Source: Antechinus flavipes (Eukaryota). From it: 64,000 bases of DNA. The translations under genes and the position numbers were made by a program. Shown piece by piece: positions 1-64,000 of the stretch. The notes beneath the pieces are model-generated. The model was given only the letters and a program-made list of their open reading frames with translations, ran no database searches and was not told the origin of the DNA. The stretch lies in assembly GCF_016432865.1 (NCBI RefSeq), contig NC_067403.1, positions 200,012,001 to 200,076,000 on the forward strand, read 5' to 3'. The first letter of the stretch is position 1. Every line of letters starts with the position of its first letter.

Positions 1-80
1 ACCAGCATCCTCATGCAGACAAAGCCCCAGCTCTCCCGCCCCAGGGGTTTGAGAGGAATAAAGCTCAATAGCACACTTAC

Positions 81-1417
<1,337 letters not shown>

Positions 1418-1780
1418 GGCTCCCCGCCGGCCTGCTATCCTAGAGGCGGTGCCCCGAGAGCTGACCCGGCCAACGAGGACTGACCCGAGTTCAGATCGCG
1501 GGGCACCTCGGGAGCCGTAGTTCTCGAGCCCTAGTGGGCGGGGTCCTGCGATGCACGCCGGGATGTGTAGTCCTCAGTCAGCTTTCTACGTTCCGTGACC
1601 CACAGTCCTGTGCGGCGCGCCACGCGCAGGGCGTGTTGGGAGTTCTGGGCCCACCAGCCCGGAGGGCTGGCGCCCAAAGGCCCGGCCCTAGCTTTCCCAG
1701 GAGCCCGCGCGGTCGGCCAGGGATTAACATGGCGACGGGGTCTGGGCGGCCCTGAGACGGCGGCGGCGGCGGCGGTGGCG
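1418..1780. promoter_or_regulatory. Bidirectional CpG-island promoter shared by HTRA2 and AUP1
   Basis: Divergent ATGs are 363 bp apart in CpG-rich sequence. ZNF143/THAP11-type ACTACAnnTCCC motif on the minus strand at 1560-1573, GC box GGGCGGGG near 1536-1543, YY1-type AACATGGCG at 1726-1734. Confidence 0.85.
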
Positions 1781-4395
1781 ATGGAGCCTTCGCCGGCCCC
1801 GGGCCCGGAGCGGCTCTTTGATTCACACCGGTGAGAAGGCCGCCCCCGCCCCTTTCCCTAGCCTGCTTCCTCCCTGTCCCGAGCCCCTACCCCGGCCCCA
1901 GTCCCCTCCAGGTCCCCGGCCCGGCTCAGGCCCGCGGGCCTCTGACGGCCGCTGCCTTCCCTCCTCCCGTGCCCCGCGGGGCCCAGGCTCCCTAGTGACG
2001 GCTTCTTGCTGCTCGCCCTGTTCCTGTACGCGCCCGTCGGGCTCTGTCTCCTGGTGCTCCGCCTCTTCCTCGGGCTCCATGTGTTCCTCGTCAGCTGCGC
2101 GCTGCCCGACAGCGTTCTCCGAAGGTAGCGGCGCGGCGCGGCCCGGCTGTGGGGCAGGGTGGGGGTGGGGGGCAGGAGCAGGGGCGGCCCTCCCCGTGGC
2201 GGGGTCACCCAGTACATCCCGTATCTCCCAGGTTCGTGGTTCGGGCCATGTGTGCGGTGCTGGGGTTTGTGGTCAGACAGGAGGCTCCCCGGCTCCGGGA
2301 TCCTAGCGCCAGGGTCTTTATTTCCAATCACGTGACACCCTTTGACCACAACATGGTCAGCCTCCTCACCAGCTGTAGCACTGTGAGTGTCTCTCCGGGG
2401 TGGGGGGAGGGACCCGAACCCCAGTGGCCCGGCCCCGAGGGGTGCCCTCGTCCGCCCGCCAGTACCCTCTCCGCCACCGCGCTTCTTTCCTTTCCCCTTA
2501 CCCCTCACGTCTGGTGCCGCTCCCTTGTCCCCCCTCCCAGCCTCTCATCAACAGCCCCCCTGGCTTTGTGTGCTGGTCCCGGGGCTTTGTGGAGCTGGAC
2601 AGCGGCGGGGAACTGGTGGAGGCGCTGAAAAGGTTCTGTTCTTCACGGGGAAATCCGCCAGCTCCCTTGTTGTTGTTCCCGGAGGAGGCGGCCACCAACG
2701 GCAGGGAAGGGCTCTTACGCTTTAGGTGAGTGCGAGGGGAAGAGGGGGAAAGCCCCGAACCGGGGCCAGACCTGCGGAGTCGGGCAGTGTGACTTGTGCT
2801 GACCTGTGCTCTTTGCTCCCCTGTGCAGTTCTTGGCCATTTTCCATCCAGGACGTGGTTCAACCACTGGCCCTTCGGGTCCAGAGGCCCTTGGTCTCCGT
2901 GGTGAGTGGGGGCAGAGGTGGTTGGGGGCACAGGAGGCTCTCTAACTGGCGCCAGCTTCCTGATCAACCGTTTGTTTCTTCCCTTCAGACAGTGTCCGAT
3001 GCCTCCTGGGTCTCGGAGCTGCTCTGGTCGCTTTTCGTTCCTTTCACAGTGTATCAAGTAAGGTACTAACTCTTCCTACTTTTGGGGGGAGGGGAAGGTC
3101 ACCTCATAATTCATATACAATCTACTTACATCAGACTAAGGGGATGTAGCTTACGGCAAAGGCAAAAGCTGTCGGCTTCTATGAGATTCCCTTAACTCCA
3201 GTTTCAATTCTGTTTTGCAGATGGCTTCGTCCTGCCCATCGACAGCCGGGGGAAGAGAGTGAAGCATTTGCCCTCCGCGTCCAGCAGGTAATGGGCATTG
3301 GGGGAGTGAGGATGAGAGGCCTTCACAGAACTTAGGAGCATCTTCGGGATGGGCGACCCTCGGCCTCACCTTCCAATTGTTCCCAGTTAGTGGCCGGGGA
3401 GCTGGGCCAAAGAGGGACTCGACTCACACCTGCAGATAAGGCAGAACACATGAAGCGGCAGCGACACCCCAGACCTCTTCCCCAGTCAGGTAGGTCGTTT
3501 TCCTTTGGGTTGCTTCTGTCTACAGGTCATTCGCTCACCACGTCTCCTGTTACTTTCTTGCAGCTCGGCCTTCTCCCCCTTCTACGCCTGGCCTCTCCCC
3601 TGACCGGCAGCTGACAGTTCTTTCGCAAAGAGTCAAAGAGGTTTTACCCCATGTCCCAATTGGCGTCATCCAGAGAGACCTGGGTATGGGGAAGGGAACA
3701 GAGAATTCCAGAGAGACCTGAGTTATGGGATGGGGAAGAACTCCAGGGACTAGGAAAGATCACCTAAAGATTGAGGAAATGTGGAGTGGGGAAGAAACCT
3801 GAGAATAGGAAAGAGGAGCAAACCCCTATTCTCTCTTTCAGCCCGCACTGGCTGTGTAGACACAACTATCACTAATCTGCTGGAGGGAGCTGTAGCCTTT
3901 GTGCCTGAGGATATTGCTGAGGGGTCCCAAGCTCTTCCATCTTCTGGGCCCTATCCCACAACTTCTGTCTCCAAGGTGAGACCTAGGAAGTGGGGAGGGC
4001 AGGATTGGGAGGCTTAGGTTGGGGGAGAGGGCAGGAGGTACTTCCCAAGATGGATTTTTTGGTTCCACCCAGCATCTTGTGCAAGTTAGGTTTTTAATAA
4101 ATAACTCATTAACATCTCAACCTTGTGACACCCCAGTCCCCCAGCCCTGTGACCCCTCAGCCTGCAGCTCTATTTGCCAAGTCTTCCTGGGCCCGTCAGG
4201 AGAGCCTGCAGGAGAGGAAGCAGGCACTGTACGAATACGCCCGAAGGTGAGGTTGGAAGGAGCTGGGAGAACATGGGGGAGTAAGAGGAATGGAGGAAGA
4301 CCGCACATAGGCAGCACCTGCCCCACATTTCCCAACCTCCCTCCTCCCCATCCTGCAGGAGATACACAGAGAGACGGGCCCAGGAGACTGACTGA
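1781..4395 (+). CDS. AUP1: AUP1 lipid droplet regulating VLDL assembly factor (ancient ubiquitous protein 1), 413 aa
   Basis: 12 exons: 1781-1830, 1987-2124, 2232-2382, 2541-2725, 2829-2901, 2989-3062, 3221-3287, 3387-3489, 3564-3683, 3842-3975, 4137-4246, 4359-4395 (1242 nt, no stops). It encodes MEPSPAPGPERLFDSHR, a hydrophobic hairpin, the acyltransferase-like NHVTPFD and FPEE motifs, a CUE domain (VKEVLPHVPIGVIQRDL) and the G2BR segment (RQESLQERKQALYEYARRR). ATTAAA at 4515-4520. Confidence 0.97.
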
Positions 4396-4679
4396 GCCCA
4401 AAGGAGATGGAGCAAGCCAGGGCCGCAGGACGGAGGCCAGGGGGCAGGCCCCCCCACACCCAGGCCGGATGGGTGGGGCGTGTGAAGGGAGGGAATGGGG
4501 CTCCCCAACTTCCCATTAAATTCAGGGTTTTCACTCAAGACAGCCTCGTTTCCTGTCTTGGCTTCTGCACTCCTTAGGGGAGAGTCATACCCCTGTTCTT
4601 AGTTCTAGGGTGCTGGCTTTGTTGGGGATCTGGTGGGAGAGGGGGAGAGGGTCCTTGGAATGTGTCTCATTCAAAGGGG

Positions 4680-5000
4680 TGTTGAGTCAAGTCAAACTAC
4701 GAATTACAGGCTGTACAAAAGCCCTTGACACTAGGGGCCAAACTTGATTAACCTTACCACCAAGAGGGACCTGAAGTCCCCAGCATCAACTACAAATCCC
4801 AGGATACATTTCACCGATGGGGTCCGGCATGCAATGCGTTCCTTCTGTCTGCGCAGGCTTCGCACATGCTCACTACCGAGCGGCGGAGCCCTCGTTTCCA
4901 TGGGTTCCCGGTCCCCGGCGGGGGCGGGGAAGCGGCCACGCCCCCCACACCGGGCTCCTGGGTGGAGCCGGAATTTACCTTTGTACTGAACGTGGAGGGT
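4680..5000 (+). promoter_or_regulatory. Probable DQX1 promoter / non-coding first exon region
   Basis: CpG-rich, with AACTACAAATCCCAG (ZNF143/THAP11 SBS type) at 4788-4802, NRF1-like TGCGCAGGCTTCGCA, GC boxes GGGGCGGGG and ETS-like CCGGAA. The DQX1 ATG exon begins at an acceptor (TTCCTAG|GCTGCCATG, 5433), which implies an upstream non-coding exon. Confidence 0.6.
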
Positions 5001-5438
5001 GGGTGGGGTTGGGACGAGTGGCGTCCGTAGGGTGGGGCAGAATCTGCGTCCGAGAGTCGCCTACTCCAGCTGCTCGCGAAGGTTTGACCCCCACGAATCA
5101 GGCGGCCCGTTGGCCCTCCGGTCCTCCGGCCCTCGACCACCCTTCCCTCCCCGCCGCCAGCTGTCTGGCGGGAGCCCCGCCCCTAAGGCCCGGGGTCGCT
5201 GAAGCCCGAGCTTAGCAGGCTCCGCCTTCTCCCCCGGGTTGGAGCCCATCACCTGACTGCCAGGTTTGGAGCCTTCCTAATCGGGTATCCCGGTCCGTAC
5301 TCGAGGCGTTCTTCAGCGGGGTTGGGTCAGCCCGAAGGAGGGGGCGGGCTTCCTGGCGGTAGGGGGGAGGGGAGGAGTGTCCAAAGCGCCCTCCTCCTCT
5401 GATCCCGCCAGACTCTCACAGATCCTTCCTAGGCTGCC

Positions 5439-8400
5439 ATGGCCTCGGACGTTCCCGGGCCAACCGAAGAGTCGGGCCTTAGTCCCGATGGGTCGGATCT
5501 GGCCGTGAATCCCTACGACGGACTCCCCTTCTCTTCCCGATACTACACGCTGCTGGCCCAGCGTCGGGCCCTCCCGATCTGGGCTGCGCGCTTTAGCTTC
5601 CTCGAGCAGCTGGAGAGCAGCCCTAGTGGGGTAGTGCTTGTGTCGGGAGAGCCTGGCTCCGGCAAGAGCACCCAGGTGGGGACAGCTGCCTGGTGTCTGG
5701 GGGGCGGAGGGGACCGAGCCACGAAGGGTGTGCGGGAACCTGGCTGATCCGGCCCGAACAACTTCCAGCCTGACATTGGGCATGTGTGTCTTGATTCACC
5801 GACTAGATTCCTCAGTGGTGTGCCGAGTTTGCTCTGGCCAGGGGGTTCCAGCATGGCCGAGTGACTGTCTCACAGCCCCAGCCTCTGGCTGCCCTGAGCC
5901 TAGCTCTTCGAGTAGCTGATGAAATGGACCTAAGCTTGGGCCATGAAGTTGGCTACAGCATCCCTTTGGAGGACTGCACTGGACCAGACACCCTGCTCAG
6001 GTGGGGTGCTTCCCATCTCCCACGGGCAGCCCTCGTCCCTGTTCATTCAGCTTTTTTGTCACATCCCCAAACTTCTGATTTTCTTGGAAGAATTCAGCAG
6101 GACCTTAATTACTATAGGACCCATTCTGTTCCTATCTGCTTTTCTATACTACCTGGATTCTATTCTCTAGGAAACTTTTGTTCCTTCACCCAAGACCTTC
6201 CTCCAACTGTGTCATTTTCTTCCTATCTCTAACTTAATAGGTCTGTGTGTGCTCAGGACCAGAAAGAGTAAAGTCGCAAGGTCACAACTTCATGATCCTA
6301 TCATCCTGAGCTTGGAGCCAGGAATACCACTTCCTTGGACTAGTTTCTTAATCCCTGCTTTAGTTTCTCACATATAGGAAAATTTCACTGACTCTTCCCA
6401 TCTAGCTCTGTATCTATGACCAAGTCTTGACTCATAGAACACAAAGCCTGAGTCCTGGGTGGAAGCCATTGCCACACCTCTAGTGCAAGCCATGTTTCAA
6501 CCTGACACCTAGCCACTCCTTTCCTTCAATTTTTGTTGACAGGTTCTGCTGGGACAAACTGCTATTACAGGAAGCAGCCTCAGCCCGAGGTGCAGGAGCT
6601 TGGGGTGTTCTGGTACTGGATGAGGCCCAGGAGCGGTCAGTAGCCTCAGATGTGCTGCAGGGATTATTGCGGGATGCAGGGTTAGGGAACAGCCTCGAGG
6701 GCCCACGCTTAGTTGTCGTCACCGATCCAGCCTTTGAATCCAAGCTCTGTGCCTTTTGGGGTAACCCTCCTGTGGTTCGAGTCGCCCAGAGGCCAGAAGA
6801 AGGCCCTATTCCTGTGTACAGAGATCCTGCTCCCACAGATCTGGTGGGTGCTGCCTGCAAGGCTGTGCTGGAATTACATCAGGATGGAATTCCAGGAGAT
6901 GTGCTGATCTACCTACCCAGTGAAGAGGTAAGTGGGATCACAGGGGATGTGAGAAGGAAGTCTTAGAATCAGTACCTTCTCTTAATGAGAGCTTCTCACC
7001 TTTCCATAGAACATTTTGCAGTGCTGTGAGTGTCTTCGAAAGGAGGCAGAGAGGTTGGATCCCGAACTGACCCCATTTCAGGTGCTACCACTACATGCTG
7101 GACTTGGCCGGGCTGTACAGGCTGTGTATGAGGATGTGGAAGGAGGCCCTCGGAAGGTGGTGGTCACTCATTGGCTGGCTGATTCATCTTTTTCCCTCCT
7201 TCAATCCGCCACGTTATTGACTCAGGACTGGAGCTTAGAAATGTAAGAGTTTCTGCCTTTGAGGGTGGAAGTGGAAAGGCTGGCTGGGCTGGAAATAGTA
7301 GATCCTGATCTGTCTGGGCCCTGGGGGGGATAGGTTTATAATCCTCAGATCCGAGCTGAATCCCAAGTGATGAGGCCGATCAGCAAAAGCCAAGCAGAAG
7401 CCAGGAGGCTGAGAACCAAAGGCCCCCCACTAGGTAAGAAACTCATTTGTTCCAACTGATATCCAAGATGTCCATTCCAGAAGAGCAGAAAAAAAAAAAA
7501 TGACAAAGATACTCTCCCTCAGAATGCTTCCCTTTCTCCCTTCAGGATCCTGTCTCCGCCTGTATCCCAAATCTTTTTTGGAGTTAAGAGCTCCCTCAGT
7601 TCCTTCACCTCGGGTATGTGAGGAGAATCTAAGCCGACTAGTGCTACTGTTAAAGAGGCGACACATTGCAGAGCCAGGAGAGTGTCACTTTCTAGACCGG
7701 CCGGGTGAGACACTTACTAACCGTGAGCAAGTGAGATGCTGGGTTAAGCCCGTTTCTGACATACTCTCTGTCCTCCCCAGCCCCAGAGGCTCTAATGCAG
7801 GCGCTAGAAGACCTGGACTATCTGGCTGCCTTGGATGATGATGGTGACCTGTCAGACCTAGGAGTCATTCTTTCTGAACTGCCCCTGCCCCCCGAGTTAG
7901 CCAAAGCCCTCCTGGCTGCCTGTGAATTTGACTGTGTGGATGAGATGCTGACCCTAGCAGCCATGCTCACCAGTAAGAACACACTCCAGTTCAGTCTAGC
8001 TCAGACCTTCCGTCTTTACAGCTTAGCTCCGAGGAACATGATGATTCTGCCTGCTCCACCTCACTAATGCTCTTCTCTCTTCCCTCCTCCCCCACACACT
8101 CCAGCTGCCCCTGGCTTTGAGGGCCCCCCGAAGTGTGCAGAGGAGGCTGCCCGACGACGCGCACTGGAACACCCAGACGGTGACCACAGCACCCTGATTC
8201 AGGTGTATGAAGCCTTTATACAGAGTGAGTGAGTGAGTGCCCTTCTCCCTCTGTTATTTCTAGAAGTTCATCCAGGGTTTTCCCAGAGTATCTTGGAAAT
8301 GGAAAATAGTATGGGTAGAGCTGGTGGAGCTGGGGACTAGTGACAATACGTGGTAAGGGATGGAGGTTTAGGGAGGGCTGGGGGGCATCTGCAATGGCTA

Positions 8401-9343
8401 ATTCCCATTTCTCTTAGGTGGGGAGGATGAGAATTGGTGTCGGGCTCGGGGTCTGAGCTGGGCTGCACTGTGCCAGGCCCAGGCATTTCGGGGAGAGCTC
8501 CTGGAATTGATGCGCCGAATTGAACTTCCCCTGTCTCCACCAGCATTTGGCTCTGAACAGAATCGAAAAAATCTTCAGAGAGCACTGGTGTCGGGGTACT
8601 TCCTCAAGGTATGGTTGGGGGGGGGGGGGGCCTGAAGCTGAGAATGCTAGTGTTGGGAGGGCTGCCTCAGAGCAGATGAGGAAGGATCAGGAGGTGTGTG
8701 AGGTCTCACCAGAGCTAAGGCAAGAAGGCCATACTGCAAGGGGCCATAAAACCCTTTAGATTAGGTCCTTTGTCTCTCAACTCCTTATTGCCTTCTCTGA
8801 TTTTCAACTCTTCTCCTTCTCCTTGTACCCTTTGGTCTCCCTCATCCAGGTAGCTCGAGATACAGACGGAGCTGGCAATTACCTGCTCCTGACGCATAAG
8901 CATGTGGCTCACCTGTCCCCCTCCTGCTGCTACACAAATCGCCGACCCCCCGCCCAACCTCCTCCCTGGGTGCTTTACCACAACTTTTCCATCTCCCAAG
9001 ACAACTGCCTCTCTATTGTGTCTGAGATCGAGCCCCACATGTGAGTGCCCTCATGCCCCCTTTTCTCCCCTGGGAATTAAGAGTTTGTCTTTTGGGAAGG
9101 AGTGAGTGCCTTCAAGGAAGAATGGAATAGACAACCGCTGATGGGCAACAGCAGCCAAGCGCCTTTCTCTCTCCTAGGCTGGTGGAGCTGGCTCCCCCCT
9201 ACTTCCTGAGTAACCTGCCTCCCAGTGAGAGCCGAGACCTGCTGAATCAGCTGAGAGAAGAGATGAATGGAGTCTTCTCAGGGAATGAACCCCCCAGCCA
9301 GGACCTCAGCCTGGATGATAAAGATGCTTGTGCCCTGCAGTGA
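5439..9343 (+). CDS. DQX1: DEAQ-box RNA-dependent ATPase 1; about 722 aa if one apparent -1 frameshift in coding exon 4 is corrected
   Basis: 11 coding exons: 5439-5675, 5807-6000, 6543-6927, 7010-7242, 7334-7433, 7546-7704, 7781-7972, 8105-8224, 8418-8608, 8850-9040, 9178-9343. Walker [15 protein letters not shown] motif (VLDEAQER), HA2 region ([17 protein letters not shown]), C-terminus CALQ*. Exon 4 is 233 nt and shifts frame near 7193-7200. Confidence 0.93.
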
Positions 9344-9754
9344 TCTCTGTCTGAGGACCTGCCTTGAGAGGAGCCACAAATGGCAGCGTCACCTGCCTGT
9401 CCCAGGGCCTGGCCACAAATTGTAGGACCCAGGGGACAGGGTGTGGGTGTGCAAGGAATACAGGGTAAGGACACACAAGGGGTTTTAGCAGGGGAGGGAC
9501 CAGAATGACCAGGAGGGTGCCCTCCTTCCCTCCCCCACCACCCTCACCACAAAAGCTTTTGCTCTGCCTTGATTTTTCTGGATGACTTCTTAGAGGCATC
9601 ATGTACTGTGGACACAAGGAGTTCGTGATCCTGGGCTTGGGGGCAGGGTGGTGACAACTGGGTGTCCGAGTGAATGGAGGGACAGCCTGCAGTCAGCAAG
9701 ACCCAACTTCAAATCCAGCGGCACACACCACTTGGATGTCCTTGGAGGCAAATC

Positions 9755-9959
9755 NNNNNNNNNNNNNNNNNNNNNNNNNNNNNNNNNNNNNNNNNNNNNN
9801 NNNNNNNNNNNNNNNNNNNNNNNNNNNNNNNNNNNNNNNNNNNNNNNNNNNNNNNNNNNNNNNNNNNNNNNNNNNNNNNNNNNNNNNNNNNNNNNNNNNN
9901 NNNNNNNNNNNNNNNNNNNNNNNNNNNNNNNNNNNNNNNNNNNNNNNNNNNNNNNNNNN
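9755..9959. other. Assembly gap (205 N)
   Basis: Run of N in the sequence. It lies in the DQX1 3' UTR region, where no poly(A) signal is visible before the gap. Confidence 1.
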
Positions 9960-10689
9960 CTTCCTTATACTTTCAGCCCACCTTCCTCAGGATCTCCTGA
10001 GCTGGTGCCCAAAACTGATGGGATGATTTGCTCACAGCTATCTTTGGCCTTCCAGGAAAATCAGTGCATTACATTTTGACATAGGCTGCATTCAGCTACC
10101 CTTTTCTCCAAATTCTCCCCAGATTCTGCTTGGGGACATTGTAGTCTCCTCCCACACACAGTTTCCCTCTTTGAGCCATCCCAATTCCATACCACCTTCA
10201 CCAGCCAAGAGAAGGACGCTAACCTTTGCTTTAGGCACCTCACTATCACCATCCTCACAGGCTGAGAGCTGGAAGGATTTCAGAGACATGATGTCCTCTT
10301 CTGGACACCTTGGTCTACTTTCCCAAGTCCTCCAAAGACTCTTCTTAGTCTTTCCATCCCACTGGACTCATTCTTTCTTGCATTTTTAAATTGCCATTTG
10401 TATTTGAATTTGAATAGATCTAAAATTATCCCTAACTATTCTGTTTGCCTAGAACTCTTTACAAGACATTCATTTTTTCCCCCAAATACATTATTCCTCC
10501 CCCTTTATTGTTCTCCCAGCTGCACAACCATCGATTTATCTTTGATAAATCTATTGGCTCTTTCCTTTGCCCTCTTATTTTCAGTCTGGCAAGAAATCCT
10601 GTAAATTTGAATTTGGAAAAGTCCCACAGCTAGCCCTTCTCAAATCCACAAGCCTACTTCTTTTTTATCACTTTATGTCTCCCTACTTC

Positions 10690-10770
10690 TATCAAGTTTG
10701 ACATTGATAAAGCACTTAGCAAAGTGCATAGTAGGTGCTATATAAATGTTAGCTACTACTATTATTCTCT
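10690..10770 (+). mobile_element. MIR-family SINE 3' fragment
   Basis: AAAGCACTTAGCAAAGTGCATAGTAGGTGCTATATAAATGTTAGCTACTACTATT resembles the MIR/L2-derived 3' tail. Recognised by eye, boundaries approximate. Confidence 0.55.
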
Positions 10771-12498
10771 TCCCTTATTAATCCATCTTGCAGGTGCTGC
10801 AGGTTCCAAAAACTCCACTTCCTCAATATTCTGACTCTGAAATTCACAATGAATGACTTAACTTTTGTCTGGTTTCAAGTTTTCCTCAGTAATTTTTTCA
10901 GTGACATACATACCCCTTTATCTGATAAGACTTGACACTGGCACACCCCCTTGTTTTCCCATCCTTAATTACCGATGCGTCTTTGGGTACTCCGTCTCTG
11001 ACTCCACCCTCTTTATTGACCCTTTCCTCATACTACTTAGTGGGAACTCCCTATCCACATGCTTCTGAATAGTCAAGTCCTCCCCTACAATGACCCCCCC
11101 AAGAAAACCCCTAATTGGTCATTCCCCAACGGCACCCACTCAAACGCACTCCTCGTGATCACGTGCTCACACGCTAACGGTCACTAACACAGACACCCCC
11201 AAGTCCTAAGGGTCGCGTGCTCTCCACACTGAGCCCCCTCTCCTAACCGTCAGGGTCATGGTCACACGAGGCTCCCGCCCCACCCCCACAATCCCTCTGC
11301 CTGCAGAGATACCCGCTGCCTCCACTCCCTTAAAGTGCGCTTGGCACTGGAGCCATATGCGGTAGCGGATTCTCCAAAGCGCAGGCCGACTGACTTGGGC
11401 AACCCGCCCGCTTGTCCTAAACTTCGCCTCTCGCTGGCTGTCATTGGCTAATTTTTACCAGTCAGTCCCACCCCCTGATCTCATTGGTTTGTTACACTCG
11501 GCCCAGCTGGTCCAACTAGGTCCCTCCCGCTTCAGGTAGAAAAGGTGAAGGGCAGAAAAGGCGGCAGAGACCTCGTGCTGGGCTGGGCTGGGCTGGGCTG
11601 GGAGGCACAGACACTTAGAGAAGTCTGAATCCTTCTCCCGCAATCTTTTAGCAATGTGAGTCCTCGGAGGCACAATGGGAGAGAGCCGCAACTGGGGAGG
11701 GTAGGGAATCCGGAACAGGCAAGGAAGAAGATAGAGTAGAGAAGGAACCCTTCTCCTTTTAGGTCGCCGGGGCCTCCTTAAAGGAGCTGGGGAACGAATC
11801 TGCCTGAGTCCACAGAACTCGCTTTCGCTTCACGGGCTTTTTATTCCCCGAACTAATCAATTAGGCAAAGAGGAAAGGAGAAAGGGAGCACCTGGGGAAG
11901 GCATGTTCTGGCCCCGCTCCCCACTGTCCAGCCCCAAGTATCCATGGCCTGTGAACTTGACGTCCCCTCACCTCATATCGTAAGCTCAATGAAGGCAGGG
12001 AACTGGAGTCCTGCTTCGTCAGAACCTGGGACTTAGCAGCCTCTAAGAAGGAGGGGACAAGGGAAGAGGCGTCTGATCAGTGGTGGAGAGGGTTGTGGCC
12101 AGTGTGGAAGAGGAACAGGGGTGGGTATAGAAAAGTTGAGCACAGGGTCCTCTCCCAGCAGGAGTATCTAGCTAGGTCCTGTTGGGGGCGCAGTGTGTTG
12201 GTCCCTCCATGCATGGACAATTGGTGACCAAGGACCTTCTGGCTCTGTAAAAGTGGGTATAGGTGAAAGGCCAACTCTGCAAAGCGTCCAACCAGGTCCA
12301 GGTGAGAGTGGCAAATCAGCCCCCTTTGTGCAGGAGGGAGATGTCTGGTATGGAGACAAGACAAGGTATCCCGTCCAGGTGGGTATCTTGTGCAGAAGCC
12401 ACGTGTCCAGTCTGTGGAGAGGTTCTGGGGATGCAGTGTTTGGGCTAGTCCTGGAGGGGGTGGAATCGTACTTCCCAGGTTCAGAACCAGGGTCCCCC

Positions 12499-15039
12499 TC
12501 ACACAACGGAGGCAAGACCGGACACGGATGCGACCTTGTTGTCCTCAGCCCAGGGTTGCAAATTCTGCAGCGCGAACAGTGAGGAGTTGTGGAGACACAG
12601 AGGGTCCGGCGGCAGCGGCGGCCTCAGTGGCCTGGGCAGAGCATCCTGCTGGAGGTGCAGGAGCAGCCTCCCTGCGCGGTGCCTCTCGGCCTCCCGCTCT
12701 TCGGCAGTTTGCCTCCTGCATCCGGAGTTAGCAGATTGGGTCAGAGGTACTGCCCCTCCTATCCTTGCCCCGCACTAATATACAGTTGTACAATTGCCAC
12801 TCTGAGCAAGCAGACCCCGCAGGCTCCCGGGCCTGTCACCTACTAATTTCCTCCCCTGAATCCCTCCCCTCCCGCCTCACAGCAGCGTGCCCGGTGCTTC
12901 CCTACCTAGGCTATCCCTCCCTTACCGCCACTTGGTCCGTCGGTTCTGGAACCACGTCTTGACCTGCGCATCCGTCATGCGCAAGGCCTTGGCTAGCGCC
13001 GCTCTCTCGGCTGAGGCCAGGTACTTCTGGCGCAGGAAACGCCGCTCGAGCTCGAGCACTTGCGCCCGGGAGAAAGACGTGCGCGGCTTCTTTCGCTTAG
13101 GAGGCGTCCTGTTCTGGTAAGGGTGGCCCACGCGGCGGGCCCCAGAGAAGGGGGACAGCGCAGCTGGGGGAGGGGAAGAGAAGAGTGTCCCAGCCAAGCC
13201 AGCGCCGCTGGCTGCCCTGAGCCGAGCCACACTGTGTGCTGGAAATCTGGACTACTCAACCCTTCTTGACCCTCCTGCAGGCTCGGGGGTACCCAGATCG
13301 GACAGGTCCTTACCTCACTAAACCCAACCCAGATACTGTACCGGCTCGGAATCGTGTAACCAGTACCGCTGAGTTCCCCACTCCGCTATTCCCCCCCTCC
13401 ATCCCCACAAAACACTCTCTGGACGCTGAGGCGGCCCCTTTCTCCAGAAGAGCATTCTTTGACTGAAGGAGATGAGTCCCAGAGGCAGGGAAAGGAGACA
13501 AACGAAAAACGTTGGAATCGACTGCTCTTCCACCGGACCATGTTCTGACCCGTAGGCCAGATCTGCGCCGGAATAGAGTATATTGAGGGTCAGATTACAC
13601 CAAGCTCCCATATGCCCATAGCCCCCGGCAGTTAGGGGTACTTTAAAGCTCCTGACTGAACACACTCCGAGATTTCCTCTATTTCCATGTGTATATTCCT
13701 ATAGCTGCTTTCAAACTATTCTGTTACTAGAGTATTTTTGGATTCCTTCTCATCTTGACCCAGGTTCTTAAGAAGCTTAAGATTCAGGTCCTGAGGTTAG
13801 GGAAAAGTGAAGTCAGTTTTAGTGAGAATTCAGGAGGGGGTAGACAATTAATGGAGACGCCCAACAGGAATGATAATCTGAAGATGGAGATGCCGGGCTA
13901 AAAGGACTTTGATCAGGAATGCTAAGGAGAACTGATGTTTGTGGGGGAAGAAAAGGTATCCTAAAATTAGGTGTCCAGAAAATGTCAGAGTTAAATTTGG
14001 GAGGGAAAAAGTAGATCAAGAATGGGGTAAATGGGAAAAGTCATTTTAGGACGTTTTAGGATTAGATGAAGGGGAGTGGGCATTCAGGAATGAAAATCGA
14101 ATGATCAAATTGGGCAAAGAATTCCTCATGAATGTCTTGGGAAATGGGAGTCTTTAGTATTGGAGAATTAGGAGAACAGAATTTTAAATATCTATCTTGA
14201 GAAGCACGGTTTTCATTGGTTGCCCTGGATGTGGGGATAACAAGTGTTTGTCCCCAGAAGTGAGTCACTCCAAAGCCTAAGAATACTAATGGGGGGAGGG
14301 GAGGAGAGATAAAAGATTCCCCAAGGAAATCCTGGAATTGGGAAAAGATGGGGAAAAGTGGAATCGGGAAATTGGAGGCTTGAAAATATTTGGGGAGGTC
14401 AGTTTGCAATGTGAGAATTTTGCGGGGCTAAGGGAAGGGGGGAATAGCCCTTTGCAGTGGCGGTTCTTGAGGCAGTCCCGGGATTAGTGAGGAAAGTGGA
14501 ATTAGGAAATTGAGGATGTAATGCTAAAGAGTTTCAAAGTATCTAGTGGTAGGGATGATGCAGGAAAGGAAGGGATCTTGAGTGAAATAGTATGGGGATG
14601 AAGGTGAAAGTCTGCCCCACCCCACCCCCTCACCTGTGAGCCGGTCCTTGGCAAAACGGCGACTGCTGTCCATCCAAGGGAAGGTAAGGCCTGATAGGCC
14701 ACCTCCAGCGCCTAGGCCGGGGGTGCCTGGGGCTGCGGCCGGGCCCCCGGTGGGGGGCGGCACGGGGAGGGGCCGGTGGGCGGGGACGCGGATGACGCCC
14801 CCGGCGGACCCCCCGCCGTGACTCCCCGGAAGAGAAGCCAATGAGCACGAGGGTCCATAGCCCGAGGGCCCCGCGTATCCGCCAGTATACAGAGCACCCT
14901 CTGTCTGCCCCACGCGGCCGGGACCTGGGCCAAGGCAGCCGCTGCCAGGGGGCTCGGGGCCGCTGAGGATCTGGTCGATGCCGAAACTGATGGGTTCATG
15001 GTGCTGGAGGGTCTGCGGTGCCAGTCCAACCGAATCCAT
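12499..15039 (-). CDS. TLX2: T-cell leukemia homeobox 2 (NCX/HOX11L1), 286 aa
   Basis: Exons 15039-14634, 13163-12926, 12715-12499 (861 nt). eh1 motif [14 protein letters not shown] hexapeptide, homeodomain [59 protein letters not shown]-terminus [21 protein letters not shown]. Minus-strand AATAAA at 11840-11845. Confidence 0.98.
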
Positions 15040-18000
15040 GGCGAAAGGACCTGCCGGGACTTGGTCGTGTGGAGGAGGTGAGGAAGGAGAGTTCTCTGGG
15101 GCTGCAGTTATCGGGGCGGCCTCGGGCACTCAGGGGCCCGCGGGCTCCGGGAGCATCTTCTCTAGGCGCTGCCCGGGTCCGGACTTGTGCCTGTTGCCCT
15201 GCGGCCCAGAGGGGCCGCCATCTCCGGTCGGGACTGGGAGTGGGGTAACTCCCGGACCCGCAACCCGGGGGCCCTGGCCCCGAACTTGGCTGGCGTCCGG
15301 ACTCCGGGGCTCGAGACCGATGGACACAGATAGACGGACCCTGGGCTGCGGCTGCCCAAGTCCGGGGTGGATCGGGTTGGCCAGCTCTGGAGAAGACTGA
15401 CAGCTCGGCCCCCGGGGGCGGGGCGGGGCCGGCCCGACTCGTTAAAGGGAAAGAGCCGCCTGTTTGCGCCGAGGTGTGTGGGGCGTATAGCGAGTGGGGC
15501 AGCAGACTCCAGCCTTGGGGCCGGGGCGGGGGGGAGGGGGGACGGGGAGGTCAGCTGAGGTGGGGGTGAGCTCTGAGCTTAGCTTGGGACCGCGCCCCGG
15601 CAGGAAGGGAGGGAAGGGTCAAAGGGTGGAGAGAAGGGAAGACCTCTCCCACACGCCCTTGCCTCAGCAGCAGGTGCCTTGAGGATGTCCGACTTGGAGG
15701 TGTTGCCAGGCTGGCACTCCTAGCCCCAGGCCCAGCTAGATTCGAAAGAGGGCCTGAGCTGGGCAGAACCTCTTAGCTACCCCAGATTCGTTTAGGTTCC
15801 GGGGCCACCTAGTTTCGAGCTAGGATCTCGTTGTACCGGGCTAGGCACTGGTATGACTGGAGATCTCCGAAGGAGGGACAGCTGGGGGTGGCCTAGACCC
15901 TGAGGATCGACCGGGTGCCCCGGAGTGGGGATCGAGTTGGGCGCGGCTTAAGGGGATGCTAGCAGGGTCAGATTGTCAGCGCAGATGAGAGAGCCCCAGT
16001 AGAAGCGAATGGGGTGGGGCCAGAGAAGCGAGCCTGGGTATGGGCTGCACTTGCTGACTTCGTTCGAGGAGACCCCAAAGTGCACTGCTTGGACTCACTC
16101 GGGGTCCAGTTCCCCCCATTTCTAGGGATTTCGATTTCTTGAGATCAGACCAAAGGTGACTGTGCAGCTCCGCTGCTTCTATCGCTTGTCAATTGTTTTT
16201 GGCAGCCGGCGAAATCCTCGGTGATGGAAGGAGAATCCCCCCCTTCAGGGACTCGTTTCTAATCCATTCCAACTGCCTTATTCCTGGGGCCCCTTTCATC
16301 TGCCTTCTCGGGATTTGGGAAAGGGACCAGGAATTGCCTGGGGCCTGTGAGTGGCGCGGAGTTATTGCAGCCAGCGACTCCTCCAGTCTTTAGAGAGTCC
16401 GTTGATAATTAGTTAAAAGTCCATCCTCGTGTCTCGTCATAGAGAATCGGTAGTTGCACTGGAAAATTGGGATTTAGGAGGTTCGGACCTTGACATCGGC
16501 GGGATGGAGGATCTGGAAAGTAGTTGGCTCTGCATGCCTACCCCTCCTTCTCCAGGATGGGACCCCCAGCCCTGCCTCCGCCCTCACCCCCCCAGACCCG
16601 CCCCCGCCGCCGCCCGGCCCCGTGCAGGCTGTGGTAATCGGGTTAGCGGCGCCGGAATTACATTACCTTCCCCAGCCCGGCCCGGCCCCGGGGGGGCCTG
16701 GCGCCTTCGTGCCGGTCAGACATGGAGCGGGGAGGGGGTGCAACTCCATCTCCCCAAGGACCCCTGTCCTCTCCCAAGGGCCTTCTCCCCCATCCTTTTA
16801 ACTCCTGGCCTCAGGCTACTTGCCTTCCCCAGAAGGGCTGGACGTGGTCCCTGTCCCCGGTTCCCCAGCCTCCCGATTAGCTGGGGATAGGCACCGGATC
16901 CCCTGGATTCCGATCCCCCATTTTTCAGAGAGCTTTGGTACCATCCTGGTGGCACAGAGTGGGCACTCAGGAAGCCTAGTGGTCGGGGTGGAGAATTGAT
17001 TGACTGATTAGTTCATGGCAACCCTCCCCTCCCTTCCTCCTCCCTTACTAGCAGATGGGCCAGCAGCCGGGGCGCCTGGGGCTGAGCACAGGGCAGAGGC
17101 TTCTTTTCTCCCCGATCCATCAGCTCTTTTCATCGTCTGGTAGAGAAAAAACCTTGGGATGAGAGTTCTCTGAATTCTGGGTGTCAGCCCCACCCTACTT
17201 TTCAAATCGTTCCAGTCAGATTGTTGTGATTGTCGTGAATAACAACTTCCATTTCTATAGAAGTGTTTTTCACTACCACACTGTGAGCCGGAAACTTGAG
17301 CTTTTACTGGGAAGGTCACTTGGCCTCGGAAGTGACTGGCTTGGGCCAGGTTTTGATAGGATCATAAGATTTAATATTAGACAGATCCAACCGCCTAATT
17401 TTATAAAAAAGGAAAACAAGGTAAATGGCTATGGTAGGGTCCCACAACTAGTGTCAGGAGGCAGGTTTCAACCCAAAAGTTCTAACAGCTCATATAATGC
17501 CTCTCCATTCAGCTAATTTTTAGGAAAACAGAAGGAATTGTGTGTTTACTGGGAAAATAATTGTCTGTAGAGACCATAATTCTCCCTTTGGGAGAGAAGT
17601 AAAAAAGCAAGAGAATTGATTGACTATCTCAGAATAGGATAAGTGATGACAAAAGGATATCAGGTATCAGTATTTCCTTTCCATGAGCCATTCCTTCTAT
17701 AATAATCTAACCCCTCTTTTCTGCCTTTTAAATTTCCCAACACCAGAAAATGCCCCAAATTATCCTTGCTTTCCTGGCTTCTGGGAAGGGAGGTTAAGTC
17801 TCATAAGTGACCCCCAACTCTTATTTCACCAAGGATGAGCATGGCGAAGTGCAATAGATTGACTGGGAGCTTAGGAAAATCTACCAACAGACAGGGAGAA
17901 ATGAGAGAGCAGGAATGGGGAAAAGAAATGAGGAACTATGTGTAACAAACCAAGCAGAACCATCCCTATACATCCATGCTGATCCACTTATATATGATCC

Positions 18001-18377
18001 TCTGGCTAAGCAATTTTTCACTTCTTTGAGTGTCTTACTGAATTCCCCACAGGATTATGCCCTACTACTTATGCCCACAAGCCCCACATTTACCCCTCTA
18101 CTAAGTGAATGACCTCACCTCCTATATCCCAGAGAAGATAGAGATCATTCAGCATGAGCTATGATTATCTTGCCTCCCACAGCTCTTATCTTTATCTCAA
18201 ATTCCACTTTCATCTCTGTTTATCTTGTTTCAGAAGTAGAAGTACCTTTTTTCTATCAGGGCATACCTGTGCTTTAGTTCACATTTTTCATCTTTTAAGC
18301 TTTTTCTCATATTTCCTGCCTTAACAATGTCAATTTCTCTGTTACCTTCTTCCCCAATTTTCTTTCTCTCTCCCTCA

Positions 18378-18520
18378 CTTTTTTTTTTTTTTTTGGCTGA
18401 GGCAATTGGGATTAAGTGACTTGCCTAGGGTCACACAGAAATTTTAGGTGTCTGAGGTCAGATTTGAACTCTTGTCTTCCTGACTTTCAGGGCTTGTGCT
18501 CTAACCACTAGCTGCCTCCT
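18378..18520 (-). mobile_element. Marsupial CORE-SINE (WSINE1/MAR1-like) with poly(A) tail
   Basis: T-run followed by GGCTGAGGCAATTGGGATTAAGTGACTTGCCTAGGGTCACACAG...GATTTGAACTC...GCTGCC. Near-identical in layout to the copy at 42159-42307. Confidence 0.75.
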
Positions 18521-19368
18521 TTGCTACCTTTTGACTGTCACACTAAGCACTGGACTAGGGGATCTGAGTACCTAGTTTTGAATCTCATTTCTGACACTGT
18601 GACACTGGTAAAGGCCTGGCCACTTGACCTTCGATTCATCATTTACGTCTGTCCCCTCCTCTTTGTCCCTACTCCTCTCAACTCAATTCAGATTTTAAAA
18701 ATCTAATTGATTACTAAATGGTCTTAAAAACTGATGATTCTACTTCTGGTCTTAACTCCGGTACATTCCACCAGAGTTATCTTCCTAAGGTACAGCTCTG
18801 ACCACATTTTGCAATTCAGTTCACATTATACCTGGCTTTTAGGATCCTACAAACCCTTTCCCCAAACTTCTCATCACTCCAGATTCAATTTTTTTCTTTT
18901 GACATTTACTTACCTGTATGATGGTGAAGTTATTTAGCCTTTCAGCCTGTTTCCTTTGTAAATGGGAATAGTATTTATGCTACCTACTACATGACTGTCA
19001 TTAAGGAAAGTATTTTGTAATTCTTAAAAAGTGCTGGAGAAATGTGAACTTAAGTCACAGATGAATGGCTAATAGCACTGTTAACACTTTCTCACCACAC
19101 CTTGAGTTTTTAAACTTTTGTAATCAACATATTAGTCATATCTGAAAAAATATGGTTTATTTTGTGTGTCTAGTTACCTCTTTGCCAAAAGACTGCACGG
19201 TCTTTTGAAGTTATGTTTGATCACTGAATTGACCATATCTCTGAAGTCTTTCAAATGTTTCCCCTTAGGTTTTAGCGCTGTTTTTGCCTACCACCTTTTT
19301 GAAATGTGACTGACTTCCACAATGTTGCACCATCCCAATTTTGCTTCTATTCTTTTGAATGTTGTTCC

Positions 19369-19626
19369 TAGAGATCTAATCCACTCCCATCTTTAAACTA
19401 TTTTCTCTTTGCTGAAGACTAGTAACTTTATTTCTAGCCCTGTGCTCTCTCCTTAGTTCCTTAATTTATTCCAAAAATGTTGTTCCTCTGTCTAAACTTT
19501 TTTCTTTCTACCCACCCTTAGAGATCTAATCCACTCCCATCTTTAAACTATTTTCTCTTTGCTGAAGACTAGTAACTTTATTTCTAGCCCTGTGCTCTCT
19601 CCTTAGTTCCTTAGTTTATTCCAAAA
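19369..19626. repeat. Direct duplication of a 108-bp unit with exact 150-bp periodicity
   Basis: 19369-19476 and 19519-19626 (TAGAGATCTAATCCACTCCC...TTTATTCCAAAA) differ at one position (TTAATTTA vs TTAGTTTA). Confidence 0.95.
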
Positions 19627-20419
19627 CTTGTCTCAAGTTTTTGTTCCTATTTGTAATCTCTGTCATTTTTTTTCTCTTAAAAACCATTCTCAGGTTTGGT
19701 CTTTCTTCTCCAGTTACATAGTAAATACCTTTCTAATCCTTTAAATACTGTTAACAACTCCCTCCAAGCTGACTTTCTTGTCTCTCCTCTACCCCAGTCT
19801 TCTAAAATGTTATTTCATCAAAAACTGCCAATGGCTCCCTAACCTGTCAACAAAGCCCCAGATTCAAGGCTCTCTACCATTTGGCTTGTTCTACTTTTCT
19901 AGTTTTACCTCCCATGATTGATCCATGTGATATTTCTGCCCTTATCGATTGAGATGTTTGTAATGTGGTACTTTATCGCTATCATTTGAGATATTTAAGT
20001 GCTCAGCATTTAATAAATGTTAAGTACTGTTTTATTGCCCCAGCCTTAGAAAATAGGTGGTGTAGGTGTTACTCCATGTGATTTCATCACTTTGGACACT
20101 AGCTAGATTGAAGAGTTCAACTTCTCACAAGCTTGAATGATTGTACTTCTGTGGCTTCTCAAATTATTACTTGAAAACCATCCTGTGGTGATGAGCCTTC
20201 CAGGCACTTAGCTAAACTGGTATGAAGAAGACATATGTATCTGAAAGGGGTTCAGTAAAATCTCATCGGTTGAATCTTAATATTTCCAATGTTCCAAAGC
20301 GATAGTCTCTCACTTCTATTTTGTTGGATCAATAGTCAACTTAGTAAGACCTAATAGAACTCCTCTTTGGAGAGTCTAAAGTTACTTCCACAAAGAAAAC
20401 ATCCAATTAGGATCTTAGT

Positions 20420-22090
20420 AAAGAAGTCAATAAAATCTGTCAAATTATATGCCAGGTTCTGTGTTAGGTGTGTGGGAAGCAAAATTATGTATGTGTATAC
20501 ACATATGTATATGCATATCCCAAACAAAAACAAAACAGATAAGGTAACCTTGGAAGGGAAAATACTAGCAGATGAGAAGAATCAGGAAAGGCCTCATGTA
20601 GAATGTGGTATCTGAGCTGAAGAGCTTTCAAGGTGAATTGAGTTAAGGTAGGCTTGGGGCATCCAGTGCAAAGGCCTGGATATTGAAAATGGAGAGTATG
20701 AGTAATAACAGGAAAGTCAGTATGGTTGAATCATAGATTGTACAGAGGAGAGTAATACATCAAAAGACTAGAAAGGAAGTTGACTTTGGAGTGTTCTTGA
20801 GAGGTCAAGACTCCAGTCATACAATAGAATTGATCTGGAACCCACTAATTTATTTACTACTAAATAGGTATACTGACAAGCATGGATATGGTCATGGGTG
20901 AAAAAATTGAATTCCCTGATTACCATTAGTGAAAGAAGGAACACTATTTCAAGGGATCCAGGAGAGTTTGTCTAGGCAGGGCCTCAGGGTTTCACGAGGC
21001 CAAAATGAAGTATGGAGATAGGGGCTCATTGCTGAGAAACTGCTCTTTAAGTTTTAAAATGGGAATGAGGGGCCTTTTCATCAAAGGAGCCCCTCAGTTT
21101 CTAAGCACTGTGGTGAGCATCTCAAGGAATTATTGCTAATTACTTGGAACAGAAGTTTTGTGGTTTGCTTATAGATTGTTTTAAATTTTTCACATGGTAA
21201 GAAAAAAGAAATGGGTGGAAAGGTGTGATAATGCCAAGGTCTAAAAGTTTTAAATGTCAAAGAGGATCCTAGGGGTAATAGTGAGCTACTGGAATTTATT
21301 GGAATATGTGTATTACAGACTGGTTCTATAGGAAAAAAAATCACTTTGGTAACTGGTGAATCGGACTTTTTACAGAAAGACCAAATAGGAAACATTTCCA
21401 TAATTTGGGCAATTGGTGAAAAGGATTTAAATTAGGGTAATGGATGTGTGAGCAAAAGGGACATATGGGAGAGATGTAGAGTTCATAATGAAGATTTGGC
21501 AACTGATTAGATGAGGTGAAAGACAGGATTTTGGACCTGGATAACTAGAAGAATGGTGATTTCCTTCCCTAGAAAAGTTTGGAAGAGAAGTGGGTTTAAA
21601 GGGAGAGAATTCTCTTTTGAATATGTTGAGTTTGTGGTGCCTAAGCATCTATAGCTCAAAATGTCTAATCAGCAATTGTTGCTGCAAGTGAGCTCAGGAG
21701 AGAAATAGGGACTGGAGATTGGGATCTATACAGATCTGGAGGGCTGCTGCACAGATAAGATTGAACTCAAGGGGGTTGAGGGTATAAGGGGAAGAGAGAA
21801 AGGGAAAGGAAGATGAGATAAAGGGAAAGGCAAAGAAGGGAAGATAGAAAAGCTCAAGCCAGATAGAGATATATCCAAAGCTGGTGTTTAAAATCTGGAT
21901 AAGACAAGCAAACACGATTTAGAAGCCAAAGGAAGGAGCCAAGAGAACATGGTCACAAAAACCTAGTAAGGAGAAGGTATCTAGGAGGAAAAGGTTATCA
22001 ACTTTGTTATGGAAAGGTCAAAAAGGATGATAAATGAGGAAGAATAGCTTTGACAGTTAAGGCATCATTGATACTGAATAATAAGACAAG
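20420..22090 (-). mobile_element. Fragmented L2 LINE, interrupted by unclassified sequence at about 20790-21190
   Basis: Reverse L2 3' end signature near 20420 (AAGTCAATAA...TATGCCAGG...TGTGTTAGG) and purine-rich internal L2-like segments (GATTTGGCAACTGATTAGATG, ATGTTGAGTTTG, GATTTGGG) similar to the 47-48.7 kb copy. Boundaries approximate. Confidence 0.55.
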
Positions 22091-24779
22091 CTTGACCCTA
22101 AAGAAAATGTTTGAGCAAGATGCCTCCAGTTATTTTACAGAGACCATAGGTATGAAATATATGTAACATCAAATGTTTTTTAATAGCTTTAATGAAGCTT
22201 TTTCTTCTAATTTGTATAAAAAGGGATAGCATTTTGGAAGCATACAGTGATGTAAAAAAAAACTTTAAAAAATAGGTAAGATCACACAAGGTTATTTTTG
22301 GCAACCTTGGTTATATATTGATAAAAATATGAATCAAGAAAAGGAGGGCAGTGCTACGACAGGTTTGAGAAGATTGTTTAGAACTCTATGGTGAATGGGA
22401 TAGAGAATCAATTAGGGAAGAGTAAAGATTGTCTTGCTGCACTTAGAATCCAATTGAGATTAGATAACAAATTTGTAATGGCCATAGTGAGCACTGTTGC
22501 AGCATGATTCCCTCCAGCTCCCTTCAGAGCACTTGAGTTTGGAGCAGAAGCAGAGTTAGGTGGTGGGGAATAACCAGCCTTAGGGCTTGGAAGACTTGAG
22601 CAACAGAATCAATGGCCGAGGATTTAAGAGAGGACGGTCAAAGAGTTGTTCCCCTAGGGGATTAAGAGGAAAAGGCAAAGAGTAAGGGTAAAGGCTTAGG
22701 AAAGTGCTGTGGGGTGGAGATAGAGTTGCAGGTTATCCCCCTTGTAGAAATGAGGAAACAGGCTGAGACTGAAATGACTGGCTCAAAATCATGCATAAGT
22801 GGCAGAGTTGGGGCTCAAATGCAGGCCTAATTTCCAATCTAGTGGCGCTTTTGTTCTTGTGCTTGAAATGCCAATCTTATTCCTGGTTATCCTTGAAATG
22901 GCAGGAAGATGGCACAATGGATAGAGGATTGAATCTGTGGAGTCAAAACCCAAGTTCAAATCCCACTTCAGACACTTTATCAAGCTACCGTGGGCAAGTC
23001 AATCTCTCTTGCCTGTTTACTCATCTGTAAAGTGGGGACGACATACAAACGCAGAATGCTGGCTATTATAAATACTTGTGTTAGACATTTTGGCTGTTTT
23101 GAGGTTATTTGTGCCTGTCTTGTATCTAGGGAGACTTAGTTTGAAATTTTTTCCCTTTTTACCTAGCACAGGTCTGGGCACATAGTAGGTGCTCAATAAT
23201 TACTTGAACGATGTGAAGTGTCTTTTGTGTTTGTGAGTATTCATGTCTGTGTTTCTGAGCACTAGGTTTACAAATGTCTTAGTATCTGCCTGTATGGGTG
23301 TCCTTGACTCTGTATAGTTTATGGTTCTATATGTCTGTCACTATGTGATGTTAGTATGCAGTGAATGGGAGTAGTGTTGTCTCAGTGTGTGGCTGACATA
23401 CAATGTACTGGTATTGTCTGTGTGTGGTATGTCTGGGTCTGGGATGTGTATGTAGTGTCTATCAAGTTCCTGTGCAAGTCCATGATGAGGATTGTATAAG
23501 TGTCTATCTGGGTGTGGTGTGTGTGTGGAGGGGGTGCTGTGTGGGGGGTGTATCCATCCATGTGTGGGTGGTGTCTGTCTGTGTTTGCTGTGTGCCCTCT
23601 GTCCCTTCATCTACTCCCCCGCCCCCTTCAGCATCTGCTCTGCATTAGCTTGTCCCAGGCCTTGGCAGGCGCCAATGATTAAATCACCATCATTAAGCCG
23701 GGCCTGCCCCCCAGCAGCAGGGGGATGGGGGATCACTGTCAATCCCCTATGGGCCCCTCCCCTCGGAGATGCCCGGAGAAACTTCCAAAGATAGTCCCCA
23801 AGAGCCTGCGAGATTCCCACAGAGGAGGTTTATTACTGGAGGGCAGGAATGAAGGAAGGGGGTGGGGAGGATCCGCAGATGGGGGAAACAAAGGACAACT
23901 GTGATGGAGAAAATTAGAGGGTGCTATAGCCGGGAGCAGAACAATGAGGCGGATGGTCACTGTGTGCCTAGAGAATGGGTATTACCGAAGGACAAATAGG
24001 GGTGAGAGAACTAAGATGGGGAGACGCAGAGGGAGTTGAACTGGAGAAAAACAATGGGGTAACTGAGGCTGGGATTTGCACGTAATCTCGAATTGGCTGT
24101 GAGCAGCTTTAGGGCTGGGATCGCCGTGGTTGTGGGGTTTTAAGGTTTTTTGCTTTTCTGTGGATCGTCCCCACCCCCGCTTAGCGCAGTGCCCGGCACA
24201 GAGCCAGCGCTTAATGAATGCTTGTTGATTATACCTAGAGGAATCTACGTGAGACAGGCAGCAATTGGGATTGGGGGTGTGGAGGGAGAGAGATCGCTGG
24301 CGAGAGGGACCTCTTGGTGCCCTGGAAAAGGGACATGGGACGGGCCCTTTGGGGCGACGCGGCAGCGAGCAGAGGAGGAGCAGGGGGAGGTCCGCAAGGG
24401 GATCCGGCGCGGGCGGGCACACAGGAGCTACGACTGCGCCCCGCGCGTCCGGGATTTGACCGCGGTCGAGCTTAATCTCCGATCGCGGAGGGTCCAGCTT
24501 TCGGACGCAGACATTCGCGAGGCGACCTCCTGCTCGTCTCGGGAGATGCTCCCCGCGAGACGCCCCCGTCGCCCCTCGACAGACCCGGCTCGGCTGGGGA
24601 GGATCCCCGGGGGAAGCTGTTGGAAGAGGAGACGGGGGTGCCTTCCTCCTCGGCCGCGGCGGCCTCCGGAAGACACAGGCACCGCGGCCTCCGCTGGGTC
24701 TAGTTCGGGGTGGCCGGGCTCCGGCCTCGCCGGGAGAGCGGGGCTGCAAAGAGCCCCCTCGGCAGCTATGACGCCGAGT

Positions 24780-24959
24780 GGGGCGGGGCTAGGGGCGGGA
24801 CGAGCTCAGGTGAGCACACGGGAGAGAGGGGCGGGGAGCGGTGAGGCGGGGCTCTGGGCGGGGAGGCCAATCCGAAAAGGACCAGGCCCCCCGTTGCCTG
24901 GAGACAGGCCCCGCCCAGCAGGCGGCACCGGAAGTGGCTGGCCGGGCTCAGCCTTTAAG
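24780..24959 (+). promoter_or_regulatory. PCGF1 proximal promoter within a CpG island (about 24340-25400)
   Basis: Several GC boxes (GGGCGGGG), CCAAT box GGCCAATC near 24866, ETS site ACCGGAAGTG near 24927-24936, YY1-type AAGATGGCG overlapping the start codon. Confidence 0.75.
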
Positions 24960-27900
24960 ATGGCGTCTCCTCAGGGGGGCCCGATGGCGATCGCGATGCG
25001 GCTGCGGAACCAGCTTCAGTCTGTGTACAAGATGGACCCGCTGCGGAACGAGGTACGGAGGCGCCAGGCTGGAAACGCCAGGTGGCGCGAAGAACCGAGG
25101 CCCAGGGGCTGGCGGGCGCCTGGGCAGCTGGCCCGATGCCCAATGCGCTTGCGCTGCGGCCGGGTACCGGATGCGCGTGCGTGCTGTTTGGAAAGGGGGC
25201 GACCCCCCGACTAGGACGCATGCGCGCCGTGACCCCCTTTATCGCCCCCCCTTATTGAGCTCAGAGCCGGACTTGCATGCGGAGCCCCCTGCTGGGCAGA
25301 GGTGGAGGGGGGGTGCTCCACTGAGCACCCCCCAACGCCTCGATCCCCAAGGGTCTTAAGCGGGGTGGGCGGCCAGCGACACGGGAGGTCATTGTTTAGC
25401 TGCCTCACGTCGGGTTTCGGGGTGGTCAGTTAGAAAGTCAGTGATGGTCAGTTTGGCTGCAGGAGGAAGTCCGAGTGAAGATCAAGGACCTGAACGAGCA
25501 CATCGTCTGCTGTCTGTGCGCGGGCTACTTCGTGGATGCCACGACCATCACGGAATGTCTGCACACCTGTGAGGGTCCTCCCCCGCCCTTGTCCCTCCCC
25601 GCCCCGCGCCCTCCCAGCAGGACTCGGCCCTCCCGCAGCCCAGGGGACCGGTGGGATGGACGGAGCTGCCTGCGGGCGGATCCTTCCTGCTCCGGGGCCT
25701 CTCCCCCAGCGCCCCTTCACCGGGTGAGGGAGGGACGGGGGCTGCAAGGTGTGTGGCCTCTCTCCCCCCCCAGTCTGTAAGAGTTGCATAGTGAAGTACC
25801 TGCAGACCAGCAAATACTGCCCCATGTGCAACATAAAGATTCACGAGACCCAGCCCCTGCTCAACCTCAAACTGGATCGGGTCATGCAGGACATCGTGTA
25901 CAAGCTGGTGCCCGGCCTGCAGGACAGTGAGTGTCCCCCGCCCCCTAGGAAATCGGAAAAGCACCGGGTTCTGGGCTCACCAGCTAGATTTCCCACTGCC
26001 CTAAGGAAAAACGAGGGAGCTGAGCCCGTCCGGCTCCCAAAGACTCTTCCCGCTCCGACTCTGTGGTTCCAAGGGGCTGAATCTGGAGTCAAGCCCTAAG
26101 TTCGAATCCCACTTCAGACACCATCAAACTGTGACTGGGCTCTTTTGCCTCGGTTTTCCCATCTGTAAAACAGGGACAATAGCAGCACCAATGTGAGGAT
26201 AAAGATATTTGCGAAGGGCTTTGCAGAGCGCTGGCTCTTTTATGACTGTTTTTGTTCATGTAATTTAGCTGACTTTGTGGTTTCTTATTTGTGCTTTGTC
26301 TTGTTCCCACTCCCGGTCAATGTATCCCTGTGGAAAATGAGGGAGCCGAGCCAATTAATCTCTAAAGACCCTTCTAGCTCTGCCTGATTCCAAAGCTCCC
26401 AGGAGAGCTAGCAGGACAGTGACATCCTTCATCCCCACCTGGGTGTGTGTGTCTCTGTGTCTCTGTCTCAGACTCTGTGTCTGTGTGTCAGATTGTGTGT
26501 GTATGTCTGTGTCAAGACTATGTGTCTGTCAGTGTGTGTGTTTGTCTGTCTCTGTGTCTGTTGGCTCTGGCTCCAGCTGGAGCTAGGACCTAGTTGGAGT
26601 AAAATTGGGCTGTGGAAATTAAGGGTGGTGACCAGGACTGGAGAAGCGACTGCCAAGTCTAAGGTATCTTTCTTCCTTCCCTCTCCCCCCTCTCCTCCAC
26701 TGCAGGTGAAGAAAAAAGGATACGAGAATTCTATCAGTCACGAGGCCTGGACCGAGTCACCCAACCCACCGGGGAAGGTAAATATAGCCTAAAGAAAGGT
26801 AACCTGCCTCCTCCCCAGAGCTTTCCTTGTTCATCACAAGCCTTACTGGGTTGTGATAGTGGGTACCGTGTTTCTCCTAGAACCAGCCCCGGGTACCCTT
26901 GGTCTCCCCTTCAACAGCTTTGACCATTCAAAAGCACACTATTACCGTTATGATGAGCAGCTCAGCCTATGCTTAGAAAAACTAAGGTGAGGAGTGTGAA
27001 GGGGCCGGGAGGGAGAAGGGAGGGAAGTGATTCCATCAATCATGCCTGCTGTGTACTTAGGGAAGTCTAGTCCAAAGTGATGGCCTCCCCCAAGTTTAGT
27101 GCAGAGTGGGGAGGGGGAAGGTAAACCAGCTGATGCTCCTACCCCACCTAGGAGGTGAGACTACAATAAAGACTTGAGTGGGGAGGAGAGATACCACGAA
27201 AGGGAGGGGCTTTGGGAATGATAGGGGCAGGTTCCCTAGCAGATCCCTAATCATTCTCTCTGTTCTCCCTTCAAAACAGCTCCGGAAAAGACAAAAGTAA
27301 AAGCATTTTACAGGTAAGGGAGCTGAGAGGAGGGAGGTCTCCATATTTCCTGTCTAAATAACCTAATATCACTTTTTCCTCCTATGGTAATAATCATAGC
27401 AGCTCCCATTTCTAGAGCACTTCAGGATTTGCAAAATACTTTGCTCACAATAATCCTGGAGGTAGTTATACGGGTGGTGTCCCCATTACACAGATCAGGC
27501 TTCTCAAATAGTTAATAGAGTGGCAGAGTTGGGATTTTAATTTGGAATTCTTGACTTGGGTTCCATTGCATGCTCTTTGTCTCCCTGTCTTTCAGCACAA
27601 GTTCGTCCGTTGTTCTGTCCGAGCTGAGGTTCGGCATCTCCGAAGGGTCCTGTGTAGACGACTAATGCTGAACCCCCAACATGTAAGTTGGACTGTAACA
27701 GGAAGAAGCTGTGAAAGGGAGGGAGGGAGGGAAGGAGGAAGGACTGAAGGACGGAGAGGAAGGGGCTACCTTAGTTCCAGTGTCCCCATGACCTCATCTC
27801 CTCCCTCCCCCTTACAGGTACAGCTCCTATTTGACAATGAAGTTCTCCCAGATCACATGACCATGAAACAGATTTGGCTGTCTCGATGGTTTGGCAAGGT

Positions 27901-28146
27901 GGGGAAGAGGTTTGGGGAAATGAGAGACTGGGAGGGAGTGGGGTTTCAGGAGGAAATTGGTCAGAGAGAAGGGTGGTTGGTTCAAGGGAGGTGTGAAGGT
28001 GGGGAGGGGAAGAATGGAAAGGGGATGACGGGAAATAAACGGGCAGCTTATGGCTAGGGAAAGATGTGTAACATCCCTCCCCTCTTCTCTTCTGCTAGCC
28101 CGCACCCCTGCTCCTGCATTACAGTGTGAAAGAAAAAAGGAGGTAG
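24960..28146 (+). CDS. PCGF1: Polycomb group RING finger protein 1 (NSPc1), 259 aa
   Basis: 9 exons: 24960-25052, 25463-25568, 25774-25926, 26706-26777, 26881-26986, 27280-27313, 27596-27682, 27818-27898, 28099-28146 (780 nt). [32 protein letters not shown]3HC4 RING (CCLC...CLHTFCKSC...CPMC), RAWUL domain ([16 protein letters not shown]...WLSRWFGK). AATAAA at 28208-28213. Confidence 0.98.
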
Positions 28147-31100
28147 AAGCTGGCCTCCCTCCCCCACCCCAGATATTTATGCAGACCCACAGTGGCTTTA
28201 TTTTTGAAATAAAAGTGAAAAAGCACTTTTGGCTGCTTCTTCAACTCTCATTTCTTCCTCTTCCCATCTCTTTCCCTCATCCTACATTGCTTCTCCCTTT
28301 CCTTCCTCTTTCCATCTCTTAACCTCTCATTATTCAACAAGTCCCAGTAACTTACTGGACTGAAATGGGGAAAAGTATATGTTGAGGGATCAGTGAGCAG
28401 TAACTTGAAGATTTCGTGACCAGGGCTACGATGGATTCGGTGGAGGGCTGGAACCAAGGGCTAAGGTCCTTAGCAGGAGCTTTAGAGAAATAACTTTGTT
28501 GGAAATTTCGAAATCCAGGAAGGGTTGGGGTGGGGGGAAGAGGGGGGCAGTTATTATTGTCCTAGTGAGGGGGACCCAGCCTTAGGTGTGATGAAGCCTT
28601 GAACAGGGAAAACCCAGTGATCAAGTGTTTTAATAGCCAGGATTTTGGGGGGGGACACCCCAAGTGTGTAACCTAGAAAGCTGAAACTCTGCCCAGGATC
28701 AATCATCCCCTCCCCCCATGCCCTTCAAAGATGCTTCTGCCCATAGGCTCAGACCTCTAGTCTGGATCTTCTTTGTGTCTTTCATCAACAGGGGGTGGGG
28801 GAAAGGTTTGGCCAAGCTCTTGCTTTGGCAGCTGCTCCCTCTCCACCACCACTGATTCAGACCAGCTGTAGGGCCATTCGGGCCCTGAATCTACCAGCCT
28901 CCTTTATTCCCCTCCTAATGAGAACCCATTTTGGGTCTTCATCTCCGGAGGGGGACGGGCTTCATTGTGATCTGGATCCCAGGAGTCTCAGAGAAGAGCT
29001 CCTTTGGGAGGGGCGAAGGGCGGGGGTGGGGGGGGGAGGGAGAACTGTCCAGATTTGAACAAAAAAATGGCAACCAGGTTCCAAACGGGATTGAGAAAGA
29101 AAAGGTACCCGGAGCCCTTACCACATGCTCCGCCTGTTTCCACACTGTTTCCCCTCCTTCTGGCCAGAAAGCTGAGAGTCCTGGATGCTGTCTGTCCTCA
29201 GCTTTCTGCCTTCTCTCCCTCCTCTCCCTCCCCTCCCTCCCTCTGCCCCCCAGCTGTTCCCAGCTGTCAGGGATGAAGGTGACTCTTTCCCTGCCCTTGC
29301 CCTCCCCGTGATGTCCCCAAAGGACTGAAAAGTAAAATCGAATATAGCACATATGGACACATGCACTGTGTTATGGAAAGAACTTTGCATTCAGGATCTT
29401 GGGAGAACTTATTCAAGTTCTGGTCTTGGCTGATATAACTTGGATTCAATTGATTGCCATTTTTCTGGACTTCATTTCTCCCAGAGATGAAACATTTTTA
29501 AGGTTTACAAAGTGCTTTGTCTATTCGATGAGAGGGTCCAATGTTCTCTCTGGTTCTAAATCCTAAAAGTATCTACCAGAGCACTTGGGTTACATACCAT
29601 CTGATGTAGATTTACAAAGTTGAAGACAGAATATAGCACTTTTACGTATCGGTTTCCCCCCACATTAAAAAAAAAGTTTCTGGTTATATGTACATTAAAA
29701 AAAATTCATTTCCTTATGAATCATGTTGGGAGAGAACTAAAGGGAAAAAAAAAACCACGAAACAAAAAACATAACGTGTTGATTTACATTGTTTCCATTC
29801 CCCTCTACTTTCAATTAAATTTATAATGGCAAGACATTTAGGTGCAAATATTCTGGATTCTCTAGTTTGGAAACAGGCTCAGAGAAGGAAGGTGATTTAC
29901 TCAGGATCACAATACGTGGAAGAGCTAACTCCAAGTTTTCCTACTTTATATACTACCTGTTCCAAGTCTTGAAGGTGTAGTAAAAAAGGAGAGGTAAAAA
30001 CAGATGAGGAAATGGGGCTGAGAGGCTTTTCTAGGATACAGCTCAAGCCACGCTTTGATTTTGATAGAAATTGCTTCCCAGTACCTACATAACATGAAGG
30101 GATGAACGGCCATATCCACTTTTAGCTGAATTCATTCCAAAATCCCAGAGGAATACAGAAAAGTGAATAACTGGTAGTGAGCACAATGTAGTTTAAGAAA
30201 TATTGATCAGTCGTATGTGTAGAGGGGAGGAATGGCAAAAAAAATAGAGATTGGCAATGATGAGGAATGATTTGAGATGGGGTGGGGTGGGGTGGGGTGG
30301 TCAGTCTCCAGGAATACATTGGATTGCTAGTGATTTGCTGTGAGCATTTAGGAGATATAGGTAGGGTCCGTGGTTTAAGTGTTGTGTCCCTTGATGAGTG
30401 AGAAGGGTGGGAGAATGAGGTTTCAAGGAGTAGCGGCTGTATGAGCCCCCCATGTATGTGGGTGGAGCTTCAATGACGGGGGCAGGTAAGAGCTGAGACC
30501 AGATTGTAAGGGATGCCTTAGTGGTGTGGGTCATGGGAACTCTGTTAAGATGTATGAGGGGAAGGGCAGACTCAGTAACGGTGGGGATGGGTTATGAGGG
30601 CAGCGAAAATTCAGGGACAGGTTGTGAGGTCAGTGGTTGTGATGTGTGCAATATGGGTCAGTAATGGGCTATCTGAAGACATGGCACGAGTTTGTCGCAA
30701 TGGTCACAGGGGATAAGGGGGTTTTCAGGGATCAAGTTCAAGGAACATCTGTCATAAGATGTTGGGGGGGGAATCAGTGATCATACTGACCAGGTTTTAG
30801 AGTGGTATGTTGTGGCAGAGGGTGGGTTAGGGGGAGTGATGAGTGTCAGGTAATGGGAGGATCTTCAGTTGATTTCACTCCCTGCCCTCTTCCTAAGTAA
30901 GAGCCCTTCTCAATTTCCCATGGTGAGGTGGGGGGGCGGGGAAGAGATGACCTCTGGGCCTTGAGGTTTAATCTCCCTCATTAATCACTCACCCCTTTCT
31001 CCTCCTCCAACTCCATCTCCCAGAATCCAATGGATCCAGTTTCTCTCAGGCTCCTTGACCTGAGGCCAGCAAGAGGCAGGGGGGTGGGGTATTTGGGCTG

Positions 31101-34100
31101 GGGGAGACAGAGAAATCCCTTCAGTGGCCCCTCACTAGTCCCAGGGGAGACATGCGCTTCTTGAAAAACTGGGGACCTCCCTTTTTGTGTAAGCTGTAGG
31201 GCTGTGTCTGATTCTGTGGCCATCCCTTTATCTTATGTCTACTGGTCTTTTTCTGCTGCTGGGTCTGCGACTATCTTTGTCACTCAGATTCTGTGTGTCT
31301 GTGCTCTTTTATCTTTGTCTCTGTTTCTGGGATGTCTCTGTTGGTTGCCTGTTTCTGTTTGAAACCCTCTATTCGAAAAATATCTCCCTCATATCTGTGT
31401 ATGTCTGTCTCTAGGCTGTGTGCTTTAATTTCTATTTCATTGTGTGGCTATGCCTTCCCGGGTGTCTCTCATTGGGATTTTTTTTTCTGTTTGTTTTGTT
31501 TTTAGTGTTTTTCTTTTCTCCCCATCCCCCAATCCAAATCCCATCACCATCTTCTCAGTCTCTGCATTTCTACCCGCCTCCCCCACCCCCCGGGACAGAC
31601 TAACCCCATTACCTGAGACAGGCATTGAGAGGGGGAGGGGAAGGGAGGAATAGGATGAGAGGGAAAAGGAGGGGGCTCTGAGACCGGAAGAAAAAGGGGA
31701 AATGCAAGAGCCTTCAGCTTTCCACCCAGTTCCAGTTTCCCCTTCCTGGCCCTTGGGCCCTTGGTCATTGTCTTAGACTCGACCTGGTGAGCGATGTCTC
31801 TTCTTCAGATTCGGGGCCAGATGTCACCCCTCAGACCTGAGACGCCCCCAGCATATCTGAAACATCTCAGGACAGGCACAAGGAGAGAATTCTGGGGTAG
31901 GCATTCTTTAGGGGAGAGAGATCCACAGCAGAGAGGTCTAAAATTAAGACCCAGGTAAAGAGGGATAGAGGGAGGAAGGGGGAAAAATAGAGAAAGGGGA
32001 GAAAGAGCTTGTGAGCAAAGGGAAGTAAGACAGACATATCAATGTCAGAGGCGAGACTGTTGTGTTTGGGATTTTTAAAAATTAGGCCTTTGGGTTCTAG
32101 AGACTTATCAGTTGGACACTGAATGTGTATGTCAGAATTGTATATGTTTTGTGTTGTGTGTATTTCTTGGCCTCTCTAGGTGGAGGGCTTCAGGAGAAAG
32201 GATTACAAGGCTGAGGGCTGGAGCTGGGAGGAGGGGCACATGGGGCCTCTCCTGGGACCCACTTTAATTACAGATTAAGTGAAACAACATCTATGGGACA
32301 GACATTGATTTGAGCGAAGAAAGGCAGCTCCCCGTTCTGCCGGCGGAGGAGCCGGGAGGTGGGGGGGAGGTGTCTCCCTCCTCCCAGAAATAACCAATTG
32401 AGAGGCTCTTGAATCACTTAAGCCAACCTCCACACTTGGCTTCCTTCTGATCTTTGACCGTTAGTCAGTCCCAGTGTGAAGTGTCTATTCTGTGTAATTG
32501 TGCAATTGTGTGTGAATGGTCGCACTCCGTGTTTGCGGATATGGTGCCCTTTGTGGCTGTGTGATGTACCCCTCGAGTATATGCATATGCTATGTGGTCT
32601 TTGAGACGTTTCCTGAACGGACTGGTTTTGCCCAATGAACACTTCACAGAGTGTCCCGGTTCCTACTCAGTCCCTTTCCCGGCGCTTCTGTTCTGGGGTC
32701 GAAAACCGAACAGGCTCTTTACCTGGAGATGTGAGCTCCTTCCCGCACAGCCCGGGCTCCCTCCTTTCTCCGAGAGCCGAGAAAGCCGAGGAACAGATAG
32801 AAACCTCGTAACACCCAATCCCACACACAGTCCCCTTCCCCCCCACCCTCCCCCAAGAGGCAGGAGAGGACGGAAAGAGGTCGCCAATAAACAATCGGGG
32901 AAGAGGCGGGAGAAAGTGAAAAAGAAATGGAAGGGAGCGAGACACGGCACCCTCCGTAGAGAGAGCCCGCGACCCAGTGACGCGGGTCGAACGGCCGCCG
33001 CACGGCTTCCTTAATCCCCTCGCTTTTCAGGGTCGGGAGGAGAGTACTGAAAGGTTCAAAAGAACAAAAGCCATTTTAGAGATGGGAGGAGGCCCCGGTG
33101 ACAGGTTGTCAAACTGTGGGGACCCAGGAGTCCGCCCCCTGTTTGTCGGTGTCCAAGTCTGCATCCCTCTCACACACACACACACCCTCCCAACAGGAAG
33201 TGCTGAGCGTTTGCCCGGGATGGCCCGGACCGAGGCATGTGTTGCTTTTGCTTTGTGTCTTTAGGAATATAAGTGTTGGTGCGCGTGGAGGAGCGTGAGA
33301 TTGGGGTTTTTCCAAGCGGGTTGCCGAGGCCCTGGAGTGAGCTGTGGTATGACTATGAAGAAGTCTTATGTGACTCGGTCAGACAGAGCAGGAGAGCCCC
33401 GAGAGACCCCGAGAGCCGGCCGCCGAAGCTGGGCCGGGGGCTCCCAGCCCTTGACCTCCCCGCACCATTTCCTTAGGCCTATTTAGGATTCCCTCGAAAT
33501 TCGCCTGAGCCGGGTCTGTGTGGCTGATGGCATAGTAGTCAATGTCCTGGCGATGGGAGATCTCTCGTGTGTGTTTTGTGTGCTGTGTATGTGCTTATAC
33601 AGCCAAGCTGTGGGTCTCACTGTCTCACCAGTACGCTGTGTTCCCTGGGTCTTTTTGTTTAAATCTATGCTGTTTGTCTTTTCCAGTGTATGCGCAGGAT
33701 CGTATGTGAGTCTCCCTCCCGGAATAGTTACAAGTTACTAGAGTCAGATGCTAGCCAACCTGAGGCTCCAAGGTCACCCAAGGCCCTGGGAGTGACTCCA
33801 GGCCTGGGGTTTAGACTAGGTCTCCAACCCATAGCCCGGGGATTCAGGGGTCAGCTCCTACCTTCTCTGGACCGGGTACTTCTCTTCTTTCTATCCAAGC
33901 TTTTTCATCTGAAGTTTGAGGCTGCTGGGGGAACGCCCATTCATTCTAGAGGTGGGGACAGACACAGGCATTCTCTGAAACATGCACTGACCTCACTTTG
34001 GCCGTGAGTTGCATGTGCCTCTGTCCTTTCTTGTGTCTATGTCCCTTTGGGTCACTGGGTTTCTGTAGTGGTGATGGTGGGGAGGTGGGTAGATGGCTTC

Positions 34101-35768
34101 CGCTAGGCCCCTCTTCCAGCACCAGTCCGCCACCTAACCCTCCTGGTTTTTTTAATCTCCCAGTTGGTTACGTACCTGTCTCAGTGCTATTAAATAGGTC
34201 TTGAACCCCAGGTCTTAAGACAGCTAAGAACAGAAGTCAGAATCCTCCTGGAAATCAAACCTGTAGCCTTCGGAGCATCCAAAGGGCCAAAGTCAGGCTT
34301 AGAAAAGGAGATGGAACACTACTGCAGAGTACTCCGACTCTGGGAAATGGAATCTGGAAACATGGAGAAAGAAGTGGAGGCCAGAGAACGGAAGGCAAGG
34401 AGGCAGGTAAGCTTCTGGGCCTGGGACCTGGGCAGTTAAGAGTGGAACTGAAAAGAATGGAACTAGTACTAAGAGAAAGGCTATAGACTAAGCCTGAGAG
34501 CCTGAGGGCTCCAAGAAGCCTGAGGTTTCTATACCTCCTCACCTGCCTCCTCCAATTGGCTCCCCCCACCTTCACTCCTGCCCTGTGGCTTTGACTACTC
34601 TGAGCAATAACTGTTCTGGGGGTGCCAGACAGAGAAGGCTGGAGGACTCCGTAGTAGCTGTTCCCCTGGCTCAGCTATGGTCGGTCTACGGAAGCTGAGC
34701 AGTGCCCCAGCCCACATACCCGCATCTCTAATCATTTCCAGGTGCAGTCACCCCCATCCTCTTGTGAACCCATCCTCTCTATGGGGTTGGGGAGGAGGGT
34801 AGATTAGGATTGGGTTTGTAGAAGAGCAGGCCCAAACCCGGAGATTTGGAAGGTAGGCAGATACAATTGGCCCCTAAGTCCGGTCACAGCTGGGTCCAAC
34901 CCCCTCTTTCCTCACAGCTGGTTTTATCGCCCCCTCCCCAGCTCCCCCTTCTCCAGCCCCCCCCTCCCATCCACCCACCAACTCTTGTGCTGGTAACTTT
35001 TAAAAGCTCGAGGCCGAGGGAGGAAAAAAAAAAAACCCTTTTATCCCCCGCAGTTTTATGGGCCAGAGAGGCTGCTCCCATTACGGGTTAGGGGCCCAGA
35101 CTGGACAGCAGCGAGGGGCACAGTGTGGGGGGGGGAACAGGGTCTGGCAATTAAGGGACGCGATAATCGTCAGAGTAAAGAAGCTGATTGGAAAGAGGCA
35201 GGAGTAAAAAGCCGATGGGTTCGATGGTAGCCATCAGAGCAGGAGTCAGGAGAGCCGAGGATTGGGGACATTCGGGGTAGCGCACTGTGTCTTGTCCGGC
35301 GGAGTCTCCCAATCTAAAAGTCACTTCCTCAGTCCGCGCTAGGGTCACCTGGGTCTTAGTCTGAGAACCGCAGATACCAGAACAGCTGGGGGCCCCTTGA
35401 GGTAGGGGTGTGTCTGGAGGAAGGATACGCAGCCCCCGAGCTCGGGGGCCGCCGCAAGCTCCGCCCCCCCTCCCCACCCAGTTGCCGCCTCCGGCCCCGA
35501 GGCCCTTTAAGGCTGGCTAAGGCTTCGCTGGCGGGCGTAGGGCGGCACAGTGAGCCGCCCGATTAAGGCAAAGAAGCAGCTTTAGGCTTGCCCCGCTCAG
35601 TCTGCTGGGCACGGACCGGGGCCCCGGGGGGCAGCACGGGGCGTTCCCGGGCCCCGGGGCCCGGAGCATGAGCCGATGCGCGGAGGAGGTGGCGGAGGAG
35701 GAAGAAGAGGCGGTGGCGCGAAGCTGGCTGCCCGGACAGCCGGGACCCCTTGGCCCGGGGGCCCCGAC

Positions 35769-38266
35769 ATGACCTCGGCCCAGGAGTCCGGGCCGCCGCC
35801 TGCAGCTTCCAATAAGCCGCTGACGCCCTTCAGCATAGCTGACATCCTGGGTCCGCCAGCTCGTCCGACCCCAGTCCCAGTCCCAGTGCCGGCCCAGGGC
35901 CCTACTTCGCCTCTCTGCGCGCTAGAAGAGTTAGCCAGCAAGACCTTCCGAAGACTCGACGGCAGTGCCCTGCAGGCGGCCGAAGGTAGGCGGTCAGACG
36001 CTTGGCTGAGATTCCAGTTTGAAGGAGGGGGTTTGGGAGTTCTTCTAAAAACTGCTGTTTTTAACATGCACCCATGCAATAGCCTTCCCCTCCTACTTGC
36101 TCCTTTCCTCCTCTATCCCCTCTTTCTATACTTTTTTCCTTTTATCTATTCATTCCCGAATCTCCTTTCTTCCTCTTCCTCAATACCTCCGTCCCGATTC
36201 CTTTTTCTCCAGACTTCCTTTCCCCTTCTTTATGCCTTTCTCCTCCTCCCTCTTTTCCTTGGTTTCCCTTCTCTACTGACTTCCATTTTTCCTTCTATTA
36301 CCCCTTTTTTCTCTTTCCCTGGGGTTGCCCTCTCCTTTCCCAAGTGGGTTTGATTCTTTTCTTCTCCTTGCTCTCCTGCTTTCCCGCCCCCCAATGGTGT
36401 GCGTCTTTCATTCACTGTTTCCCTTTTTAACTCGTCTCCCCTTCTCCAACACCCTGCTCCCTCTTCGGAGTCCGGTTCCTTCGAAAACTCGGGCTACGAC
36501 GTGTGCCTCCTCCTGAGTCAGCTCGAACTGTCCGGCACAACTCTATCCCGTCTTCCCTGGGTGTCAAAGATCTGTGCAGGACATCGTCGGGTCCTTCCTT
36601 CGGCTGGCCGAGGTCTCTGTCCCTCTAGGCAGCTCCGACCCGCAGAGAATGCGCTGGCTCCCAAATGCTCGCGCGCGGGCACACAAGCACACAACCACAA
36701 TAGATAATCAGACGTTGGGACTGGAGGATTGACAGCTACTGTTATTCTATACATTGCAACAAAGATGATAAAAAATCCTGGCAGGCTGAGAAAGACAAAG
36801 GGACAGAAACAGACATGAAGAGCGAGATAGCAAGAGATCCAAGCCGTTTAGGATCCGCCTTCGTGTCTCCCCGGGTTTGTAGGGTTCAGAGGTTCCAGGC
36901 TCATCCCTCCCCCGCTGTGCTTGTGTCTCCGCGGCTCTAACCCCTGCAGCGGCCGTTTGGCTATCCGGAGGTGGAGGAGGGGCCCGGGGAAGGTGTGAGC
37001 CAAGCCGCTGGGACAGTCAAGGGGCCTGGGAAAGGCCTGAAATCCCAGAGAAATAGCCCTAAGAACTGAGGGAGAGATCATAGAGGGAAGCCCCTGGTCT
37101 ATCCCTTTTAACTTTCACCTGGCTGCTGAGGCCCCTATCCTGAAGCTCAGATTAATCCCACCAGTCAGTCCCCTGCCCTCTCCTGCATCTCTCTACCCCA
37201 GGAAACTCCTCTCCTCTCCATAACCTTCTGTACTTCCAGCTCCCTCCCCCATTTCCCTTTTCTTTTAATTGCCTACCTCTGTCCTCTCGACTCCCTACTT
37301 CTTTGTGCCTCCCTCCCCAACCCTAACTTCCCTAGTCCCTCAGTTCTTCTCAGCTCTACATCTCCCCTGACCTCTGTCTCAGACATCCCAATCAATCAAA
37401 CCATCAACAGGTCTTCTCTCTGAATTCACTCGACCCTCTTCTCCCCACCCCCCCAGCCATACACTCTGTGCTGGGAGGAAATGGAGAAAGAGCAATCCCC
37501 ACCCTGAACCTGCTGGCTCCCAGGGTTGCTCATAACCTAGTATTCCCAGGGGCCTTGAGTTACCTACCCTGTATGCTTGGCCAAAAGGTCCGTTAGCCTC
37601 GTGGCCTAGGCTCTGGTCTTGCCGGACCCTCCTTGCCCATGAGAAATTCATAGATCACCTCCTGTTTCCTGGGCTTTAACAGTGCCCACCCCAGGGAGTC
37701 TAGGGAATTCCCTGAACTCTGAGCCAGATTCCGCAGTGAGGTTGTGGAGAATCGCAGTCCACTATAATGACCCAAATTCTGCAGCAATATCGTCGGGCCT
37801 GCCTGTTCCCAGGGAGGGCCAGGGCCAGGTCCAGGCTTCATGATGCCCCTGACCCTTTCCTGTTCCTGTAGATCGGACCGCACTGAGCCCGCTGAGCCCC
37901 AGGCCCGTGACCCGCAGGCGTCGGAAGTCGCGTACCGCGTTCACCGCGCAGCAGGTGTTGGAGCTGGAGAGGCGCTTCGTCTTCCAGAAGTACCTGGCTC
38001 CAGCCGAGCGGGACGGACTGGCAGCTCGGCTGGGTCTGGCCAATGCCCAAGTCATCACTTGGTTCCAAAACCGCCGGGCCAAGCTCAAGAGGGACGTGGA
38101 GGAGATGAAGGCGGACGTGGCCTCCCTGCGTTCCCTGCCCCCTGCAGCTCTCCGCCGGTTGAGCCTCACTCTGCCAGAACCAGGCTCCCAGCCTCCGGCC
38201 GACCCGGAACCTAGCAGTGACCCTGGGCCCGAGCTTTCAGATGAGGAAATCCAGGTAGACGATTGA
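35769..38266 (+). CDS. LBX2: Ladybird homeobox 2, 203 aa
   Basis: Exons 35769-35985 and 37872-38266 (612 nt). eh1 motif [23 protein letters not shown], homeodomain [59 protein letters not shown]-terminus [10 protein letters not shown]. An in-frame upstream ATG lies at 35676. Candidate AATAAA at 39125-39130. Confidence 0.96.
36080..36470 (+). repeat. Low-complexity CT-rich (polypyrimidine) tract in the LBX2 intron
   Basis: About 400 bp dominated by C/T runs on the plus strand. Confidence 0.7.
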
Positions 38267-41200
38267 AGAAAAAATCTGGCCTTGGCTCTGGGTTACTACG
38301 GTCGCTATTGTCAGCCTTTATCACGACTCAAGATTACTCACTGGGTCTGCTCAGAGGATCCCGGGTGCCTGATGGACTTCTATTGCTCGGTTTATTGATT
38401 TATTCGTACACCGTTCTCCTTCCATTCATTGTCCTTCCACTCCAGCCTCTATATCCCATGCTCCCACTCTCTGGGGTCTTTCCGTCCCAGAATAACTGCA
38501 TCACTGGACCCCTCCCCCGTTTATTCCTATTGTACTTGGAAGGCAGGGTCAGGATTCTGCATGGTTCCTCCTGCCACTCCCTTTTAAGGGTCCTAAACAT
38601 CTCTATGAAGCTGGTTTCCTTACTCCTGAACCCGTGCTTCTGAGATGTATCGATTTTCTCAACTTTTTGGAAAACCGAGTAGTCTTCGATAGTGTTCTTC
38701 CTTATCCCAGTCGCCTCCTCGGGTCTGCGTGGTCTATTCGCCCTCGTCTTTCTCTTAACATAGTCCCAATCTGACTATACCGCTGTCTCCCCAGTCCCTC
38801 ATTCTTCTAGGTAGAGAGATCCCTCTGGCGCCAGACTCCGCCTCTCCCACCGAGCTCCCGCCTTCTGAACTCTAGGGCTCCCCAGCCCCTATAAACTTTC
38901 ACCTATTCTGTCCCCTCCCCTCATTTTTAAGGACTCCCAATAACACACGTTTCCTTTCCCGGGGATTCGTTCTAATCAGATGCTAGTCTATATCCCAGCC
39001 TCTGCCCGGAGGCTTCTCCCAGCGATGGCCGTAGCCCGGTCAGCCGGGTCTCCTCTGCCTCGCTTAGACATCCGGCAGTTTGTAGCCGCTTCCCCACCTC
39101 CACCCCCCGCCCCCGGTCAGTGTGAATAAAGAGGATCCGACGCGGCTTTTCGCTTTTTCCCTCCTGCGAGCGAGCGGAAAGGGTGGGAGCAGGCCACAGA
39201 CGCTGGCGGCTCGTGGGCGTTGAGCAACCCCTGGTACGTACGGATTGCAGGCCTGACATCGGGGAGGGCTGCGTCCCCCATTACCTCTCCCCCCTCAGCT
39301 TTTAAAAGCTGACTCCCCAAATTGCTCTTCTCCCTCACCCGCAAGTGAGATCGGCCCTTCGTTTCTAAATTGAAACCACTAAGCCCCAGGGCACCCCTCG
39401 GCATTCCTTTCTACAAATACCTCCCCTGCCCCCTCCTCATTCCAAGAGTTTATTAATGATGACCTTGACCCGGATCCAACCCAGAGCGGCACGTGGGATG
39501 CGTAGAAACGGAGACGAGAGAACTAAGGGCAAAACCACAGTCCGGGAGGCTGCAGTGACAGCACATCTCCTCGCAGACGCGCGCTAGTCTCTGCGTCGCT
39601 AACACCGCTACCGCGGAGACAATGAAGGGCTTGGGGGACACTGTAACGTCTTACGGCGCAACGGTAGCTGCGCGGCGATACACAGTAACCAGCCTCGCGC
39701 CCGGAGCTAGGCCTTACGGGAGTTCCCCAGCGGAGATACAGTCACACGCGCCGTTGGGACACAGTAACCCGGCTTGCGCACGCCCTTGTAACGCCCATGA
39801 AGCAGCACATACACCACCCGCGATACAGGCAGCCGCACGCTCGCAGAGAATAGAGCGGGAACACGTTAACGAGAGCAGCACAAAGGCATTCCCTTAGCGA
39901 CAACTCCCAGGCTGCTCCCCACCCCTCCATTGACGCTTGTGGATGTGGGTGGGGTGGGGGCTAGAGTTGGGAAGACTTTCCCCACCCCCTACACTGTGGA
40001 GTGGCTGTCCCCCTCCCCGTCCCCCGGTAATTTCCCGGGTGACCGGGCCGCCGCTGGCTGCTGACATCCCCGGCTGAATTTAATTCCTTTAACTTGTGAT
40101 TAATTACGCGCCCCCGCCCTCACCCCTCCCTCGGGCCTGTCTGCACATCAAACGCGGAGGGGGGAGGGGCTGCGGGGAGCTGCTGGACCAGAGAGAAAGG
40201 AAAGGGGAATTCTGTGGTCATTTACCCAGTTCTAGGCCAGGTAAGATTTCCCTCAATCATCCCCTCACATTTATATTGTCTCCAAAAAAATCACCCACCC
40301 GCCCTTCTCCCAAGCCCAACCCAGTCTCTCTGGACCCAATAAAATGTTAATCTGCACTCCCTTCTGCTCTGGCTGGAGAAATTTTGCTGAGTTCTTAATC
40401 CTGTAAAAGGAGGGTTTTGGGGCAAGTGTGTGGGTTCTAGCCCCAGGGAACACAATATTATCTGAGTTGAGGGACAAAGATACATATGGAAGAAAGTGAA
40501 TCAAGAGGTCCAAGTCAAATCCTAACTTGGCTAATTTACTGTGTGATGTCTCCAAATCACTTCACTTTTAGGCCTCTTTCCTTCTTTCTAAAATGATGGA
40601 GTTCATATCCAAGGTTCCTTCTAGTTATGATATTCACCCATAAATTCATAGTTCATAAAGGGCAGGTTCCAGGCCTGGGGAAAGAAATCCATTCTAGCCT
40701 CAGTGGCCAAGGAATATTTCCTTAAAGGCGTAAATTTAAGTTGGTCTATAATTGATAGGTTGAGAGGGCTCCCATAAGGTGGCAAGAAGGGAGGGTTTCT
40801 AAAGAAGGGAAAACTGCCCTATCAAGGCCAAAATCTGCAGAGAATAAGTTTAGCTTATTGGAAGAGTGAGCAACGTTTGGGCCTTAAATGCTGTGGGCTA
40901 AGTGAAGGACAAGCTTCAGTAGCATCGATGGGGAAACCAGGAAAGGAATATAATTAGGTACTGGGTGTAGGAGAAAAACTTGAAGGAAGGTTACCTGCAA
41001 GGAGGTAACCAAGAGGTATTAAATTAAACTGGTAGAGTCTGGGCGGAGAAGAGACACTGGAAGGGAAGAAAGGACAGGATTTGTTGACTGGGAAGTCAGG
41101 AAGAGGGAGGAGTCAAGGGGGTTTCTAAGCCCAGATAATTAAGGGTTTCATGGCACCATGGGGGGTCAGGAAGGGGGGAAATTAATTTCAGGAGTAAGAG

Positions 41201-42158
41201 GGTTGGCTTTGGGCAATTACTTCCAAGAAGTCCCATCCAGCTCTCTTCCTTTGTTCATGGGAATAAGACTATATAGCCCCCACTCCCAGCCCCACCCCCC
41301 AGTTCAGACATCTCCAAGCTAATTCCTGTAGGAAGTCTTCCCTGATATTGACAGGCACCTCAGGGAAAAGGGAGAAGTTGGATGTATTTGATAGAAAAAG
41401 GCCAGAAGATGTTTGAGGCTGAAGAACATTTTATTAAGCTCAGTTCCTGGACTTGGAATGCAAGGGGGTCCAGCACACAAAGCTCTGCCTCATCTGCCAG
41501 TAACCAAATCTGGCCAGTACAGTACCTTCATTAGACACCAGGCATCGGGCTGGAGGTGAGCCCTGACCCAGAGCCTTAGGACACACAGGCCCCTAGTAAC
41601 AGCAATCATCTTCAGGGTCCTAAATGGGGGCCCATATGAAGCTCACACACGCTGCACTGGCCTTGAAACTTTGCTAGAGGCTCCTATGAGGAAGGAAGGA
41701 TGTTAAAGGGAAGGGAGACCAAAGCTGGAAAAGTGGTGAGAAAATATCAGGAAGAAAGCAGATACTGAGAGGGAAGAGCGTAGTATAGTTGCTGAAAGGG
41801 AGGAGAAAATTTTTTTGTTCATTTGTGTAAATGTGAGTAGGGGGAGTCTAAGAAAATCAGAGGGAGTTGAGGACTAAAAAGCTCTAGTAATTTTAGAGAA
41901 GAAAGTTTCCTCACCAGGTTTTTGGCAATTGAAGGTGTTGGACTGAAGGTAATAGAACTGGAACCGGGACCGGCAGGATAAACGGTCGGGGACCAAATCT
42001 GGTGGAGTACAAGCAAGCAATGAAGGGTTATAAGGGTGCAGCTTTGTTACCTTCCCACCACACCCCAGAAACTCATGGTCAGAGACCACCCCGACATCCC
42101 GGGCATGACCCCTCCCCAAGAGAGGTAGCAGAAAGAAGGGCAGAGATCCGAGGGAACA

Positions 42159-42307
42159 CTTTTTTTTTGTTGTTGAGGCAATTGGGGTTAAGTGACTTGC
42201 CCAGGGTCACACAGCTAGAAGTGTCAAGTATCTGAGGCCAGATTTGAACTCAGGTCCTTCTGACTTCAGGGCTGGTGCTCTAGCCAATGTACTACCTTGC
42301 TGCCCCA
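42159..42307 (-). mobile_element. Marsupial CORE-SINE (WSINE1/MAR1-like)
   Basis: T-tail followed by TGAGGCAATTGGGGTTAAGTGACTTGCCCAGGGTCACACAGCTAG...GATTTGAACTCAGGTCC...GCTGCCCC (B-box-like GAACTC, reversed tRNA-derived head). Confidence 0.8.
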
Positions 42308-42639
42308 GAACACCCAGTTCTTCACAAGGTTTATGCAAATGGCAGCTCAGGTACATTTAAAGATCTCATGTTCAGATGGGGAGCTTAAAGACTCTTTCAC
42401 TTACTGTCATATTAAGTGACTTAACATTTCTGAGGAAATCTCATCTGCCCATTGTAGTACATTAGGAAAAAGTCTGTGAGCTTGAAGACCATATAGAAAT
42501 GAGAGCATGTCTTTTAATTCACAATGATTTCCAGCAAAATTCTAGGATCAATTATGAATGAAAGAAAATGGTTTAGACTAGGATCGAAATAGAAGATGAC
42601 ACTTAGAATAGGAAGGAAGGATTACTGAGAGGCAGTTTA

Positions 42640-43990
42640 AGTTCATCAAGAGCTCATGCCAGACTAACCTTATTTCCTTTCAGTGGCAGGATTACTGGAC
42701 TGAGTAGATCAGGGGAATACCCGATACCGTACACCTAAGCAAAGTATTTAACAGTCTCATGAAAGTGTGCAGGATGACAAGGTTAAGGGTACTGGGAGCT
42801 GAAGGACTAGACCCAAAGAGTGTCAACAACTTGAATGAAAGCACAGAGGGGCAAACGGGATTTCAGACTTCATGAATCAAAGGACAGTTAACACAGTGGA
42901 TAACAGAACCAAGATATACAAAACTTGGCTCATGTGAAAAAAGTTTAGGATTTAATGCAACCTTCATATAAAGTAGAAGTATGATGTGACTGTCAATATA
43001 TTAACACAGGTACTGTTGGAATCTTTAGAAACTGCTAACTCATTAGAGTTGATGTTTTGAGCCAGAACCTGAAACAAGGTACTAAGTAGAATTAATTGCT
43101 TGTGTTTACACTTTTACTCATTGAAGTTCACAAGTATGGGAGATTCACAAAGTAAACTTTGTAACTTTGTGAATTCATACCTCCCTTGAAGCTCTTAGGG
43201 CCAGAGAGCATTCTGGGAAGAAACCCATAATCCCTCTCTCTTGTATCCCACAATTCTTCTTTCTCATATATAAGATTCAGACAGAGGCTCTCAGACAGAA
43301 TTCAGCCAAATTACATGGAGAGGAGAGCATCAAGTCAGAAGAAGCCACAAGTCAGAGTTGAGCTAGAGCCAGGAGAGAATTACTTCGGAAGGCAAGAGAG
43401 ACAGATCCATATTTGTGCTGGCTGGAGGCTGAAGAAAGCAGAGGCAGAGGCTGAAGGACAAACCTTTGGATTTGGAGACATTCGAGGAAGCTCTTGAAAC
43501 CAAGCAGAGAGATAGGCCTCTAAGAATCTAGCTATCTGGGCCCAAGGAAAGAGACAAGACTTGAAAGGAGAAATAAACATTTGTATTTTTACCAGCTGGC
43601 TATATTTGAGGTAATTATTGATCTGAACTGATACTAAGGCTGCCCCCAGAAAACCTCCCCGAGAAACCTACCTTCTCTCGCAGAGAGAACTATTATATTT
43701 AAAAGAAGAAAATCACCACAGGTACAGTATACAGTTTAAGGAAAATAATCAACCTTAGTAAGAGCATATCTGAAATAACTGTTCAGTTCTATGTGCCACA
43801 CTTAAAGGACACTGAAAAAACTGGAATAGGTCTAGAGTGGAGTGAGAGGACTGACTAGATGCTATGCCATTTAAGTAATAGTTGAAGGACGTAGGAAGAA
43901 TTAGCCTAGAGAAAACATGGGGGACAAAAGGCTTGAATATATCATATATTTTGTGGGGAGAGCCCCAAAAGAAAGTGATACTCAGTTATA
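42640..43990 (+). mobile_element. L3/CR1 LINE remnant, split by the solo LTR at 43014-43720
   Basis: CR1-type phrases AGACTAACCTTATTTCCTT...GATCAGGGGAAT (about 42661-42720) and CATATCTGAAATAACTGTTCAGTTCT...TTAGCCTAGAGAA (about 43765-43912) flank the LTR and read as one element when it is removed. Recognised by eye. Confidence 0.6.
43014..43720 (+). mobile_element. Solo LTR of an endogenous retrovirus (707 bp)
   Basis: Starts TG (TGTTGG) and ends CA (CACCACA), with a perfect 5-bp target-site duplication GGTAC at 43009-43013 and 43721-43725. TATA box TATATAAG at 43267-43274 and AATAAA at 43572-43577, in U3-R-U5 order. Confidence 0.85.
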
Positions 43991-44420
43991 AGGAAAGAGA
44001 CTTTGATAACTCCTCTCCCTCTGACCTCTTTCATCCCCTTTCCCTTTCAGCACAGGCAAAACCTGTTAGGAATAATCAGGACAACAGGTTTGGGAGAAAG
44101 CTGACAACTTGAGTTAATGTTTTCCTGGATGGTAGATGGGAAAAAAATTATAGGAGGGAATTTTCCAAGTAATGTTTCAAGGCTGGGAGGGGTGGGCAAG
44201 AGAGTGTTCTTGAGGGATACCATGCCTCTAGAGAAGGATGGACTAGATGCTAACTTTAAAGAGACTCCCCCTCTGCCACTTAGGGCCATGTAACTGGGGT
44301 TGTCACGTTTTCACTTCTGGCCTGCTTCCTAATCTGTAAATAAGAAGGTTGGATCTAAGATCCTCTAATTTGGAACTTTTAGTTCTAGATACATGATTAC
44401 TCCAAGTAAAAAGGACTACA

Positions 44421-44651
44421 GAGGGACAATTAGAGAGTGCCAGGCCTGGAGTCAGGGAGACCTGAATTCAAATCTGGCCTCAGATGCTCTCTACCTCTGT
44501 AATCCTAGACAAGTCACTTCACCTTGTGTGCCTCCGTTTCCTCATCTGTACAATGAGCTGGAGAAGGAAATGCAAACCCCTCTAGTATCTTTGCCAAGAA
44601 AATCTCAGATGGGTCATAAAGAGCTAGACAGGACTGAAAACAACTCAACAA
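44421..44651 (+). mobile_element. MAR1-type marsupial SINE
   Basis: GGAGTCAGGGAGACCTGAATTCAAATCTGGCCTCAG...CAAGTCACTT...TTTCCTCATCTGT (CORE), then GCTGGAGAAGGAAATGCAAACC...CTTTGCCAAGAAAA...GACTGAAAACAACTCAACAAC (RTE-derived tail). Confidence 0.75.
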
Positions 44652-45247
44652 CAAAAAAGAAAGAGCCACAAATAGGGCCCCAAGCTACCTTGGGCATACT
44701 CCACCCCCACACTGAGAGCCTCAGATACTCTGAGGAAAACAGAGGATCATTTCTTAAGTCGGAACAGCCTGATCCTTCTTCCAGGAAGGGAGGGAGCAAG
44801 CACTAGCACCATAGGGGTGCCAACAGTTGCAGAATGAAGCATCTGACTCAAAGAAGCTAATGACCACCTCCAAACAAAAGAACAGGGAGAGAAAGTGAAG
44901 TCTGACATGAGCTTAGAATTTACCCTAAGCCAGCCTTTCATGACTAATAGCACCTCGGACAGATAGCCTGGACTACTGTGGTGCTACTCAGAACCTAGCA
45001 ACTGTGTCTGTTAATGTGAGGTCCGAGATGGCCAGTTACATGTGCTAAAGTTTATGAGCAGGGCTGAGTATGGCTATCCCCTCTCTTGGGAGAAAACCAA
45101 TGAGTCCACTCCCATTGATGTACAGAGAACTACCATGTCCCTCCTATCTTGAGAAATGGGGAGTAGATATTACAGGCCTGCCCAAAGGGATGGACAGAGG
45201 TAGCCTCTTTGGTGGACAGGCAGATACACACAGAGACAAGCTGGCCC

Positions 45248-54398
<9,151 letters not shown>

Positions 54399-55099
54399 CT
54401 CCCGCCTTCGGTGCCCCGGAAGCAGAACGAGGGAATCACTCGCCTCCAAAGCTCAGGCCAAGACTGGGCGGGGCGAGTCTAGACTAAGCGCTCACTCCTT
54501 GGACACGCAGGCGCGAGCGCAGACTCAGCTAAACTCTTGGGCGTCAAAGCCCCCGGTTGCGGCGCACCTGAGCGGCCATCTTAGTTGGAGGCTGGGAAGT
54601 CCTTAACGAGGCACGTGACGAGGACCGCTTTTGTGATAAGAGCGCAGAGGGCATAGATCATAACATATCTGTGCGGCCATGTTTGTTGAGGACAAGAGGG
54701 AGCCCATAGAGGGCCTGGTGGCCATCTTTGTTCTTGGCAGAGGGAGTTCCCGGGAAAGGGAGACCGTGCAGCGGAGATCGGCGCTGATCTTGTTACGTGA
54801 TGACTGGCCGTTAGTTTCCCACCTGTCACGTGGCCCTCTTTAATCAACTTCCGGGAGCGTTGGGGCCACAGTCGCTGTAAAGAAGGATCGGTTGTCAGCC
54901 CCTTACCCCTAGTGGGTTTGAGGTGGTCACTTGGGGTCCTCTCTCCCGAAAATATGGCGGAGTGGGCTGTGGGGTCGCCGTGTGTGTGGTGGGATCTTTG
55001 ACAGTGTCGGGTCTGTCTCGGGCTGGGTCGATCGCTAAGCCAGCGGCCACTCTGCCCCCGCTCCAGCCACCCTGACCCTGCCCTGCCCCCGCCGCGGCC
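54399..55099. promoter_or_regulatory. Bidirectional CpG-island promoter shared by TTC31 and CCDC142
   Basis: Divergent ATGs are 700 bp apart. ETS sites (CCGGAAGC near 54416, ACTTCCGG near 54848), E-boxes GGCACGTGAC (about 54611) and GTCACGTGG (about 54824), YY1-type AATATGGCGG (about 54950). Confidence 0.8.
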
Positions 55100-58000
55100 A
55101 TGTCGCGAACGTCCAGGTCTGGGGGGTTTTTGCCCCCACTGTGGCCTGCGCCCCCGGGGGAGCCAGGTGAGCATGTCGCTGGGCGCGGTCGGGGGAGGAG
55201 TCTGTAAGCTCGGCCTTTGGGGCGGAGCGTCGTGGTTCGGCGGAAGGGTCAGGCTGGTGCGCTGGCTGCGTTTCAGGTGGTGTTTGGCAGGACAGCAAAT
55301 TCGAGCCGGGACCGTTGTGGCCGCCCCGAAGTCAACCGTGGTGGACCCGGGCCCTTAAGGGGCAGGATGGGACGGTCCGGGAAGGAGAAGAGGCGGACTG
55401 GTCCGGCAGGGGAGCAAGGCGGTCTTCCTTCTCCGGACCCGGCTTGCCCGTGGCCCTGCAGCGGCTCCGGGCCGTCCTGCTGCGGCTGCAGAGAGAGCGC
55501 GAGGAGCTGCTGGTGGCCCGGGACTGCGCCCGCTCTCTGCAGAATGTGCTGGGCTTCCTGCGGGCCCCGCGGCCCCTGGCCGCCCTGGCCCCGCTCTGCT
55601 GGGAGCTGTTTCCACACAGCCCCCATGGCCCCTCCCTGTGCCTTCGGGCCCCCGGGGACCCCCAGTTTCTGCCTCTGGCACGGCCCCTGGCTCTAGCCGT
55701 GATGAGACTGGACATGGCCGTGGAAGAGCAGCTGAAGAGCCTGGGCCAGGCTTCCCCCAGCCCCGCCCTGGTGCCCCAGATCAGCGAGCTGCTCCAGCTT
55801 CTCCCCGTCTACCACCAGATGCTGGCCGTGGCCGTCGGGGGCATCCCCAGAGCAGCCCAGCCCTTCCCGCCTAGCCGGGTACTCAAACTATTGGCCCGGG
55901 AACGGGGCCGACAAGGGGCAGAGAGGCTCTGGATGGCCCTGCAGGAATCCAAGCTGCGCACTCAGCTGCACACGCTTTGTCGGGAAGAGCGGGAGCTGCT
56001 CCCTGGGTTGCTGGGCCTGCTGGGAGACACAGGGGCTCCGGGGAGTGGTTCTCGGGGCTTGGGAGGGTCCCGGCAGCTGTGGGGCCAGTATTGGAGTCTC
56101 TTCTGGGTAGCATGTGCTCAGAACCTTGGTCGGAGACTGGGCCCTTGGGAAGACACTCAGAAGGCTGTGCAGGAGCTGAGACAGGCACTGAATCAGGGTA
56201 AGGGACTGGGAGACCTGTTGTTTAAAAGCTTTGGAGAGAAGAACTGTGGTTCTTGCCCATATGGAATCTGATGTCATTACCTGAGGGCCACAATCCCCTT
56301 CTCGCCGATAGCATTACCTGAGGGAAGTTGTGCTGGGTGGGAGAAGGCCTCTCTTCCATTTGTGTGATTTATGAGACCCGGGTTTGGATGGCCACCTCTT
56401 TTCCCTTCCTACAGCGTCCTTGCCCCAGGAATGTGAGAAGGAACTGGCTTCCCTGTGCCACTATCTGCTTCGACAGACACTGACCTGGACATGGGACCAA
56501 GGTGAGGTAGGGGAGATGTTATTGAGCTCTAAGGCAATGAAATCACCCACATTCCCACACTGGTTCTTCCTCCCTCTCTCCTAGGCTTCTGTCGAGCCTT
56601 GGGATCTGTTCGTGGAGACCGTGGGATCGTGTCCATGTCCTGGGATGGCAGTCCCTGCATGCATACTACTGATCTCCTCCGACAGCTCTTTCCTCTACTC
56701 ATCTCTGCCCATAGAGAACCAGGATCTGCTTCCTGCCAGTTTCCAGGTGATGGCAGGGCTTTGGGGGTGATGGGATACCAGGCCTTTCCCCTTAAGTTCT
56801 GTTTTTAGGATTGCTTCTCTGATACTTTGTCTCTTTCATCCTTGACCCAGGGCCAGGACCACCACCCCTAGTCCTTGGGCTTTGCACTCTTCAGGCCACC
56901 ACCCTCTGGCTCCTTGGCAAATGTCAGCAGTATCTGGCCTCATGGGCCCCTGGACCCCTTCTGCTGCTGACCCAGAGGGAACTGCCTGTGAGTATCTCCT
57001 GTTCTGGGCAAGGAGGGGAGAAGGGACTGCTTAGGTCTCTCTGAGACATGAGGAGAACAATGAAGGCAGAGAATGTGTGTGTATATGACCAAGAGTCCTT
57101 GGCAGGGAAAAGTAGTGCAAGTGACTTTGAGGATTTGAGTGTGGTAGAGTGTCATCATCTCTGAATAGTGCTCTGGGAAAGGGGCAGTCTTGGAGATAGA
57201 GGGATTTTGAAAAGGTATGACCAAAGAGAATTTTACTGTGTTGTTTGAGATCTGAGCTTGTTATTTCTATGAATGTTTCCCAAAGGAAGTCACTCAAAGT
57301 GTGAGAATGGGTAGATTGTGGTAGGGACAGGTAAACTGAAGGTCTAGTTTGGACTCTTAATCTTTGTGCTTTCTCCAAAGCTTCTCCTGTGTGAGGCAGA
57401 GGCCCTGGCAGCCTTGGTTTCTGAAGGAGCATCTGTACTGGAGATGAACTGGCAGCTGGGAAAAGAAATTCGGAGATTGATAGCTCAGATCCAGGTGAGA
57501 GGATTAAAGAGTAATTGGGGAAGAGGGGGATGTAATTGTGAAAACAAAACTGGATTGATAACAGTAGTACTTTTGGAGACTGGGATGGGACTGCCTTCTG
57601 AAGGTTAGGATTCCTGTTGATCTTCCTTAAGCTGGTGAATTCCATAGATTAGTGCTAAGTACAGAGCAGATGACTGGGAAAATAACATTCTGCCAGGAAC
57701 AAAATAGAGGAAGCTAAAATATAGGTGGTTTTTTGGAGATGAACCTGGTTAAGACACTATATTTGAGATAATACTAGGATCAGAGAATCTTAAAGCTAGA
57801 AAGAATTTTACTGATAGGAAAATTGAAACACATGGAGAAGGGACTTGTCCTATGCATAGCCCATGAGTGGTAGTTCTGGGACTGGAACTCAGATCTCCTT
57901 GCCATCAGTCCTATATTCTTTATGTTAAACTTCATTGTCAAAAGGGAACTTGGAGATGACTAGACTGGAACTTGTGAGACAAGTCAGGGCTGGGATTTCT

Positions 58001-60173
58001 CCACAGAATAGACAGTTGAGAACAAAGCCTTCCAATTCCCTGTATGTAGAGCAGGAGCCATGAAAATACCCAGAGATTGAGAAGAAAGAGAAGAGGGAAG
58101 CTGGGACAGGAGGATCTCTGGGGCCTGTCATGTGGCAATTGTTGGGGAAGCCTTAGGGGAGGAACCAGGGGCTTGTGGGAACCCCAGGGAGCAATCTGAG
58201 TAATGTACAGTCTGGTGAAAGTAGAGGCTCCAGGAGACAAGCACAAGTGTAGGAAGTGACATTATCTGAGAAAATCATCGGTGTTTCTGGCCCACTGCTT
58301 GAAATAGAAGATGAACCCTTGGCTAAGGACAAGCTACTTAGTGACAGCTGGCAGAAAGAGATGCTTGGATTCGGTTTGCTCATTTACATTTGTGTATTTG
58401 TCCACATGGTTATGCACATACGGGTGCACACACCCATATTCTAGTTCTTTTCTTCAGTTCATGTTAGTCTTCCCATGTTTCTTTGACTTCTTCACGGGGT
58501 CACTGTTTTTCAGGTATCGAGTTCATTTCTTCATTTACCAATAAACGAGTACCCACCTTGTTGTCAGTTGTTGTCCATCAAGATAGTGCTGCTGCCACTT
58601 TCTGTCATTGTCATCCCTGAGATGAGTGCTCAGTGGTGGTGACTCCATGGACCCTAGGGGAGGGACAGTTTCATTAATTGCTCCTCATAAAACTCCAGGA
58701 TCTCTCCAGAATATTTGAGGGAGTTCTTTGTCAGGCCTTTTATGCCTCTTTCTGCTTGTTCCTGGTGTCAATGCTTTTTTCTATCTGGAAATTAATTTCA
58801 GAGATTTGGGGCAAAGAAAGGGAAGCAGAACTGTGTAAGCTTGAGCTAGGGCAGAGCCCAGTGCAAACTCTTTTCTCTCACCCTCTCAGGTCCTGCCTGA
58901 GAAGTATCTGTGTCTCTTCTCCCGAGAATGTTGGCGACAAGCAGCTAAGGGTTTCCAGCTTCACATGCCCCAGGGTCGTCACTGGAAGCTCAGGCTTCGA
59001 TCTGGTAACTCCTCACCCTCAATTCCCAATGGGCCTAGAGTTCACTCTCCTTGGTTCCCTCAAACAGTCCTTCAGTAAGCTTACAACTCAGTCTCTTTGT
59101 CCCTGTGCCCTTCTTTCCCCATTCTCCTTATGTCCCCATGGTTCTCCCCAGAGAGAGGTTTCTGAACTTTGCTTTCTGCCCTCCCCCAGAACTTCCCAGC
59201 ATCCCCAGTGACTATGCAGAGTTGGTAGTGGGAGCTGTTCTGGGACCTGTGCTGCAGGGGGTACAGGGATTGTCTCCCCAGGCCCAAGGGCCCCCACTTA
59301 CAGAGGCCTTAACTGCACTTCTTGATGCCTGGCTCAACCACATTCTCACACAGAAGATACGGTTCAGGTAGGCCTGGAATGGGAAAGAAGAGGAAATATC
59401 TGTGGAAAGGCCTCAGGATGGAGAAAGGAGATGGGCTAGGAAGAATGAGAATTGGGTCTGGGGGCTGACCGTGCTCTGAATCTCAGCCTGCAGGGAGCAT
59501 TGCAGCTGAGGCAGGATTTTGCATTGGTTCGGAGTTTGCTAGAAGAGGAGCAATGGGGTCTATCCCCTGAACTTCGTCAGGCTTTGCTCACACTCAGCAT
59601 CTTCCAGCGGGCAGATGGGGCCCTGTTGTGTCTGCTGCAGCAGCCAATGCCGAGGAACCGTACCTATGGAGGGTCTCCATGTTGCTGTAAGTCTTTCTTA
59701 CCATCATCTTCCCATAAGCATTCATGTATGTATGTGACCCACTTGCTATCCCAGGACAACAACCCATTATAATGGACCTCCAAGTTCTATCTGTAACCTC
59801 TGGAGCCATCAAGGTGTTTGCTAGCTTTCTGTTCTATTGTGTATACAAACTTACCAGTCACCCCCACACTCATCTACTGACCTATTTTTCATTCTACCTT
59901 CTAATCTCACTAGGTACCTGTAACAAGATCCAGATCCCTGAACTACCCAGTAGCAGCCTCAACAGCCTAGAGAACCTAGAACCGCCTTCCCTTCGTCCTG
60001 GAGTTACTTTTGTCCAAACGGCTCAGCTTCTCAGCAATCTTCGGGGTGGAGGACCCAACCCCGAGGCTTACCTGGCAGGCAACCAGCAGGCTTGGCTGGC
60101 CCTTCGGCAGCACCGATCCCCACGATGGCATCTGCCTGGCTTTCTTTGCATGAGAACTACTCCTGAACCCTGA
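55100..60173 (+). CDS. CCDC142: Coiled-coil domain-containing protein 142, about 746 aa
   Basis: Exons 55100-55166, 55277-56197, 56415-56501, 56585-56746, 56851-56987, 57381-57494, 58890-59004, 59190-59367, 59487-59686, 59914-60173 (2241 nt, open). MSRTSRSGGFLPPL, ALQRLRAVLLRL, SLPQECEKELASLCH, LQGALQLRQDF, GNQQAWLALRQH. The first intron is inferred (see findings). Confidence 0.92.
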
Positions 60174-61439
60174 TAACAGAATGTGAAAGCTGGGAAAATA
60201 GAGGCCAGAACAACAAGCCCAAAGAAGCCTAGAATTCTTTAGACACTAGGGTCTCAGCCAAGTCTGGAATCAAAGTGAGAGGCATCTAGAAGAGCTCACT
60301 CCCTTGGAATCAGCATAAGCCCAGGGTTTGCAGCTATATAACAAGAGCCTGGAACCCAAAAATGTACAAGGTTGGAGACCCTGCTCCCAAGAACACTGGG
60401 GCCCAAAACTACAAATTCAAAGAAATTGGAGCCCAGGAAGTCTGGACTTTTGTATAGGTCTAAAGGTTGAGAATCTCATGCCCTAGACTAAACATAAGTA
60501 ACTGCAGCAACGCAGGGAAGGAACCAAGAAGTTCTGCATGTGTAAGTGCTGAGAGCTGCCCCCATCTTCTAACTCTTTGCCCTGCATACTCAGGGCTGAT
60601 GTGCTCGGAATTAACTTGACAAAACTAGTCCTCCTCCCCCAGCCACAAACCAGGCCCTAATTTTCACATGTCAGGAAGCATTTATTAAGCACTTAGTCAT
60701 GCATGGTCTTGTACTAGGTTACCAGGGAGAGATGAGGAATGGAATGGGGGTCCTGTTTTCCACTGGCTCACAGACTGTTAGGGAAGAGAAAGGAATGGAT
60801 CCAGACAGTACAGCAGTAAGGAAATCCAAGGACTTAGAGTTGAGAACTTGAGATCTTGACTGCTGTCCACTTGTCTCTTGTCAGCACTCCACAAGTTACT
60901 TCATCTTCCAGGCCTCGGTTTCCTTATCTATAACTGGGCAATTGGACAGGTTATTCAGGTGGTTTCCTGTGCTTAAGCCTAATGCAGCTAGAATGAAAGT
61001 GAGATGCCTTCCAGTTGAGTGGATAAGGAAAGGGATTTAAACTGGGCTGTTAAGTATGCAGAAGATTTCTGCAGCTCCTTCTGGAAATGGGGATGATGGG
61101 AGCGTCCCTGGGGTGTGGAGGGGGGCACTTGGCACTGTAGGCAGCATCCAGGGTCTGCACAAGATTTGATGCCCTGATAGTTTGGACTTTGTCCACAGAT
61201 CTTGGGCAGAAACTGGACACAATGGAACCAAGGCTTAAAGACAGATCCATCTAGTAGCATCTTGAGGATGTGCAACAGTGCAGGCGGGAAGAGTGGCTGC
61301 CTCTGCCAAAGCGGTGGGAGCTCAAAGAGAAGTCGGTGGCTGAGGGCTGGATAGGAGGAAGGTACGATCAGTTGGCCCGGGGGACGTGGGGCTGCCCCCA
61401 AACCTTGGAGAAAAGCAAACTCGCCTTGGATTTAAGAGG

Positions 61440-61620
61440 TCACAGGACCCAATACAGCGCGGAGGCGGCCCCTGGCGGCGGCTGCCTGCCTCTGCCGCCT
61501 CAGCTCTCTTCCGGGAGGTTTGGAGGGCGCTGGGGCGGACTCGCGACTCCGCCCTTTTACGGGCCTGGCGCGGACTACATTTCCCGGCATGCCGGGGCTG
61601 CGGCACTTCTAGAGGGCGAC
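61440..61620 (+). promoter_or_regulatory. MRPL53 promoter
   Basis: CpG-rich, with a near-perfect ZNF143/THAP11 SBS GGACTACATTTCCCGGCATGC at 61572-61592 and GC boxes (GGGCGG, CCGCCC). Confidence 0.75.
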
Positions 61621-62108
61621 ATGGCCGGGGCTGCGGGGAGGAAGCTGGGGCTGCAGGCGGTTAAGCGAGTGTTGGTTCGTTTCTGCCCCTTTGAGAGCAA
61701 CGTGGAGGCGACGAGGTAACGGGACACTCCTGATCCCTACCCTGCTCGCTCTTCCTGGTAAGCGCTCACTCCTCTTGCCTTTTTTCCTCTTAGGCAGTTC
61801 CTCCAAGCAGTGAGCAGCGAGAAGGTGCGCGCCTCCAACCTCAACTGCACCGTGCAGGTGGACGTGCGGCACGACGGCTCCGAGCCCTCCGTGGACGTGC
61901 TTTTCGGTGCGTCCGAGCCCCGGCCCCCCTCTCCCCAAACTCGCCCCCGGCTTCTTAAACTTCCCGCTTGACCGCCGTTTTAACTTCTCCAGGAGACGGA
62001 GACCGGCTGATCCTTCGCGGCGCCCACCTCACAGCGCAGGAGATGCTCGCAGCCTTCAGTTCTCGAGTCCTGGCCAAGAGCACCACCTCTTCCGGGCAGA
62101 AGGGCTGA
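61621..62108 (+). CDS. MRPL53: Mitochondrial ribosomal protein L53, 107 aa
   Basis: Exons 61621-61715, 61794-61906, 61993-62108 (324 nt). [76 protein letters not shown] at 62156-62161. Confidence 0.97.
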
Positions 62109-62249
62109 GGGTCTTGGCGTCCGGGGAGATGGGGGCATGGGCTAGGGAAGGAGCAAATAAAAGTGAGCCATTGCGATCTGCGCCTGTACCCTTGTGTCTG
62201 TCTGGGTTACGGAATGAGAGAGGCAAAAGACGCTGCGGACCTTGAGGAG

Positions 62250-62374
62250 GTCTGCACGCGAGCCGGTGGGCGGGGCAACGCGCCACTTCCGTTTACTGAG
62301 CTCGAAGACTTCGGTCTTCCTGGCTGCAGGTGTGTGGCGGTCTCCTGAGCCGTCTGGTGGCCTCGGTGCCCAGG
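62250..62374 (+). promoter_or_regulatory. MOGS promoter, immediately downstream of the MRPL53 poly(A) signal
   Basis: GC box GTGGGCGGGGC and ETS site CCACTTCCG (62283-62291), about 110-130 bp after AATAAA 62156. Confidence 0.65.
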
Positions 62375-64000
62375 ATGGCAAGGGGAGAACGCAAGCGCCG
62401 GGCGGGTCCTCCCGCGGAAGCCCCCGGGCCGCGAGCTCCGGACAAGGCCGGCAGGAGGCGGGAGGGCCGGTTTGGGGTGGGGCCAGGCTCGGGGCCCCGG
62501 CGTGGGCCTGGAGGTCGCGGCGCTGGGAGCCAGGGGCCGGGGACCGCGGCTCTGGCCGCCCTGGGCCTGGCGCTGGCGCTGGGTCTTGGCCTGGGCCTGT
62601 CCTGGCGCGGAATCGTGGCGTGGCAGCGGGCGAGGCGCGCCGTAACCCTGCACCCGGCGCCTCCCGCGCTGCCGCCCAACAGCTCCAGCGCCGCGGCCGC
62701 CCCGGACCTTTTCTGGGGCACTTACCGGCCACACGTCTACTTCGGCATGAAGACCCGCAGCCCGCGCGCGCCCGTCACGGGTAATCCCGGGGGACTGGGC
62801 GGGCGGGAGGACTGGGCGAGGGAGGGACGAAGGACGGCAGCTGATCTCGCCTGCCTCCCCCCGAATCCCCAGGCCTGATGTGGCTGCAGCAAGGGACCCC
62901 CCCAGGAATGCCGGGCCAGCTCCGGCACACGTGTGAGCAGGGAGACGGGATGGGCCCCTACGGCTGGGAGCTGCACGATGGGGTCAGCTTCGGGCGGCAG
63001 CGGCTGCACGACGGACCCCTACTGCTCACCACCGAGTTTGTGAAGAGGCCGGGCGGAAGCCACGGCGGGGACTGGAGCTGGAGGATCACGGCTGAGCCCC
63101 AGGTCAGACCCCTCCCCTTCTGGGACCGCCGCAGATTGGGTGTGAAACGCGTCCCCGGGGGTTCTACCGCATCTCCTTGCCTCCCCCCCAGCACCCCCAC
63201 TGCATTAATGCGTTAAAACACGAGGTCCCAGTAGAAATCAGAAACAGGACCATTTCCCTTAGTTTTCCCATTTAAAGCAAGGGGGGTGGTGAGAAGCTGC
63301 TTAGGGCTTGCAGCTGTGATGCCTTTTTCCACATCTCGTTCCCAATTTCCACCTTTTCAGACTCGAGAGAGCCCTGTGCTACCTCTGCTCTCTTTGTTCT
63401 TCTACGTGGCCACTGACGGACAGGGCACATTGAGGCCAGAGCCCGGGACAGGGGGGCAGCTGAATGGCATTGATGGCCACACGGAGGAGCTTGGTGACTT
63501 CCGCCTCATCCTTCTTCCCCCTACCAATGTCAAAGGGACAGCCTTGAAACATGGCAGGTAATGGCAATGCAGGATTTGGTCTCCAGCTCCCTTGGGGATC
63601 CTGGTCCATTTTTCTGTCCCGTCCCTTCATGTCAACCTGCCTTCTAATGTTTTCCTCTCCTCTGCCCTATCTTTCTCCCCTATCCTCTTGTCCTTTTCAG
63701 TTTCTCTTCTTCCCAACTGACTTTTTCCTTGTTTTCCATAGCTACAACAGTCTCTGGATGCCCAGCCCAGGGTTGCATTTGTTGACGGAAGCTGTGAAGA
63801 ATCGGCTAAATCGATGGTTTCAGCACCGCCCCCCTGGTGGTTCTCCAGAGCGATATCTGGGCTTGCCTGGATCCCCTCAGTGGGAAGGGGAAAGCCTGAA
63901 ATCAGGCCATTCAGCACAAGGACAGATTGTGGTCCAGCAGCTGACGCTAAAGCCACCCTTCCGAGTTGAGCTGGTTTTTGAATCAGGAAGCGTGGGCTGG
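62375..64000 (+). CDS. MOGS: Mannosyl-oligosaccharide glucosidase (ER glucosidase I, GH63); runs off the window
   Basis: Exons 62375-62780, 62873-63102, 63361-63557, 63742->64000. N-terminal Arg motif MARGERKRR, type II TM segment ([19 protein letters not shown]), [56 protein letters not shown]. Confidence 0.97.

Follow-up and report, generated by a model that had tools for sequence, protein, structure and literature searches.

The TTC31-LBX2 interval of Antechinus flavipes very probably holds ordinary 3′ exons of TTC31 that are conserved among marsupials

Does Antechinus flavipes have an unrecognized gene in the interval from TTC31 to LBX2? An earlier note, made from the letters alone, had described a phase-compatible chain of exons on the minus strand, running from the apparent end of TTC31 through a 41-nt and an 84-nt exon to a terminal exon with an AATAAA signal, and had read it as either a novel TTC31 C-terminus or a separate small gene. 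We examined this chain within the window, by which we mean the whole 64-kb stretch of DNA analysed, whose positions are used throughout. The elements themselves are all present: the donor, the two segments bounded by AG and GT, the acceptor before 41683 and the AATAAA, and the splice sites of the chain score like real TTC31 sites in a simple PWM. The stretch very probably represents the minus-strand 3′ portion of TTC31, with its final intron and final two coding exons, the main AATAAA polyadenylation signal and an alternative terminal exon. The DNA between the two genes would then be without a new gene, and the value of the result lies mainly in correct annotation.

A tblastn search with Sarcophilus TTC31 (P0001) against the window placed TTC31 exons on the minus strand across 54398-41914, and the window's TPR exon matched Sarcophilus TTC31 (XP_023361929.2) at 100% identity in a protein search. 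The order CCDC142-TTC31-LBX2, a known synteny (PMC2446394), is common to the window and the orthologous loci of Sminthopsis, Sarcophilus and koala, and the exons lie on the TTC31 strand. Comparison at the DNA level covered these four species, with the Sarcophilus locus taken via its longest isoform (P0152) and with exons searched separately, never as one joined spliced sequence. Local alignments covered positions up to 42182 and from 42227 onward; the complete window was used as subject in local BLAST and in local counts of motifs. We know of no established function for TTC31. The features considered below are as follows, all on the minus strand (/ denotes an exon boundary):

45252-45525, last large TTC31 coding exon, ending at the donor (tblastn, Sarcophilus residues 448-541 to 45528-45252)
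45358-45359, 1-nt deletion in this assembly within the last large exon (CTCTCTGG to CTCTTGG), from a four-species alignment and a split tblastn match
45248-45251, 5′ splice site CAG/GTGAGG (PWM 11.8), with GT at 45251-45250 overlapping an in-frame TGA at 45250-45248
44689-44729, 41-nt candidate exon of the earlier note; AG and GT present, unsupported, most likely intron
42692-42734, coding part of an alternative terminal exon, tail (R)CTVSGIPLIYSVQ and stop, with ATTAAA downstream at 42518-42513
41915-41998, penultimate TTC31 coding exon, 84 nt, phase 2 in and 2 out, encoding (R)FGPRPFILPVPVPVLLPSVQHLQLPKT(W), from tblastn and conservation
41410-41683 (lower end approximate), terminal TTC31 exon, G + AGC CTC TAG (W-S-L-stop, TAG at 41676-41674) and then about 240 nt of 3′ UTR, from orthologous CDS ends
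41430-41435, AATAAA, the polyadenylation signal for the principal TTC31 3′ end, kept together with its flanking sequence in four marsupials

The last large exon, which has a tandem CAGCAG acceptor (45527-45523), is 87% identical to koala, versus about 63% in the next intron. Sminthopsis, Sarcophilus and koala share its donor, CAG/GTGAGG, without a change, and the orthologous proteins all run on beyond ...SR. Both observations agree with a donor (45252/45251) that is in use and that overlaps the TGA at 45250-45248. Splicing would skip this stop, since the GT overlaps the in-frame TGA (TCC AG/GTGA), and removal of the 3.25-kb intron would let the first base of the 84-nt exon complete the codon AG/A. 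Retention of the intron would instead stop the protein at ...PPSR. The apparent TTC31 stop codon in the window is thus predicted not to be the end of the main protein.

At the 84-nt segment, Sarcophilus TTC31 residues 539-568 matched 42003-41914 by tblastn in the frame AG/A TTT GGT with 93% identity (28/30 residues). The segment aligns with zero indels in Sminthopsis, Sarcophilus and koala, all of which retain both splice sites (AG/ and /GTRAGG), and it is 86.9% identical to koala, compared with 56-66% in introns (P ~5e-6). Ratios of pN/pS are 0.13-0.26 in the annotated frame and at least 0.66 in the other frames, on small counts; of the 11 substitutions between window and koala, 8 count as synonymous when read in the annotated frame (binomial P = 0.003) and 1 when read in the frame of the earlier note, again on small counts. 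These patterns indicate purifying selection on the exon in the annotated frame only, in which it would be read as FGPRPFILPVPVPVLLPSVQHLQLPKT. The exon had also been called CpG-rich; it does hold four CpGs in the window, but these are not conserved, with none in koala, and the dasyurid CpGs fall mainly in CCG proline codons.

Downstream, the terminal exon has a conserved acceptor, is 81.4% identical to koala and keeps the W-S-L-stop. Its TAG is homologous to the exact annotated CDS end in Sminthopsis, Sarcophilus and koala (loci L001, L002 and L004). From 41683, this exon would complete the codon TG/G and add AGC CTC TAG, giving a protein that ends ...KTWSL. The only minus-strand AATAAA below 45250 is that at 41435-41430, past which the TTC31 mRNA would be polyadenylated; ATTAAA also occurs at 42956 and 42518. 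Orthologous CDS ends, the acceptor and the conserved AATAAA agree with splicing of TTC31 into an exon from 41683 that is polyadenylated near 41430, just as the orthologous models, kept splice sites and selection place the 84-nt exon in spliced TTC31.

Neither exon is new to annotation. Six marsupials (Sarcophilus, Sminthopsis, wombat, koala, sugar glider and brushtail possum) have annotated TTC31 proteins ending ...PPSR/FGPRPFILPVPV..LPSVQHLQLPKTW/SL and a stop. This tail is present in 27 of 34 marsupial isoform sequences (Sarcophilus, Sminthopsis, Vombatus, Phascolarctos, Petaurus and Trichosurus, UniProt/Ensembl-derived entries among them), Gnomon models of different species being incompletely independent of one another. 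These RefSeq and Ensembl-derived models already include the donor, the 84-nt exon and the terminal exon as the ordinary end of TTC31, contrary to their description as unexplained. Exon boundaries, frame and conservation are established by the orthologous gene models and the DNA alignment, from which we infer the same splicing pattern in Antechinus flavipes.

The same donor (45252) may alternatively join the exon at 42734 to give the tail CTVSGIPLIYSVQ. Sarcophilus isoform X6 (P0159) ends in the identical sequence, and koala X3 and Trichosurus X2 end in similar ones. Conservation extends to the acceptor (TTGCTTAG/) and the ORF, with 85.7% identity to koala. A further tail, '...RS' and stop in Sminthopsis X4, maps to a Sminthopsis-only acceptor (L001:22395), and the homologous site in the window reads TTG, not TAG, by eye; this tail has no connection with the chain of the earlier note. 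As a separate observation, sequencing runs (4 recorded as RNA, another 11 presumed so) contained 0.05-0.09 of the stretch's words; about 9% fits the exonic share.

The 41-nt segment behaves differently from its neighbors. All 34 marsupial isoform sequences lack it, and it is 61% identical to koala, the level of intron; the koala sequence is missing its acceptor AG, and Sminthopsis has lost 8 nt in the pyrimidine tract and gained a 2-nt insertion. As the 41-nt exon is not conserved, the joined peptide as previously written is not expected to be real, and because the segment had been included, the frame assigned to the 84-nt exon was one base off. The tail proposed there (...DLVPDRLSCRSRFQFYY..., ending at 41645-41643) gives way to R-FGPRPFILPVPVPVLLPSVQHLQLPKTW-SL with its TAG at 41676-41674. 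Comparison of frames and of orthologous splice sites favored the annotated frame with the 84-nt and terminal exons, and went against the cysteine-containing frame and the 41-nt exon. Nor does phase compatibility help by itself: at least one in-frame two-exon chain from the donor arose in 42% of composition-matched random sequences, no better than chance, a caution for hand-built chains, which come up in about four of ten such sequences.

The likeness to Kunitz/BPTI domains (PF00014) is an artefact of the wrong frame. It consists of two cysteines 16 residues apart that occur only in the non-coding frame, whereas the Kunitz fold has six cysteines, three disulfides and about 55 residues; four of the six cysteines are missing, and the frame, with pN/pS of about 0.66-2.6, is not under selection. 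Pfam searches (E up to 10) returned no family, Kunitz included, for the exon peptide or for the ORFs of 81 aa, of the last exon and of the 41-nt segment, and a word search with the 81-aa and last-exon ORFs, restricted to proteins 0.55-1.75 times the query length, was blank. One mini-exon wrongly included thus made a false cysteine motif out of a real exon. In self-BLAST, the candidate exons were not repeated within the window, where the repeated pieces are SINE sequence at 42227-42286 and 44434-44629; the exons are therefore not obviously TE-derived.

Could the 41-nt segment nevertheless be a cassette exon of the Sarcophilus/window lineage, with the full chain a real minor isoform in the cysteine frame that ends at the TGA at 41645-41643? 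The window and Sarcophilus, 97.6% identical there, both retain its AG and GT, its acceptor has a PWM score of 11.1, and a stop within the last exon would spare the transcript nonsense-mediated decay (NMD). The absence from all annotated isoforms, the neutral rate of evolution, the damaged koala and Sminthopsis splice regions, the weak donor (5.8), the unconstrained cysteine frame, the blank Pfam and word searches and the ease with which shuffled sequence yields such chains together make this very improbable. Still harder to credit is an independent small gene, or an lncRNA, that would lie between TTC31 and LBX2 and own the 84-nt and terminal exons; in its favor we find nothing beyond the remark that phase-1 exons could fit another gene. 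Every orthologous model joins both exons to TTC31, four other loci have no gene annotated in the TTC31-LBX2 interval, selection on the 84-nt exon acts in the frame that continues from TTC31, and we found no upstream start, promoter or CpG island.

A larger share of doubt, if still the minor one, attaches to the state of the gene in this animal. Relative to the three other marsupials, one nucleotide is missing from the assembly at 45359/45358, a loss that would end the upstream frame at a TAG at 45282-45280. If the deletion is real, translation would stop before the donor and the tail might go untranslated in this animal. TTC31 could then be decaying in Antechinus flavipes through real single-base deletions, its conserved 3′ exons only untranslated and its transcript NMD-prone or pseudogenic; the protein databases searched gave no Antechinus flavipes TTC31 among their matches. 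We regard this as unlikely. Single-base indels are a common assembly error, a protein absent from a database is weak evidence, and the window's exons and splice sites are no worse preserved than those of relatives, the 3′ exons being without further damage.

Dasyurid TTC31 (Sarcophilus harrisii XP_023361929.2 / UniProt A0A7N4V2X1; Sminthopsis crassicaudata XP_074130353.1) shares the gene order, the donor, both 3′ exons and the alternative tail CTVSGIPLIYSVQ with the window. The main tail, FGPRPFILPVPVPV(L, P or S)LPSVQHLQLPKTWSL, is 93% identical and differs at one residue, which is Leu in the window, Pro in Sarcophilus and Ser in Sminthopsis. Beyond this, the window differs by the 1-nt deletion in the preceding exon of the assembly and by an insertion of about 700 bp in the last intron. 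Diprotodont TTC31 (Vombatus XP_027692378.1, Phascolarctos XP_020861008.1, Petaurus XP_068927926.1 and Trichosurus XP_036619456.1) has the same architecture and the C-terminal block HLQLPKTW(S or N)L, with a few substitutions; in Petaurus, two residues are inserted in frame within the PV repeat. Eutherian TTC31, represented by Tamandua tetradactyla (XP_076990776.1), is the same gene with the same neighbors and has a CAG/GTGAGGG toward the end of its last large exon, but its model reads through this sequence to a stop about 120 nt farther. No homologue of the 84-nt or terminal exon was found at this one eutherian locus by tblastn or blastn, a low-power search in which the last large exon itself was barely detectable.

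Across the species of Australidelphia compared, the tail is conserved. Its proline/valine-rich sequence and invariant hydrophobic-X-hydrophobic C-terminus (W-S/N-L) may form a short protein-binding motif. We tentatively suggest, with the balance of doubt against it, that the 30-residue tail (PV repeat and HLQLPKTW-S/N-L end) arose as an innovation in marsupials, in whose lineage DNA between TTC31 and LBX2 was exonised, replaced the read-through C-terminus of the eutherian model and has been maintained by purifying selection as a C-terminal binding motif. The C-terminus of Monodelphis gave a weak match to the tail (E = 0.004), which hints that the tail is older than the split of the marsupial orders.

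Three of the four features from which the earlier note built an unexplained minus-strand exon chain between TTC31 and LBX2 (45252 to 44729, 44689 to 41998, 41915 to 41683) are, by comparison with orthologous models, genuine TTC31 exon features that are already annotated in relatives. These and neighboring features, with their identity to koala where calculated, are as follows (a slash within nucleotide sequence marks a splice junction).

Last large TTC31 exon: starts at a tandem CAGCAG acceptor, 45522-45527; 87.4% identity to koala
45251-45250, minus strand: GT of the donor ...CCA TCC AG/GTGAGG, overlapping TGA 45250-45248
44729-44689, minus strand: 41-nt AG...GT segment; 61.0%
42956 and 42518, minus strand: ATTAAA
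42734-42692, minus strand: coding part of an alternative terminal exon, behind the conserved acceptor TTGCTTAG; 85.7%
41998-41915, minus strand: 84-nt AG...GT segment; 86.9%
Just before 41683, minus strand: acceptor CCTCATAG of the terminal exon; terminal exon 81.4%
41435-41430, minus strand: AATAAA, the only one below 45250
Introns: 56-66%

Exons were searched singly, never as one spliced model. Against a representative protein library, the TPR exon (46337-46194) matched a 570-residue protein with 100% identity across the exon: Sarcophilus harrisii TTC31 isoform X2 (XP_023361929.2, identical to UniProt A0A7N4V2X1). By tblastn, residues 539-568 of this protein align to 42003-41914 with 93% identity, reading the 84-nt exon one base off the frame first proposed (AG/A TTT GGT CCC ... 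ACC TG/). Because these residues map onto the exon in the shifted frame, donor 45252 joins 41998 directly. The exon's final TG and the G at 41683, followed by AGC CTC TAG, encode W-S-L-stop (TAG 41676-41674), and the annotated TTC31 coding range stops exactly at the homologous TAG in the Sminthopsis, Sarcophilus and koala loci. In these loci LBX2 lies ~3.2-3.8 kb beyond the TTC31 coding end on the opposite strand; mammalian LBX2 is flanked by TTC31 (PMC2446394).

We examined 34 annotated marsupial isoform sequences from Sarcophilus, Sminthopsis, Vombatus, Phascolarctos, Petaurus, Trichosurus and Monodelphis. The tail FGP[R/Q]P[F/L][I/V]LPVPV..LP[S/A]V[Q/H]HLQLPKTW[S/N]L, which continues past the TGA into the 84-nt exon, is present in 27. 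Another three end differently, in [C/Y]TVSG[I/T]PL..., of which CTVSGIPLIYSVQ is the Sarcophilus X6 form; this alternative tail maps to window 42734-42692. The proposed spliced 3′ extension of TTC31 therefore stands as an extension but not as a novel one, since the tail is annotated in other marsupials; these 3′ exons are already known, and nothing here is new. In Sarcophilus and Sminthopsis the CAGCAG acceptor has a counterpart in annotated isoform pairs with and without one Gln (...LSLQEHQ... versus ...LSLEHQ...). Roughly 9% of the sequence words in 41300-45400 occur in RNA runs, and a similar share of that interval is exonic.

The interval can be aligned over its full length to Sminthopsis and Sarcophilus (~90-92% identity) and to koala (~73-81%), and the window is nearer Sarcophilus than Sminthopsis, as fits a dasyurid. 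In each of the four species the 84-nt exon is free of indels and keeps both AG/ and /GTRAGG, and the AATAAA with its flanks is retained too. In pairwise Nei-Gojobori counts between the window and each other species, pN/pS for this exon is low only in the annotated TTC31 frame (0.13-0.26). It is 0.66 and 2.6 in the Cys-containing frame of the earlier note (undefined against Sarcophilus, where there is no synonymous change) and 0.9-2.1 in the third frame. Between window and koala, the annotated frame makes eight of the 11 changes synonymous (binomial P = 0.003), the Cys-containing frame one. The CpG richness ascribed to this exon holds for the window, which has four CpGs, but koala has none of them; dasyurid CpGs derive mostly from CCG proline codons. 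Two non-coding stretches, the short intron that separates the 84-nt exon from the terminal exon (41710-41914, 82% identity to koala) and 400 bp past the poly(A) site (41000-41409, 78%), are far better conserved than the remaining non-coding DNA (56-66%), possibly reflecting splicing or 3′-end control, or a far opposite-strand LBX2 3′ UTR.

The remaining feature, the 41-nt candidate, behaves differently. The proposed splice sites score 5.8-12.2 bits with a simple position-weight matrix, against 4.4-10.1 bits for undisputed TTC31 sites of the window, and the chain is phase-compatible. Taken alone, however, such a chain is weak evidence: with donor and phase fixed, 42% of first-order Markov shuffles yield one or more two-exon chains that stay open in the frame imposed, and 8% reach the six found in the real interval. 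The segment's koala identity is at intron level, its acceptor AG is missing in koala, and in Sminthopsis its pyrimidine tract is 8 nt shorter and the segment carries a 2-nt insertion. Such losses in other marsupials are among the findings that the earlier note itself said would refute its chain. Neither VSEALSVGVEYAQ nor the Cys-containing reading occurs in any of the 34 isoforms. We rejected the candidate as an exon; on these alignments it reads as intron, and with it go the Cys peptide, the resemblance to Kunitz domains and the proposed new gene. Both Cys are confined to the unselected frame, Pfam, searched to E = 10, matched neither the ORF nor the exon peptide to a family, a word search of the 81-aa ORF against proteins found no match, and none of the orthologous loci retrieved has a gene called between TTC31 and LBX2. 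The candidate exons have no further copy in the window, where only two nearby SINE pieces are repeated. Within the last TTC31 intron, a ~700-bp insertion (43011-43709) that Sminthopsis, Sarcophilus and koala all lack, and that has no second copy in the window, is bounded by a 9-bp direct repeat, GTACCTGTG, resembling a target-site duplication.

On these data the arrangement in TTC31 is unremarkable, with a stop codon that belongs to a 5′ splice site, and the orthologues point to the same splicing in Antechinus flavipes. Splicing would discard the TGA and append a 30-residue proline/valine-rich tail with a nearly invariant end (HLQLPKTW-S/N-L), whose hydrophobic-X-hydrophobic C-terminus might act as a binding motif. 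Choice of the alternative terminal exon would give a 13-residue tail, and intron retention a protein ending ...PPSR.

In this assembly, one base is absent between 45359 and 45358 in the last large exon (CTCTTGG versus CTCTCTGG in Sminthopsis, Sarcophilus and koala), which shifts the frame; read on from upstream, translation would end at TAG 45282-45280. The deletion may be real or an assembly error; protein searches found no TTC31 protein of Antechinus flavipes. Sarcophilus matches to the middle TTC31 exon (48870-49350), after a CAG/Gln-rich run, are fragmentary and in differing frames.

Dasyuromorphia and Diprotodontia share the tail. The end of the Monodelphis model, ...FFLPTHPPVPSSHLPTIPHLTLRQL, matches it weakly (E = 0.004 for a single comparison). 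The TTC31 model of a eutherian, Tamandua, reads through a CAGGTGAGGG motif; this CAG/GTGAGGG, near the end of the gene (L005:12770-12790, in the Tamandua locus), resembles the marsupial stop-overlapping donor. A search of the Tamandua locus for a homologue of the 84-nt exon found none, but had low power, as alignment there is poor even for the last large exon.
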